Shown here one piece after another: positions 1 through 64,000 of a DNA stretch of 64,000 nucleotides. Numbering within the stretch: position 1 is the stretch's first letter; each line of letters starts with the position of its first letter. A program made the translations under genes and the position numbers. The DNA comes from Alphaproteobacteria bacterium (GTDB lineage Bacteria > Pseudomonadota > Alphaproteobacteria > Bin95): positions 832,001 through 896,000 of the forward strand of contig OZ219786.1 in assembly GCA_964291285.2 (NCBI GenBank), given 5' to 3'. Under the pieces are notes generated by a model. The model saw only the letters and a program-made list of their open reading frames with translations, searched no databases and was not told where the DNA came from.

Positions 1-399
1 GTCATGCTGCATCGGGCCATTCTGGGCTCCTTCGAGCGCTTCATCGGCGTGCTTATCGAGCATTACGCCGGGCGGTTTCCGCTCTGGCTGGCGCCGGTGC
101 AGGCGGTGGTGGCCACGATCACGAGCGACGCCGACAACTATGCGCGCGAGGTGTTCGCCCGGCTGAGGGAGGCGGGACTGCGCGCCGAACTCGACCTGCG
201 CAACGAAAAAATCGGCTACAAGGTCCGCGAACATTCGGTCGCGAAGGTGCCGGTCATGCTTGTCGTCGGACGCCGCGAGGCCGAGCAGGGAACGGCGGCG
301 TTGCGCCGGCTCGGGTCGAAGGAGCAAGAAATACTTGCAGTTGCCGACTCGATACATACCCTGTTGGAAGAAGCGGCGGTCCCGAGCCGGGGCCGCTAG
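1..399 (+). CDS. thrS: Threonyl-tRNA synthetase, C-terminal part (5' truncated by window)
   Basis: [13 protein letters not shown] motif 3 and anticodon-binding domain (FPLWLAPVQ...KIGYKVRE); upstream of infC. Confidence 0.97.
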
Positions 400-426
400 C
401 GGGAAAGAGCGAGAAGGAGACGGTCC

Positions 427-963
427 ATAGCTCGATACACGTCTACAGTGCCGCCCAAGAAGGAAGGGCCGCGCGTGAATGAGGACATCGAAGCGCGGTC
501 GGTCCGCCTGGTCGGCGCTGACGGCAGCATGCTCGGTGTTGTGGAGATCGACGAAGCGCTGGGAGCGGCCGAGGCCGCAGGCCTCGACCTGGTGGAGGTC
601 TCGCCCAATGCGGAGCCGCCGGTTTGCAAGGTCCTCGATTACGGGCGTTTCAAATACGAAGCGCAGAAAAAGAAGAACGAGGCGCGCAAGAAGCAGAAGA
701 CCATCGAGGTCAAGGAAATCAAGATGCGTCCCGGGATCGAGCAGCATGACTACGATACCAAGATGCGCTCGGTCCGGCGGTTCCTCGACGAAGGCGACAA
801 GGTGAAGGTGACCCTGCGCTTCCGCGGACGGGAGCTGGCCCATCAGGAAGTCGGCCGCGCCGTTCTGCAACGGGTGCAGAACGAGCTCGGCGAGCTGGTT
901 AAGGTCGAGCAGTTCCCCAAGATGGAAGGGCGGCAGATGGTTATGGTGATGTCGCCGCGCTGA
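427..963 (+). CDS. infC: Translation initiation factor IF-3 (probable non-canonical ATA start)
   Basis: [15 protein letters not shown] and [13 protein letters not shown] motifs; AAGGAG RBS at 414-419 precedes an in-frame ATA at 427. Confidence 0.96.
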
Positions 964-1133
964 CCCTTCGCCGGCATTTGCAATCGCCGGCGGGTGCGAC
1001 GGCATAGCCGCCGCGCCGGCCTTGCGCCCCGCTCCGGGGCCGGCTATACCGCGCGCCTTCGGAACGGATGGTCCGGCGCGTATCAGGGCATGCCCGGCCG
1101 TCCTGAATCCGCCTTTGCTGCAAGGACAGGAAA

Positions 1134-1331
1134 ATGCCCAAGCTCAAGACGAAGAGCAGCACGAAGGGCCGGTTCAAGAAGACCGGCTCCGGCAAGGTGC
1201 TGATGAACCACGCCTACAAGCGCCACTGCCTCGCCAACAAGTCGAAGCGGATGAAGCGCCAGGCGCGCGGAACCACGGCGATGTCGAAGCCGGACGCGAA
1301 GGTCGTGCTCCGCTTCATGCCATACGCCTGA
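1134..1331 (+). CDS. rpmI: 50S ribosomal protein L35
   Basis: [22 protein letters not shown]; infC-rpmI-rplT order. Confidence 0.97.
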
Positions 1332-1349
1332 GCGGGGGGATCGCAAGCC

Positions 1350-1706
1350 ATGTCCCGCATCAAGGGCGGCGCCGGCAACCGCCGCCGGCACAAGAAGGTC
1401 CTGGCCCAGGCGAAAGGCTATCGCGGCCGGGCGAAGAACAATTTCCGTATCGCCATCGAGCGCGTCGAGCGCGGGCTGCAATACGCCTACCGGGACCGCC
1501 GGACGCGCAAGCGCAACTTCCGCTCGCTCTGGATCCAGCGCATCAACGCCGCCGTCCGCGAGCACGGGCTCACCTATTCCGCCTTCATGGACGGCATCGC
1601 CAAGGCCGGGATCGAGGTGGACCGCAAGGTGCTCGCCGACCTCGCCGTCCGCGAGCCGGAGTCCTTCAAGGCGCTGGTGGAGCAGGCGCGGGCCGCGCGC
1701 GCCTGA
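1350..1706 (+). CDS. rplT: 50S ribosomal protein L20
   Basis: AKGYRGR...QYAYRDRR...[12 protein letters not shown]. Confidence 0.98.
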
Positions 1707-1735
1707 AGGCGTTTCCCGGGTAAAGAGGGCCTTCC

Positions 1736-2812
1736 ATGTCGGACGAATTGACGGCGCTCCGGGACGAGCTGGAGGGTGCCGTGCAGGCGGCCGACAGCCT
1801 GGAGGCGCTGGAGGATGTGCGGGTGCGCGCGCTCGGCCGGCGCGGCTCCGTCACCGGGCTGATGAAGAACCTCGGCCGGGCCGCGCCCGGGGAGCGGCGC
1901 GAGCGCGGCCAGGCCCTCAACCGGCTGAAGCAGGCGGTGTCGGACGCCATCGACGCCCGCAGGGCGGCGCTGGCGGAGGCGGACCTGGAGCGCCGCCTCG
2001 CCTCCGAGCGCATCGACGTCACGCTGCCCGCCCGGCCCGCGCCCGAAGGCAGCCTCCACCCGATCTCGCAGACCATCGACGAGATCACGCAGATATTCGG
2101 CGAGATGGGCTTCCGCTGGGCCGAGGGGCCGGACATCGAGGACGACTGGTACAATTTCACCGCCCTCAACATTCCGCCCGAGCATCCCGCGCGCCAGGAG
2201 ATGGACACCTTCTATCTCGCCGGCGAGGCCGGGTCGCGGCCGGTGCTGCGCACCCATACGAGCCCGGTGCAGATCCGCACCATGCAGGCCGCGCCGCCGC
2301 CGCTCCGCGTCATCGTCCCGGGCCGCACCTACCGCTCCGACCATGACGCCACCCACTCGCCCATGTTCCACCAGGTCGAGGGGCTGGCGATCGGCAAGTC
2401 GATCCATATGGGCCACCTCAAGGGCTGCCTGATCGCCTTCTGCCGCGCCTTTTTCGGCGTGGCGGACCTGCCGGTGCGCTTCCGGCCGAGCCATTTCCCG
2501 TTCACCGAGCCCTCGGCGGAGGTGGATATCGGCTGCACGCGCGAGGGCGGGCAGCTGCGCATCGGCGCGGGCGGCGACTGGCTGGAGATCCTCGGCTCCG
2601 GCATGGTGCATCCGAAGGTGATCGCCAATTGCGGCCTCGACCCGGAAGAGTGGCAGGGCTTCGCCTTCGGCATGGGCATCGAGCGGATCGCCATGCTGAA
2701 ATACGGCATTCCCGACCTGCGCACCATGTATGACTCGGACCTGCGCTGGCTCCGGCATTACGGCTTCCGGCCGCTGGACATTCCCGGCCTGATCGCGGAG
2801 GCGGCAGAGTGA
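1736..2812 (+). CDS. pheS: Phenylalanyl-tRNA synthetase alpha subunit
   Basis: [39 protein letters not shown]. Confidence 0.98.
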
Positions 2813-5226
2813 AGTTCACCTTCTCCTGGCTGAAGGACCATCTCGACACCGAGGCCGCGCTCGACGAGGTCTGCGAGGCGCTGACCATGCTCGGCCTCGA
2901 GGTGGACGGCGTCGAGGACCGCGCCCGCGACCTGGCCGCCTTCACGACGGCGCGCGTGCTCTCCGCCGAGCCGCATCCGCAGGCGGACCGCCTCCGCGTC
3001 TGCCTGGTGGATACGGGCGCGGAAGAGGTTCAGGTCGTCTGCGGCGCGCCGAACGCGCATACCGGCATGATGGGCGTGTTCGCGCCTTCCGGAAGCTGGA
3101 TACCGGGCACGGCGCTACGGCTGAAGAAAACGGCGATCCGCGGCGTCGAGAGCAACGGCATGCTGCTTTCCGAGCGCGAACTCGGCGTCTCGGACGAGCA
3201 TGAGGGCATCGTCGAACTGCCGGCGGATACCCCGCTCGGCGCGCCCTATGCGCGCGTCGCCGGGCTCGACGACCCGGTGATCGAGATCGGGCTCACGCCC
3301 AATCGCGGCGACTGCGCCGGCATTCGCGGCATCGCCCGCGACCTTGCCGCAAGGGGCCTCGGCGCGCTCAAGGGCGTGCCCGGCTGGGGCGAGACCGTGC
3401 CGGGCGCCTTCGAGAGCCCGGTCGCCGTGCGCCTCGAACTCGGCGGCCGGCCCGAGGCCTGCCCGCTCTTCGCCGGGCGCTATGTCCGGGGCGTGAGCAA
3501 CGGCCCGTCGCCGAAATGGGTCCAGGACCGCCTGCGCGCCGTGGGCCTGCGCCCGATCTCCGCGCTGGTCGATATCACCAATTATTTCACCCTGGACATG
3601 GGCCGCCCGCTGCATGTGTTCGACGCGGACCGGCTGGAGGGCGACGTGGTGGTGCGCATGGGCCGGGACGGCGAGGAGATCGACGCGCTGGACGGCCGCC
3701 GCTACACGGCCGACGCGGACATGACGCTTATTTGCGACGAGGCGAAGGGCAACGCCTTTGGCGGCATCATGGGCGGCGAAGCGACGGGCTGCACCGGAGA
3801 CACGGTCAATGTCTTCCTGGAAAGCGCGCTGTTCGACCCGCTGCGCACCGCCGCCACTGGCCGCAGGATCGGCGTGCAGAGCGATGCGCGCTACCGCTTC
3901 GAGCGCGGCGTCGATCCGACCTCGGCCGTGGCCGGCATGGAGGCCGCCACGCGCATGATCCTCGACTTCTGCGGCGGCGAGGCGAGCCGGCCGGTCGTCG
4001 CCGGCGGGGAGCCGGACTGGCGGCGGCGCTACCGCTTCCGTCCGGAGCGGGTGGAGAGCCTGGGCGGCGTTGCGGTGCCGGCGGCGCGGAGCGTCGAAAT
4101 CCTCCGGGCGCTCGGCTTCGGCGTCGAGGACGGGGACGGCGCGATGTCGGTCGCCCCGCCGCCCTGGCGGCCGGACATTCTGGGCGAGGCCGACCTTGTG
4201 GAGGAAGTGCTTCGGGTCCATGGCTTCGAGCACATCCCGGTGGCCGACTTCCCGGCCCCGACCGTGCTGCCGGCCCCGGCGCTCACCCGCGCGGCGGCGC
4301 GCGCGGCAAAGCTGCGCCGGGCGCTTGCGGCGGCCGGCATGGCCGAGGCCGTCACCTTCTCCTTCATGCCGGCGGGCCGGGCGGCGCTGTTCGGCGGCGG
4401 CGACGCCCTGCTCCGGCTCGACAACCCGATCAGCACCGATCTCGACTGCATGCGCCCCTCCATCCTGCCGAACCTGCTGGACGCCGCCCGGCGCAACGCC
4501 GACGGCGGGCGGGCGGCGGGCGCGCTGTTCGAGGTGGGCCCCGTGTTCCGCCCGGAGGCCGCGGCCATCGAGCCGGACGGGCAGCTGCAGGCCGCCGGCG
4601 GCGTCAGATGGGGCGCCACGCCCCGCCACTGGAGCGAGCGCCCGCGCCCCGTGGATGCGCTCGACGCCAAGGCGGACGCGCTCGCCGCGCTGGCGGCGCT
4701 CGAGGCGCCCGTGGACAAGCTGCGCACGACCGCGGACGCGCCGGCCTGGTTCCATCCCGGCCGCTCGGGCGCGCTCAGGCTGGGCGCGGTCGCGCTGGCC
4801 TGGTTCGGCGAGCTGCATCCCCGCGTGCTGGAGGCCTTCGATGCGACCGGCCCCCTGGCGGCGTTCGAGGCCTTCCCCGACGCCGTGCCGGTGCCGAGGA
4901 CGAAGGCCGGCGGCAAGCTTCGCCCGGCTCTCAGCCGCTCCGCCTTCCAGCCGGTCGAGCGCGACTTCGCCTTCGTGGTCGCCGAGGAGGTCGAGGCCGA
5001 CAGCGTGCTGCGCGCGGTGCGCAATGCGGACAAGGCGCTGATCTCGGACGCGGCGGTGTTCGACGTCTATCGCGGCAAGGGCATCGAGCAGGGGCGCAAG
5101 TCGCTCGCCGTCGCCGTCACCCTCCAGCCGCAGGACGCCACCCTGACCGACGCCGACCTCGAAGCCGCCTCTGCCCGCATCGTCGCCGCCGTCGGCAAGG
5201 CCACGGGGGCCGTGCTGCGAGGCTGA
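2809..5226 (+). CDS. pheT: Phenylalanyl-tRNA synthetase beta subunit
   Basis: [34 protein letters not shown]-terminal FDX-ACB domain; GTGA overlap with pheS. Confidence 0.98.
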
Positions 5227-5282
5227 GGCGGCGGCCCGTCCGGGCCGGAGCGGCGCATTCGGAAATAATTCTGGCTTGGCGG

Positions 5283-5315
5283 TTGACATTCGCCGTTTTT
5301 ATTCTATATTTGTTC
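5283..5315 (+). promoter_or_regulatory. Sigma70-like promoter with overlapping putative alphaproteobacterial LexA box
   Basis: TTGACA 5283-5288 and TATATT 5305-5310 (16-nt spacer); ATTC-N7-GTTC at 5301-5315, one mismatch to GTTC-N7-GTTC. Confidence 0.55.
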
Positions 5316-5479
5316 TCGCGTAGCTTCGTTTCCCGAAACGTGGCGGGCGCGTATGCCGGGGTCCTTCGGGGCCTCCGGGAGCGGCAGACGGGGTCGCCGC
5401 TCCGGTGTGCAGCGCGCCCGCGCCACCCGCCGGGCCGCCGGCCGAGGGCATGCCGGCAAACCGGTGGGGTGCGCCTGCG

Positions 5480-5648
5480 CGGACCCCGGGCGGGGCTTTG
5501 CGACGCCCGACCTGTCCGCCCGCGGCCCGGAAGGGACCGCCGGCGGAGGGCCTGCCGGCGGACCGGCGGGAGGCGTCCGCGACGGCCCCGGACGGGACCT
5601 TGCGACGCCGAACCTGTCCGCCAGCGGCCCGGAGAGGGGCGCCGGCGG
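5480..5648 (+). repeat. Imperfect ~67-bp direct repeat, 102-bp period
   Basis: 5480-5546 vs 5583-5648 share ttgcgacgcc..acctgtccgcc.gcggcccgga...cgccggcgg. Confidence 0.85.
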
Positions 5649-5675
5649 GTCGAAATGAGAATGGGAGAACGACCG

Positions 5676-6128
5676 ATGACGAACGAACGGAACGACCCGG
5701 CGGCCGGCGCGCTGCCGGAGGACGCGCTGCCGGCGCCGAAACAGGGCCGGGCCGCGAGCCTGGAGGTGCGCGGCCTGGCGGTGGCGGCCGTATTGCGCGG
5801 CGGCGCGACTGTGGCGGCGGCGGCGCGGACCTTCGGGGTGGAGGAAAGGAGCGTCCAGCGGTGGCTGAAGCAGTTCCGGGAGCGCGGCCATCTGCGGCCC
5901 GGCAGATCGGGCGGCAGCGAGTCGCGGACCGAGCGGTACCGGGACATCATCTTCCGCGTCCTGGCGGCGCAGCCGGGGCTTTCCAGCTACGGACTGCGGG
6001 ACGCGCTGGCGGCCGAGGGCGTCCATTTCCACGCGAGGACGCTGCAGCGCTTCCTGAGGCGCCACGGCCTGGCCGGCAGGAACAACCGCTCCCGCGCCCT
6101 CCTCGACCAACCGGCGCAACCGGCCTGA
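5676..6128 (+). CDS. Stand-alone helix-turn-helix protein resembling the N-terminal DNA-binding part of IS630-family transposases (no DDE domain)
   Basis: GGAGA RBS at 5664-5668; AAARTFGVEERSVQRWLKQFRERGHLRP and TLQRFLRRHG motifs. Confidence 0.7.
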   Translation: MTNERNDPAAGALPEDALPAPKQGRAASLEVRGLAVAAVLRGGATVAAAARTFGVEERSVQRWLKQFRERGHLRPGRSGGSESRTERYRDIIFRVLAAQPGLSSYGLRDALAAEGVHFHARTLQRFLRRHGLAGRNNRSRALLDQPAQPA

Positions 6129-6211
6129 GGGACGGAAACACGGCCTCCGGCCCCGAGCCACGGCTGTCCGGTTGATGCTCTATCTCGTCGCCCCGGCCCC
6201 CGCCGGCCCCA

Positions 6212-6363
6212 CCCCTCATCCTGAGTAGCGACCGCGCCAGCGGGCGCGTATCGAAGGGCCTGTCCTGAGCCTGCCGAAGGGGACCGTCCCGAACTGCCGG
6301 CAGCCGTCCTTCGATACGCGCCGGCCTTCTCAGGGCGAAGGCCGGCGCTACTCAGGATGAGGG
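6212..6363. repeat. REP/MITE-like palindromic element with nested palindromes
   Basis: ccctcatcctgagtagcg (6213-6230) inverted to cgctactcaggatgaggg (6346-6363); inner gcgcgtatcgaagg / ccttcgatacgcgc; half copy at about 44327-44368. Confidence 0.8.
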
Positions 6364-6677
6364 ACGCCGGGCGGTCGAACCCGGGCCTTGCGTCCTGCCC
6401 GCTGAATCCAAACCGGACAGCAATGGCCCCCGAGCCGGGGTGGCGGAGGAGGCTGTGCGAACGACACTGTTTCAACCCGAACGGATCGTGCTCTAACGTC
6501 CCGCGAGTTGGAGCCAGAACCAGAAAAGGGCGAAAAGCACCGGCTGGTGCAGCAGGTAGTAAACGAGGCTGTGGCGGCCGATGAAACGAACGGCGTTTCC
6601 GGACCATCCCTCAAGTCTCGGCACCGCCAGGACCTGCAGCCAGCCTGCCCGATGGCACAATTTCGCCGCTCCCACGC

Positions 6678-8699
6678 CTAGCCCGACTTCCGCAACTCGG
6701 GGGTCATGAGGATGCTAACTCATTGAATAGCCTTGATCGTCTCCCCGAGGGTCGGCACTACAAGGCGGCGAACGGAGAGGCGGCGCCGTGTGCCGTCAGG
6801 CGGAGATCCGGGGTGCGGGTTGCTGCGGCCAGGTCATGCCGAGCTGTTGCAGCAGTAGCTCGTGCTCCTTGTTCGGCCGGGTGTGGCGCGGCAGGACGAG
6901 GTGCCGGCCGTCGGTGGTTGGCAGATGGACGTCCACCATCTGGATGGTGGCGAAGGCCTCAAGGATGGCGCGTGGGGTGAGGCCCGGGGCGCGCGGCCGG
7001 GCGAGGTTCTTCAGGGTCACCAGCAGGCAGTAGGCGATGAACGAGACGAAGATATGCGCCTCGATGCGCTCTTGGCGCTGATGGAAGATGGGGCGGATCG
7101 CGAGGTCGTGCTTGAGTTCCTTGAACGCCTGCTCGATCTCGACGAGCTGCATGTACAGATGCCACAGCGTGGCGGGGTCTTCGGCGACCATGTTGGATCG
7201 CAGCAGGTAACGGCCCTCGCGGCGGCGGACCTGGCGCAGCCGGTCGCGCTGCAGGCGGAATGAGAAGCCGTTGGCGGCGAGTTCGCTGTCGGTCCCGGGC
7301 ACGGTGATGTCGACCAGGCTCCAGGCCCGGCCGGCCTCCTTCCTGGCGGCGCCGAGCTTGAGCAACAACTGATCCCGGCTGTTCGACTGCCCTTGCAACT
7401 CGGCCAATCGACGCCACAGCCTCTTCAGCCGGCGCCGGCGCATGCCGCGTTCCTTCACCTGCCGCCCCTCGCTGCGCACCAGGACGTAGAGCTCGCCATC
7501 CTCGACCAGAAGCTTGACAGTCACGGACTGGCGCACCTCCTGCCAGGGCAGGCCCAGGAACACCTTCTCGAGCCGCGTCAGCCGGCCCTTGGGCGTGCCC
7601 ACCAGGTAGCGCACCGGCGCCTCGCCCTCGCGCATCGCGGCCAGCGTCTCCTCGGTGGGGATGCCGCGGTCCATGATCCACACCCGCTCGGAGCGGCCAT
7701 ACTGATCCTCGATCTTCTTGAGGAACGCCGCCAGCGTGGTGTCGTCGGAGGTGTTGCCCGGCATCACCTCATAGGCCAGCGGAAAGCCCTGCGGCGTAAC
7801 GATCAGGGCGATCACCACCTGCACGCAGTCGGGCCGCTTGTCCCGGCTGTAGCCGAAGCGGCGCTTGTCATCGAACGGCGGATCGCTCTCGAAGTAGGTC
7901 GAGGTCAGGTCGTAGAGCAGCACGTCGAAGCGCGCCTCGAACAGCGTCGCCCAGCGGTCGCGCAGAAACGAGAAGAAGCCCTGCTTGTGCGCCAGCAGCT
8001 TGTCGAGACAGCGATAGAGTGTGTCGTCGGCGATCGCCCGCTCGCCACCCAGAAGATCGCGAAGCGCGCTGTGCTCATACCAGTGACGGTGAAGGCGCCA
8101 CTCGCTGCCCGGGTCGATCAGCCGGTAGCAGACCTGGATCTTCAGGATGTCCAGCCACCGCGTGCCTTGCCGGCTCGCCGGCAGCCGCTCTTCCCAGAAG
8201 CGGTCCAGGTCCAGGCGGTCCCACAAGGACAGCGCCAGCCAGCACGCCCCCCACTGGCGCGGGTCGTGAAGCGCCACCTGCGAGAGGTCGATCTTCACCA
8301 CTTCGCAAGTCAGCGCCGGCGCCTCCCGGTCCTCGGGAAACAGCGCCATCTGCCGTGATCGCGACTTGCCCTCCACCACCTCGATCGAGCGGCACCACGC
8401 CGCTCGCTGGCTGTCGTTGATCTCCCCGAGATAGAGCACCTGACGCTGAACAACCCGACCGCCGTGGACCCGGACGTTCTCCACAACGCTCCAGTAGCGG
8501 TGCTCCTTGCCGTCCTTGAAGCGTCTCTTGCAGCGCACGAACATCAGCGCAGCGTCCGGATCTTCGCCAGCCCGATCAAGGGGGTAGGTCGGCACTACAA
8601 GCCGGTCCCGAGAGGTACTGCACCGAAATCCGACACTTCTCGCGCCGGAAAACCGTCAAATCAGTCGATTCTCAAGCCGAGTTGCGGAAGTCGGGCTAG
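6678..8699. mobile_element. IS1634-family insertion sequence (coordinates include both CTAG copies)
   Basis: Perfect inverted repeats ctagcccgacttccgcaactcgg (6678-6700 / 8677-8699); CTAG at both ends consistent with a 4-bp target duplication. Confidence 0.92.
6796..8544 (-). CDS. IS1634-family DDE transposase
   Basis: MFVRCKRRFKDGKEHRYWSVVEN N-terminus; LYDLTSTYFE, GYSRDKRPD, IMDRG, IEQAFKELK, RPIFHQ. Confidence 0.92.
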   Translation of the reverse strand: MFVRCKRRFKDGKEHRYWSVVENVRVHGGRVVQRQVLYLGEINDSQRAAWCRSIEVVEGKSRSRQMALFPEDREAPALTCEVVKIDLSQVALHDPRQWGACWLALSLWDRLDLDRFWEERLPASRQGTRWLDILKIQVCYRLIDPGSEWRLHRHWYEHSALRDLLGGERAIADDTLYRCLDKLLAHKQGFFSFLRDRWATLFEARFDVLLYDLTSTYFESDPPFDDKRRFGYSRDKRPDCVQVVIALIVTPQGFPLAYEVMPGNTSDDTTLAAFLKKIEDQYGRSERVWIMDRGIPTEETLAAMREGEAPVRYLVGTPKGRLTRLEKVFLGLPWQEVRQSVTVKLLVEDGELYVLVRSEGRQVKERGMRRRRLKRLWRRLAELQGQSNSRDQLLLKLGAARKEAGRAWSLVDITVPGTDSELAANGFSFRLQRDRLRQVRRREGRYLLRSNMVAEDPATLWHLYMQLVEIEQAFKELKHDLAIRPIFHQRQERIEAHIFVSFIAYCLLVTLKNLARPRAPGLTPRAILEAFATIQMVDVHLPTTDGRHLVLPRHTRPNKEHELLLQQLGMTWPQQPAPRISA

Positions 8700-9513
8700 A
8701 AGCGCCGGCGCGAGCCAGGGAAACAAGGGACGGAAATCGCTTGCCGCGGGCGCGACGCTCCCGAGGCCGAGCCAACTCAGCGCCGATGCGTTCAACCACT
8801 CGATCGCAATGAGTTCATCGACCGCGAAGACCGCAGCCGCGAATGCCACGGCCAGCCACCAAGGAGCGCGGAGAAATGCGAGCCCGGCGATGCTCGCAAT
8901 CGCGATCATGTGCAGGATGCCGAAAAAGATGTAGGTCTCCGGTGTCACGAACCGTGTCACGATGGTGATCGCCAGTGCAGCAAGCACGATGATAACGAGG
9001 CGCCGCCTCCATGGTCTCCACCGATTCCGTCGCTGTGCGCGAGATAGAGGCTGGCGCCGGTAAGAAAGAGAAAGCTGCCGGCGACAATGGTCGCAAGCGT
9101 CCACCAATGGAGCTGCTCCGAGTAGCCGCGTTCTTCCAGGCCGAAAAACTCAAGGTCGAAAACGAAATGGAAGACGGTCATGCCGAGCAAGGCCGCGCCC
9201 CGGAGGAAGTCCACGAGTGCGATGCGGGGGACCGCGCCCGACGGGGCGGGCGGCGGGTTCGCATCTTTTCTTTCCGCCCGGTGCTTCCTTGCCCGTCTTC
9301 GCGCCATGTGGACAGGTTCCTTCGCTGTCGGCAAGGATAAGGTCCTGCGAGAAACCAATATACGATAATGCGACGTTTGACCGGATTGGACCGGCCCCTC
9401 CAACCGGCTCCCTCGACCCGGACGGCCGCGGGCCAGCCCCCGGATGCTTCTTTCGGGCATCGGCCTTCGCGTTTGCCGCCGCCATGGGGCGGCTGTGCGT
9501 TAAGGACCCTGCT

Positions 9514-10632
9514 CTACCGCAGGCGTTCGATCACGAGGTTCTGGAAGCTCCGTATCGAGTCCTCCCAGACCGGCGAGAGGACGCCGCCGCCGGCGGCCAC
9601 ATCGCTGGCGCGCCCCTGCTGGAGCCGCTCGCACATGGCGTGGTCCTCGCGATGCACCTCCCGCCAGAGCGCAGCCAACCGCCCGGCCCGTCCGCCCGAG
9701 CCCGGCGCCGGGTCGTCCAGGCTGTAGATCGCGCGCCTTTGCAGGGTGCGGCCGGGCGCCAGCGGCGTGTCGAGATGCACACCCACCTGGTCCGGCAGGT
9801 AGAGCCCGAACACGAAGTTCGGAAACAGCGTGAGGAAGCGCGAGTCCTCGGACAGCACGTCTTTCCGCCTCGCGTCGCGGGAGACATCGACGGCGCAGCC
9901 GAGGCAGCCGGAGTCGTTCACCGTGTAATGGTCCGCGAGAGGCTGGTCGGTGGTGCGGGAATGCACGAACTGCACATGATAGGGCTCGATGAAATTTTCC
10001 ATCAGCAGCTTCCAGTTCGCGCCGACTTCCCCGAGGTCGATGGTCGCGAGGTGCTGCATCCGCGAGAGGTCGAACCCGTCCAGCCGGCTCCGGAGCGGGG
10101 CGGTGAATTCCTCGAACGGCGGCGCACCGCCGTCCAGGTTCAGGAAAATCCAGTCGTGCCAGACCGCGGAGCGCACCGGGACCAGCCCGTGCTGCGAGCG
10201 GTCGAAGCCGGGCGGCGCGGCGCGCGGCTCGCGCCCGCCGAAATAGGGAGCGGCGCGGAGCCTGCCGTCGAGGCCGTAGGTCCAGGAATGGTACGGGCAG
10301 CGGATCGACCGCCCGACATTGCCCGGCTCGTCCACGAGCTTGAGGCAGCGGTGGCGGCACACATTGTGGAACGCCCTGATCCGGCCGTCCGCGCCGCGCA
10401 CCAGCAGGACGGGCCTGCCGGCGACGGTGACGGGAGCCGTGTCGCCGGGCCGGGCCAGCTCGTGCGCGAAGCCCGCAAACACCCAGGACCGCGAGAAGAT
10501 CCGTTCGTTCTCAAGCGCGAAGAACGCTTCGCTCGTATAGGCCGAGGCAGGCAGCCCGCACGCCACGGGAGCGGGCGCCTCGAACGCGGCGAGCGTCTGC
10601 GCTCCGATGACGCTCTGCAGGGACAATTCCAC
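9514..10632 (-). CDS. Rieske aromatic ring-hydroxylating oxygenase alpha subunit (choline monooxygenase-like)
   Basis: NVCRHR...CPYHSW Rieske ligands; NWKLLMENFIEPYHVQFVH mononuclear Fe site; EDHAMCERLQQG. Confidence 0.9.
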   Translation of the reverse strand: MELSLQSVIGAQTLAAFEAPAPVACGLPASAYTSEAFFALENERIFSRSWVFAGFAHELARPGDTAPVTVAGRPVLLVRGADGRIRAFHNVCRHRCLKLVDEPGNVGRSIRCPYHSWTYGLDGRLRAAPYFGGREPRAAPPGFDRSQHGLVPVRSAVWHDWIFLNLDGGAPPFEEFTAPLRSRLDGFDLSRMQHLATIDLGEVGANWKLLMENFIEPYHVQFVHSRTTDQPLADHYTVNDSGCLGCAVDVSRDARRKDVLSEDSRFLTLFPNFVFGLYLPDQVGVHLDTPLAPGRTLQRRAIYSLDDPAPGSGGRAGRLAALWREVHREDHAMCERLQQGRASDVAAGGGVLSPVWEDSIRSFQNLVIERLR

Positions 10633-10798
10633 GACGGTCCCCCGGGCTGCGTGAGAACGGAGGCGACGATTACCCGGACGGGACGGCGGAATTTGCCCGC
10701 GGCCGACCGAAGAGTTGCCGAATTCCGACGCGGGCGCCGGGGCCTTGGCTTCGGCGATCGCACGGGTATATAAGCGGGGCGAAGGAGCGCAACCCGGA

Positions 10799-11113
10799 AT
10801 GACCGACTACGAAATGGCCTCGCTGGCTCTGCAGGAAGCCTCCCTGGCCTTGCAGGAACTCTCGATCTGGGCGACCGTCGGCGTCGGGTTCCTGCACGCT
10901 GCGCTGATCGGCTGCGGGTTGTGGATGATGCTCCGCGCTTCCTCCGACCGGAACCGCGCGATGGACGAGGACCGCCGGGTCGCCGAGCAGCGCCACGAAG
11001 AAGCGCAACAGCGCCACGAAGAAGCGCAACAGCGCCACGAGGAGGCGATGGCCGCCCTCAAGGCGTTGATCGAGAGGACCGCGCCTCCGCGTCCGGCCCC
11101 GGCCGCCGAATAG
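10799..11113 (+). CDS. Small single-TM protein with heptad tandem repeats
   Basis: AAGGAG RBS; ASLALQE x2, hydrophobic IWATVGVGFLHAALIGCGLWMML, QRHEEA(Q) x3, AMAALKALIERT. Confidence 0.7.
   Translation: MTDYEMASLALQEASLALQELSIWATVGVGFLHAALIGCGLWMMLRASSDRNRAMDEDRRVAEQRHEEAQQRHEEAQQRHEEAMAALKALIERTAPPRPAPAAE
10988..11047 (+). repeat. 21-bp tandem repeat (about 3 copies) encoding QRHEEAQ
   Basis: cagcgccacgaagaagcgcaa at 10988 and 11009, variant at 11030. Confidence 0.95.
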
Positions 11114-11125
11114 CGCAGAACTCGC

Positions 11126-11734
11126 TCAGGCGGAGGTGGGACGCGCCTTCATGCGCTCGAACCAGGCGGTCACGTTCCCGTTCTCGGGCGCGATGTCCTG
11201 GCCGACCGTCTTGCCGAAGGCAAGGAAGCAGTAGAGCAGGATGTCGGCGAGGCTGATGCGGTCGCCGCAGAGGAACTGCCTGCCGTCCATCAGCCCGTCG
11301 AGCCAGGCGATCTTGTCCTGCGCGATGGCCTTCAGGCCGTCGGACGCCTCCGGCAGGCAGCGCATCCGGCTCTGGAACATTCTCAGTCCTTCGCCGTAGC
11401 GGAAGCCGCTGGTGAGCGGCTCGCAGATATTGAGATCGACCCGGCGGGTCCACATGCGGGTCTCGGCGCGTTCCTCCGGCGTCGAGCCGATCAGCGGCGA
11501 GCCGCCCTGCCGGTCCGCCAGATATTCGCAGATCGCGGTGATCTCGGCGATATGGCTGCCGTCGTCGAGCTCCAGGCAGGGGCTCTGGCCGGACGGGTTC
11601 TTCGAGAGATACTCGTCTTCCCGGTTGACGCCCTTGAGGATATCGACCTTCTCCTCGGGCACCTCGATGCCGGCCTCGGCCATGAACATGCGCACGACAT
11701 GCGGGTTCGGCCCGATGGATGTGTAGAGCTTCAT
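11126..11734 (-). CDS. Glutathione S-transferase family protein
   Basis: MKLYTSIGPNPHVVRMF, KNPSGQSPCLELDDG, EITAICEYL, SLADILL. Confidence 0.92.
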   Translation of the reverse strand: MKLYTSIGPNPHVVRMFMAEAGIEVPEEKVDILKGVNREDEYLSKNPSGQSPCLELDDGSHIAEITAICEYLADRQGGSPLIGSTPEERAETRMWTRRVDLNICEPLTSGFRYGEGLRMFQSRMRCLPEASDGLKAIAQDKIAWLDGLMDGRQFLCGDRISLADILLYCFLAFGKTVGQDIAPENGNVTAWFERMKARPTSA

Positions 11735-11769
11735 GGGAGAGCGTCCTTCCTTGCCAGGGTTTGCGTCGT

Positions 11770-13179
11770 TCAGACGTGGATCGGGCGGCCGTCCACGGCG
11801 AGCGCCGCTTCCTTGACCGCCTCGTTGAGGGTCGGGTGGGCGTGGCAGGTCCGCGCGATGTCCTCGGCCGAGGCGCCGAACTCCATCGCCAGCGCCGCCT
11901 CGGCGATCATCGTGCCCGCATCCGCGCCCAGGATATGCACGCCGAGCACCCGGTCCGTGCGCCTGTCGGCCAGGATCTTGACGAAACCCTCGGTCTCGCC
12001 GCTGCAGCGGGCGCGGCTGTTGGCCTGGAACGGGAAGCGCCCGACGGCGTAGTCGATGCCCGCCTCCTTCAGCGCTTCCTCCGTCCGGCCCACGGCCGCC
12101 GCCTCCGGCCATGTATAGACCACGCCCGGAATCGCGTCATAGTCGATATGGCCGGACTGGCCGGCGATGATCTCGGCGCAGACCACGCCCTCGTCCTCGG
12201 CCTTGTGCGCCAGCATCGGCCCGCGCACCACGTCGCCGATGGCATAGACGCCGGCCGCGCTCGTGCGGAAATGTTCGTCGATCCCGATCCGGCCCTGGGC
12301 GTCCGTCTCGATGCCGACGCTCTCGAGCCCGAGGCCCTCCGTATAGGGCCGCCGCCCGACCGCGACCAGCACGGCGTCCGCCTCGACCGCCGCAGCCTCG
12401 CCCGAGGCCATGTTCTCGACCGAAAGCGCCACACCCTTCCTGCCGGTCTTCGCGCCGGTCACCTTGTGGCCGAGCATGAAGGCGAAGCCCTTCTTCTTCA
12501 GGATGCGGTGCATCCCCTTGGCCACGTCGCCGTCCATGCCCGGAAGGATGCGGTCGAGGAACTCGACCACCGTCACCTTCGCGCCGAGCCGGCTCCAGAC
12601 GAGGGCCATCTCCAGCCCGATATAGCCGGCGCCGATGACGGCGAGGCGCTCCGGTACGGCTTCGAGCGCGAGCGCGCCGGTGGAGGAGAGGATGCGCTTC
12701 TCGTCGATCCCGATGCCCGGCAGGCCCGCCGGCTCGGACCCGGTGGCGATGACGATATTGCGGGCCTCCAGCACGCGGGGCTCCCCGTCTTCGGGAGCAA
12801 TCTCGACGCGGCCCGGCCCGGCGATGCGGCCGGTGCCCGCGACATGCTCCACCTTGTGCTTGCGGAACAGGAAGCCGATGCCTTTCGTAAGGTCGCGCAC
12901 CACCCTGTCCTTGCCGGCCATCATCGCCGCCAGATCGACCTCGACGCCGCCGGGGGCGAGGATGCCGCGCTTCGCGAAGCCGTCGCGCGCCTGCTCGAAC
13001 AGGTGCGTGCTGTGCAGCAGTTCCTTCGAGGGAATGCAGCCGACATTCAGGCAGGTGCCGCCGAGCGCCGCCCGCTTCTCGACGCAGGCGGTGCGCATGC
13101 CGAGCTGCGCCGCCCGGATCGCCGCCACATAGCCGCCCGGCCCGCCGCCGATGACGACGGTATCGAAGCTGTCGGTCAT
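11770..13179 (-). CDS. lpdA: Dihydrolipoyl dehydrogenase
   Basis: GGGPGGY, GGTCLNVGCIPSK, HAHPTLNE. Confidence 0.97.
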   Translation of the reverse strand: MTDSFDTVVIGGGPGGYVAAIRAAQLGMRTACVEKRAALGGTCLNVGCIPSKELLHSTHLFEQARDGFAKRGILAPGGVEVDLAAMMAGKDRVVRDLTKGIGFLFRKHKVEHVAGTGRIAGPGRVEIAPEDGEPRVLEARNIVIATGSEPAGLPGIGIDEKRILSSTGALALEAVPERLAVIGAGYIGLEMALVWSRLGAKVTVVEFLDRILPGMDGDVAKGMHRILKKKGFAFMLGHKVTGAKTGRKGVALSVENMASGEAAAVEADAVLVAVGRRPYTEGLGLESVGIETDAQGRIGIDEHFRTSAAGVYAIGDVVRGPMLAHKAEDEGVVCAEIIAGQSGHIDYDAIPGVVYTWPEAAAVGRTEEALKEAGIDYAVGRFPFQANSRARCSGETEGFVKILADRRTDRVLGVHILGADAGTMIAEAALAMEFGASAEDIARTCHAHPTLNEAVKEAALAVDGRPIHV

Positions 13180-13194
13180 GGAGTTCCCCGTTCC

Positions 13195-14391
13195 TCAGAC
13201 GTCGAGCAGCAGGCGCTCGGGATTCTCGATCGCTTCCTTGACGCGCACCAGGAAGGTGACGGACTCGGACCCGTCGATGATCCGGTGGTCGTAGGAGAGC
13301 GCCAGATACATCATCGGCCTGATCTCGACCTTGCCGTCCACCGCGACCGGGCGGTCCTCGATCTTGTGCATGCCGAGAATGCCGGACTGCGGCGGGTTGA
13401 GGATCGGCGCCGACATCAGCGAGCCGTAAACCCCGCCGTTCGAGATCGTGAAGGTGCCGCCGGTGAGGTCGTCCATGGAGAGCTTGCCGTCCCGCGCCCG
13501 CGCGCCGAGATCGGCGATGCTGCGCTCGACCTCGGCGAATCTCATGGCGTCGGCGTCCTTCAGCACCGGCACCACCAGGCCCTGCGCCGTGCCGACGGCC
13601 ACGCCGATGTCGTAGTGGTTCTTGTAGATGACGTCGCCGCCGTCGATCTCGGCATTGACCGCGGGAATTTCCTTGAGCGCGCCGATGCAGGCCTTGACGA
13701 AGAAGGACATGAAGCCGAGCCGCACGCCGTGGCGCGTCTCGAACGCCTCGCGGTAGCGCCGGCGGAGCGCCACCACGCCGCTCATGTCCGCCTCGTTGAA
13801 GGTGGTGAGCATGGCGGCGGTGTTCTGCGCGTCCTTCAGCCGCTCGGCGATGCGCCGGCGCAGGCGCGACATCCGCACCCGCTCCTCGCGCGGATGGTCC
13901 GGGCGCGGCGGTCTCGGGGCTGCAGGCGGCGGAGGTGAAGCGGCAGGGGCCGGCGCGGCGGCGGCCTCGAGATGGGCAAGCACGTCGGCCTTGGTGATCC
14001 GGCCGTCCTTGCCGGTGCCGGCGACGACCTCGGGCGCAAGGGCGTTGTCCGCCAGCAGCTTGCGCGCCGCCGGCGAGAGCGGCGGGGCGTCGGCGGGAGC
14101 AGCCGGGGCCGGCTCCCTGGCCTTCGGCGCGGGAGCGGCCTTCGCAGGCGCGGCGCCTGCCGCCATCCGGCCCAGCACGGCGCCGACCTCCACTTCCTCG
14201 CCCTCGCCCGCGAGAATCTCTTCCAGCACGCCGCTGCGGGGCGCCGGCACCTCGACCGTGACCTTGTCGGTTTCGAGTTCGACCAGCGGCTCGTCCGCCT
14301 CCACCGCGTCGCCCGGCGCCTTCATCCAGCGGGCGACGGTCGCCTCGCTGATGCTCTCGCCGAGCTGCGGCACCTGGATCTCGATCGCCAT
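13195..14391 (-). CDS. sucB: 2-oxoglutarate dehydrogenase E2 (dihydrolipoamide succinyltransferase)
   Basis: Lipoyl [27 protein letters not shown]. Confidence 0.97.
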
Positions 14392-14410
14392 CGCCTGGTC
14401 TCTCCTCCGG

Positions 14411-17263
14411 TCAGCCCGCGCCAAGCGCTTCGGCGACCAGCGCCCTCTGCTCGAAATTATGCCGTGTCAGCAGCCCGGTCGCCGGCGACGCCGCTGCCGG
14501 CCTGCCGACGTAACGGGGCCGGCGCGCGCTCGCGCCCATATCCTCCAGCACCGCCTCGATGCGCCGGTCCACGAAGGTCCAGGCCCCCATGTTCTCCGGC
14601 TCTTCCTGGCACCAGACGATCTCGGCCTTCGGGTAGCGGGCGAGTTCCTCGGCGAGCGTGCCCTCGGGGAAGGGGTAAAGCTGCTCGACGCGCAGCAGCG
14701 CCACATCGCGGACACCCTCCTGCCGACGCTGCTGCAGCAGGTCGTAATAGACCTTGCCGGAGCAGAGCACGACACGGCGGACCGCCTCGCCTTCGGCGAT
14801 CTCGTCGACTTCCGGATTGACCCGGTGGAAGGAGGAGCCGTCGGCAAGCTCGTCGAGCCCTGACACGCAGAGCCTGTGCCGCAGGAGCGATTTCGGCGTC
14901 ATCACGATCAGCGGCTTGCGGAACTCCCGCCTCACCTGCCGGCGCAGCGCGTGGAAGTAGTTGGCCGGCGTGGTCGGGTAGATCACCTGCATGTTGTCTT
15001 CCGCGCAAAGCTGGAGATAGCGCTCCAGCCGCGCCGAGGAGTGCTCCGGCCCCTGGCCCTCGTAGCCGTGCGGCAACAGCATGACCAACCCGGACATGCG
15101 CAGCCATTTCGACTCGCCCGAGGAGATGAACTGGTCCATCACCACCTGCGCGCCGTTGGCGAAATCGCCGAATTGCGCCTCCCACATCACCAGCGCATGC
15201 GGCTCGCTCTGCGAATAGCCGTATTCGAAGCCGAGCACCGAGGCCTCGGCCAGCGGGCTGTCGATGATCTCGACCCGGCCCTGTTCGGGTCCGATATGCT
15301 GGAGCGGCGTGTATTTGCTCTCGTCCACCTGGTCGCGCAGCACGGCATGGCGCTGCGAGAAGGTGCCGCGTCCGCAGTCCTGCCCGGAGAGGCGCACCGG
15401 AATCCCTTCCTCGGCGAGCGTGCCGAAGGCCAGCGCTTCCGCCGTCGCCCAGTCGAGCCCTTCGCCGGTCTCGAAGACTTTCGCCCTCTGCCGGAACTGG
15501 CGCGCGATCTTGGGGTTGAGGTTGAAGCCCTCCGGCACTGTCGTCAGGCGGCTGCCGACCGCTTGCAACCGGTCGAGGGGCACCGCGGTCGAACCGCGCC
15601 GGTCCCCTTCGCTCGCCACCTCGATGCCGCTCCACGCCCCTTCCAGCCAGTCCGCCTTGTTGGGCTTGTAGCTGCTCGCGGCCTCGAAATCGCGGTCCAG
15701 CTTGGCGCGGAAGTCCTCGACGATGCCGTCCGCCTCGTCGGGTCCGATAAGGCCCTCCGCGGCCAGACGGCCGGCGTAGATCGCCCTGGTGGTCGCATGC
15801 CTGTCGATGGCGTCATACATGATCGGCTGGGTGAAGGCCGGCTCGTCCGCCTCGTTGTGCCCCTGGCGGCGATAGCAATACATGTCGATGACGACATCGC
15901 GCTTGAAGCGGAAGCGGAACTCGGTGGCGATCCGCGCCACATGCACCACCGCCTCGGGATCGTCGCCGTTCACATGGAAGACGGGCGCCTGGACGATCTG
16001 CGCCATGCCGGAGCAATAGGGGCTGGAGCGCGAGTCCGTCGGCGAGGTGGTGAAGCCGATCTGGTTGTTGATGACGACGTGGATGGTGCCGCCGACCTTG
16101 TAGCCCTTGAGCTCGGAGAGCTCGAAGGTCTCCGCGACGAGGCCCTGCCCGATGAACGCGGCGTCGCCATGCAGCAGGATCGGCATGACCTTGTCGCGCT
16201 CATCGTCGCCGCGCTGCTCCTGCTTGGCCCGCGCGCGCCCGATGACGACCGGGTTGACGACCTCCAGATGGCTGGGATTGGGGCAAAGCGAGAGATGGAT
16301 GACATTGCCGTCGAACTCGCGGTCCGACGATGTGCCGAGATGGTATTTCACATCGCCCGAGCCCTGCACGTCCTCGGGGTTCGCAGGCTGGCCCTGGAAC
16401 TCGGAGAAGATCGCCTGGAAGGGCTTGCCCATGAAGTTGGCGAGCACGTTCAGCCGCCCCCGGTGGGCCATGCCGATCACCGCTTCCTCCAGCCCCATCT
16501 CGCCGCCGCGCTTGATGATCTGCTCCAGCGCCGGGATCAGCGCCTCGCCGCCCTCCAGCCCGAAGCGCTTGGTGCCGATATATTTGCGGTCGAGGAAATG
16601 CTCGAAGACCTCCGCCTCCGTCAGCCGCTCCAGAATGGCCCGGCGGCCGCGCTCGGTGAACTGGGTGCGGTTCAGCGGCTGCTCGATACGCCTCTGGATC
16701 CAGGCCTTCTGGTCCGGATCCTGGATATGCATGAATTCAACGCCGATGCTCGAACTGTATATGTCATGCAGCGCCGCCTCGATCTCGCGCATGCTGGCGT
16801 GTTCGCGGCCGAGCACGCCGTCGATGAAGATCGGGCGGTCCCAGTCGTCCTCGCCGAAACCGTAGGTTGCGGGGTCGAGTTCGGGGTGGTGTTCCGGTTC
16901 GTGCAGGCCGAGCGGATCGAGCCTCGCATAGAGATGGCCGCGCACCCGGTAGGCGCGGATGAGCATCAGGGCGCGGATCGAATCATGCGTCGCCTGCCGC
17001 CCGCCCTCGCCGGGTTCCGCAACGGCTCCGTTGCCCGTGCGCGCCGCGTCGTGGCCGTTGCCGATCACCTGCGGGCGCATCCGGCCCCAGGCGGCCGGCG
17101 CGGGGGCCCGGTCCGCGCGCCCGTTCGATTTCAGCTCGGCGAAGAAGCCCGCCCAGCTTTCGTCTACCGAACCCGGGTCGCGCAGATATTGCTCGTAGAG
17201 TTCCGCAATGAAGACGGCATTGCCGCCATGCAGGAAATCATCCGCCTCGGAAGATACCGCCAT
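14411..17263 (-). CDS. sucA: 2-oxoglutarate dehydrogenase E1
   Basis: [49 protein letters not shown]. Confidence 0.98.
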
Positions 17264-17299
17264 TGCCAGTTACCTCCTTCCCGCTTCCTCGCCGGCGCG

Positions 17300-18175
17300 T
17301 CAGCGGCCAAGGGCCTCGAGCATGGTCTCGCCAAGCGCAGCCGGCGAGCGGCTTACCAGAATTCCGGCGTCGGTAAAGGCTTCGATCTTGTTCTCCGCCG
17401 TGCCCTTGCCGCCGGACACGATGGCCCCGGCATGGCCCATGCGCTTGCCGGGCGGCGCCGACGCCCCGGCAATGAAGCCCACGGCCGGCTTGCGCTCCGG
17501 CAGGGAGGCGTAGAACGCGGCCGCGTCTTCCTCCGCGCTGCCGCCGATCTCGCCGATGATGACGACGCCTTCCGTTTCCGGGTCGTCATGGAAGAGCCTC
17601 AGGCAATCGATGAAGTCGGTGCCGTTCACCGGGTCGCCGCCGATGCCGATGCAGGTGGACTGGCCGAGCCCGGCGGCGGTGGTCTGCGCGACGGCCTCGT
17701 AGGTCAGGGTGCCGGAGCGCGAGACAATGCCGATGCGCCCGCGCCGGTGGATATGGCCCGGCATGATGCCGATCTTGCATGCATCGGGCGTGATGGCGCC
17801 CGGGCAATTGGGCCCGATCAGCCGCGAGCCGGACCCCGCAAGGGCCCGCTTGACGCGTACCATGTCGAGCACTGGCACACCTTCGGTGATGCAGACGATG
17901 AGCGGAATCTCCGCGGCCGCCGCCTCCAGCATCGCGTCGGCCGCGAAGGGCGGCGGCACATAGATCACCGTCGCATCGGCCCCGGTTCCGGCCTTCGCTT
18001 CGGCCACGGTATCGAACACCGGCAGCCCGAGATGGCGGCGCCCGCCCTTGCCCGGCGCGACCCCGCCGACCATCCGCGTCCCGTAGTCGATGGCCTGCTG
18101 CGAATGGAAGGTGCCCTGCCTGCCCGTGATCCCCTGGCAGATCACCCGGGTGTTCTCGTCGATCATCACCGCCAT
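17300..18175 (-). CDS. sucD: Succinyl-CoA synthetase alpha subunit
   Basis: [30 protein letters not shown]. Confidence 0.98.
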
Positions 18176-18179
18176 GGCC

Positions 18180-19346
18180 TCAGCCCTCCCCGACCGCGGC
18201 GACGACCTTGGCCGCCGCCTCGCCGAGGTCGTCCGCGGCGGTTATGGGTAGCCCGGACCGCGCGAGGATACGCTTGCCCTGCTCCACATTCGTCCCCTCG
18301 AGGCGCACCACCAGAGGCACGTCGAGGCTGACTTCATGCGCGGCTTCGACGACGCCGTCCGCGATCACGTCGCACTGCATGATGCCGCCGAAGATATTGA
18401 CGAGGATCGCCTCTACATTGGGGTCGGACAGGATGATCTTGAAGGCGCTGATGACGCGCTCCTTGTCCGCGCCGCCGCCGACATCGAGGAAGTTGGCGGG
18501 TTCCGCCCCCTGCAGCTTGATGATGTCCATCGTCGCCATGGCGAGTCCGGCGCCGTTCACCATGCAGCCGATATTGCCGTCGAGCTTGACGTAGCTGAAG
18601 CCGAGCGCCTCCGCCTGCCGCTCCACCGGCGTTTCCTCGTCCTCGTCGCGCAACTCGTCCACGCCGGGCTGGCGGAAGAGCGCATTGTCGTCGAAGCTCA
18701 TCTTCGCATCGAGGGCAAGCAGCGCACCGCTCCCGGTCACCACGAGCGGATTGATCTCGATGAGCCCGGCGTCGAGCTCGGTGAACGCCCTGTAGAGATT
18801 GGCGAGCAGCGCCGCCGCTCCGCGGACCTCCGCAGCCCCGAGCCCGAAGGCGGATGCAAGGCGGCGGCCGTGATGCGCCTGCACGCCGGTCGCCGGGTCG
18901 ATCGAAAAGGTGACAATCTTCTCCGGCGTCGCCTCGGCCACCTCCTCGATATTCATGCCGCCCTCTGTGGACGCAACGACGGTAACGCGCCCGACCGTCC
19001 GGTCCACGAGCATGGAGAGGTAAAGTTCGCGGCCGATGTCGCAGCCTTCCTCCACGTAGATGCGCTTGACCGTCTGCCCGTCCGGCCCGGTCTGGTGTGT
19101 CACCAGCGTGGTGCCCAGCAGGCCGGCCGCCGCCTCGCGCACTTCCGCGACCGAGCGCACCACCTTGACGCCGCCGGCCTTGCCGCGCCCGCCGGCGTGG
19201 ATCTGAGCCTTGACGACCCAGACCGGCCCGCCAAGCTTCTCCGCACCCTCGACGGCCTCATCCACCGTGTAGGCCACATGGCCGCGCGGCACCGGCACCT
19301 CGAAGCGCGCCAGCACACCCTTCGCCTGGTATTCGTGAATATTCAT
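18180..19346 (-). CDS. sucC: Succinyl-CoA synthetase beta subunit
   Basis: [43 protein letters not shown]. Confidence 0.98.
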
Positions 19347-19461
19347 CCGACGCTGCGCCGCGTGCGCGCCAATGCCATGCGACCCGCTCCGTCTTCTCTC
19401 TCTTGCCGCCGGGGCGGCGAGGCGATTGCCCGGATCGGGGAAACCGGCCCCATCGTTCGCG

Positions 19462-20469
<1,008 letters not shown>

Positions 20470-21738
20470 CTAATGGCTTTCATCCTCTGCGACAAGCGGT
20501 TCGCCAGCGGCGGCATCGCCCGACCAGGGGTCCATTTCATAGGCCGCAGGCGAGGTACGCGGCAACACGATGAAGGCGCCCTTCTCGGCCTCGTCCGCGT
20601 CCGCCCGCCGGGTCCGCCGATAGAGGGCGAACGTGCCGAGCCCCGCCGCCGCGCAGGCCACGCTGTCGAACAGCGCGCCCGGTCCGACGAGGTCCATGGC
20701 GAGCGCGGCGACCGGCGGCCCGACCACCGCGCCCGCACCGAATGCGATGAGCAGTCCCGCCGACGCCGGCACGCAGTCCTCCGGCGGAAGACGGTCGTTG
20801 GTGTGTGCGGCAGCCAGCGGATAGACCGCGAAGATCAGGCCGCCGAATACCGCGCCGAAGACCATCAGCAACTCCAGCGAGCCGTCGCCGAACACCCGGA
20901 AGACGAGGGCTGCGGCGAGCGAGGCGAAGCAGACGCCCGCCATCACCAGGCGGCGCTCGATGCGGTCCGAAAGCCTGCCGATCGGGAACGAGAGCATGAA
21001 CCCGCCGCCGATCAGCGCGAGCCAGAGCGCCGCCGCGCCGGATACGCCATGCCCGGCTGAGACCGCATAGACGGGCGTCAGCCCGTGCAGCGGTCCGATC
21101 ATGGCGCCCGCCAGCACTGCCGCCGCTATCCCGAGCGGAGAGATGCGCAGCAGGTCGCGGAAACGAAGCCGCGACGGCTGCGCCACTCCAGGCTGGGCCC
21201 TGTTGGAGAGCGACATCGGCAGCAGCGACAGCCCCAGCAATATCGATGCGATGCTGAAGAGCGCAAACCCGTCCGGGCTTGCGACCGTCATCAGCAGCGG
21301 GCCGGTGCCGAGCGCCGCGTAAACCGCCATCATGTAGGCGGATAGCGCAGAGCCCCGCCGGGCATTGCCGGACACGTGGTTGAGCCAGCTTTCCATCGCC
21401 AGCAGGACACCCGCCATCGCAAAGCCGTTTGCGAAGCGCACCGCCGACCAGACGAAGGGCCCGCCCACGAGCGCATAGATCAGTGCCGCCGCGGAAAGCA
21501 CGGTTGCGAAGCTCGCGAAGGCGCGAATATGGCCGACGCGGTCGATCACCCGGCCGGAAAGGGCGGATCCGCCAAGTTGGCCCGCGAAATAGGCCGTCGT
21601 CACCAGCCCTGCCACCGACGCGGCGAAGCCGGCGCTCTCCAGCCTCACGCCGATCAGGGCGGTGAGCAGTCCATTGCCGAGCTGGATGAGCGCCGCCGCT
21701 GCCAGGATCGGCAGGATAGGCCCCAGATAAGCGGGCAT
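20470..21738 (-). CDS. MFS transporter (YcaD-like)
   Basis: About 12 hydrophobic segments; IDRVGHIRAF, ESWLN, GRLSDRIERR, YPLAAAHTND. Confidence 0.9.
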   Translation of the reverse strand: MPAYLGPILPILAAAALIQLGNGLLTALIGVRLESAGFAASVAGLVTTAYFAGQLGGSALSGRVIDRVGHIRAFASFATVLSAAALIYALVGGPFVWSAVRFANGFAMAGVLLAMESWLNHVSGNARRGSALSAYMMAVYAALGTGPLLMTVASPDGFALFSIASILLGLSLLPMSLSNRAQPGVAQPSRLRFRDLLRISPLGIAAAVLAGAMIGPLHGLTPVYAVSAGHGVSGAAALWLALIGGGFMLSFPIGRLSDRIERRLVMAGVCFASLAAALVFRVFGDGSLELLMVFGAVFGGLIFAVYPLAAAHTNDRLPPEDCVPASAGLLIAFGAGAVVGPPVAALAMDLVGPGALFDSVACAAAGLGTFALYRRTRRADADEAEKGAFIVLPRTSPAAYEMDPWSGDAAAGEPLVAEDESH

Positions 21739-21778
21739 GAGGGCACCTCGCGGGGAGGATGGCGGCAGGGCGCGCGGT

Positions 21779-22906
21779 TCAGGCAGCCAGATGGCGGCGC
21801 GCGATATAGTCCTCCGCCTGCATCTCGATCAAGCGCGATGTCGTGCGGCGAAATATGTCGGCTCCAAGGCCCAGGGGATAGAGCCTGTCGGGGCCGGTCG
21901 CGGCCGACAGCACGAGGTTGCAGCGCGCTTCGTAAAGCGCGTCGATCAGGTTGATGAAGCGCCGCGCCTCATTGCGGTCTTCCGGGCGCATAGCCGGCAC
22001 GCCGGCGAGGATGAATGTGTGGAACCGCTCGGCCAGCGCCAGATAGTCGCCGGCGCCGAGCGGCTGGCGGCAAAGATCGTCGAAATGGAAGCGCGCCACG
22101 CCGCGCGCGGCCTCCGTTACGGCGACCTCGCGCCCCCGGACCGACACGGTATCCGGCGCGCCCCGCTCCATGTCGGTGAGGTCCCGGAAGGCCCGGTCGA
22201 GCTCAGCCTCGGCGGCGGGGCCGAGCGGCGCGTGATAGACTTGCCGCCCTCTCAGCCGCGCCAGCCTGTGGTCCCCGTCTCCTGCCAGTTCGAGCACGCG
22301 CAGGCGCTGCTGCAACATGTCGATGAAAGGCAGGAACCGCTCGCGCTGCAGGCCGTTGCGGTAGAGGTCCGCCGGCGGGGTGTTGGACGTTGCGACCGCG
22401 ACCACGTCCCGCGCCAGCAGCGCCTCGAACAGGCGGCCGAGGATCATCGCATCGGCGATATTGTCCACCTGGAACTCGTCGAAGCAGAGCAGGGCCGCTT
22501 CTTCCGCGACGGCCGCGGCGAGGCCCGGAATCGGATCGCCGGCGCGCTTCCGCATCCGGTGGGCGCGGTCATGCACTTCGGTCATGAAGGCGTGGAAATG
22601 CACCCGGCGCTTGGCCGCGACCGGCGCGGCCTCGAAGAAGAGGTCCATCAGCATGGACTTGCCGCGCCCGACCGCCCCGTGGATGTAGATGCCCTTCGGC
22701 GCCTCCGCTACCGGCTCGCTCCGGCGCATGAGGCCGAGCCGGGCCAGAAGCCCGCCCGTTCTGCCGGCGGCGGCGAAGGCCCCCAGGGCGTCATGCAGGT
22801 CCTGGAGCGCCCGCGCGCAGACTTCCTGGTCGGGGTCGCCGCTCAGCGCCTTCGCCGCGACCTGCGCGCGCCACGCCGCCAGCGGCCCTGCGGTGGACTC
22901 GGACAC
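21779..22906 (-). CDS. zapE: Cell division ATPase ZapE (AFG1 family)
   Basis: GIYIHGAVGRGKSMLMD Walker A, CFDEFQV, RRFINLIDALYE; GTG start. Confidence 0.93.
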   Translation of the reverse strand: MSESTAGPLAAWRAQVAAKALSGDPDQEVCARALQDLHDALGAFAAAGRTGGLLARLGLMRRSEPVAEAPKGIYIHGAVGRGKSMLMDLFFEAAPVAAKRRVHFHAFMTEVHDRAHRMRKRAGDPIPGLAAAVAEEAALLCFDEFQVDNIADAMILGRLFEALLARDVVAVATSNTPPADLYRNGLQRERFLPFIDMLQQRLRVLELAGDGDHRLARLRGRQVYHAPLGPAAEAELDRAFRDLTDMERGAPDTVSVRGREVAVTEAARGVARFHFDDLCRQPLGAGDYLALAERFHTFILAGVPAMRPEDRNEARRFINLIDALYEARCNLVLSAATGPDRLYPLGLGADIFRRTTSRLIEMQAEDYIARRHLAA

Positions 22907-22917
22907 GGGCTTTCCCG

Positions 22918-24258
22918 TCAAGCGAAGGCGCGTTCCATCTCGCGCCGGAAGGCGACGGTCGGGTCGGTCGGGTCGATCTCGACATCGTCCCAGGTCACCG
23001 GCCGGCCGAAGGGTATGGCGTTGCGCAGCCGGACGCCGTGGGCGAGCCCGATGGGCAGGCCGCCGAGCGCCAGCGAGTCCGCCGACGGCATCAGCTTGCC
23101 CCAGACGCAGTAGCCGCCCTCCCCGTCCAGCATCTCGCCGGCCCCGAGATCGCGTTTCGCCGTGGCGACGACATCGCCGGCCCAGCCCTCCGCATGGCCG
23201 GTCGACTCGCCGCGCAGCGCCGCCGTCGCCACCGACACGCCGAGTTCCAGCCCGATCAGGTGCGAAGGCCGCCAGAGCGCCGCATATTCGCCGCTTTCGT
23301 CCGTGGAGACGTGGTATTCGGCGAAGCAGCGCTGCACATACTCGTCCGCCCCGGCGAAGGTCACATAGACCCCCTGGCGCAGGTTGTGCGGCACCTCCTG
23401 GCCGTTCGCGCCGAAGCAGGAGATCACCTCCACATAGCCGCCGCGGCCTTCCAGCGTGCCGCCGTCGGCCTCGGGTTTCAGCAGGCCGGCGAGCTCGTAA
23501 ACGGAGGCGGGGCGGAAGGAGAGGCCCTTGCGCGGCACATTGAGCCCGGTGGCGTTGGCGACGGCCGCCATCTCGATCCCGGACTTGGTGCCGTCCACGA
23601 AGGAGTTGAACATCTGCGCATTCATGCCGCCGAGCGCCGCCCGTTCGGCGTCGAGGCCGTAATACTCCCACACGGTCTCCGGCGTGGACTGGTGGTAATG
23701 CGCCATGTGCTTGGTGCCCTTGCCGGCCGCCACGACCTCGAGCCCGCACGTGCGCGCCCAGTCCACCATCTCGTAAATCAGCGCCGGCTGGTCGCCATAG
23801 GCCATCGCGCAGGCCACGCCCGCCTCCTCCGCCCTCTGCGCGAGCAGCGGCCCGGCGAGCACATCGGCCTCGACATTCACCATGACGATATGCCGCCCGG
23901 CCTCGAAGCAGGCGAGCGCATGGCGGATGCCCGCGGCCGGATTGCCCGTCGCCTCCACGACAACCTCGATGCCGTCGGTCCGGATGAGCTCCTGCGCGTC
24001 ATCGATGAGGAATGTCGTACCGTCCCTGAAGGCATCCGCGAAGGACGCGGCGCCGTAGCGCTCCGCCGGCCAGTTGATGCGCGCCAGTTGCGAGCGCGCC
24101 CGTTCCGGGTCCAGGTCGGCCACCCCGGCGACATGCATGCCCGTCGTCCGCCCGGCCTGGGATAGGAACATCGCTCCGAACTTGCCGCAGCCGATGACGC
24201 CGACCCGCACGGGCCTTCCCTCGGCGGCCCGCGCCGCCAGCATTCTCGACAGGTTCAT
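22918..24258 (-). CDS. NAD(P)-dependent oxidoreductase, homoserine-dehydrogenase-like with C-terminal SAF domain
   Basis: GVIGCGKFG, NVEADVLAGP, GDQPALI, DGTKS, LDGEGGY SAF motif. Confidence 0.88.
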   Translation of the reverse strand: MNLSRMLAARAAEGRPVRVGVIGCGKFGAMFLSQAGRTTGMHVAGVADLDPERARSQLARINWPAERYGAASFADAFRDGTTFLIDDAQELIRTDGIEVVVEATGNPAAGIRHALACFEAGRHIVMVNVEADVLAGPLLAQRAEEAGVACAMAYGDQPALIYEMVDWARTCGLEVVAAGKGTKHMAHYHQSTPETVWEYYGLDAERAALGGMNAQMFNSFVDGTKSGIEMAAVANATGLNVPRKGLSFRPASVYELAGLLKPEADGGTLEGRGGYVEVISCFGANGQEVPHNLRQGVYVTFAGADEYVQRCFAEYHVSTDESGEYAALWRPSHLIGLELGVSVATAALRGESTGHAEGWAGDVVATAKRDLGAGEMLDGEGGYCVWGKLMPSADSLALGGLPIGLAHGVRLRNAIPFGRPVTWDDVEIDPTDPTVAFRREMERAFA

Positions 24259-24387
24259 CCTCGCCTCCCGCTCCGCTGTCCCTGTAGCTAGACGACGCGG
24301 CAGGCAGCATCAAGACAGGCTTTCGAGCCGCAGCCGCAGTCGCTAGGTTTCGCGTCTCTTCCGCTTCTCTTGAGGAGTCCCGCTGCC

Positions 24388-25599
24388 ATGCCGCATTCCG
24401 CAGGCGCGCTCGCCGGCTATCGCGTAATCGACTGCACGCGGGTGCTCGGCGGCCCCTACTGCACCATGATCCTCGCCGACCACGGCGCCGAGGTCATCAA
24501 GGTCGAGCCGCCGCAGGGCGACGAGACGCGGGACTGGGGCCCGCCCTTCCGCGCCGACGGCGAGGCCGCCTATTTCCAGGGCGTCAACCGCAACAAGCGC
24601 TCCATCGGCCTCGACCTGTCCAGGGATGAGGGCAAGGCGGTGCTGATGCGCCTGCTGGAGGGCGCGGACGTCATCGCCGAGAACTTCAAGCCCGGCACGC
24701 TGGAGAAATGGGGCCTCGGCTACGAGGAGGTGCTGAGCCGGAGCTTCCCCAGGCTGGTGCATTGCCGGATCACGGGATTCGGCGCGGACGGGCCGCTCGG
24801 CGGCTTCCCCGGCTACGACGCGGTGATCCAGGCGATGTCCGGCATGATGAGCGTCAACGGCTCGCCCGAGAGCGGACCCGTGCGCGTCGGCACGCCGATG
24901 GTGGACATGGGCACCGGCCTGAATGCCGTCATCGCCGTCCTCATGGCGCTGCTCGAACGCGAGCGCTCCGGGCGCGGCCAGTTCCTCGACCTGACGCTCT
25001 ACGACTGCGCCGTCGCCCTCCTGCATCCGCAGGCCCCGAACTGGCTCATGTCCGGCAGGGCGCCGGCGATCACCGGCAATGCGCACCCCAACATCTACCC
25101 CTATGACGCCTTCCGCACGCGCGACAAGCAGGCCTTCCTCGCCATCGGCAACAACGGCCAGTGGGCGCGCTTCTGCGCTGCCATCGGCGCGGCTGAGTTG
25201 GCGGAGGATGCGCGCTTTGCAGACAATGCCTCCCGCTCGCGCAACCGCGCCGAGCTGAAGCCGCTGCTGGAGGCGAAGCTCGCGGAATTCGAGTGCGACG
25301 CGCTCTGCGAGACGCTGCTCCGCCAGGGCGTCCCGGCAGGGCCGGTGAACGCCATTCCCGAGGTCTTCACCCACCCGCACACGCTGCACCGGGGCATGCG
25401 CGCCTCGGTCGAGGGCGACGAGTGGGAGGCGCCCGGCATCGCCGCCAAGCTCTCGCGTACACCCGGCAGCGTGCGGGCCGCCCCGCCCTTCTTCGGCAAC
25501 GCCACCCGCGAGGTGCTGGCCGAAGCCGGCTACACCCAGGGCGAGGCCGAAGCCCTCATCGAAAGCGGAGTCGCGCTGACGGAACGTCGGCGGGGTTAG
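24388..25599 (+). CDS. CoA-transferase family III (CaiB/BaiF)
   Basis: LGGPYCTMILADHGAEVIKVEPP, NRNKRSI, ENFKPG, GYDAVIQAMSG. Confidence 0.93.
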   Translation: MPHSAGALAGYRVIDCTRVLGGPYCTMILADHGAEVIKVEPPQGDETRDWGPPFRADGEAAYFQGVNRNKRSIGLDLSRDEGKAVLMRLLEGADVIAENFKPGTLEKWGLGYEEVLSRSFPRLVHCRITGFGADGPLGGFPGYDAVIQAMSGMMSVNGSPESGPVRVGTPMVDMGTGLNAVIAVLMALLERERSGRGQFLDLTLYDCAVALLHPQAPNWLMSGRAPAITGNAHPNIYPYDAFRTRDKQAFLAIGNNGQWARFCAAIGAAELAEDARFADNASRSRNRAELKPLLEAKLAEFECDALCETLLRQGVPAGPVNAIPEVFTHPHTLHRGMRASVEGDEWEAPGIAAKLSRTPGSVRAAPPFFGNATREVLAEAGYTQGEAEALIESGVALTERRRG

Positions 25600-25620
25600 C
25601 CCGGCATTCGAGCATGTTCT

Positions 25621-27048
25621 CTAATTGCGCCAGACGTCCCGCCATGCCGCGAACTCGGACGGCCTGACCCGGTAGCGCGCGAAATTGCCGTCATGCAGGC
25701 TAAGGAGCTCGCGCTCCGCGATCTCGCAAAAGCGTCCGCGTTCCGGCTCTTCAATATGTTGCGCGGTCCATGTCTCGACATGGGCGTTGGCCTGCATCTT
25801 GTCCATGCAGCCGCGGATGACGGCCCCGACGACTTCATGCAGGGCCGCCCGGTGCCTGAGCCGAAATGGGTCGGGCTCGCCCAGCGACTGGCGTACCGCA
25901 GCGTAGCGGGCGGCCGAGCGCTGGTACGCCCACAGGAACACGTCGCGAAGCAGCTCCGTGCGCCTCAGCTCGTAAACGCCGAGCACCGCCTCCGTGTAGA
26001 GGTCCCGCGGCACGTCCTCGAAGGACAGGGGCGACAGGTTGGCCCTGATGAGCGGAATGTTCGCCGCGAGGCGCGACACCCGCTTGTTGACGTCGTCGAA
26101 CGCCTGCAAATACGGGAAGTGAACCATCGCGAAGAAGGCCTGCTCGAAGGGGTCCTCGACGGCGGCCGCCGTGGCGAGAAGCCGGTCGAAACACTCCTCG
26201 ACAAGCTGCGGCGCTTCCAGCGGGTGGAAGACGGAGCCGTGGATGCCCACGCCGAACCGCCGCAGACGGCCGGGGGCATCCGGATCGGGCAGCAGGTTGT
26301 CCGCAAGCGCCGCATGCAGGTTCAGGACCGTGTAGCGGTCGAAGCCGATATCCTCCGCCGCATCAACGAGAAACTCGATGGCGCTCTTGTGGTTCAGGAT
26401 CATCTGCGCGTCGCGCCGGTCCTTCCCCTCCGCCGCCTCGCCGGCCTCGATGAGGCGCAGGGTGTCGAGCAGCGAATAGGTATTGCCCTCAAGGCGGCTG
26501 GAGTTCCACGACAGGTCGATCAGCAGCCGGTTGAGTATCTGCTTGGCGTAGGTGCCCGCGGGCTGTTCCGCGATGCCCGCCCGGCCGATTTCCCGAAGCT
26601 GCGCCCGCTCCTCCCGCGAGAGGTAGAAGCTGTCATTGGGCCGGTACGAGAACAGGAACTCCGGGTCGTAGCCGACCGGCTGGCGGACCGTCACCGGGCG
26701 CCGTACATATTCCAGGATTTCCGCGCCCGCCTCGGAAAGCGGTTGAGCTTCTGCTGCGGGTTTCTCCGGAACGGCGCCTACGAACGGCCGCTTCGTCTCC
26801 GCAAAAACAAGAAAGTCCGGCGGCTCGGACAGCATCACTCCCGGAACCCGGTAGCGTGCCCAGCGGCCCGAACCCGCCATGACGAGGCGTCCGCTGTCGA
26901 CGAGGGTCCTGAGGCGGTATTGCAGGGTCCGGCGCGGCGGCGCAGCTTCCAGCGCCCCGGCGATGTCCTGCAGGGCCGCGCCCTCGGGACGGCTCCGCAC
27001 AACCCGTTCTATCGCCTGTAGATTCTCTTCCCGAGTGCGCCCTTGCAT
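25621..27048 (-). CDS. Fic-family protein with N-terminal HTH (alternative start 27072)
   Basis: RRTLQYRL HTH; LSWNSSRLEGNTYS; QMILNHK; Fic-like YLQAFDDVNKRVSR. Confidence 0.88.
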   Translation of the reverse strand: MQGRTREENLQAIERVVRSRPEGAALQDIAGALEAAPPRRTLQYRLRTLVDSGRLVMAGSGRWARYRVPGVMLSEPPDFLVFAETKRPFVGAVPEKPAAEAQPLSEAGAEILEYVRRPVTVRQPVGYDPEFLFSYRPNDSFYLSREERAQLREIGRAGIAEQPAGTYAKQILNRLLIDLSWNSSRLEGNTYSLLDTLRLIEAGEAAEGKDRRDAQMILNHKSAIEFLVDAAEDIGFDRYTVLNLHAALADNLLPDPDAPGRLRRFGVGIHGSVFHPLEAPQLVEECFDRLLATAAAVEDPFEQAFFAMVHFPYLQAFDDVNKRVSRLAANIPLIRANLSPLSFEDVPRDLYTEAVLGVYELRRTELLRDVFLWAYQRSAARYAAVRQSLGEPDPFRLRHRAALHEVVGAVIRGCMDKMQANAHVETWTAQHIEEPERGRFCEIAERELLSLHDGNFARYRVRPSEFAAWRDVWRN

Positions 27049-27060
27049 CTTGCCGCTCCG

Positions 27061-27156
27061 GTTTGCGCGCATTGCCCTACGCGCAAACTAAACCGGATAA
27101 ACGCAACCCGCAACCCTATGCGCAATACTCATTGCGCCTATGGCTGTACGCGCAAT
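27061..27156. promoter_or_regulatory. Cluster of CGCAA/TTGCG repeats and palindromes upstream of the Fic gene
   Basis: gtttgcgcg / cgcgcaaac (27061-27088); gcgcaat-N4-attgcgc (27120-27137); further CGCAA copies. Confidence 0.5.
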
Positions 27157-27187
27157 CCCGGTCCCCGGCACTCCACCCGCGGCGGAA

Positions 27188-27808
27188 CTAGCCCGGACGG
27201 GTCGTGACCCAGGTCATGCGGGCGTCGTAGTCCTGCTCGAAAGCCTCGATCTCGCCGAGGTACTGCATGGTGAAGTCGATGTCGTCGAGCCCCTGCAGCA
27301 CCTTGTTCTTCTGGAACGGGTCGATCTCGAAGCTCCAGGTGGACTGGTCGGGCGCAGTGACGGTCTGGCTCTCCAGATCGACCGTGACCTCGCCGCCCGG
27401 CCCCTCATGCAGCATCTCGCGCAGCCGCCGGCAGGTCTCGTCGGCCAGGCGGATCGGCAGGAAGCCGTTCTTCAGCGAGTTGTTGTAGAAGATGTCGCCG
27501 AAGGACGGCGCGATCACCGCCCTGAAACCCGCCGCGGCGAGCGCCGTCACCGCGTTCTCGCGCGATGAGCCGCAGCCGAAATTGCGGTCGGCGACCAGCA
27601 CCTGCGCGCCGCGGAAGCCCTCCCGGTTCATCACGAAATCCGGCTTCTCGGCGCCGTCGGCGTCGAAGCGCAGGTCGTGGAAGAGATAGGTGCCGTAGCG
27701 CTCGTCCAGCAGGCGGCTGAGGAAGCGCGCGGGGATCACCTGGTCGGTATCGACATTCAGCATGTCGAGCGGCGCGGCGACGGCGGAGAAAGTCTTGAAG
27801 GGTTCCAT
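27188..27808 (-). CDS. leuD: LeuD-like dehydratase small subunit
   Basis: NVDTDQVIPARFL, NFGCGSSRE, SFGDIFYNN, GLDDI. Confidence 0.85.
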   Translation of the reverse strand: MEPFKTFSAVAAPLDMLNVDTDQVIPARFLSRLLDERYGTYLFHDLRFDADGAEKPDFVMNREGFRGAQVLVADRNFGCGSSRENAVTALAAAGFRAVIAPSFGDIFYNNSLKNGFLPIRLADETCRRLREMLHEGPGGEVTVDLESQTVTAPDQSTWSFEIDPFQKNKVLQGLDDIDFTMQYLGEIEAFEQDYDARMTWVTTRPG

Positions 27809-27824
27809 CTGCCTCGTCCTCCGC

Positions 27825-29219
27825 TCAGCCGAATTCGCGCACGTCTGCGAAGCGGCCGCTGACCGCCGCCGCGGCCGCCATAGCCGGGCTCACCAGATGG
27901 GTGCGCACGCCCGGCCCCTGCCGCCCGCGGAAATTGCGGTTGGAGGTGGACGCGGTGCGCTCGCCGGGGCGCGCAATGTCGCCGTTCATGCCGACGCACA
28001 TCGAACACGCGCTCTCCCGCCACTCGAAGCCCGCCTCGGTGAAGATGCGGTCGAGGCCCTCTTCCTCCGCCTGTTTCTTGATGAGGCCGGAGCCGGGCGA
28101 GACGAAGGCGTGGCCGACCCTGATCCGCCGCCCTTCCACCACCTTCGCGGCGGCGCGCAAATCCTCGATGCGGCTGTTGGTGCACGACCCGATGAACACC
28201 CGGTCCACCTCGATGTCGGTGATCGCCTGTCCGGCGGCGAGGCCCATATAGTCGATGGCGCCTTCGAGCGCGGCGCGGCGCTCCTCGTCCGGCTCGTCCG
28301 ACGGGTCCGGCACCCGGTCCGTCACCGCGACGGCGTTCTCCGGGCTCGTGCCCCAGGTCACCATCGGCGCAAGCGCGGCCCCGTCCAGCGCCTCCTCGCG
28401 GTCGAAGGCGGCGCCGGGGTCCGACGGCAGGCCCCGCCAGTGGGCGACAGCCTTGTCCCATTCCGCGCCGGCGGGCGCGAAGGGCCGGCCCTTCAGATAG
28501 TCGAAGGTCTTCTCGTCGGGCGCGATCATGCCGCATCGCGCGCCCGCCTCGATCGACATGTTGCAGACCGTGAGCCGCCCCTCCATCGAGAAGGCGCGGA
28601 TGAGCGAGCCCGCATATTCCACCGCGTAGCCCGTGCCGCCGACCGCGCCGATATGGGCGATGATGGCGAGGATCGCGTCCTTGCCGGTCACGCCGAAGGG
28701 GCGTTCGCCGTTGACGGTGATGCGCATGGTCTTCGGGCGCTTCTGCCAGAGCGCCTGCGTCGCCATGACATGGGCGACCTCGGACGAGCCGATGCCAAAG
28801 GCGATGGCGCCGACCGCGCCATGCGTCGAGGTGTGGCTGTCGCCGCAGACGATCACCAGCCCCGGCTGCGTGAAGCCCTGCTCCGGACCTACCACATGGA
28901 TGATGCCCTGGCGCGCGTCCTCTACCGGGAAATGCGTGATCCCATTGGCGGTGAAGTTCTCGGCGAAGACGCGGAAGATGCGCCTCATGTCCTCGGTGGC
29001 GAGGTCCTCGACGCGCCGGCTGGTGGTCGGCACATAATGGTCGGGCGTGCCGGCCATGCGGTCCGGCCGGCGCACCTCGATGCCGCGCTCCTTCAGCTTG
29101 GCGAAGCCTCCGGCCGAGCCGTCATGGCAGAGGTGGAAGGCGACATGCAGGAGGGTGTTGCCCTCGCGTTCCAGGATCGTGTGCGCGTCCCAGATCTTGT
29201 CGAACATCGTGGCTGGCAT
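27825..29219 (-). CDS. leuC: LeuC-like aconitase-family dehydratase large subunit (probably a paralogue)
   Basis: CGDSHTSTHGA, TVCNMSIEAGA, FIGSCTNSR, CSMCVGMN, STSNRNFRGRQG. Confidence 0.85.
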   Translation of the reverse strand: MPATMFDKIWDAHTILEREGNTLLHVAFHLCHDGSAGGFAKLKERGIEVRRPDRMAGTPDHYVPTTSRRVEDLATEDMRRIFRVFAENFTANGITHFPVEDARQGIIHVVGPEQGFTQPGLVIVCGDSHTSTHGAVGAIAFGIGSSEVAHVMATQALWQKRPKTMRITVNGERPFGVTGKDAILAIIAHIGAVGGTGYAVEYAGSLIRAFSMEGRLTVCNMSIEAGARCGMIAPDEKTFDYLKGRPFAPAGAEWDKAVAHWRGLPSDPGAAFDREEALDGAALAPMVTWGTSPENAVAVTDRVPDPSDEPDEERRAALEGAIDYMGLAAGQAITDIEVDRVFIGSCTNSRIEDLRAAAKVVEGRRIRVGHAFVSPGSGLIKKQAEEEGLDRIFTEAGFEWRESACSMCVGMNGDIARPGERTASTSNRNFRGRQGPGVRTHLVSPAMAAAAAVSGRFADVREFG

Positions 29220-29232
29220 GGGCGCTGTGTCC

Positions 29233-30126
29233 TCAATAGCCGACGCGGGCGGAGTCATCGACCGCGTAGCGGTCTTCCAGCGCCTGCACCTCGGCCATGC
29301 CCATCAGGTCGAAATATTCGCGGAAGGAGGCGAACTCGTTGCGCATCGGGCGCACATCGCCGGTCTCCTTCAGCGCATCGAGCGCGCGCGTCATGGCGGG
29401 GATCGCCGCCGAGATGGTGATGCCGGGGAAGATCGCGATGCCGAAGCCGAGCGCCTCCATCTCCGCCGCCGAAAGCTCCGGCGTCTTGCCGCTGGAGGCC
29501 ATGTTGAACAGGCAGGGCGCGCGGAAATGCTTCGGCGCGAAGGCAAGCTGCTCTATCGTGGTCATCGCCTCGATGAAGAGGATGTCCGCGCCCGCCTCCT
29601 GGTAGGCCTCCGCGCGCTCGATGGCCGGCTCCCAGCCTTCCACCGCGATGGCGTCGCAGCGCGCGATGACCTGGAAGTCGGGGTCGATCCGCGCATCGCA
29701 CGCCGCCTTGATCTTGGCGACCATGTCCGCCTTCGGGATCACCGTCTTGCCGGCCAGGTGCCCGCAGCGCTTCGGCCAGGACTGGTCCTCGATGTGCAGC
29801 CCCGCCACGCCCGCGCGCTCATAGGCCTGCACCGTGCGGCGTACATTCACCGGGCCTCCGTAGCCCGTGTCGGCGTCGGCCACCAGCGGCAGGCCGGAGG
29901 CGTCGGCGATGCGGCCGGCATTGTCGGCCATCTCGGTCATGGTGAGCAGGCCGACATCCGGCATGCCGAGCCGGCTGGCCGTCGCGCCCGCGCCCGTCAT
30001 GTAGATGGCGTCGAAGCCGGCCTTCGCCACGAGCCGCGCGCCGATGCCGTCCACGACCCCCGGCGCGACCAGGATTTCGGGCGCCTGCACAAGGCGTTTC
30101 AGGCGTGTGGTGCGGCGCTCGGACAT
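29233..30126 (-). CDS. Isocitrate lyase/PEP mutase superfamily C-C lyase (PrpB / 2,3-dimethylmalate lyase-like)
   Basis: DADTGYGG, HIEDQSWPKRCGH catalytic loop, ADILFIEA. Confidence 0.9.
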   Translation of the reverse strand: MSERRTTRLKRLVQAPEILVAPGVVDGIGARLVAKAGFDAIYMTGAGATASRLGMPDVGLLTMTEMADNAGRIADASGLPLVADADTGYGGPVNVRRTVQAYERAGVAGLHIEDQSWPKRCGHLAGKTVIPKADMVAKIKAACDARIDPDFQVIARCDAIAVEGWEPAIERAEAYQEAGADILFIEAMTTIEQLAFAPKHFRAPCLFNMASSGKTPELSAAEMEALGFGIAIFPGITISAAIPAMTRALDALKETGDVRPMRNEFASFREYFDLMGMAEVQALEDRYAVDDSARVGY

Positions 30127-30197
30127 CGGCTTTCCTCCTCGAAATACGCGCGAGGGCTGAGTCTTGCACAGTCTGTTCCGGGCGCATAGGTGCGGCT

Positions 30198-30494
30198 ATG
30201 TTTGGCCCCATGCACGGCCCGGGCGAAATCGACGCGGCGGCGGAGCCGCGCCAGCCGACGCTCTACGAGCGGCGGGTGGAGGCGCTGCTGTCCCTGCTGG
30301 CGGACAGCGGCGAGGCGGAGCTCGTCGAAGCGCACCGCCGGACGATGGAGGCGTTGCGCGAGGACACGTCGGAAGGCGCGGCCTGGTACGACCGGCGGCT
30401 TGCGGCGCTCCGGGCCGCGCTGGAGGAACTCGGCATTCTGGACCGCGCCGACATCGAGGCGCATCTTGCCGGCGAGGGAGGGCGCAGCCCGTGA
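30198..30494 (+). CDS. Nitrile hydratase beta N-terminal-like / ScnB-like subunit (start 30198 or 30210)
   Basis: YERRVEAL...HRRTMEAL...WYDRRLAAL...LEELGILDRADIEA; GTGA-coupled to next gene. Confidence 0.65.
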   Translation: MFGPMHGPGEIDAAAEPRQPTLYERRVEALLSLLADSGEAELVEAHRRTMEALREDTSEGAAWYDRRLAALRAALEELGILDRADIEAHLAGEGGRSP

Positions 30495-30778
30495 TCGAGA
30501 ACGGCACCAGGGTCAGGGTGGACGACCGCTTCCATGCCGGCCACCACCGCGTGCCCGGCTATCTGAAGGGCCGCGAGGGCATGGTGACGGCCTGTCTCGG
30601 CCGCTTCCCCAACCCCGAGGCGCTCGCCTATTTCCGGCCGAGTGACCCGCCGCTGGCGCTTTACCAGGTGCGGTTCCGGCAGGCCGACCTCTGGGACGGC
30701 TATGCGGGCGGGCCGGCGGACACGCTCGACGCGGACATTTACGAACACTGGCTCCAGCCGCTGGAGGACAGGCCATGA
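30491..30778 (+). CDS. Nitrile hydratase beta C-terminal SH3-like / ScnA-like subunit
   Basis: GHHRVPGYLKGREG, LYQVRFRQADLW, DIYEHWLQP. Confidence 0.85.
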   Translation: MIENGTRVRVDDRFHAGHHRVPGYLKGREGMVTACLGRFPNPEALAYFRPSDPPLALYQVRFRQADLWDGYAGGPADTLDADIYEHWLQPLEDRP

Positions 30779-31401
30779 ACGAGACGCATGTCCACGCCCA
30801 CCCGCCCGCCGCCGACGATCCGTCGAGCGGTTACGAGCCGCTGGAGCGCGCGATCCGCGAGCTGCTGATCGAGAAGGGCATTCTCGACGCCGCCGCCATC
30901 CGGCGCCGGATCGAGGCGATGGACAGCCTGACGCCGGCGAACGGCGCGCGCCTCGTCGCCCGCGCCTGGACCGACCCGGCCTTCAGGGCCCGGCTGCTGG
31001 AGGACGCGGCGGGCCTGCTGGCGGAGGAGGGCTACGAGCTGGAGCACAGCCCGACCGTGCGCGTGGTCGAGAACACCGAGGGCGTCCACAATGTCATCGT
31101 CTGCACGCTCTGCTCCTGCTATCCGCGCATGGTGCTGGGCCTGCCGCCCGCCTGGTACAAGAAGAAGGCCTACCGCGCGCGCGTCGTCCGCGAGCCGCGC
31201 GCGGTGCTGGCCGAGTTCGGCACGGAATTGCCCGACGATGTCGAGGTCCGCGTCCACGACAGCACGGCCGACCTCCGCTACATCGTGCTGCCGCGCCGCC
31301 CGGAAGGCACGGAGGACATGGACGAGGACGCGCTGGCCGCCCTCGTCACCCGCGACGCCCTCATCGGCACCGCCCCGGCAAGGGCGCCCGGCGAGAGTTG
31401 A
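30775..31401 (+). CDS. Nitrile hydratase alpha / thiocyanate hydrolase gamma-like subunit (Co-type motif)
   Basis: GARLVARAWTDPAFR, VIVCTLCSCYP metal-binding motif, RVHDSTADLRYIVLPRRP. Confidence 0.92.
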   Translation: MNETHVHAHPPAADDPSSGYEPLERAIRELLIEKGILDAAAIRRRIEAMDSLTPANGARLVARAWTDPAFRARLLEDAAGLLAEEGYELEHSPTVRVVENTEGVHNVIVCTLCSCYPRMVLGLPPAWYKKKAYRARVVREPRAVLAEFGTELPDDVEVRVHDSTADLRYIVLPRRPEGTEDMDEDALAALVTRDALIGTAPARAPGES

Positions 31402-31472
31402 CAGAGGCGGCTAGCCCTACCGGCTACCGCTCCCGTCTCAAGCGGTAATTCTGGGTCGGTGAGGTTCGTCGA

Positions 31473-31733
31473 CTAGCGACCCAAATCAGGACCCAATTCC
31501 CGACAGAAAATGCGTTCTAGCCGGTCTTGCCATCCACCCTGTCTATACTCGTAGGCGTATCGCTGAATTCTCTCCAAGTCGTCGTCGGTTAGATGCAGTT
31601 CACCAGTAACCCTGTCTAGCCGTTTCTGAAGTCCGACCAACAGACTCTGAAATCCTCCATCTCCCGCCGTTGCCGGGTTCTGTTGATCCAATTCTTCGAT
31701 CTCATCCTCAGTCAGTCGAACGACACACGGCAT
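31473..31733 (-). CDS. Small hypothetical protein in a low-GC islet
   Basis: GGGAGG RBS at 31741-31746; globular-looking 86-aa sequence (DGGFQSLLVGLQKRL...GGWQDRL); AT-richer codons than flanks. Confidence 0.7.
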   Translation of the reverse strand: MPCVVRLTEDEIEELDQQNPATAGDGGFQSLLVGLQKRLDRVTGELHLTDDDLERIQRYAYEYRQGGWQDRLERIFCRELGPDLGR

Positions 31734-31954
31734 CAGTTAGCCTCCCGTACGCCTTGGAGATTATGGGTGATGACGACCTACCGCCTTAGCTTCAGTCGCC
31801 GTCCGGCACTGGCCGACTGATACCGAAACATATCGCCAGCGCCATTCCAGTTTGTGAAGTTGGGCGAGCGAGTCAACCGAATTCGAACGAGGGGGATTCA
31901 CGACGACTCGAATTTGTGATTCAAGATGTTCGCCGGGGAAGGAGGCCGGCGAAC

Positions 31955-33385
31955 ATGGCGAGTATTTTCCCCACCATCGTTCATCCATCAGTTTCAGTAG
32001 CGACAACTGATGGCGAAACTCATCAGACTTCCACAAACTGGATTAGTACACCTGCTACAGATGTCGAACGGCGGCAAACACTCGCGCGCAATAGTAATGG
32101 CGTGCCAAGCGAAGACATTCCGAGCGTCAGCCAAACACTGCGCGATCGCCAGCTATCCATTCCAATGGTGTCGCCATGCCTTACGGAAAGCCTAGCCATA
32201 TTTCGCTACGAGGGTCGGAGGACGCAGGTTACCGAACGAAACGGCGTCCCCCGTTTCACCAACGAGTTCTGGACCTCGGGGCAGCGGAAGGCGAGCCGGT
32301 TGCATGAGGTCAGCTACCGGGCCTGTTTCAAGCCGCAGCTCCCGGCCTTCTTCATCGAGCGGCTGACCCGGCCGGGCGACGCGGTTTACGACCCCTTCAT
32401 GGGGCGCGGCACGACGCCCTTGCAGGCCGCGCTGATGGGCCGCCGGCCGGTCGGCTCGGACATCAACCCGCTCTCCGCCATGCTGCTCAGCCCCCGGCTC
32501 GCGCCGCCTTCGCTCGAGGAAACCGCCGCGCGGCTGGCGGAGATACCGCCGGCCGCTGCCCTGCCGCCGGAAGGCCCGCTGCTGGACGACCTGCTGGTGT
32601 TCTTCCACGAGGCCGTGCTGGCCCGCCTGGCAGCGCTCCGGGCGTGGTTCATCGACCGCGAGCGTGCCTGCGCCCTCGACAGCGTGGACGAATGGCTCCG
32701 CATGGTCTGCCTCAACCGGCTGACCGGCCATTCCCCCGGCTTCTTCTCGGTCTATACGATGCCGCCCAACCAGGCGGTCGGGGCGGACCGGCAGCGCCTC
32801 ATCAACGCCAAACGCGGGCAGACGCCGCCGCTCCGTGACGTGGACGCGCTCATCCTGCGCAAGAGCCGGTCGCTGCTCTCGACGGGCGCGCCGCCGCCGC
32901 ACCCGCCGGCGCTGCTCGGCGCGGCCCCGGCGGAGGATGCCGCCTTCGTGCCGGACGGCTCGGTCGATCTTGTCGTCACCTCCCCGCCCTTCCTCGATGT
33001 GGTGGACTACCGCACGGACAACTGGCTGCGCTGCTGGTTCGCCGGCATCGACCTGGAGGCGGTGCCGATTGCCGCGCACAGGACGCCGGAAGCCTGGCGG
33101 GCCTTCGTCCATGCAAGCCTCCGGGACATCGCGCGCACGCTCCGCCCCGGCGGCTTCCTCGCCTTCGAGGTGGGCGAGGTGCGGGGCGGCAAGGTGCTGC
33201 TGGAGGACCATGTCACCGCGGCCGCCGGCGGCCTGCCGCTCGCCGTCGAGGGGGTGATGGTGAACGCGCAGAACTTCACCAAGACGGCGAATTGCTGGGG
33301 CGTGGCCAACAACCGCAAGGGCACCAACACCAACCGCATCGTGCTGATGCGGAAGACACATCGACCCGAACCCGCATTACACTAG
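31955..33385 (+). CDS. Orphan amino-type (probably N4-cytosine) DNA methyltransferase; start uncertain (31955 or 32165)
   Basis: SAM-binding YDPFMGRGTT and catalytic VTSPPF; conserved-looking EFWT...HEVSYRACFKPQLP. Confidence 0.85.
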   Translation: MASIFPTIVHPSVSVATTDGETHQTSTNWISTPATDVERRQTLARNSNGVPSEDIPSVSQTLRDRQLSIPMVSPCLTESLAIFRYEGRRTQVTERNGVPRFTNEFWTSGQRKASRLHEVSYRACFKPQLPAFFIERLTRPGDAVYDPFMGRGTTPLQAALMGRRPVGSDINPLSAMLLSPRLAPPSLEETAARLAEIPPAAALPPEGPLLDDLLVFFHEAVLARLAALRAWFIDRERACALDSVDEWLRMVCLNRLTGHSPGFFSVYTMPPNQAVGADRQRLINAKRGQTPPLRDVDALILRKSRSLLSTGAPPPHPPALLGAAPAEDAAFVPDGSVDLVVTSPPFLDVVDYRTDNWLRCWFAGIDLEAVPIAAHRTPEAWRAFVHASLRDIARTLRPGGFLAFEVGEVRGGKVLLEDHVTAAAGGLPLAVEGVMVNAQNFTKTANCWGVANNRKGTNTNRIVLMRKTHRPEPALH

Positions 33386-33413
33386 GGGCGGCTCGAACGG
33401 GAGAAGACGGGAC

Positions 33414-34319
33414 ATGAAGGTTCTGGTGGTCGGGGGAACCGGCTTTATCGGGCGCCGGCTGGTGCCGCTGCTGGCGGCGCGGGGCGCGGAGGTCGTCGCG
33501 ATGGACATCGCGCCCGAGGCGGCGGATTTCGGCGACATGGCCGAGACGCGCAAGGGCGACGTGACGCAGTTCGACCAGGTGATGGCGCTCGTGGCGGAGG
33601 TGAAGCCCGACCGGCTGGTCAATCTCGCCTATTTCATCGGCGAGCTGCCGCCGCGCATCGCGCTCAAGCTCGACATTCTCGGCATGGGCAACTGCTTCGA
33701 GGCCGCCCGGCTCGGCGGCGTCGCGCACACCGTCTATGCGAGTTCGCTTGCGGTCAGCGGCCTCCAGAGCCATTTCGGCGAGCGCGCGGCGGACGAGGAC
33801 GACCACCGCTACGGTGACAACCAGTACGCCATGCACAAGATTTTCAACGAGTGGCAGGCGCGCGACTACACGGAGAAATACGGCATGGCGATCACCGGCA
33901 TCAGGCCGGCGAACGTGACCGGGCCCGACAAGATCTACGGGTCCATCGACCATGTGCGCTGCGTCACCTTCCCGGCCCGCGGCGAGCCCGTCAGCTTCCC
34001 CCATGCCGACGCGATGCGCGCGCCCGTCCATGTGGACGATGTGGCGGAGGCGTTCGCGCGCGTCTCGCTGGCCGAAGCGCCGCAGCACCGGATCTACAAT
34101 ACGGGCGGCCACGCCATCTCGATGGGCGATCTCGCGGCGCTGGTGCGCGAGTTCCTGCCGGACGCCGACATCTCCTTCGAGCAGGCGACCGGCGGGCGGG
34201 CCGGTTCCGGCAATTTCCTGATCGACAACAGCCGCCTGGTGGAGGAGTTCGCCCTGCAATACGCCCCCTTCCGGGACCGCGTACGCCAGATCATCGAGGC
34301 GGTGCAGGCGGAGGGCTGA
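33414..34319 (+). CDS. NAD-dependent epimerase/dehydratase (extended SDR)
   Basis: GGTGFIG, YASS, YAMHK catalytic YxxxK, HVDDVA. Confidence 0.9.
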   Translation: MKVLVVGGTGFIGRRLVPLLAARGAEVVAMDIAPEAADFGDMAETRKGDVTQFDQVMALVAEVKPDRLVNLAYFIGELPPRIALKLDILGMGNCFEAARLGGVAHTVYASSLAVSGLQSHFGERAADEDDHRYGDNQYAMHKIFNEWQARDYTEKYGMAITGIRPANVTGPDKIYGSIDHVRCVTFPARGEPVSFPHADAMRAPVHVDDVAEAFARVSLAEAPQHRIYNTGGHAISMGDLAALVREFLPDADISFEQATGGRAGSGNFLIDNSRLVEEFALQYAPFRDRVRQIIEAVQAEG

Positions 34320-34399
34320 GGCGCGGCGCGCGGCCGCGGCACCTCTGTTCGTCACCCCGGGCCGCGATCCGGAGGCCGGGGTGGGCTATGTGCCGCGAG

Positions 34400-35010
34400 C
34401 AAAATATGAATGATTTCTAATATTTCTGACTTTTGTTCGTATTTTGATCTTGACATCTGGCGGATTGTGATATGATGGTCCCCAGGGAAGCGGACTCCGG
34501 AGCCGCGTCCCCGGGTGCCGCACGGCCGAGCGGCGCCAGTTTTTGAAAACCCGTGAGAAGCCGACGGGAGACGTGTGTCCTCTGCCTCGCGCGCGCAATC
34601 AGGCGCGCGAACCGCGCCGCCGCGACACGCGCGCCGGCACGCGCACAGGCGCCCGCGCAGGATACGCGCGGAAAAGGGACCCGCTCCCCGTCGGAGCAAG
34701 GAGGAACGATGACGGCAACCGACCCCCAACTGGCGGCGATGCCGGCCGAAAGGCTCGCGCCGGCCGCGGCCCTGGCCAGCGCCTGTGCGGAGGACGACCG
34801 CGCCGTCCGGGGCGACGGACAAGGGCCATGGGGCTGCGCCAGCCCGCAGACGGAAGGGAAGAGTCATGAAATGGAGCGTTATGCCCGGACGGGCTGCAGG
34901 GCATGCCCGCCGCACATGCAGATCATGACATCTCATGACATTCCATGACACATGGCGAGGGAGGTCCGGCGCGCCTCATGACAAAACATGACATCTCATG
35001 ACATCTGCCG
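34400..35010 (+). repeat. Dispersed structured element, copy A (promoter + conserved leader + CATGACA arrays)
   Basis: Colinear similarity to the reverse complement of about 43950-46090: tccggag hairpin, gccgac.ggaga, gcgcaatcagg.gcgcgaaccgcgccg, gatacgcgcg, aggaacgatg, catgcagatcatgacat. Confidence 0.8.
34435..34476 (+). promoter_or_regulatory. Sigma70-like promoter of element A with adjacent LexA-box-like site
   Basis: GTTC-N7-GATC at 34435-34449, TTGACA 34450-34455, TATGAT 34471-34476 (short 15-nt spacer). Confidence 0.45.
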
Positions 35011-35062
35011 GGGAGGCCGGGCAGCCGCGCTTTCCGCGGCCTTTGCCGGAACCCGGTCCGGT

Positions 35063-36145
35063 TCAGCCGCGCAGCGCCGGGAGGACCTCGGTCTCGATCA
35101 GCTGCTTCGCGACCGGCCCGGCGCCGCCTCTGGCGCTGCGCCAATTGCCGTTGACGACGATCTTGTCGAGCCCGAGTTCCCGCAGCCGGAGGAGTCGTTC
35201 GAGAACCCGCTCCGGCGGTCCGACAGCGGCATATTCCCGGATAAACGCCGGCGTCAGCACCGCCGCCTGGGCAGACTCGTTCTCCGTGTGCCGATGCATG
35301 TCGTAGGCCCGGCGCATCGCCTCCATCACCGCGCGGCTCTCCTCGGAGAGCGGGCCGCTCGTCCGGCCGTGCATGACGGCGAAGCGCGCGAAGACGGTCA
35401 GGTTGCCGCGCACCATGTCCTGGGCGGTTTCCATGTCGGGGTGGCAGCCGCAGGAGACGTAGGCGCCGAAGCGCAGGCCCTCCGGATCGAGGCCGGCCGC
35501 CTCGCGCGCCGCCCGGGCGGTGGCGATGCCCCAGGCAATGCGCTCCGGCGAGGCGCCGAGCGCGAACATCACCCGGTCGGCCCGGCGCGCCGCGATGGCG
35601 ATAACCTTCGGTCCCGTCGCCGCGACCTCGACCGACGCCTTGCCGTCCCGCGCCGCAGCGCCGGCCATCCACCGGATGCGGCTCGCCTCCGGCGTCTCGG
35701 CGAGCGCCAGCGTCTCCACCGGCGGCGCGGATGCGGCCGGGATATCGACCAGCTCGTCGAACGCCACCTGGCCGCCCGACAGATAGGCCTGGAGGTGGGT
35801 GAGATAGCGCTCGAACTGCCCGAGCCGCGCCGGGGCCCGGCCGAGATGGGCGAGCGCGGAATCGCCGCGGCCGATGCCGAGCGTCATCCGCCCGCGCGAG
35901 ACGCTGTTGACCGTGGCCGCCGCCGAGGCCAGCACCGCGGCCGTCCGCGTGACCGGATTGGAAACGCCGGTGCCGAGCCTGAGGCGCCGGGTCACGGTGG
36001 CCGCCATGGCCAGCGCGACGAAGGAGTCGGCCGCGAGGTTCTGGGAATCGACGACATTGACGCCGTCCCAGCCGCTTTCCTCCAGCGCCCGCGCCTCGTG
36101 CAGAATGCCGCGCGGCGCGGGCATGCAATTGGTCCAGATTTCCAT
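35063..36145 (-). CDS. LLM-class (luciferase-like) flavin-dependent oxidoreductase
   Basis: GWDGVNVVDSQNL, LGTGVSNPVTR, GIGRGDSA, VAATGPK. Confidence 0.9.
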   Translation of the reverse strand: MEIWTNCMPAPRGILHEARALEESGWDGVNVVDSQNLAADSFVALAMAATVTRRLRLGTGVSNPVTRTAAVLASAAATVNSVSRGRMTLGIGRGDSALAHLGRAPARLGQFERYLTHLQAYLSGGQVAFDELVDIPAASAPPVETLALAETPEASRIRWMAGAAARDGKASVEVAATGPKVIAIAARRADRVMFALGASPERIAWGIATARAAREAAGLDPEGLRFGAYVSCGCHPDMETAQDMVRGNLTVFARFAVMHGRTSGPLSEESRAVMEAMRRAYDMHRHTENESAQAAVLTPAFIREYAAVGPPERVLERLLRLRELGLDKIVVNGNWRSARGGAGPVAKQLIETEVLPALRG

Positions 36146-36301
36146 GAGCCCCCGGCTCCCTCCCTGCGGGCAAGACACGCGGACCGGATTATTCCCGCTT
36201 CCGCGCTGCCCGCAACCGCCGGCCGTTTCCTTGCAGCGGCCGGTCGTGGCAGTCTCGGCGCCCGGGCCCGGTCCCCGCCGGGGCAATGCAGGAGTTGGAC
36301 C

Positions 36302-37171
36302 ATGAACCGACTGTTCACCGAAGCCGAGTCCGCCGACATCGTCATCGAACGGCTGGACGGCTGCGACGATCCCCGGTTCCGCGAAGTGATGGAGGCCGCC
36401 ATCCGGCACCTGCACGCCTTCGTGAAGGAGGTGGAGCCCACCGTGGAGGAATGGTCGCGGGCCATCGGGTTCCTGACGGCCACAGGGCAAATGTGCGACG
36501 ACCGGCGCCAGGAGTGGGTGCTGGCCTCCGACGTGCTCGGCGTTTCCATGCTGGTGGAGACCCTGAACAACCGTTCCGAGGGCGGCGCCACCGAGGCGAC
36601 GGTGCTCGGCCCCTTCCATGTGGAGGGCGCGCCGCAACTCGAGCCCGGCAGCAATATCTGCCGGGACGGCAAGGGTATGCCCTGCCTCGTCTCCGGGCGC
36701 GTCACCGATGGCGAAGGCCGGCCGCTCGCCGGGGTGAGCCTCGATATCTGGCAGACCAATGCGGACGGCTTCTACGACGTGCAGCAGCCGGAGCTGCAGC
36801 CGGAGATGAACCTTCGCGGGCGGTTCCTGACGGATGCGGACGGGCGTTACGCCTTCCGCACGGTGAGGCCGGTGTCATATCCGGTGCCGACTGACGGCCC
36901 TGTCGGGGACATATTGAAGCGCATGGGCCGCCACGCCTGGCGCCCGGCCCATATCCATTTCATCGCAAGCAAGCCCGGCTACCGGCGGCTCGTGACCCAC
37001 ATCTTCGCCCATGACGACCCCTATATCGACTCGGACGCCGTGTTCGGGGTCAAGGAGTCGCTGCTGGTCGAGTTCCGCGAGTGCAGCGACGGCGCACTCG
37101 CGCAGGAGCTCGGCGTGGAATCCCCCTTCTGCACCGCCGGGTTCGATATCCGGCTCGCCCGGGAAGACTGA
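36302..37171 (+). CDS. Intradiol ring-cleavage dioxygenase (hydroxyquinol 1,2-dioxygenase-like)
   Basis: RQEWVLASDVLGVS, TVLGPFH, GFYDVQ, YPVPTDGPVG, RPAHIHF Fe ligands. Confidence 0.92.
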   Translation: MNRLFTEAESADIVIERLDGCDDPRFREVMEAAIRHLHAFVKEVEPTVEEWSRAIGFLTATGQMCDDRRQEWVLASDVLGVSMLVETLNNRSEGGATEATVLGPFHVEGAPQLEPGSNICRDGKGMPCLVSGRVTDGEGRPLAGVSLDIWQTNADGFYDVQQPELQPEMNLRGRFLTDADGRYAFRTVRPVSYPVPTDGPVGDILKRMGRHAWRPAHIHFIASKPGYRRLVTHIFAHDDPYIDSDAVFGVKESLLVEFRECSDGALAQELGVESPFCTAGFDIRLARED

Positions 37172-37184
37172 GGCCGGGCGGGGA

Positions 37185-38081
37185 TTACGGCGCGCGGACG
37201 AGCGCCGTGGCCTGCTCGGCGGAGAAGGCCTCCGCGCGGCCGCAGAACTGGCAGACCATCTCCAGCGAGCCGTCCTCCCGGCGCATGTCCTCCATCTCGC
37301 CGGCGGAAAGCGCGCGGAGCACGGTCTCCATCCGCGCCCGGCCGCCGCAGCGGCAGCCGTCGCGAAGCGGCTGCGGGGAATCGACGCGCAGCTCGTCGCG
37401 GTGGAAGAGGCGCAGCAGCAGCGCATCCCCCGGCAGGGCCGGATCGAGCAGCTCGTCCGGGCCGACGGTGAGCATGTAATGCCCGAGCCGGGTCCAGAGA
37501 TCGCCCGTCTCCTCCGGCGGATCCGGTTGTTCGTCCGGCAGCCGCTGGAGCATCAGCGCCGCCGCGCGCCAGGCCCCGCCGCGCCGGCCGCAGGCGGCCG
37601 CGAGGCAGGTGTCGATCTGCTCCGACTGGCGGAAATAATGCAGCACGGACTGCGCAAGGCCGCCCTTCGCCAGCTCGACCACGCCCTGGTAGCGCTCGCC
37701 GCCGTCTGCGGGATCGAATGTGAACGCCAGATAGCCGGCGCCGAACGGGGCGCCGCCGGCCTCTGCCGGCCCGGCCTCGCCGTCGAAGCCGGCGAAGCCG
37801 CGCATGAGCCCGGTCGCGTCTATGTCCGCCACCAGCCGGCGGATCGCGCCGTCGCCCTCGACCTGGAGCGTGAAGATGCCGCCCGCCTTGAGCGACTGCG
37901 AGAGCGCGGCCGCGATCGCCAGCGATTCGCCCAGCACTTCCGCCGCGGCATCGGGATAGGCGTGCCGGTCGAGGATGCGCGCGACTTCCGGCCCGAGGCG
38001 CACAAGACGGCCGCGCACCCTGGTGCCGGCCAGCCGGAAGGGCCTCACATAGTCGTCGCGAAGCGCCGCGCGGGCCTCCAT
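37185..38081 (-). CDS. hslO: Hsp33 redox chaperone
   Basis: VRGRLVRLG, YQGVVEL, YFRQSEQI, C-terminal CRC...CQFC zinc site. Confidence 0.93.
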   Translation of the reverse strand: MEARAALRDDYVRPFRLAGTRVRGRLVRLGPEVARILDRHAYPDAAAEVLGESLAIAAALSQSLKAGGIFTLQVEGDGAIRRLVADIDATGLMRGFAGFDGEAGPAEAGGAPFGAGYLAFTFDPADGGERYQGVVELAKGGLAQSVLHYFRQSEQIDTCLAAACGRRGGAWRAAALMLQRLPDEQPDPPEETGDLWTRLGHYMLTVGPDELLDPALPGDALLLRLFHRDELRVDSPQPLRDGCRCGGRARMETVLRALSAGEMEDMRREDGSLEMVCQFCGRAEAFSAEQATALVRAP

Positions 38082-38090
38082 GCGCCGGCG

Positions 38091-38993
38091 CTACCGCCCG
38101 AGGCACCAGGCGAGAATGCCCTTCTGGGCGTGCAGCCGGTTTTCCGCCTCGTCCCAGACGACCGATTGTGGCCCGTCGATCACCGCGCCGGAAACCTCCT
38201 CGCCGCGGTGCGCCGGCAGGCAGTGCAGGAATATGGCGTCCGGCCGGGCCCCGGCCATCAGGCGCTCATCGACGCGATAGGGCGCCAGCAGATTGTGGCG
38301 GCTGTTCTCGCCGCCGTCGTTCATCGACACCCAGACGTCGGTGACGACCGCATGGGCATCGGACACGGCCGCCGCGGGGTCGTCGTGAAGGCTCACCCGC
38401 GCGCCGTTCGCTTCCGCCCAGGCGAGCGCGTCGGCCGGCGGGCGGCGCTCCGGCGGGCAGCCGACGGCGAAATCGAAATCGAAGCGCGCCGCGGCGTGGA
38501 TCCAGCTCGTCGCGACATTGTTGCCGTCGCCGCTCCAAGCGATGCGCTTGCCGGCAATGGCGCCGCGCTGCTCCTCGAAGGTCATCACATCCGCCATGAG
38601 CTGGCAGGGGTGCGAGCGGTCGGTCAGGCCGTTGATGACCGGCACCTCGGCATTGGCGGCCAGTTCGGTCAGCTTGTCGTGACTGTCGGTGCGGATCATG
38701 ATCGCATCGACATAGCGCGACAGCACCCGCGCCGTATCGGCCCAGCTCTCGCCGCGCTTGACCTGGGTTTCCTGGCCGGAAAGCACGATGACATGGCCGC
38801 CGAGCTGGCGCATGGCGACCTCGAAGGAGACGCGCGTGCGGGTCGAGGGCTGCTCGAAGATCATGGCGAGCGTCTTGCCCTCGAGCGGCCGGTCCGGGTC
38901 CCCCGCCTTGAAGGCGAGGGCCCGGTCGAGGATACGGCGGAGCGCGGCCCCGTCATAATCCTTGAGGTCGAGGAAGTGGCGCGGCGCGCTCAT
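38091..38993 (-). CDS. argF: Ornithine carbamoyltransferase
   Basis: [35 protein letters not shown]. Confidence 0.97.
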
Positions 38994-38998
38994 GGTCC

Positions 38999-40180
38999 TC
39001 AAGCAGCGGCGGCGGCGAATTCCCGGCAAGCGCCTTCCACCATGCCGACCGCCTCGCCGACATGCGAGTCCTCGACGACGAGCGGCGGCAGCAGCCGCAC
39101 GACATTCTCGCCCGCCGGCACCGCGAGCAGCCCCTGGCGGCGCAGCGCGCCGACGAACTCGCCATTGGCGGGGCCGGTGCGCAACCCGACCATCATGCCC
39201 GTGCCGCGCACTTCCAGGATCGTGTCCGGGTAGCGCGCTTTGAGTCCTTCCAGGCGCCCGTGCAGATCGGCCGCGCGGGCCTGCACGGCTTCGAGAAAGC
39301 CCTCGGCCAGCAGCGCGTCGAGCACGGCGTTGACGACGGCCGTCGCCAGCGGGTTGCCGCCGAAGGTCGAGCCGTGCGTGCCGGCGACCATGCCGGAGGC
39401 CGCCTCTTCCGTCGCGAGGCAGGCGCCGACGGGGAAACCGCCGCCGAGGCCCTTGGCGAGCGCCATCACGTCCGGGCGGACGCCCACCCACTCATAGGCG
39501 AACAGCTTGCCGGTGCGGCCCATCCCGCACTGCACCTCGTCAAGGAACATCAGGAGGCCGAACTCGTCGCAGACCTCGCGCACGCCCTTCAGGTAGTCCG
39601 GGGACATCGGGCGGATGCCGCCCTCTCCCTGCACCGGCTCCACCAGGATGGCGCAGGTCTCGCCGGTGACGGCCGCGCGCAGCTCGTTGAGATTGCCGAA
39701 GGCGACCTGGTCGAAGCCCTCGGTGACCGGGCCGAAGCCCTTGTAGAGTTTCTCCTGGCCGGATGCGGCGATGGAGGCAAGCGAGCGGCCGTGGAAGCAG
39801 CCCTCGACCGTGATGATGCGGAAGCGCTCCGGCTCGCCCTTGTCGGCATAGTGCTTGCGCACGAGCTTGATGCCGCATTCGATGGCCTCGAGGCCGGAAT
39901 TGCAGAAGAAGACCGTGTCCGCGAAGCTGTTCTCGGTCAGTCGTCGCCCGGCTCGCTCCTGGTTGGGAATGTTGTACAGGTTCGAGGTATGCCAGAGCCG
40001 GCCGGCCTGATCCTGGAGCGCGGCGACAAGGCCGGGATGGGCGTGGCCGAGAGCGGTCACGGCGATCCCGCCGCCGAAGTCCAGGAACCGCCGCCCGTCG
40101 GACGCGAAGAGGTACGGGCCTTCGCCTTTCTCGAAAGCGATGTCCCGATCCCCGTAGGTCGGCATCAGGGGGGCGATCAC
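38999..40180 (-). CDS. argD: Acetylornithine aminotransferase
   Basis: [44 protein letters not shown]; upstream of argF. Confidence 0.95.
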
Positions 40181-40291
40181 GATCGGGTCTCCTTCAAGGG
40201 TTCTTCAAACATGCGTCCCCGCCGCGAGCCGGCGGGGAAGGCCGCAATAAGTGGTTCCCGGAGGCTTCATGTCAATGGTCCGGTTCGAGCG

Positions 40292-41017
40292 TCAGTCCTC
40301 GCGCACGCCGGCGGCGAGGTAGCCCCCGTCCACCGGCAGCACGACGCCGTTGACATAGGCCGCCGCCTCGCCGGCGAGGAACACCGCCGCATCAGCCATC
40401 TCCTCGCAGAGGCCGTAGCGCGCCGCCGGGATCATGCGGTGATAGTTCGCGCGGGCCGCGGGCGTGTGGTGGACCCGGGTGAGTTCGGTATCGACCGGCC
40501 CCGGCGCAATCGCATTCACCGTGATGCCGAAGGGCGCAAGCTCGTGGGCTGCCTGCTGCGTGAGTGCAACGACCCCGGCCTTGGAGATGCCGTAGGCCAT
40601 CCGCTCGGCGCCGGCGCGCACGCCGGAGATCGAGGCGATATTGACGATGCGCCCGTAGCCGGCCTCGACCATGGGGCGCGCCGCTTCCTGCAGGCAGTAG
40701 AAGCTGCCGTAGAGGTTGACCCGGAGTACGCGATCGAAGTCTTCCGGCGTTACATCGAAAATGGCATGGCGGACGCTGATGCCCGCGACATTGGCCAGAA
40801 TGTCGATGCGACCGTGGCGCGCGACCGTCTCGGCGACCAGCCGCCCGGCGTCCTCCGGCCTCGAGACGTCGATGACGAGGCCGTCGGGCCCGAGCCCGTC
40901 CGTCTTCATGTCAGCCGCCACCACCTCTGCTCCTTCGGCCCGGAAGGCCGCGGCAATCGCCCCGCCTATCCCGCCGCCGGCGCCCGTCACCGCCGCAACC
41001 CGCCCTTGCAAACGCAT
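40292..41017 (-). CDS. Short-chain dehydrogenase/reductase
   Basis: TGAGGGIG, NVAG, YGISK, NAIAPG, VDGG. Confidence 0.92.
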   Translation of the reverse strand: MRLQGRVAAVTGAGGGIGGAIAAAFRAEGAEVVAADMKTDGLGPDGLVIDVSRPEDAGRLVAETVARHGRIDILANVAGISVRHAIFDVTPEDFDRVLRVNLYGSFYCLQEAARPMVEAGYGRIVNIASISGVRAGAERMAYGISKAGVVALTQQAAHELAPFGITVNAIAPGPVDTELTRVHHTPAARANYHRMIPAARYGLCEEMADAAVFLAGEAAAYVNGVVLPVDGGYLAAGVRED

Positions 41018-41185
41018 CGCTCTTCTTTCCTTGTCCGCGAAAATCCAGGACCCGGCAGCCGATCCCGCGCCGGGACCCAACGAGGCTAACACATGCTTGC
41101 CGCACAACGGATCGAAGGCCTGCAAATGCGCGCGCGGCAGGATTAGAATAGGCTGTTTCGCCGTATTCGCCGGGAGGTAAGGCGT

Positions 41186-42142
41186 TTGCCCATCACGCTG
41201 CGCCAGTTGCGTTATTTCCAGGCTCTCGTCGAGCACGGCTCCTTCAGCCGCGCCGCGGAGAGCGTATTCGTGTCCCAGCCCGCGCTGTCGCTCCAGATCC
41301 GCGAGCTCGAGGCCACGCTCGGCGGGCCGCTGGTGGAGCGCGAGAGCCGGGGCGTTCATCTCACCCGCCTCGGCCGGGAGGCGCATGAGCAGGCGCTGCG
41401 GATTCTGGACGAGACCAATTTCCTGGAGCTCATGGGGAAACAGTTCGATGACGGCCGGGCAAGGGTCGCGATCGGCATTATTTCCACCCTGTCGCCATAT
41501 CTGCTGCCGGGCCTTCTGAAGCGCTTGCAGGAGACGACGCCCCGCATCGAACCCGGCGTCGTCGAGGCGACCGGCAACGACCTCCTGGCCGGCTTGCAGT
41601 CGGGCCGCCTGGACGCGGCGGTCCTTTCCCTGCCGGTCGGCGTGATCGAGCTGCCGGAGCGGGAGTTGTTCGAAGACCGGTTCCTGGTCGCGGGCCGTCC
41701 CGGCGCGGTGGACGCCGTCCGTTCGCATTCCGACGCGCCCCGCCCCGAGGACCTGGCGCGGGCCGATATCGGGCCGCTGCTCACCCTTGCGGACGGACAT
41801 TGCCTCGCCGACCAGGTTCTGGGGGCCTGCTCGATGTGGCGCCAGCAGGAAGTCCACCGCGGCGCCGGTTCGCTGGCCACGCTGGCGCGTCTGGTCGCGG
41901 GCGGGGAAGGCATCACGCTCATTCCGGAAACCGCCCTGCCCTGCGAAAGCGGGATGTCTCCGGACCTCCGCTTCATGCGCTTCGCCGCGCCGGAGCCATT
42001 GCGGCGGATCGGCCTGATCCACCGCCTTGCCACCCACGGACAGCGCTGGATCGACCCCTTGGCCGAAGCGGTGGCGGATGCCGGCAGGGAACTGACCGGA
42101 CAGGCGCGCCGGTTGGTGGCCGAAGCTCCTGCGGCCGCCTGA
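41186..42142 (+). CDS. oxyR: LysR-family regulator, OxyR-like
   Basis: TLRQLRYF...SQPALSLQI HTH; DGHCLADQVLGAC with two Cys spaced as the OxyR redox pair; TTG start with GGGAGG RBS. Confidence 0.75.
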   Translation: MPITLRQLRYFQALVEHGSFSRAAESVFVSQPALSLQIRELEATLGGPLVERESRGVHLTRLGREAHEQALRILDETNFLELMGKQFDDGRARVAIGIISTLSPYLLPGLLKRLQETTPRIEPGVVEATGNDLLAGLQSGRLDAAVLSLPVGVIELPERELFEDRFLVAGRPGAVDAVRSHSDAPRPEDLARADIGPLLTLADGHCLADQVLGACSMWRQQEVHRGAGSLATLARLVAGGEGITLIPETALPCESGMSPDLRFMRFAAPEPLRRIGLIHRLATHGQRWIDPLAEAVADAGRELTGQARRLVAEAPAAA

Positions 42143-42173
42143 GCCGGGCCGCCGCAGGTCCCTGCTGCCCGCA

Positions 42174-43877
42174 TTACCCGCCTGCCGCCTTCGCCATGAA
42201 ATCGAAATCGCAGCCCCGGTTCGCCTGGGTCACGGTCTCCAGATAGAGCTTGAGATAGCCGCGCTGCGAACCGGCATGGGCCGGCGGCTTCCAGTCCGCG
42301 CGCCGCCGTTCAAGCTCCGCTTCGTCCACCAGCAGGTCGAGGCGCCGCCCCGGCGTGTCGAGGCGGATGCGGTCGCCGGTGCGCACGAGCGCAAGCGGCC
42401 CGCCGACCGCCGCCTCCGGGCAGCAGTGCAGCACGATCGTGCCGAAGGCCGTTCCCGACATGCGCGCATCGGAGATACGCAGCATGTCGCGCACACCTTC
42501 CGCCGCGAGCTTTTTCGGAATGGGCATCGAGCCCGCCTCCGGCATGCCCGGCGCGCCCTTCGGCCCGGCATTGCGGAGCACCAGCACATCGTCGGCCGCC
42601 ACATCCAGGTCGGGATCGTCGATCCGCTCCGCGAGGTCCTCCAGCCCGTCGAACACCACCGCCCGGCCCTCATGCACCAGCAGGTCCGGGCTTGCCGCCG
42701 ACTGCTTGATGACGGCCGTGTCCGGCGCGAGCGTGCCGCGCAGCACGGCGACGCCCCCTTCCGGCCAGATCGGGTCCGCCAGCGGGCGCACGACCGTCTG
42801 GCCCGGATGCTCGTCGGCCGCCCCGTCGATCTCCTCGCCGAGCGTGCGCCCCGTCACCGTCAGCGCGTCGAGATTCAGGAGAGCCTTCAGTTCCTTCAGG
42901 ATGGGCGCCGCGCCGCCCGCGCGGTGCAGGTCCTCCATGTAGTGCCGGCCCGAGGGCTTCAGGTCCACCAGCACGGGCGTCTCCCGGCCCATCCGGTCGA
43001 TGGCGTCGAGGTCCACCTCGATCCCGAGCCGGCCGGCGACCGCCGCCATGTGGATCAGGCCGTTGGTCGAGCCGCCGACCGCGAGGAGCATGCGCAACGC
43101 GTTCTCGAAGGCGGCCGGCGTCATGATGCGGTCGGGAGTCAGCCCCTCCCCTGCCAGCGCGACGGCGCGGGCGCCGGTGGCCTCCGCATGGCGCAGCCGG
43201 TCGGCATGGACCGCCGGGATGGCCGCGCCGCCGGGCAGCATCATGCCGATGGTCTCGGTCATCAGCGCCATTGTGGAGGCCGTGCCCATCACCATGCAGG
43301 TGCCGGCCGTCGGCATCAGCCGCCCGCCGGCGAGTTCGATTTCCGCCTCGTCCATGTCGCCCGCCCGGTAGAGACCCCAGAGCCGCCGGCAGTCGGTGCA
43401 GGCGCCGAGCCTCTCGCCCCGGAAATGGCCGGTCATCATCGGCCCCGTCACCTCCATGATGGCGGGAATGCCGGCGCTCGCCGCGCCCATCAGCAACGCC
43501 GGCACCGTCTTGTCGCAGCCGCCGATCAGCACCACGGCGTCCATCGGCTGGGCGCGGACCATCTCCTCCGTGTCCATCGCCATGAGGTTGCGCAGGAACA
43601 TGGAGGTGGGGTGCGAGAAGCTCTCGTGGATCGAGATCGTCGGGAAGCGGATCGGCAGCCCGCCCGCATGCATGACGCCGCGCTCGATGGCGGCAATCAG
43701 GTCCGGCACGGTGCGGTGGCAGCCATTGTAGCCGCTGAACGTGTCGGTGATGGCGACGATGGGGCGTTCGAGCGCCTCGTCGGAATAGCCCATCGCCTTG
43801 ATGAACGCCTTGCGCAGGAAGAAGGAGAGCCCGGCGTCGCCGTATTGGGCGAGGCCGGAACGGATGCCATCGGTCAC
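42174..43877 (-). CDS. IlvD/Edd-family dihydroxy-acid dehydratase
   Basis: GGCDKTVP, GTCMVMGTASTM, GGSTN, GPKGAPGMPE, SDARMSGT. Confidence 0.92.
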   Translation of the reverse strand: MTDGIRSGLAQYGDAGLSFFLRKAFIKAMGYSDEALERPIVAITDTFSGYNGCHRTVPDLIAAIERGVMHAGGLPIRFPTISIHESFSHPTSMFLRNLMAMDTEEMVRAQPMDAVVLIGGCDKTVPALLMGAASAGIPAIMEVTGPMMTGHFRGERLGACTDCRRLWGLYRAGDMDEAEIELAGGRLMPTAGTCMVMGTASTMALMTETIGMMLPGGAAIPAVHADRLRHAEATGARAVALAGEGLTPDRIMTPAAFENALRMLLAVGGSTNGLIHMAAVAGRLGIEVDLDAIDRMGRETPVLVDLKPSGRHYMEDLHRAGGAAPILKELKALLNLDALTVTGRTLGEEIDGAADEHPGQTVVRPLADPIWPEGGVAVLRGTLAPDTAVIKQSAASPDLLVHEGRAVVFDGLEDLAERIDDPDLDVAADDVLVLRNAGPKGAPGMPEAGSMPIPKKLAAEGVRDMLRISDARMSGTAFGTIVLHCCPEAAVGGPLALVRTGDRIRLDTPGRRLDLLVDEAELERRRADWKPPAHAGSQRGYLKLYLETVTQANRGCDFDFMAKAAGG

Positions 43878-44231
43878 GGGTGAAGCACCTTTCGGTTGTC
43901 CGGGGCGGAGGGAGTCGAGTTTGCGGCCCCGGGGGCGGAGGGCCAAGCGCGATGTGTCATGTGGATGTCATGGAATGTCATGTTCTGTCATGCGGGCCTG
44001 TCTCCGCCCCGGCCGTTTGCAAGGCATTGCAGCCTCCTTGTCGGTCTGCGGTCCCGGATGCCCCGTTGCCGGAGGAGCGCTCCTCCCGCGCGCATAATGC
44101 GCGTCCGGCCGCGCGTGCGCGCACGTGTGCGCGAAGCGGCGGGGCCGTCCCCTCCACCGTGGATGTCATGTTGTGTCATGGAGGCACGCCGCGGGACCTT
44201 CCTCCCGAGACGCCATCCCGATCCTCTTCCC

Positions 44232-44368
44232 ATCGTGCCCGGACTTGTTCCGGGCATCTCTCCCTGGACCGTTGCAGCGGCGGAAGTGGCAAGTCCGGGC
44301 ATGACGAATGGGAGACGGGGCGGGCCATCCTTCGATACGCGGCCGGCGCCGCTGCTCAGGATGAGGGG
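44232..44368. repeat. REP-like palindromic remnants inside element B
   Basis: tgcccggacttg ... caagtccgggca inverted pair (about 44236-44301); tccttcgatacgc...ctcaggatgaggg half-repeat matching 6307-6363. Confidence 0.65.
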
Positions 44369-44799
44369 AGGGGCCCGCTCCACGGGAATGTCACGAAATG
44401 TCATGATCTGCATGCGCGCGGCGCATATCCTGTGGTCGTTTCAGACATGAGACCACCGTTTGTCTCCCCGCCTCGCCTGCGAGGGAAGGCCGGGGCGGGA
44501 GGCCCTCTCTCGATCCGGCACGGCCTTGCCGGAACGCGCGGCCGCCGGGCCTTCTTTCGGCCCCCTCCGCAGGCGGGAGAGGCGCTTGTGTGGCGGCAGG
44601 CCATCCTGTCGAAGCCGTATTCGCCTGCATCCCGCACATCGTTCCTTCATCCCGTTTCGTTCCCTTTCATTCCCCTCTCCCCGCCGCCGGCCTGCCCGGC
44701 AAGCGGGACCCTGATTCGCGCGTATCGCGCGGGCGCGGGCGGGTGTCGGCGCCGGCGCGGTTCGCGCACCTGATTGCGCCTGCGCCTGCCCGCGCATAA

Positions 44800-45927
<1,128 letters not shown>

Positions 45928-46146
45928 CCGACAACACAGTCGCTCTCCTGTCGGCTCCCAAAGGTATTTTTCGCGTCGGCGCCAACGCGAAAGACGAAGC
46001 GGCCTCCGGATACCGCTTCGTCCGATTCAATATAACATATGATTTAGATATGTCAATTCATTTTGAGATTTATTGCCAATAATTCGAACAAATGCGTTTG
46101 CCGATCCCGCCGTTGCACGAACGGCCCATACAGACCGAATCCTGGC

Positions 46147-47269
46147 CTACCCCCCGTCCGCCGCCCGGTCCGCGCCCACCCTTGCGGCCAGCGCGGCGCT
46201 CAGGAAGTCGTCGATATTGCCGTCCAGCACGCCCTGGGCGTTGCCCTTCTCCACGCCGGTGCGCAGGTCCTTCACCATCTGGTAGGGCTGGAGCACGTAG
46301 GAGCGGATCTGGTTGCCCCAGCCGATGTCCGCCTTCGCCGCCTGCTCCGCCGCGGCTTCGGCCTCGCGCCGCTGGAGCTCGTGCTCGTAGAGCCGCGCCT
46401 TCAGCATCGCCATGGCCGTCGCCCGGTTGCGGTGCTGCGAGCGGTCGTTCTGGCACTGGACGACGATGCCAGTCGGCATGTGCGTGATCCGGACGGCGCT
46501 CTCGGTCTTGTTGACATGCTGCCCGCCAGCGCCGGACGCCCGGTAGACATCCACCCGGAGCTCGCTCTCGTCGATCTCGATCTCGATGCGGTCGTCCACC
46601 ACCGGATAGACCCAGGCCGAGGCGAAGCTGGTGTGGCGGCGCGACTGGCTGTCGAAGGGCGAGATGCGCACTAGGCGGTGGACGCCGCTCTCCGTCTTCA
46701 GCCAGCCATAGGCGTTCTCGCCCCTGATCCGCACCGACGCGGACTTGATGCCCGCTTCCTCGCCGGGGCTCTCTTCCAGCCATTCGAGCTTGTAGCCGCC
46801 AGCGTCGGCCCAGCGGACATACATGCGCAACAGCATCTCGGCCCAGTCCTGCGCCTCCGTGCCGCCCGCGCCGGCGTTCACTTCCAGGTAGCAGTCATTG
46901 CCGTCGGCCTCGCCGGACAGCAGGCTCTCCAGCCTGCGGCGGGCGGCCCGGTCCCGAATCGATTCGAGTTCGGCTTCGGCCTCGTCGAGCGCCGCCCGGT
47001 CCTCTTCCGCCTCGCCGAGCTCGTAAAGCGTGATCGCGTCTTCCAGCGCGCCTTCGAGCGCACGGTAGCCTTCCAGCCCGCCGGCCAGCCGCGTCCGTTC
47101 GCGCATCACCTCCTGGGCGCGCGCCGGATCGTTCCAGAGTTCGGGCGCTTCGGCCTCGGCGTTCAACGCCTCTAGGCGCGCCGTGGATGCGTCCCAGTCA
47201 AAGATGCCTCCGGATCAGGGCAAGGCTGTCGCGAATGTCATCCACAAGGGCCTGCGCTTCGGCACGCAT
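46147..47269 (-). CDS. prfB: Peptide chain release factor 2 (programmed +1 frameshift)
   Basis: SPF and GGQ motifs; ATG at 47269 reads [23 protein letters not shown] then CTT TGA C (47203-47197) preceded by GGAGG. Confidence 0.97.
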
Positions 47270-47299
47270 CGAGCAGTCTCCGCCGAATTCGGGATCGGG

Positions 47300-49687
47300 T
47301 CAGTATATACCGGAAATGCCCTCGCGGCTTCCTGCCGGCAGGCGGCCGGGCTCTCCGGGGCGGGGCTCGGTTCCCGGCTTGAAGGCCTCCAGGATGATGT
47401 CGGCCTCGCCGGGCGCCGCGGGCTTGCCGGTGGTGCGCCCGACCCGCACGAAAGACATGCCGGGCGGAATCCGGAAGGGCGTCGCCGGCGCCCCGTCGAG
47501 AGCCTCGCGCATGAAGGCGCCGAACACGGGCGCCGCCACGGAGGAGCCCGTTTCCGCATGGCCGAGCGTGCGGGGCCGGTCGAAGCCGACATACACGCCC
47601 ACCACAAGGTCGGAGGCGAAGCCCACGAACCAGGCATCGACATAGTCGCTGGTCGTGCCCGTCTTTCCGGCAAGCGGCTTGCCAACCGCGCGCAGCCGCC
47701 GTCCGGTACCGCGCAGCACCGCGCCCTCCAGCATGGACACCACCTGATAGACGCTCTGCGGGTCCGCAATCCGCTCGCGCGGGTCCGGCGGGTAAGGCAC
47801 TTCCGGCCTCAGCTCCTCAAGCGCGTTGCAATCCGGGCAGACCCTGCGTTCATGGCGGAAGACCGTCCGCCCGTGGCGGTCCTGGACACGGTCGATGAGC
47901 GTCGGCGAGATGCGCCTTCCGCCATTGGCGAGCATGGCGTAGCCGGCCGTCATCCGGGAGAGCGTCGTCTCGCCCGCGCCAAGCGACATCGACAGCACTT
48001 CCGGCATCCTGTCCTGGATGCCGAACCGGGCCGCAACAGCCGCAACATCGCCCATGCCGACGGCCTGGGCGAGGCGCACGGTCATCAGGTTGCGGGATTT
48101 CTCGATGCCGATTCGCATCGGGACGATGCCGTGGAAGGAGCCGGAGTAGTTTTGCGGCCGCCAGAGGCCGAGACCGGCGCCCTGGTCGATGACGATGGGC
48201 ATGTCCGCAAGCAGCGTTGCCGGCGTGTAGCCCTCCTGGAGCGCCGCCAGGTAAACGAACGGCTTGAAGGCCGATCCGGGCTGGCGCATCGCCTGGGTCG
48301 CGCGGTTGAACTCGCTGCGCCCGGCGTCATAGCCGCCCACCATGGCGAGCACATGCCCGGTATGCGGGTCCATTGCAACCAGCGCGCCCTCGATTTCGGG
48401 TATCTGGCGCAGCGCCCATCCGCCCCCGGGTCCCGCCGGCTCCACCGCGACCAGGTCGCCCGCCTTCAGGACCTGCTGCAGGCGTTTCGGCTCCGCGCCG
48501 ATCCTCCCCTCCGCCAGCGCGCGTCTGGCCCACCGGGCTTCCTCCAGCCCAATGCGTCCGGTGCCGCCGTCCTTCAGCAATATGTCGGCGGCCTTCGCCG
48601 AAACGGCGGTCACGGCGGCCAGACGATAGGGGCTGAGCCCCGGCGGGCGGGGCGCGGATCTCAGCGCCGCTTCGAGATTGTCCTCGTCGAGCCGGGCGAT
48701 GGGGCCGCGCCAGCCGTGGCGGCGGTCGTAGTTCTGCAGGCCGGCGCGCAGGGCCCGTTCGCCTGCCCGCTGCAGTCTCGGGTCGATGGTGGTGCGGACG
48801 GACAGCCCGCCGGAATAGAGCTTGTCCTGTCCGAAGACCTCCATGAGCTCCCGGCGGACCTCCTCCGAAAACCACTTCGCCTTGAAGAACTCCGTTGCGC
48901 CGCGGGAGCGGAGCTCCAGCGGCGCGGCGACGGCCTCCTCCGCCTCCACCGGCGATATGCGCCCGTCTTCCAGCATCCGCCGCACCACCCAGTTGCGGCG
49001 CGTGAGCGCCTGCGCCCGGCGCCGGACGGGGTGGTAGTTGTTGGGCGCCTTGGGCAGGGCGGCAAGGAAGGCCGCTTCGGCAATCGTGAGGTCGTCGAGC
49101 GAGCTGTTGAAATAGTTGAGCGCCGCCGCCGCGACGCCGTAGGAGCCGAAGCCCAGGTAAATCTGGTTCAGGTAAAGCTCGAGGATGGCGTCCTTGGGCA
49201 GCGCCTTTTCGAGCCTGAGCGCCAGGATCGCCTCCCTGATCTTCCGCTCGACGGTGGCTTCCGGGCTCAGCAGGAAATTCTTGGCGACCTGCTGCGTGAT
49301 CGTCGATCCGCCTACCGGACGGCGGGCGGCTTCGGACAATTTGCTGCGCAGGAAGGTGTAGCCGGCCCGAAACAGGCCGGCGGGATCGAGGCCGGCATGG
49401 CGGTAGAAGCTCTTGTCCTCGGCGGCGAGGAACGCATCCACGACCCGCTTCGGGATGGCATCGACCGGGACGAACAGCCGATGCTCGACCGCGAACTCCG
49501 CCAGCAGGCGGCCGTCGCCGGCATGTACGCGCGTGGCGACCGGCGGCTCGTAGGTCGCAAGCCAGCCATAGGCGGGAAGGCCGCGGGAGAAATGATCGGC
49601 CGCGACGAGCGCGGCGATTCCGGCCGCCGCGACGACCGCGACGCCAAGCCAGAAGAACCAGGAGAAGATGCGCCGCAGCCGCTTCAT
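47300..49687 (-). CDS. mrcA: Penicillin-binding protein 1A
   Basis: AAEDKSF, GGSTITQQVAKN, RKIRE transglycosylase; SAFK, SRN and KTG transpeptidase motifs. Confidence 0.95.
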   Translation of the reverse strand: MKRLRRIFSWFFWLGVAVVAAAGIAALVAADHFSRGLPAYGWLATYEPPVATRVHAGDGRLLAEFAVEHRLFVPVDAIPKRVVDAFLAAEDKSFYRHAGLDPAGLFRAGYTFLRSKLSEAARRPVGGSTITQQVAKNFLLSPEATVERKIREAILALRLEKALPKDAILELYLNQIYLGFGSYGVAAAALNYFNSSLDDLTIAEAAFLAALPKAPNNYHPVRRRAQALTRRNWVVRRMLEDGRISPVEAEEAVAAPLELRSRGATEFFKAKWFSEEVRRELMEVFGQDKLYSGGLSVRTTIDPRLQRAGERALRAGLQNYDRRHGWRGPIARLDEDNLEAALRSAPRPPGLSPYRLAAVTAVSAKAADILLKDGGTGRIGLEEARWARRALAEGRIGAEPKRLQQVLKAGDLVAVEPAGPGGGWALRQIPEIEGALVAMDPHTGHVLAMVGGYDAGRSEFNRATQAMRQPGSAFKPFVYLAALQEGYTPATLLADMPIVIDQGAGLGLWRPQNYSGSFHGIVPMRIGIEKSRNLMTVRLAQAVGMGDVAAVAARFGIQDRMPEVLSMSLGAGETTLSRMTAGYAMLANGGRRISPTLIDRVQDRHGRTVFRHERRVCPDCNALEELRPEVPYPPDPRERIADPQSVYQVVSMLEGAVLRGTGRRLRAVGKPLAGKTGTTSDYVDAWFVGFASDLVVGVYVGFDRPRTLGHAETGSSVAAPVFGAFMREALDGAPATPFRIPPGMSFVRVGRTTGKPAAPGEADIILEAFKPGTEPRPGEPGRLPAGSREGISGIY

Positions 49688-49727
49688 GGGTCCCAGAAAC
49701 AAACCAACTTCATGGCAAAATCAAGGC

Positions 49728-50960
49728 TCACCCGCGCCGCCCGGCAAAGTAATGCGCCAGCGCTGCCTCGATGGCGTCGGCCACCTCCTCCCGCGTCGCG
49801 GGCCGCGTGAGCCGCCGCTCGTCCGAGGGACTCGACAGGAAGCCCAGTTCGATCAGCACCGAGGGCACTTTCGGCGATTTCAACACCCGGAAGGCGGCGG
49901 ACCGGTGCGGCCGGCGCAACAAGGGGCCGCGCACCCCCAGTTCGAAGAGAAGCAGCCTCGCGAATTCCACCGAGCGATTGGTCGCGCTGCGCTGCTGCAT
50001 GTCTATCAGGTGGCCGGCGACCTCGGCGTCGCCGTCGAATTCGAGGCCGGCGACCAGGTCCGCCCTGTTCTCCTGCGCGGCGAGCTCCCTCGCGAGCCCG
50101 TCGGACCCTTTTCCCGAGAGGGTGTAGAGCGACGCGCCGCGGGCGCTCTTGCGCGCCACCGAGTCGGCGTGCAGCGAAATGAACAGGTCGGCGCGCGCCG
50201 CCTGCCCGATGGCGACCCGCTTGCCGAGCGGCAGGAAGCGGTCGTCATTGCGCGTCAGGCGGATATTGTATTTCCCGCTCGCAGCCAGGCGGAGCGCCAG
50301 GGTCGCCGCGAATTCGAGCACGACCGCCTTTTCATGGACGCCGCTCTGGCCGATCGCCCCCGGATCAACGCCGCCATGGCCGGGATCGATCACGATTGTC
50401 GGTCTCTCCAGATGCGGCGGCAGCCGGGGCAGGGGCGCGGCCGGGCGCTCCGCCTCCGGCCTCAGGCTCCCGAAACCCGCGCCCGCCGGGCCTCCCCGGC
50501 GGAGCGGCGCCAGGTCGAGCACGAGCCGGTGCCCCCGGCCCTGCGAAGGGGGCCAGACGCTGGCCGCCGCGACTCGCATCGGCGCGTCCAGGTCCAGCAC
50601 CACGCGCCACACGCCTTCGTCGAACACGCCCGCCCTCAGCCCCGAAACCGGGCCCGCGCGGCGCGTCGGCAGGTCGGGGGCCCTTGCCGGCAAAGGCAGA
50701 TCGACGACCGCCCGGTCCGGGTCGGAGAGCGTGAAGGCGCGGAAGGGCGTGTCCGCGGACAGGTCGAGCACGAGCCGGGCGCCGTTACCGCGCTGGGCCA
50801 GCCGCATGCCCTCGACCTCGAAGGCCGCGATCCGGCTCGAATCGAGGGCCAGAAACAGCACCGCCAGGATTAGCGATTGCCGCAAGACGGTTATCGGGCT
50901 ATTGTAGGAGGCGCTTGCTGGTCTGCGTTCCTTTGCCGAGCGGGCCGTTCCTGTCGCCAT
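49728..50960 (-). CDS. amiC: N-acetylmuramoyl-L-alanine amidase (AMIN + amidase_3); start may be TTG at 50885
   Basis: IDPGHGGVDPGA, FISLHAD, PSVLIELGFLS; signal-like N-terminus. Confidence 0.9.
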   Translation of the reverse strand: MATGTARSAKERRPASASYNSPITVLRQSLILAVLFLALDSSRIAAFEVEGMRLAQRGNGARLVLDLSADTPFRAFTLSDPDRAVVDLPLPARAPDLPTRRAGPVSGLRAGVFDEGVWRVVLDLDAPMRVAAASVWPPSQGRGHRLVLDLAPLRRGGPAGAGFGSLRPEAERPAAPLPRLPPHLERPTIVIDPGHGGVDPGAIGQSGVHEKAVVLEFAATLALRLAASGKYNIRLTRNDDRFLPLGKRVAIGQAARADLFISLHADSVARKSARGASLYTLSGKGSDGLARELAAQENRADLVAGLEFDGDAEVAGHLIDMQQRSATNRSVEFARLLLFELGVRGPLLRRPHRSAAFRVLKSPKVPSVLIELGFLSSPSDERRLTRPATREEVADAIEAALAHYFAGRRG

Positions 50961-51163
50961 CCGAATAGCTTTTTTCGTTTGCGCCGCCAGTGAAAGTCCG
51001 GCCGGCCGGGGTCTACACGGATCGGCAGCGTGCGTTCAATGTCTCAATCCACGGCGCGCCCGGGCGGTCGAGCCCGCGCGATCGGAGGCCGGAATGAGTG
51101 TTACGAGCCTGCCGGATCGCTGCCCCCGCCCCTGCGCTGCCGCATACCCGGAGCCCTACCCTA

Positions 51164-53494
51164 ATGACCAGGAGCATGCTCATCGACGCAGCGCACCCGG
51201 AAGAAACCCGGATCGCTGTCGTAAACGAACGCCGGCTTGAGGACTTCGACTACGAAGCCGCTGCCCGGACGACCCTGAAAGGCAATATCTATCTCGGCAA
51301 GATCGCCCGTGTCGAAGCGTCGCTGCAGGCGGCCTTCGTCGATTACGGCGGCAACCGGCACGGTTTCCTGCCCTTCGCGGACATCCACCCCGACTATTAC
51401 CGGCTGCCGCAGGAAGACCGCCAGGCGCTGATCGAGGAGGAAGCGGCCGCGCGCCGCGAAAGCGACCTCGAAGGCGGCGATGTCGAGGATGACGACGCCG
51501 AAGAGGCCGAGGCCCAGGCCAACGGCCGCGACGACGCGCAGGAGGACCGGCGCCGGGCCAGCAGGCTGCGCCGGCAATACAAGATCCAGGAGGTCATCAA
51601 GCGCCGCCAGATCGTGCTGGTGCAGGTCTCCAAGGAAGAGCGCGGCACCAAGGGGGCGGCGCTCACCACCTATCTCTCGCTCGCCGGACGCTATTGCGTG
51701 CTGATGCCGAACACCGGGCATGGCGGCGGCATATCGCGCAAGATCACCAACGCGGCCGACCGGCGCAAGCTGAAGACCATCGTCGAAGGCCTGGATGTGT
51801 CCGACGGCATGGCGGTCATCATGCGGACCGCCGGCATCAAGCGCACCAAGACCGAGATCAAGCGCGACTACGACTTCCTGACGCGCACCTGGGAAGGCAT
51901 CCGCGAGGACACGCTGTCGAGCACCGCGCCGGCCCTCATCTACGAGGAAGCCGACCTCGTGAAGCGTGCGATCCGCGACATTTACGGGCGGGACATCGAC
52001 GAGGTGCTGGTCGAGGGCGACCGGGCCTATCGCAGCGCCAAGGACTTCATGAAGGCGCTGATGCCGAGCCACGCGAAACGGGTGCAGCAATACAAGGACC
52101 ACACGGAGCCGCTGTTCGTCGCCCACGGCATCGAGGACCAGCTTTACGACCTGCACACGGCGCGGGTGGAGCTTCCGTCCGGCGGCTATCTGGTCATCGA
52201 TTCGACCGAAGCGCTGGTGGCCATCGACGTGAACTCCGGGCGCTCGACGCGCGAGCGCAATATCGAGGAGACCGCCGTCAAGACCAACCTCGAGGCGGCG
52301 GACGAAGTGGCCCGCCAACTCCGCCTGCGCGACCTTGCCGGCATCATCGTCATCGACTTCATCGACATGGACGACCGGCGCAACAACTCCCAGGTCGAGC
52401 GCAGGCTCAAGGACGCGCTCGGCAGCGACCGGGCCCGCGTCCAGGTCGGGCGGATCAGCGCGCTCGGGCTGCTGGAGATGTCGCGCCAGCGGCTCCGCCC
52501 GAGCATTCTCGAAAGCAGCACCGTCGTCTGCCCGCACTGCAACGGCACCGGCTTCGTCCGGTCGGTCGAATCGAGCGCCCTGCAGACCGCCCGCGCCATC
52601 GAGCAGGAGGCGCTGAGCGGCGGTCCCGGCGTGCTGTCGGTGTATCTCTCCACCGACACGGCGCTCTATCTGCTCAACTACAAGCGGAACCTGCTGAACC
52701 GCCTCGCCGGCGACCACGGGGTCGAAGTCCTGCTTCAGCGGGACGATTCGCAGCCGCCCGGCGCCTGGCGCTTCGAGAGCCTCTTGCCGAAACCCCGCGA
52801 GGAGGACGCCGCAGCCGGGCCGGCCCCGGCCGACGCCGCCGACGGGGAAACAGGGCCCGAGGCCGAAGACGAAGACGAGGACGAGGACGGCGGGGCGAAG
52901 CGCCGGCGCCGCAGCCGGCGGGGCGGCCGGCGGCGGAGGAACGGCGTATCCGAGGAGGCCGCAACGGCCGAGGCGGCGTCCGCCCCCGATTCCGGCGAGG
53001 CCGAAACCGCCGCCGAGGAGGCGCCGAAGCCGCCGCGCCGCAGACGCCGCGCCGCTGCGGCCGCCGAGCCGGAGCCGGCCGCGCAGGAGCCCGAGGCTCC
53101 TCCCGCCGCGGAGGCGGATGCAGCGGAGGCCGTCGAGGAGGCGCCGAAGCCGAGGCGGCGGCGCCGGACGCGCAAGAAGGAGGAAGCGCCGGCCGAGCCG
53201 GCCGCGGAACCCGCAGCGGAAGAGGCCGAAGCCGCCCCTCCGGTGGAAACGGAGGCCGCGGAAGCGCCGGAGGAGGCCCCGAAGCCGAGACGCCGCCGAA
53301 CCCGCCGCAAGAAGGAAGACGCCCCCGAGGCCGCCGCTGCCGAAGCGCAACCGCAGGAGGCGCCCGCCGCCGAACCCGCCGCGCAGGAAACACCGCCGCA
53401 GGAAACACCGCCGGAACCGGCCCCTGCTGCGGCCGGCGAGCCGGAAGCCCCGCGCCGGGCCGGATGGTGGCGGCGGCAGCTGAACCTGGTCTGA
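51164..53494 (+). CDS. rne: Ribonuclease E
   Basis: MLIDAAHPEETR, GNIYLG, AIDVNSG, DFIDM, CPHCNGTG Zn link; disordered C-terminus ending GWW. Confidence 0.97.
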   Translation: MTRSMLIDAAHPEETRIAVVNERRLEDFDYEAAARTTLKGNIYLGKIARVEASLQAAFVDYGGNRHGFLPFADIHPDYYRLPQEDRQALIEEEAAARRESDLEGGDVEDDDAEEAEAQANGRDDAQEDRRRASRLRRQYKIQEVIKRRQIVLVQVSKEERGTKGAALTTYLSLAGRYCVLMPNTGHGGGISRKITNAADRRKLKTIVEGLDVSDGMAVIMRTAGIKRTKTEIKRDYDFLTRTWEGIREDTLSSTAPALIYEEADLVKRAIRDIYGRDIDEVLVEGDRAYRSAKDFMKALMPSHAKRVQQYKDHTEPLFVAHGIEDQLYDLHTARVELPSGGYLVIDSTEALVAIDVNSGRSTRERNIEETAVKTNLEAADEVARQLRLRDLAGIIVIDFIDMDDRRNNSQVERRLKDALGSDRARVQVGRISALGLLEMSRQRLRPSILESSTVVCPHCNGTGFVRSVESSALQTARAIEQEALSGGPGVLSVYLSTDTALYLLNYKRNLLNRLAGDHGVEVLLQRDDSQPPGAWRFESLLPKPREEDAAAGPAPADAADGETGPEAEDEDEDEDGGAKRRRRSRRGGRRRRNGVSEEAATAEAASAPDSGEAETAAEEAPKPPRRRRRAAAAAEPEPAAQEPEAPPAAEADAAEAVEEAPKPRRRRRTRKKEEAPAEPAAEPAAEEAEAAPPVETEAAEAPEEAPKPRRRRTRRKKEDAPEAAAAEAQPQEAPAAEPAAQETPPQETPPEPAPAAAGEPEAPRRAGWWRRQLNLV

Positions 53495-53521
53495 TCCGCA
53501 ACGAAAGGACGCGACCGCGCC

Positions 53522-54322
53522 ATGACGACCAACGGCAAGATGGAACTGCGCTTCGACGGAAGCGTGGCAATCCTCGCCTTCAACGACCCGGCGGTGCTGA
53601 ACGCGATAGGCCACCGGATGCGCGAGGACTTCTCCGCCGCGCTGGACCGCATCGAGGCGAGCGACGCGCGCTGCATCCTGCTGACGGGCAACGGCCGGGC
53701 CTTCTGTTCCGGCGCGAACCTGAACGATCCGGACCGCCCGCCCCGCGACCGGGAGGCGGAAGCGCGCGGCGAGCAGAAGGGCGACCTCGAAGGCTGGTAC
53801 AACCCGACCCTCGAGCGCCTGCGCGCTTCTCCCGTCCCGGTCGTGTCCGCGGTCAACGGCGTCGCCGCCGGCATCGGCATGAGCTTCGCGCTCTCGGCCG
53901 ACATCCGCATGGCCGCCAGGTCCGGCTATTTCCTCCAGGCCTTCGCGCGCATCGGCCTCGTGCCCGACGGCGGGGCCACATGGATCCTGCCGCGCCTCAT
54001 CGGCATGGCCCGCGCCATGGAGCTCTCCATGCTTGCGGAGAGGCTGCCGGCCGAGACGGCGCTCGAATGGGGCATGGTCAACCGGGTCGTGGACGACGAG
54101 GCGCTGATGGACGAGGCGATGACGATGGCGCGCCGGCTCGCCGGCGGCCCGGCTTCGCTCGGCCTGATCCGCCGGCTCTACTGGCAGAGCCTGGAACAGG
54201 GCTACAGCGCACAGCTCAAGCTGGAGGCCGATACCCAGACCGTCGCCGGCCAGACGCGCGACTATGAGGAAGGCGTCGCCGCCTTCCGGGAGAAGCGCCC
54301 CGCCGCCTTCTCGGGCCGCTGA
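53522..54322 (+). CDS. Enoyl-CoA hydratase/isomerase
   Basis: AFCSGANL, AVNGVAAGIG, IGLVPDGG, EGVAAFREKR. Confidence 0.93.
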   Translation: MTTNGKMELRFDGSVAILAFNDPAVLNAIGHRMREDFSAALDRIEASDARCILLTGNGRAFCSGANLNDPDRPPRDREAEARGEQKGDLEGWYNPTLERLRASPVPVVSAVNGVAAGIGMSFALSADIRMAARSGYFLQAFARIGLVPDGGATWILPRLIGMARAMELSMLAERLPAETALEWGMVNRVVDDEALMDEAMTMARRLAGGPASLGLIRRLYWQSLEQGYSAQLKLEADTQTVAGQTRDYEEGVAAFREKRPAAFSGR

Positions 54323-54840
54323 GGGGCGCCTCTACCCGCTCCGGCGCAGGAACGAGGCGAGACCGCCCATCGAGGCCTCGACATCCTTGGTAACCGCCTA
54401 AATCGCCTTCCAAAGACAGCACTTGACCAATATAGCCAATACGTCGGCATAGTAACATATGGCGTTGTAGCCTAGACGGAGGGCCGAAGTACCTGGCACT
54501 GATGGTGTCAAGGCGCCCAACGTACCGAGAGGTATCTTGGGTACACTCGTCAGCCGAAAAGAATCGGTGATGTATCTCACCCGCGCGCTGTTTTGCGACG
54601 ACCCTGTTTTGTCGCGCCTACGCAAATCCATGGATTGGCAGCATCCGCATCCAGCGGGTGCCCCCGATGTTCCCCAGCGGCAGGACCATGCCCGGCCCTG
54701 CCGTTTGGGGCATGATCCCTTTCGGTTGAAGCAGCCCTGTCCAGCAGCCCTCAATCATCGCTCCGGACACCGGCAGGACCAGCCGGGGCGGCGAAGACGG
54801 ATAAGCGCCGACCGGGTTGCCTCCGGGGAAACCGGCCCGC

Positions 54841-55845
54841 TCAGGCCGCCGCGAGCGCCGCTGCCGTGTCGGACATGCGGTTGGAGAAGCCCCACTCATT
54901 GTCGTACCAGGCCATGACGCGCACGAAGCTGCCGTCTATGACCTTGGTCTGGGTCGAGTCGAACACGGCGCTGTGCGGATCGTGGTTGAAGTCGGCGGAC
55001 ACCAGCGGGGCCTCGTTGACGCCGAGAATGCCCTTGAGCCGGCCCCCGGCGGCTTCTGCAATCGCGTCGTTCACCTCGTCTTCGGTCGTGCCGCGGCCGG
55101 CGGAGAACTTGAAGTCGATCAGCGAGACGTTCGCGGTCGGCACGCGCACCGAGGTGCCGTCCAGCTTGCCGGCGAGCTCCGGCAGCACCAGCCCGACGGC
55201 GCGGGCGGCGCCCGTCGAGGTCGGGATCATGGACTGGCCCGCCGCCCGCGCGCGGCGGAGGTCGCCATGCAGCGTGTCGAGGATCGCCTGGTCGCCGGTG
55301 AAGGCGTGGATCGTGGTCATGAAGCCGCGCTCGATGCCGACCGCGCGGTGCAGCACCTGCGCCACCGGGGCGAGGCAGTTGGTGGTGCAGGAGGCGTTGG
55401 AGACGACGGTGTGGCCGGCCTCCAGCCCCTCATGGTTGACGCCATAGACCACCGTAAGGTCTGCATTGTCCGCCGGGGCGGAGACCAGCACCTTGCGCGC
55501 GCCCGCCTCCAGATGCGCCGCGGCCTTGGCCTTGCTGGCGAAGATGCCGGTGCATTCGAGCACGATGTCGATGCCGAGCTTGCCCCAGGGCAGGTCCGCC
55601 GGATTGCGCTCGGCCATCACCTCGATGGACCGCCCGGCGACCTCGATGCTGCTGCCGGACGCCTTGACCTCGAACGGCAGGGTGCCGTGGGTCGAATCGT
55701 ATTTCAGCAGATGCGCGTTCGCCTCGACCGAGCCCAGATCGTTGACCGCGACGAACTCCAGATCGTTGCGCCCCGATTCCAGCGCCGCGCGCAGCGCCAG
55801 CCGGCCGATGCGCCCGAAACCGTTGATTGCGACCCTGGCTGTCAT
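54841..55845 (-). CDS. gap: Glyceraldehyde-3-phosphate dehydrogenase (type I)
   Basis: [30 protein letters not shown]. Confidence 0.97.
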
Positions 55846-55881
55846 GGCCTTCGCCTCCCTTGCTCGTTCCGCGCCCGCCGC

Positions 55882-57858
55882 TCAGCCGAGCCGGGCGCGC
55901 ACCTCCTCGACCACCCGCGCGGCCGTGATACCGAAATGCTCGTACAGCGCCGGGGCCGGCCCCGAGGCGCCGAAGCCGTCGATCCCGACCACCGCCCCGC
56001 CCGGGCCCACATGCCGCTCCCAGCCGAAGGATGAAGCCGCCTCGACCGCGACGCGCACCGGCCCCTCCGGCAGCACACGCGCGCGGTAGGCGGCGTCCTG
56101 ACGCTCGAACAGTTCCATCGACGGCATGGAGACCACGCGTGTTGGCGCGCCCGAGCCGTCGAGCGCCGCCTTCGCCTCCATCGCGATGCCGACCTCGGAG
56201 CCCGTGGCGATCAGCACCGCCGCCGGCGCGCCCTCGCAGTCGGCGAGCACATAAGCCCCGCGCGCCGAGAGGTTCTCCGCCGCCGGCTCCGTGCGGGCGG
56301 CGGGCACGCCCTGGCGCGTCAGCGCGAGCACGGACGGTCCCTTGAGCGAGAGCGCGACCTCCCAGCATTCCGCCGTTTCCACCGCGTCGGCCGGGCGCAT
56401 GGTGACGAGGCCCGGCATGGCGCGCAGGCTCGCCAGATGCTCGATGGGCTGGTGCGTCGGCCCGTCTTCGCCAAGCCCGATGGAATCGTGCGTCATGACG
56501 AAGATCGACCGGATGCCCATCAGCGCCGCGAGGCGGATGGAGGGCCGGCAATAGTCGGTGAAGGTCAGGAAGGTGGCGCCGTAGGGGATGACGCCGCCAT
56601 GCAGCGCCATGCCGTTCATCGCCGCCGCCATGCCGTGTTCGCGCACGCCGTAATGCAGGTAGCGGCCGCCGTAATTGTCCGCGTTCCAGGGTTCCAGACC
56701 GGGCGTCAGCGTGCCGTTGGAGCCGGTGAGGTCGGCCGAGCCGCCGATGGTCTCCGGGAGCGCCGCGTTCACCGCGCCGAGCGCGCGCTGCGACGCCTGC
56801 CGGGTGGCCAGCTTCGGCGGCTCCGCCAGCAGGCCCGCCTTGTAGTCCGCCATCGCGGCCTCGAAGCCGGCCGGCAGCGCGCCGCTCGTCCGGCGCTCGA
56901 ACTCCGCCCGGTCCGCGCTCGCCTCCAGCCGTTTCTGCCACGCCTCGCGCGCCGCCCTGCCCCACGCGCCGGCTTCGCGCCAGGCCGCGGCGATGTCGTT
57001 CGGGATGGTGAAGGGGGCATGGGACCAGCCGAGCGCCTCGCGCGCCGCCGCCACCTCCTCCGCGCCGAGCGGCGCGCCGTGCGAGGCCGCCGTCCCGGCC
57101 TTGGTCGGCGCGCCGAGCGCAATGGTCGTGCGGCAGGAGATGAGCGACGGGCGCGGGTCGGCGAGCGCGGCGTCGATAGCGCGCGCGATGTCCTCCGTGT
57201 CGTGGCCGTCGCAAGCCGTCGTGTGCCAGCCGCAGGCCTCGAAGCGCCCGGCCGGGTCGTCCGACATGGCGAGCGCGGTCGGCCCGTCGATGGAGATGCC
57301 GTTGTCGTCATAGAGGACGATCAGCCGCCCGAGCCGCAGGTGGCCCGCAAGCGCGGCGGCCTCGTGCGACACGCCTTCCATCATGTCGCCGTCGCTCGCG
57401 ATCACCCAGCAGCGATGGTCCACGAGGCTGTCGCCGAAGGCGGCATTCACCGCGCGCTCGGCGATGGCCATGCCGACCGCCGTGGCGATGCCCTGCCCGA
57501 GCGGCCCGGTCGTGGTCTCGACGCCGGGGCTGTGCCCGTATTCGGGATGGCCCGGCGTGGCGCTGCCGAGCTGGCGGAACCGCTCGATCTCGCGCATGTC
57601 CATGCCGGGATAGCCCGCCAGGTGCAGCAGGCCGTATAGCAGCATCGAGCCGTGCCCGGCGGAGAGCACGAACCGGTCCCGGTCCGGCCAGTCGGGAGCG
57701 CCGGCGTCGTAGCGCAGATAGCGCGTGAACAGCACCGCCGCCACGTCCGCCATGCCCATCGGCATGCCCGGATGGCCGGAATTCGCTTGCTCGACGGCGT
57801 CCATCGCAAGCGCGCGCAAAGCGTTCGCCATGGAGGCGAGGTCAGGTCGGGCGGACAT
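55882..57858 (-). CDS. tkt: Transketolase
   Basis: [38 protein letters not shown]. Confidence 0.97.
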
Positions 57859-58004
57859 GGGAACAGGGCGGTCCGGAATTGAAGGCGTCGGGGCCGGCAA
57901 AATGCCCGCCCCGGACCGCCGCCGTCAACACGGCCGGACAGCGGTTTGTTGACGCTGGCGAATGCGGACTGTCAAATAAGGGCCGTAACGGGGCCGGAAA
58001 CCGC

Positions 58005-58211
58005 ATGACCGGAAACGAAGCCGTCATTTCGCGCATCGAAGCGGCGCTTTCGCGTATCGACGCCGCCTTGGAGCGGCTCGATTCAGCCCCTGCGGGAAAC
58101 CCGGAAGCCGAAACCGAGATCGCCGCGCTCCGGGCCCTGCACGGCGAGATTGCAGCGCGCCTCGACGCCGCCATAGCCCGCCTCGATGCGGCGGTCGAGA
58201 GCGGGGAGTAG
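58005..58211 (+). CDS. Small coiled-coil protein upstream of zapA
   Basis: Heptad pattern RIEAALSRIDAALERL...RLDAAIARL; typical position before alphaproteobacterial zapA. Confidence 0.7.
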   Translation: MTGNEAVISRIEAALSRIDAALERLDSAPAGNPEAETEIAALRALHGEIAARLDAAIARLDAAVESGE

Positions 58212-58216
58212 CGCCC

Positions 58217-58525
58217 TTGGCCCAGGTCGCGATCACGATCAACGACAAGCAATACAGCCTCTCCTGCGACGACGGCCAGGAAGAGCGCATCCGGGCGGCG
58301 GGCGCGCTGCTGAACGCCGGGGTCGGCGAGCTTGCGGCCCAGATAGGCCGGGTGAACGACCTCAACCTCGTGGTCATGGCGAGCGTGATGCTGGCCGACG
58401 ACCTCATCCGGGAGCGGGCGGCCCGGAAGCAGGAGGAGGCGCCCGACCTTGAAGAACTGGCCATGGCGCTCGAATATCTCGCCGACAAGGTCGAGTCGGT
58501 TGCGTCCAGATTCGCGCCCGAATAG
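58217..58525 (+). CDS. zapA: Cell division protein ZapA
   Basis: MAQVAITINDKQYSLSCDDGQEE, VMASVMLADD; TTG start after GGGGAG. Confidence 0.9.
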   Translation: MAQVAITINDKQYSLSCDDGQEERIRAAGALLNAGVGELAAQIGRVNDLNLVVMASVMLADDLIRERAARKQEEAPDLEELAMALEYLADKVESVASRFAPE

Positions 58526-58532
58526 AGTCGCC

Positions 58533-58692
58533 GCGAAGCTGCCCGGTGCGTTTGGCTAACGAAATCCCGGGGCCGTTACCGAAACTCCAGGGAGTTGTCC
58601 CTGCCGGAGTCCTGGCTTCGGCACACGACGCCCACCTCAATGGCGAGGGTCCCGGAGGATTGGCTTGAGACCGACGGCCAGGGCGGCTTCGC
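58533..58692 (+). ncRNA. ssrS: 6S RNA
   Basis: Terminal stem gcgaagctgccc/gggcggcttcgc; cccggggcc...agggagttgtccctg...cacacgacgcccacct motifs; zapA-ssrS-ygfA synteny. Confidence 0.88.
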
Positions 58693-59207
58693 TTGCCTCC
58701 GCCAAGGCGGCCATGCGGCGCGAAATGCTGCGGCGGCGGGCAGGCTTTCCGCCGGCAGCGCTTTGCCCCGACGCGGCGCTCGAAGGGTGGTGCATCGCGG
58801 GCTACTGGCCCGTCAGGGGGGAAATCGACCCCCGCCCGCTGCTGCAGGCGCTCGGCCGGCCGGTGGCGCTGCCGGTGACGGGACCGCAGGGCACGGTGCT
58901 GGAGTTCCGCCTCTGGCGGCCGGGAGACAGGATGGTGCCCGGTCCCTTCGGCATCATGGAGCCGACGGGACCGGCGGCGGAGCCGGACGTGCTGCTAGTG
59001 CCGCTGCTCGCCTTCGACGCCCGCGGCAACCGCCTCGGCTACGGCGGCGGCTATTACGACCGGACGATTGCGGCGACGGGCGCCCTTGCCATCGGTGCGG
59101 CCCATGCGGCACAGGAGGTGGCGGCCGTGCCCGTCGGGCCGGACGACCGGCCGCTTGCCGGCGTCCTGACGGAAACCGGCCTCGGATTTTTCCAGCGGAG
59201 AGCGTGA
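58665..59207 (+). CDS. ygfA: 5-formyltetrahydrofolate cyclo-ligase (start 58665 TTG or 58713 ATG)
   Basis: GYWPVRGEIDP, VPLLAFD, RLGYGGGYYDRT. Confidence 0.92.
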   Translation: MRPTARAASLASAKAAMRREMLRRRAGFPPAALCPDAALEGWCIAGYWPVRGEIDPRPLLQALGRPVALPVTGPQGTVLEFRLWRPGDRMVPGPFGIMEPTGPAAEPDVLLVPLLAFDARGNRLGYGGGYYDRTIAATGALAIGAAHAAQEVAAVPVGPDDRPLAGVLTETGLGFFQRRA

Positions 59208-59208
59208 C

Positions 59209-60030
59209 GTGCGAATCCTCTTTCTCGGCGATGTAGTGGCCCGCTCGGGCCGCGATGCGGTGGCAAAGGAGCTGCCGGAGCTGCGCCGCCGGCTCGCCGT
59301 GGACCTCGCCGTCGTCAACGGCGAGAACATGGCCCACGGCATCGGCATGATGCCGGACATGGTGGAAGGCCTGTTCAAGGCCGGGGCCGATGTCGTGACC
59401 TCCGGCAACCATGTCTGGGACCGCAAGGAGGTCATCCCCTACATGGAGGGCGAGCCGAGGCTGCTGCGCCCGATCAACTATCCGCCCGGCACGCCGGGAC
59501 GGGGGCTCGCCGAGGTGGTGCTGGACGACGGGCGCAGGGCAGTCGTCGTCAACGCGATGGCGCGCCTCTTCATGGACGCGCTGGACGATCCCTTCGCCAC
59601 GGTGCTGCGCGCGCTCAAGCGCTACCCGCTCGGCGGGGCGGCCGACGCGATCCTGATCGACTTTCACGGGGAGGCGAGCGCGGAGAAGATGGCCTTCGGG
59701 CATTTCTTCGACGGCGAGGTGTCGGTCGTGGTCGGCACCCATACCCACGTCCCGACCGCCGACGCCACGGTGCTGCCCAAGGGCACCGCCTACCAGACCG
59801 ACGCCGGCATGTGCGGCGACTACGACTCGGTCATCGGCATGGCCAAGGAGGAGCCGATGCGCCGCTTCGTGCGCAAGATGTCGGGCGGACGGCCGGAGCC
59901 CGCGGCGGGCCCGGCGACCGTATGCGGCCTCTTCATCGAAACCGACGACCGGACGGGGCTTGCGCTGAGCGCCGAGCCGGTGCGGGTCGGAGGCCGGCTC
60001 TCGCAGACCCTGCCCACCTGCGTTATATAG
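59209..60030 (+). CDS. YmdB/TIGR00282 metallophosphoesterase
   Basis: FLGDVV, NGEN, SGNHVWD, DFHGEAS, GTHTHV. Confidence 0.93.
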
Positions 60031-60073
60031 CCACGGGTCCCGATTCCGCGGCGGCAAGAGGGCGCACAGGCCG

Positions 60074-60823
60074 ATGGCCGGACATTCGCAATTCAAGAAC
60101 ATCATGTACCGCAAGGGCGCGCAGGACGCGAAGCGCGCGCGCCTGTTCACCAAGATCGGGCGCGAGATCGAGGTGGCGGCGAAGCTCGGCTCCCCCGACC
60201 CCGACTCGAACCCCCGGCTGCGCTCCGCCATCCAGGCCGCCCGCGCCGCCAACATGCCGCGCGACCGCATCGATCGGGCGATGAAGCGCGCCGCCGGCGA
60301 CGGCGACGGGGCCGTCTACGAGGAGGTGCGCTACGAGGGATACGGGCCTGCCGGCGTCGCGGTGATCGTCGAGGCGCTGACCGACAACCGCAACCGCACG
60401 GCGGCCGATGTCCGCGCCGCCTTCTCCAAGAACGGCGGCTCGCTCGGCGAGACCGGCTCGGTGAGCTTCCTGTTCGACCGGGCCGGACTGATCCGGTTCT
60501 CCCGGGACGCCGCCGGCAGCGACGAGATTTTCGAGGCGGCGCTGGAAGCGGGCGCCGACGACATGGACTCCGACGACGACGGCCACGATGTGCTGACCGC
60601 GCCGGAAGACCTGCATGCGGTGCGCGAGGCGCTGGAACGGTCCATCGGAGAGCCGCAGGCGGCGCGGCTCATCTGGAAGCCGCAGACCCTCGTGCCTGTC
60701 GGGGAGGAACCGGCCGCCGTGCTCCTCAAGCTGCTCGAAGTGCTCGACGACCATGACGACGTGCAGAACGTCTCGGCCAATTACGACATGTCGGACGAGG
60801 TGCTCGCCCGGCTCGCCGGATGA
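60074..60823 (+). CDS. yebC: YebC/PmpR-family protein
   Basis: [29 protein letters not shown]. Confidence 0.96.
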
Positions 60824-61317
60824 CCCGCGGCGGCCGCGTCATCGGGTTCGACCCCGGCTTGCGGGTCACGGGCTGGGGAATCGTCGACGCTCATGGCAGC
60901 CGTCTGGTCCACGTTGCCAACGGCGAACTCAAGCCGGACCCGAAGGCCGGGACGGCCGACCGGCTGGCCGAGCTCTTCGCCGGCGTGACGCAGGTGATCC
61001 GGCAATACGCACCCGACATGGCGGCGGTGGAAGAGGTATTCGTCCACCGCAGCCCGGCCGCGGCGCTGAAGCTCGGCATGGCGCGCGGCGCGGCGCTGGT
61101 GGCCGCGGCCAATGCCGGGTTGCCGGTGGCCGAATATGCTCCGAGGAGCGTGAAGAAGGCGCTGGTCGGCGCCGGCGGGGCGGACAAGGCGCAGGTGCAA
61201 TACATGATCGGAATCCTGCTGCCCGGCTGCAATCCGGCGGGCCCCGACGCTGCCGATGCGCTGGCGGTCGCGGTGACGCACGCGCACCGGATGCCCTTCG
61301 CGGCAGCGGCCGGATGA
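60820..61317 (+). CDS. ruvC: Holliday junction resolvase
   Basis: [31 protein letters not shown]. Confidence 0.96.
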
Positions 61318-61907
61318 TCGGGCGGCTGACCGGCAGGGTCGGCCTCGGCGACGGCGAAGCGCTGATCGTGGATGTCGCCGGCGTCGGCTATCTGGTCCAG
61401 GCTTCCAGCCGCACCGCCGGGCGGCTGGAGAACGGCCGCGAGGCCACCCTCCTGGTCGAGACGCGGGTCCGCGAGGATTCGATCGCGCTTTACGGCTTCG
61501 CCGACGCAGCCGAGCGGGACTGGTTCCGACACCTGACCGCCGTGCAGGGCGTCGGCGGGCGCGTGGCGCTGGCCCTGCTGTCCGCGCTGTCTCCCGACGA
61601 GCTTGCGACTGCTCTGCTGGCCGAGGACCGCAAGGCGCTCACCCGCGCCGAGGGCGTCGGTCCGAGGCTCGCGGCGCGCATTGTCAACGAGCTGAAGGGC
61701 AAGGCCGAGATGCCGGCCGCGCCGCTCTCCTCCATACCCGGCGCCGCCGGGGCCGGCGGCGGGGACGAGCTGCTCTCGGCGCTGGTCAATCTCGGCTACG
61801 GGCGCTCCGAGGCGCTTGCGGCTGCGGCGGCGGCGAGGCGCAGCCTCGGCGAGGAGGCCGCTTTCGATGACCTGATCCGGGCGAGCCTTCGGGAGCTTGC
61901 CGGGTGA
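61314..61907 (+). CDS. ruvA: Holliday junction DNA-binding protein
   Basis: [30 protein letters not shown]. Confidence 0.96.
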
Positions 61908-62926
61908 CGGAGGACCGCAGCGTCATGCCGGAACGCCGGCCGGGGGACCGCGACGCCGCGCTGCGTCCGGAAACGCTGGACGAATTCGTCGGCCAGGAAC
62001 GCCTCAGGCGGAACCTGAAGGTCTTCATCGACGCGGCCAGGGCGCGCGGCGAGGCGCTGGACCATGTGCTGTTCGTCGGGCCTCCGGGCCTCGGCAAGAC
62101 GACGCTCGCGCAGATCGTCGCCCGCGAACTGGGTGTCGGCTTCCGCGCGACTTCGGGCCCGGTCATCCTGCGCGCCGGCGACCTTGCGGCCCTGCTCACC
62201 AACCTCCAGCCGCGCGACGTGCTGTTCATCGACGAAATCCACCGCCTGAACCCGGCGGTCGAGGAAATCCTCTATCCGGCGCTGGAGGACTGCCAGCTCG
62301 ACCTGATGATCGGCGAGGGGCCGGCCGCGCGCTCGGTGCGCATCGACCTGCCGCCCTTCACCCTGGTCGGCGCCACGACGCGCGCCGGCCTGCTGACGAC
62401 GCCGCTGCGCGAACGCTTCGGAATTCCGCTGCGGCTCGAATTCTACGAGCCGGGGGAACTGGCGCGGATCGTGGCGCGCGCCGCCGGACTGCTCGGGATT
62501 CCGGCAAGCGAGGCCGGCGCGCTGGAGATCGCGCAGCGGGCGCGCGGCACGCCCCGGATTGCCGGGCGTCTTCTCCGCCGGGTCCACGACTTCGCTGCCG
62601 TCGCCGGCCGCGGCGAGATCGACGACGTGGCGGCGGACGCCGCGCTGGTGCAGCTGGAGGTGGACCGGCTCGGCCTGGACGCGATGGACCGGCGCTATAT
62701 GCGTTGCCTGGCCGAAGCCTATGGCGGCGGCCCGGCCGGAGCCGAAGCCCTGGCCGCCACGCTCGCCGAGCAGCGCGACGTGCTCGAGGAGGTGGTGGAG
62801 CCCTATCTCATCCGGGAGGCGCTGGTGCTGCGCACGCCACGCGGGCGCATGCTGTCGCGCCAGGGCTGGGAGTGTCTCGGCCTCACGCCGCCCCGGAGCG
62901 CGGCGGACCTGTTCGATGGAACATGA
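61904..62926 (+). CDS. ruvB: Holliday junction helicase
   Basis: [35 protein letters not shown]. Confidence 0.97.
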
Positions 62927-63350
62927 CCCCGGGGGCGGGCGGCCCGGCCGGGAGGACCATGTCTTCCAGGTCCGGGCCTATTACGAGGACACCGACGCGG
63001 GCGGCATCGTCTATCACGCCGCCTATCTGCGCTTCGCCGAGCGCGCGCGCACCGAACTGCTTCGGGAGTTGGGCTACAGCAATCGCTCCATTGCGTTTGC
63101 CGTGGTCGATTGCACGATCCGCTACCACCGGCCCGCCGGGCTCGACGATGCGCTGGAAGTGCGTACGCGGCCGACGGACGCCGGCGGCGCGACATTGTCT
63201 CTGGCGCAGAGTATATGGCGGGCTGGCGAGTTGCTGGTGACGATTCGCATCCGCATCGCCAGACTTGGCGAAAATGGCCGCCCCAGGCGGCTCCCGGCGC
63301 AGTTGCGCCATGTTTTTGCCCAATTGCGGGGCGACATGGGGGAAGGTTAG
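62916..63350 (+). CDS. ybgC: Tol-pal-associated acyl-CoA thioesterase
   Basis: [22 protein letters not shown]; between ruvB and tolQ. Confidence 0.92.
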
Positions 63351-63357
63351 GCGGTCT

Positions 63358-64000
63358 ATGGACGAGTCACTGGTGCAAGGTCTGGTCACGGGTTCGCTTG
63401 CGGCGACTGACACTCTGTCACCGTTCGCCCTGTTTCTGCAGGCCGATCTCGTCGTCAAGGCGGTGATGCTCGTGCTGCTGGTGGCTTCCGTCATGTCCTG
63501 GGCGATCATTTTCGACAAATGGCGCCGGATGCGCCGCCTCAACCGCGACGCCGGCAGGTTCGAGGAGCTGTTCTGGTCGGTCGCCTCGCTCGAGGACCTG
63601 CATGCGCAGACCAACCACCAGGACCGCGACCCGATGAGCAGCGTGTTCGGCGAAGCGATGCTGGAGCTCCAGGGTTCGTTCGGCAGCGGGACGCTCAGGG
63701 ACGCGGCCGCCCGCGATGCGCTGCAGGCGCGGGTCGAAAGGGTGATGACGGTGGAGGCCGGCCGCTGGATGGACCGTATCGAACGGCACATGATGTTCCT
63801 CGCCTCGGTAGGCTCGGTTTCGCCCTTCATCGGCCTCTTCGGCACGGTCTGGGGCATCATGAACAGCTTCGCCGCCATAGCAGCGTCCAAGCAGACCAAC
63901 CTTGCCGTCGTGGCGCCGGGCATCGCCGAGGCGCTGTTCGCGACTGCGCTCGGGCTGGTCGCCGCAATCCCGGCGGTCGTCGCCTACAACAAGTTCTCCA
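63358..64000 (+). CDS. tolQ: TolQ (3' truncated by window)
   Basis: Own translation: LFLQADLVVKAVM...SWAIIFDK, PFIGLFGTVWGIMNSF, VAPGIAEALFATALGL. Confidence 0.95.
   Translation, partial: MDESLVQGLVTGSLAATDTLSPFALFLQADLVVKAVMLVLLVASVMSWAIIFDKWRRMRRLNRDAGRFEELFWSVASLEDLHAQTNHQDRDPMSSVFGEAMLELQGSFGSGTLRDAAARDALQARVERVMTVEAGRWMDRIERHMMFLASVGSVSPFIGLFGTVWGIMNSFAAIAASKQTNLAVVAPGIAEALFATALGLVAAIPAVVAYNKFS

Follow-up and report, generated by a model that had tools for sequence, protein, structure and literature searches.

The pac site of phage P1 consists of hexamer clusters that flank the cut site on both sides. Phage-inducible chromosomal islands, which are single-copy, integrase-bearing and inducible elements of 10-15 kb, encode their own TerS that redirects the packaging of a helper phage, and lateral and pseudo-pac transduction are known as well. 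Another class of chromosomal element is represented by pneumococcal BOX, neisserial Correia and REP/BIME sequences, which are high-copy, intergenic and modular, some of them with promoters, deletion derivatives or a role as targets of insertion sequences (IS). For phage SPP1, one published account describes a pac site whose direct repeats form three sets that surround the promoters and the beginning of terS (PMC4737164). According to the same account, the SF6 DNA-binding domain in isolation shows little sequence preference when it binds pac DNA, and the box repeats have little effect, so repeats that adjoin a terS gene need not be the recognition element (PMC4737164).

We analyzed a 64,000-nt stretch of an alphaproteobacterial genome (the window), in which a sequence-only reading had noticed two copies of a dispersed element. 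We are highly confident in the descriptive part of our account taken together, namely that the locus under study, copy A, belongs to a repeat family, that it is a decayed member of that family, and that intact members encode a TerS-type protein.

Copy A lies on the plus strand between two convergent genes, an NAD-epimerase gene (plus strand, end at 34319) and a luciferase-like monooxygenase gene (minus strand, end at 35063), as had been claimed, and every feature previously listed for it was found in its place. An AT-rich tract is read directly at about 34395-34449, and in the young copies similarity starts at about 34404, at the AT-rich 5' part of module A (34404-34449), judging from a 13-copy alignment and the breakpoints between full-length copies. 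Promoter-like hexamers are read directly at 34450-34476 (TTGACA at 34450-34455, TATGAT at 34471-34476) and are nearly identical across the 13 aligned copies; TTGAC/TTGCA and TATGAT-like hexamers are kept in diverged copies. The hexamers of the proposed promoter stand as described; the one correction concerns their spacing, which we measured as 15 nt rather than the canonical 17 nt, and a TG at 34468-34469 creates an extended -10. A consensus scan of copy A reported 0 promoters because it accepts only spacers of 16-18 nt.

Two hairpins and a GC-rich leader come next. Hairpin 1 (34485-34511; GGGAAGCGG / CCGCGTCCC) pairs 34485-34493 with 34503-34511 around a conserved TCCGGAG-type loop, and hairpin 2 with its T-run (34514-34545; GGTGCCGC / GCGGCGCC) pairs 34514-34521 with 34530-34537, the TTTTT directly 3' of it in copy A being scored as terminator-like. 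The leader itself (module B, 34546-34700, from nhmmer and a leader alignment) contains two blocks that are near-invariant in the leader alignment (34593-34618 and 34661-34681) and a long-range stem (34561-34570 with 34684-34694); the proposed pairings of both hairpins and the stem can be read directly, and the stem is present in the minimum-free-energy fold. The remaining features proposed for the plus strand are likewise read directly. A Shine-Dalgarno sequence, AAGGAGG (34698-34704), is conserved in the aligned copies and is followed by a remnant open reading frame (ORF) of 79 codons that starts with the ATG at 34709 (34709-34948) and whose stop (34946-34948) falls within the third CATGACA. 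Module D (34878-35004, from CATGACA counts and nhmmer) comprises a conserved pre-array block (34878-34923), array 1 with three CATGACA (34924-34950; starts at 34924, 34934 and 34944), a GC-rich spacer (34951-34976) and array 2 with three more (34977-35003; starts at 34977, 34987 and 34997). The word CATGACA occurs 16 times in the window versus 3.8 +/- 1.9 after shuffling, and 0 of 100 shuffles reached 16.

The second copy, reported as the reverse complement of about 43950-46090, is real. Copy B occupies 43947-46060 on the minus strand, has the module architecture BDDD (locus C2:875947-876821) and is split by an IS110-family insertion of about 1.13 kb in its leader (about 44816-45944, plus strand). 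Its diverged promoter and hairpins (45961-46060) are thereby separated from the remainder of the leader (44701-44821) and from three array blocks (about 44381-44450, 44164-44180 and 43955-43992). Both IS110 domains are present in the insertion (Pfam DEDD_Tnp_IS110, 4.5e-24; Transposase_20, 5.3e-20), and its transposase ORF spans 44896-45927 on the plus strand. This IS has 13 copies in the genome, 5 of which lie inside leaders of the repeat family, and a GGGAG-type word, read from the flanks, occurs at the left junction of all 13. The family is a favored landing site for at least two insertion sequences.

The suggestion of a genome-wide family held up well beyond two copies: nhmmer searches with the family modules found 115 loci in the 6.1-Mb genome, with 98 hits for leader module B, and the family is also present in 13 of the 16 other species of the genus. 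It was found in 0 of 24 genomes outside the genus. Units run on one strand from promoter through two hairpins, GC-rich leader and ORF to CATGACA arrays with a 10-bp period, and across the 115 loci the module order is always A, B, D on one strand. They measure 0.45-1.4 kb and have no integrase. Ten copies encode an intact 329-aa protein, one of them at G000:C2:1364044-1365033, and in about six the gene product is a different conserved protein, about 200 aa long; the remaining copies are mostly internal-deletion derivatives with both ends kept. Where leader and arrays are both present, the gap between them is at most 150 nt in 36 of 83 loci and more than 900 nt in 10 of 83, as expected of internal deletions that spare the two ends. 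The earlier description as a non-autonomous cassette fits copy A, in which the ends are kept and the ORF is a remnant. Copies differ from one another by 3-18%, so the genome shows no sign of recent activity. No neighboring gene recurs in a fixed position around the cassettes, a blastn search of a plasmid collection gave no match to the element, PADLOC and NCBIfam gave zero hits for its proteins, and the literature searched held no description of the repeat family. The family also marks breakpoints of rearrangements between species, and many contigs of the relatives end inside an element. On the most ordinary reading, then, this is a repeat family that fills a noticeable share of the intergenic space across a genus, carries consensus-like promoters and is likely to break short-read assemblies.

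The 329-aa protein has an N-terminal DNA-binding domain of the SPP1/SF6 small-terminase type, a helix-turn-helix (HTH). It matches Pfam Terminase_2 (PF03592; 1.2e-10, 42.6 bits against a cut-off of 26.1), over profile positions 2-61 of 141 only, and PHROG 51 (4.4e-12). An AlphaFold2 monomer model is confident at residues 11-106 and, as regards the ring-forming central oligomerization core expected of a small terminase, includes helices at 52-90 and 93-106 (block-mean pLDDT 67-88). The best Foldseek matches of this model were to the SF6 G1P DNA-binding domain (4zc3/2cmp; target-normalized TM 0.82, rmsd 0.8 A, 40% identity), but with an E-value of only 0.16; the same domain was also the top match in a profile search of PDB sequences (hmmsearch, E 6e-6). 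The C-terminal half is long, acidic and modeled with low confidence, and it ends in a K/R-rich tail. Across 60 ORFs, dN/dS is 0.21 for residues 1-110 versus about 0.5 for the rest, and the protein is under purifying selection. All 12 Terminase_2 matches in the genome stand alone inside family cassettes. In IMG/VR we found no close relative, only three hits with 34% identity in the HTH alone. Intact genes are now labeled "terminase small subunit" by annotators and could pass for prophage remnants.

The class-2 protein, of about 200 aa, shows no similarity to the TerS-like protein. Its 46 homologues are all named "hypothetical protein" and contain no Pfam domain; its AlphaFold2 model is confident at residues 20-130 only, and Foldseek found no match to it at E 0.001 or better. 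Residues 1-30 of the copy A ORF match the N-terminus of this protein (hhalign probability 97%, E 8e-11, 83% identity over 30 columns) and the remainder is unrelated. Copy A also has an internal gap relative to longer copies in the 13-copy alignment, and it is a worn, internally deleted member of the class-2 units. The label "throwaway ORF" thus suits copy A but not the family, whose proteins are under purifying selection. A class of mini-ORFs, assessed over 14 copies, showed no clear coding constraint (pN/pS 0.62 in frame versus 0.86 and 0.69 out of frame).

CATGACA occurs 901 times in the genome versus 317 expected from base composition, and 252 neighboring pairs lie exactly 10 bp apart. Of the 162 arrays, 155 are within element loci. 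In close relatives, most whole loci have A and B upstream of the gene and D downstream. Among 16 distant loci (L119-L134; 44-61% identity), 8 no longer show any match to A and B but still have, 3' of the ORF, an NTGACA array of 10-bp period. This pairing of gene and array is old, persisting in relatives at only 44-58% protein identity. The single locus that we read of a distant multicopy TerS-like family (in G033) had no TGACA array.

Our preferred reading builds on this link. A complete unit consists of a promoter, a 5' leader (about 230 nt) that has its two hairpins next to the promoter, a small gene and, at the 3' end, CATGACA heptamers repeated once per helical turn. Intact copies would supply the TerS-like protein in trans, and this protein may bind the arrays at the end of each unit, including copy A, much as TerS binds the direct repeats of pac. 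Copy A itself keeps only the cis parts (promoter, leader and arrays), its 79-codon ORF being a remnant. The more than 100 sites might then mark the chromosome as places where the large terminase of a phage could be recruited and packaging started or diverted. Taken as a whole, the chain in which copy A is a decayed copy of a terS cassette and its arrays are the pac-like cis site of the TerS-like protein strikes us as having somewhat less than an even chance of being right. It leaves the second protein class, the conserved leader and the spread of copies unexplained.

Phage sequences offer parallels to such an arrangement. Ten viral contigs carry three CATGACA at 10-bp spacing. In one, from an unrelated phage, CATGACAAAACATGACATTACATGACA equals the genome's commonest array form at 26 of 27 positions and sits some 230 nt 5' of a Terminase_2/PHROG 51 terS; the TerS encoded there had no similarity to the 329-aa protein by BLASTP, and hhalign gave a probability of 50% (E 1.6e-4). 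Another contig starts with an array of about 335 bp, with about 33 ATGAC-type 10-bp units, directly upstream of a large terminase gene, and 4 of the 10 arrays are no farther than about 1.1 kb from the end of their contig. Terminase adjacency in 2 of the 10 is suggestive, although not significant, and the 10 matches could be ordinary 10-bp tandem repeats. An 18-nt two-repeat word gave five hits in viral contigs, of which four are two-repeat matches of the kind that chance could produce. No cassette has a large terminase beside it. The genome's single TerL (G000:C2:89785-91365) is about 12.6 kb from the nearest cassette, searches of the genome with PF03354 and PF03237 gave no match, and TerL was found in 3 of the 16 other species of the genus versus 13 of 16 for the elements. 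We considered a gene transfer agent or resident phage as a dedicated partner and rejected it, the sole TerL/HNH/capsid/portal cluster being sporadic in the genus.

Alternatively, the family could be MITE-like, with leader hairpins and heptamer arrays acting as ends bound by a recombinase encoded elsewhere and the TerS-like HTH as an accessory or cargo. Several observations are what such an element would produce: internal-deletion derivatives have the same two ends as a longer coding element; the 115 copies are dispersed and intergenic, with no bias in neighbor orientation or replication strand (62 versus 53); and the genus is polymorphic for the element downstream of the same epimerase gene, where a full or partial form (at least A and B) occurs in G007, G014, G012, G010 and G005, D alone in G002 and G016, and no element in G008, G011 and G015. 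G008 has elements elsewhere and lacks the TerS-like gene. However, we saw no terminal inverted repeats or target-site duplications at the breakpoints between five pairs of full-length copies or at three candidate empty sites, and among 10 candidate empty sites sought from the flanks of relatives none was precise. One cassette of a relative (L103) carries inverted repeats of 16 nt together with a direct duplication (about 22 bp), but of 143 loci compared only this one has the motif, which shows no link to the elements in this genome. The element proteins contain no transposase or other catalytic domain (Pfam, PHROGs, NCBIfam, PADLOC), their models being helical or disordered, and no two full-length copies are more than 96.8% identical. 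We regard this alternative as unlikely, and the strict term "MITE" does not apply to a family with neither terminal inverted repeats nor target-site duplications.

It is also conceivable that the RNA, with its two hairpins and GC-rich core, is the conserved product and that ORFs and arrays are secondary, as structured RNA genes or cis-regulatory leaders. Promoter and leader survive where the ORF has decayed, folding predicts two hairpins directly after the promoter in nearly all 67 nonredundant copies, the leader contains the two near-invariant blocks, and in G015 it is fused directly to the epimerase start codon. Hairpin 1 pairs in 91.7% of cells across 53 distinct rows, with compensatory changes in 4 of 8 pairs and 13 double-change cells versus 4.9 in shuffles (0 of 500 shuffles reached 13). 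For the long-range stem, 5' and 3' arms from the same copy form a better duplex than foreign partners do (mean -14.55 versus -12.68 kcal/mol; 0 of 2000 permutations as good). Covariation is thus clear in hairpin 1 only and weaker in the long-range stem. It does not extend to an overall consensus: on a MAFFT alignment of 67 leaders, RNAalifold returned 12 pairs at -8.35 kcal/mol with a covariation term of -0.03. The fold of the complete leader is only slightly more stable than that of shuffled sequence (-114.4 versus -105.9 +/- 4.8 kcal/mol, z = -1.76; 11 of 200 shuffles equal or better), and the strongest conservation is in the primary sequence. Rfam supported the statement that no named family applies: its sole match in the window at the gathering score was 6S RNA at 58533-58693, no relevant match appeared at 34380-35080 at E up to 10, and nine further family loci gave a tRNA only. 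Distant relatives keep gene and array but not the leader. Metatranscriptome contigs from four runs show a high summed depth over leader and arrays, which may reflect the more than 100 copies of the repeat or DNA carry-over, and they extend into DNA upstream of the promoter. An attenuator leader with an intrinsic terminator was also considered and set aside: copy A has the hairpin and U-run, but the T-run after hairpin 2 is not conserved, other subfamilies having GGAACGA or an A-run instead. Protein genes under purifying selection are present in full-length members and the RNAalifold consensus is nearly empty, and the earlier proposal that a long structured noncoding RNA is the family's primary nature is not borne out. 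We judge the RNA explanation to be quite unlikely.

The units might instead be portable regulatory cassettes domesticated by the host, offering an outward promoter and leader, a three-frame stop and operator arrays through which an HTH regulator acts on neighbors. With a period of 10 bp, TGA and ATG recur in each of the three frames, and nearly all ORFs terminate within the array; in 28 elements with D as the last module, a co-oriented reading frame is open downstream from the array onward, with genes starting tens to about 170 nt later; three elements are found 85-102 nt 5' of tRNA genes in the same orientation; and the G015 fusion is a putative case of a leader driving a host gene. Yet downstream neighbors show no real bias (47 of 83 co-oriented, 36 of 83 opposed), copy A faces the 3' end of a convergent gene, and tRNA adjacency is at chance level (3 of 115 versus about 1.45 expected), which makes general regulatory use highly improbable. 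That the arrays serve replication, partition or nucleoid organization is hardly credible, despite the resemblance of iterons and parC-type centromeres to two clusters of short direct repeats phased at 10 bp and the viral arrays beside ParB-domain genes (L154 and L157) and a replication-initiator gene (L154), since the sites, more than 100 in number, are distributed evenly across the five contigs and show no strand bias, and the cassettes contain no Rep or Par gene.

If the arrays are sites of a terminase-like protein, as in our preferred reading, more than 100 pac-like sites would have been seeded by a tiny element with no integrase or transposase of its own, which would bear on DNA exchange in uncultured animal symbionts and on how they deal with phages. 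A bolder extension, which we consider doubtful, is that this is a selfish packaging-site element of an undescribed kind, in which a terS-plus-pac cassette and its more than 100 derivatives sow sites of packaging initiation through the chromosomes of sponge-associated alphaproteobacteria. An infecting pac-type phage could then become a high-frequency generalized transducer or be disarmed by decoy sites, and the promoter-proximal hairpins and leader would time production of the TerS-like protein.

Among known systems, alphaproteobacterial gene transfer agents are similar in their host class and in keeping a phage-derived packaging protein in the chromosome, although no conserved head-tail cluster accompanies our elements. 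The family resembles BOX, Correia and REP/BIME in being high-copy, intergenic and modular, with deletion derivatives and a favored IS target; unlike modular repeats and MITEs, it has no terminal inverted repeat or target-site duplication, and its full-length units code for a TerS-like protein, not for a transposase. Phage-inducible chromosomal islands provide a precedent for a nonphage chromosomal element that encodes TerS and a putative cognate site, but the cassettes are 0.45-1.4 kb long, have no integrase and number about 115 in this genome. The putative site resembles P1 pac in having two clusters of short words, here 3 + 3 heptamers around a spacer of about 26 bp; word, spacing and protein family differ. 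The closest likeness in protein is to SPP1/SF6 G1P and pac (pacL-pacC-pacR). Unlike that system, the cassettes have no large terminase, portal or capsid genes alongside, carry the repeats at the 3' rather than the 5' end of the gene, occur with 10 intact gene copies and more than 100 sites per genome, and encode a protein with an acidic, low-confidence C-terminal half and a K/R-rich tail. Nevertheless, G1P is the best structural and sequence match to the cassette HTH, and in the SPP1/SF6 account terS is linked to sets of short direct repeats and its own promoter, as it is in the cassettes (PMC4737164).

We show that copy A (about 34404-35004, forward strand) has decayed and is no longer coding-competent, and that it belongs to a genus-wide cassette family in which intact members encode a TerS-type (small-terminase) DNA-binding protein under selection. 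Every part of copy A that the sequence-only reading had listed was found in place when we read the sequence: an AT-rich tract upstream of the putative promoter hexamers TTGACA (34450-34455) and TATGAT (34471-34476), hairpin 1 (34485-34511), hairpin 2 (34514-34537, then TTTTT), a long-range stem pairing 34561-34570 with 34684-34694, a Shine-Dalgarno AAGGAGG (34698-34704), an ORF of 79 codons with its ATG at 34709, and two CATGACA triplets (34924/34934/34944 and 34977/34987/34997), all on the plus strand. Because 15 nt separate the two hexamers, a TG standing one base before the -10, a consensus scan demanding a spacing of 16-18 nt reported 0 promoters in copy A; the same scan scored hairpin 2 as terminator-like. 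The flanking genes are convergent, encoding an NAD-dependent epimerase and a luciferase-like monooxygenase. The claimed second copy, copy B, is real and occupies the minus strand of 43947-46060, its leader interrupted by an IS110-family element of about 1.13 kb. Across the window, CATGACA occurs 16 times, versus 3.8 ± 1.9 in shuffles.

We searched the host genome (6.13 Mb, 68% GC, five contigs) with three nhmmer profiles, one each for the promoter and hairpins (A), the GC-rich leader (B), and the pre-array block with arrays (D). The 56, 98, and 116 matches, respectively, grouped into 115 loci, bearing out the suggestion of a genome-wide family, and without exception the modules follow the order A, B, D on one strand. 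The commonest architectures are ABD (38 loci) and BD (31), followed by D (12), B (10), ABDD (9), AB (5), BDD (3), A and DD (2 each), and ABDDD, BDDD, and AD (1 each). In 12 aligned BD copies, the promoter and two hairpins are present, too diverged for profile A. Among the 83 loci having both B and D, the distance between them is 150 nt or less in 36, 151-400 nt in 26, 401-900 nt in 11, and more than 900 nt in 10; the family is thus made up of a handful of coding units plus numerous derivatives that have lost internal sequence and retained both ends. DNA similarity detects it in 13 of the 16 other species of the genus and in none of 24 genomes from other genera; a plasmid collection likewise gave no match. 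Records of the relatives and run labels describe sponge-associated, uncultured Alphaproteobacteria.

Translation from the Shine-Dalgarno after 97 B matches gave three classes of ORF, and we conclude that the cassette ORFs are remnants of real genes. Class 1 is a 329-aa protein starting MPVIDPAVALSTRQEAFCRHY, present in 10 full-length copies, two shorter Terminase_2 matches, and at least seven deletion derivatives of 51-99 aa that keep the same N-terminus. Its residues 11-70 match Pfam Terminase_2 above the cut-off, as well as PHROG 51. An AlphaFold2 model built from 26 sequences (mean pLDDT, 60.6) is confident at residues 11-106 and poor elsewhere, and the best Foldseek and PDB-sequence matches are to the DNA-binding domain of the SF6/SPP1 small terminase. 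Across 60 ORFs drawn from this genome and relatives, dN/dS came to 0.21 at residues 1-110 and to about 0.5 in the remainder. The protein collection holds 310 relatives, and the few with names are called "terminase small subunit." Class 2 proteins start MTATDPRP and have 192-234 aa when whole; 18 ORFs share this start, about six of them near full length. None of their 46 homologues carries a Pfam domain; in the alignment, the N-terminal domain is conserved and one or two DYDGSEDEFHY...TPEF.AW motifs occur, and the model, a helical hairpin, beta-hairpin, and long helix, matched no PDB structure. Class 3 comprises 14 copies of mini-ORFs of 31-42 aa starting MPKTRSR, with no clear coding constraint among them. 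The ORF of copy A belongs to class 2 by its first 30 residues (97% probability, 83% identity), while the other 49 do not match. Its earlier description as a throwaway ORF thus fits copy A, but it does not extend to the family, which includes TerS-type genes under selection. Nearly all cassette ORFs stop within the array, as ...HDKT* or ...MTKHDIP*, because the 10-bp period puts TGA, and ATG too, in all three frames.

The genome contains 901 occurrences of CATGACA on both strands, against 317 expected from base composition, and 252 neighboring same-strand pairs exactly 10 bp apart. There are 162 arrays of two (71), three (86), or four (5) repeats, 155 of them within element loci. We examined 80 loci encoding class 1 relatives for flanking modules. 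In most whole loci of close relatives, A and B precede the gene and D follows it; eight of the 16 distant loci (L119-L134, 44-61% identity) have no A or B match yet carry a D-type match after the ORF. Read directly, the array of L125 is CATGACAAAACATGACATTTCCTGACA, and L120 contains two arrays, one of them with six NNTGACN units spaced at 10 bp. Judging by these loci, the gene-array link is older than the leader. The TerS-like gene was found in 12 of the 16 species. It is lacking in the three that have no elements, and also in one (G008) that does have them. We propose, tentatively and with slightly more doubt than confidence in the whole chain, that the TerS-type protein of intact cassettes would bind the CATGACA arrays as its cis site and that the arrays would be pac-like, resembling a phage packaging-start site.

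A different reading, that an unknown transposition system accounts for the family, seems unlikely to us. Identity among full-length copies is 82-96.8% across about 1.3-1.4 kb; their similarity begins some 50 nt before the -35 hexamer and ends at the last heptamer or up to about 50 nt beyond, with no inverted repeats and no duplications at these edges. The flanks of copy A are non-syntenic in relatives, several species having an element beside one flank or the other at separate places, as would be expected if copies act as recombination breakpoints. At the position after the epimerase gene, some species have the element, others retain D alone, and three lack it; we found no clean empty site. 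One relative's segment, L103, holds a TerS cassette within a 1.68-kb stretch (1052-2736) that has 16-nt inverted repeats (AGTGTCNCNGTTTGAC) at its ends and, outside these, a direct duplication, about 22 bp long, of a hairpin-forming target; this arrangement is unique among 143 loci, and an unrelated 3.1-kb element of this genome has a similar motif at its boundaries.

Several sites and neighboring repeats were also recorded. A mini-ORF copy (C1:293087-293469) and the intact TerS cassette of L125 both appear to sit directly after a gene ending ...F(R)(E/D)FCIGK, read by eye as a putative mnmE, and this may be an old, orthologous site; the next gene in the relative is mnmG, which is placed elsewhere in this genome. 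At C1:361580, C1:641739, and C3:708711, elements end 85-102 nt upstream of a co-oriented tRNA (Glu, Gly, and His, respectively), that is, 3 of 115 versus about 1.45 expected. The IS110-family element has 13 genome copies, with a GGGAG-type word at each left junction as read off the flanks. Five of the 13 lie at the same leader point, after CCGAC(G/A)GGAG (window 44816-45944, in copy B; C1:640178-641318, C1:858910-860051, C3:1276513-1277658, and C2:1147406-1148482), so the repeat is a favored target, as expected of a sequence-guided IS110 element. A second insertion hot spot in the same repeat is the exact point after GCGCGAA(T/A/C)TAG, where two other insertion sequences sharing the end CCCGACTTCCGCAACTCGG, one encoding a 599-aa transposase, split the leader in at least eight loci (C1:257955, C3:196185, C3:941317, C4:199366, C2:676626, C3:201388, C3:685815, and C3:831662). 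A small palindromic repeat, GTCACCCCGG...CCGGGGTGAC, lies at window 34345-34390 and within several copies, recurring beside and inside elements; it looks like a separate REP-like family.

That the family has an RNA-centered function we consider more doubtful still. In an alignment of 54 sequences (53 distinct), 91.7% of hairpin 1 cells pair, against 52-65% in slid controls, with compensatory changes in four of eight pairs and 13 double-change cells versus 4.9 in shuffles, a count reached by 0 of 500. Of 67 non-redundant copies, nearly all have a predicted second hairpin; its U-run is not conserved. The long-range stem is perfect in some subfamilies (in class 1, CCGACAGGC pairs with GCCTGTCG) and missing from mini-ORF copies; own partners averaged -14.55 kcal/mol versus -12.68 for foreign ones (0 of 2000 permutations as good, a test inflated by relatedness). 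The minimum-free-energy fold of copy A's leader includes all three proposed helices and is marginally stabler than shuffles (z = -1.76; 11 of 200 fold as well). RNAalifold on a MAFFT alignment of leaders gave a consensus of 12 pairs with essentially no covariation, and conservation is strongest at the level of primary sequence, where two blocks are nearly invariant (34593-34618 and 34661-34681 in copy A). No Rfam family matches the element; the window's sole match at gathering score is a 6S (SsrS) RNA gene at 58533-58693 (+; 62.4 bits versus a threshold of 46.4).

That the elements are domesticated regulatory cassettes is, in our judgment, improbable. The elements show no bias in neighbor orientation or replication strand. 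Separately, in a segment of another species (L052, from G015:C1, 1034-1312), an A-B module of promoter, hairpin, and leader, with neither ORF nor arrays of its own, is fused to the start codon of an epimerase; this is the gene left of copy A, and a 10-bp gap occupies that site in this genome.

Comparison with phages returns us to the proposal of a pac-like site for a TerS-type protein. A phage-like cluster in this genome (C2:85300-92400, minus strand; L137 11332-18389) encodes a DUF5906 protein, large terminase, HNH endonuclease, HK97-type capsid, and portal, with no adjacent small terminase gene; its large terminase was found in just 3 of the 16 other species. A genome from another family of the class (G033; e.g., L147 404-1273) has a distant TerS-like family with nine matches (ORFs of 246-316 aa), built like class 1 with an N-terminal terminase HTH and an acidic, proline-rich tail; a TGACA array was not seen at the one locus read. 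Ten loci emerged when viral contigs were scanned for three CATGACA words spaced at 10 bp; by coordinates, four of them lie within about 1.1 kb of a contig end. Two of the 10 contigs are giant-virus bins and ordinary 10-bp tandem repeats could be the source of such matches, and we therefore take the viral arrays as support, not proof. Iteron- or centromere-like sites are a highly improbable reading of the arrays, some viral examples of which adjoin HNH endonuclease, ParB-domain, replication initiator, or integrase genes. Viral contig L155 opens on an array spanning about 335 bp, some 33 ATGAC-type units of 10 bp each; a 177-aa ORF and then the large terminase come next. On viral contig L156 (38% GC), the array CATGACAAAACATGACATTACATGACA agrees with the commonest form in this genome in 26 of 27 positions and, like those in the genome's cassettes, overlaps the tail end of the ORF before it; a terS gene belonging to the Pfam and PHROG families of class 1 follows about 230 nt downstream. 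In PMC4737164, the isolated SF6 domain is reported to bind with little sequence preference, and the SPP1 pac site is described as having three sets of direct repeats over the promoters and the start of terS.
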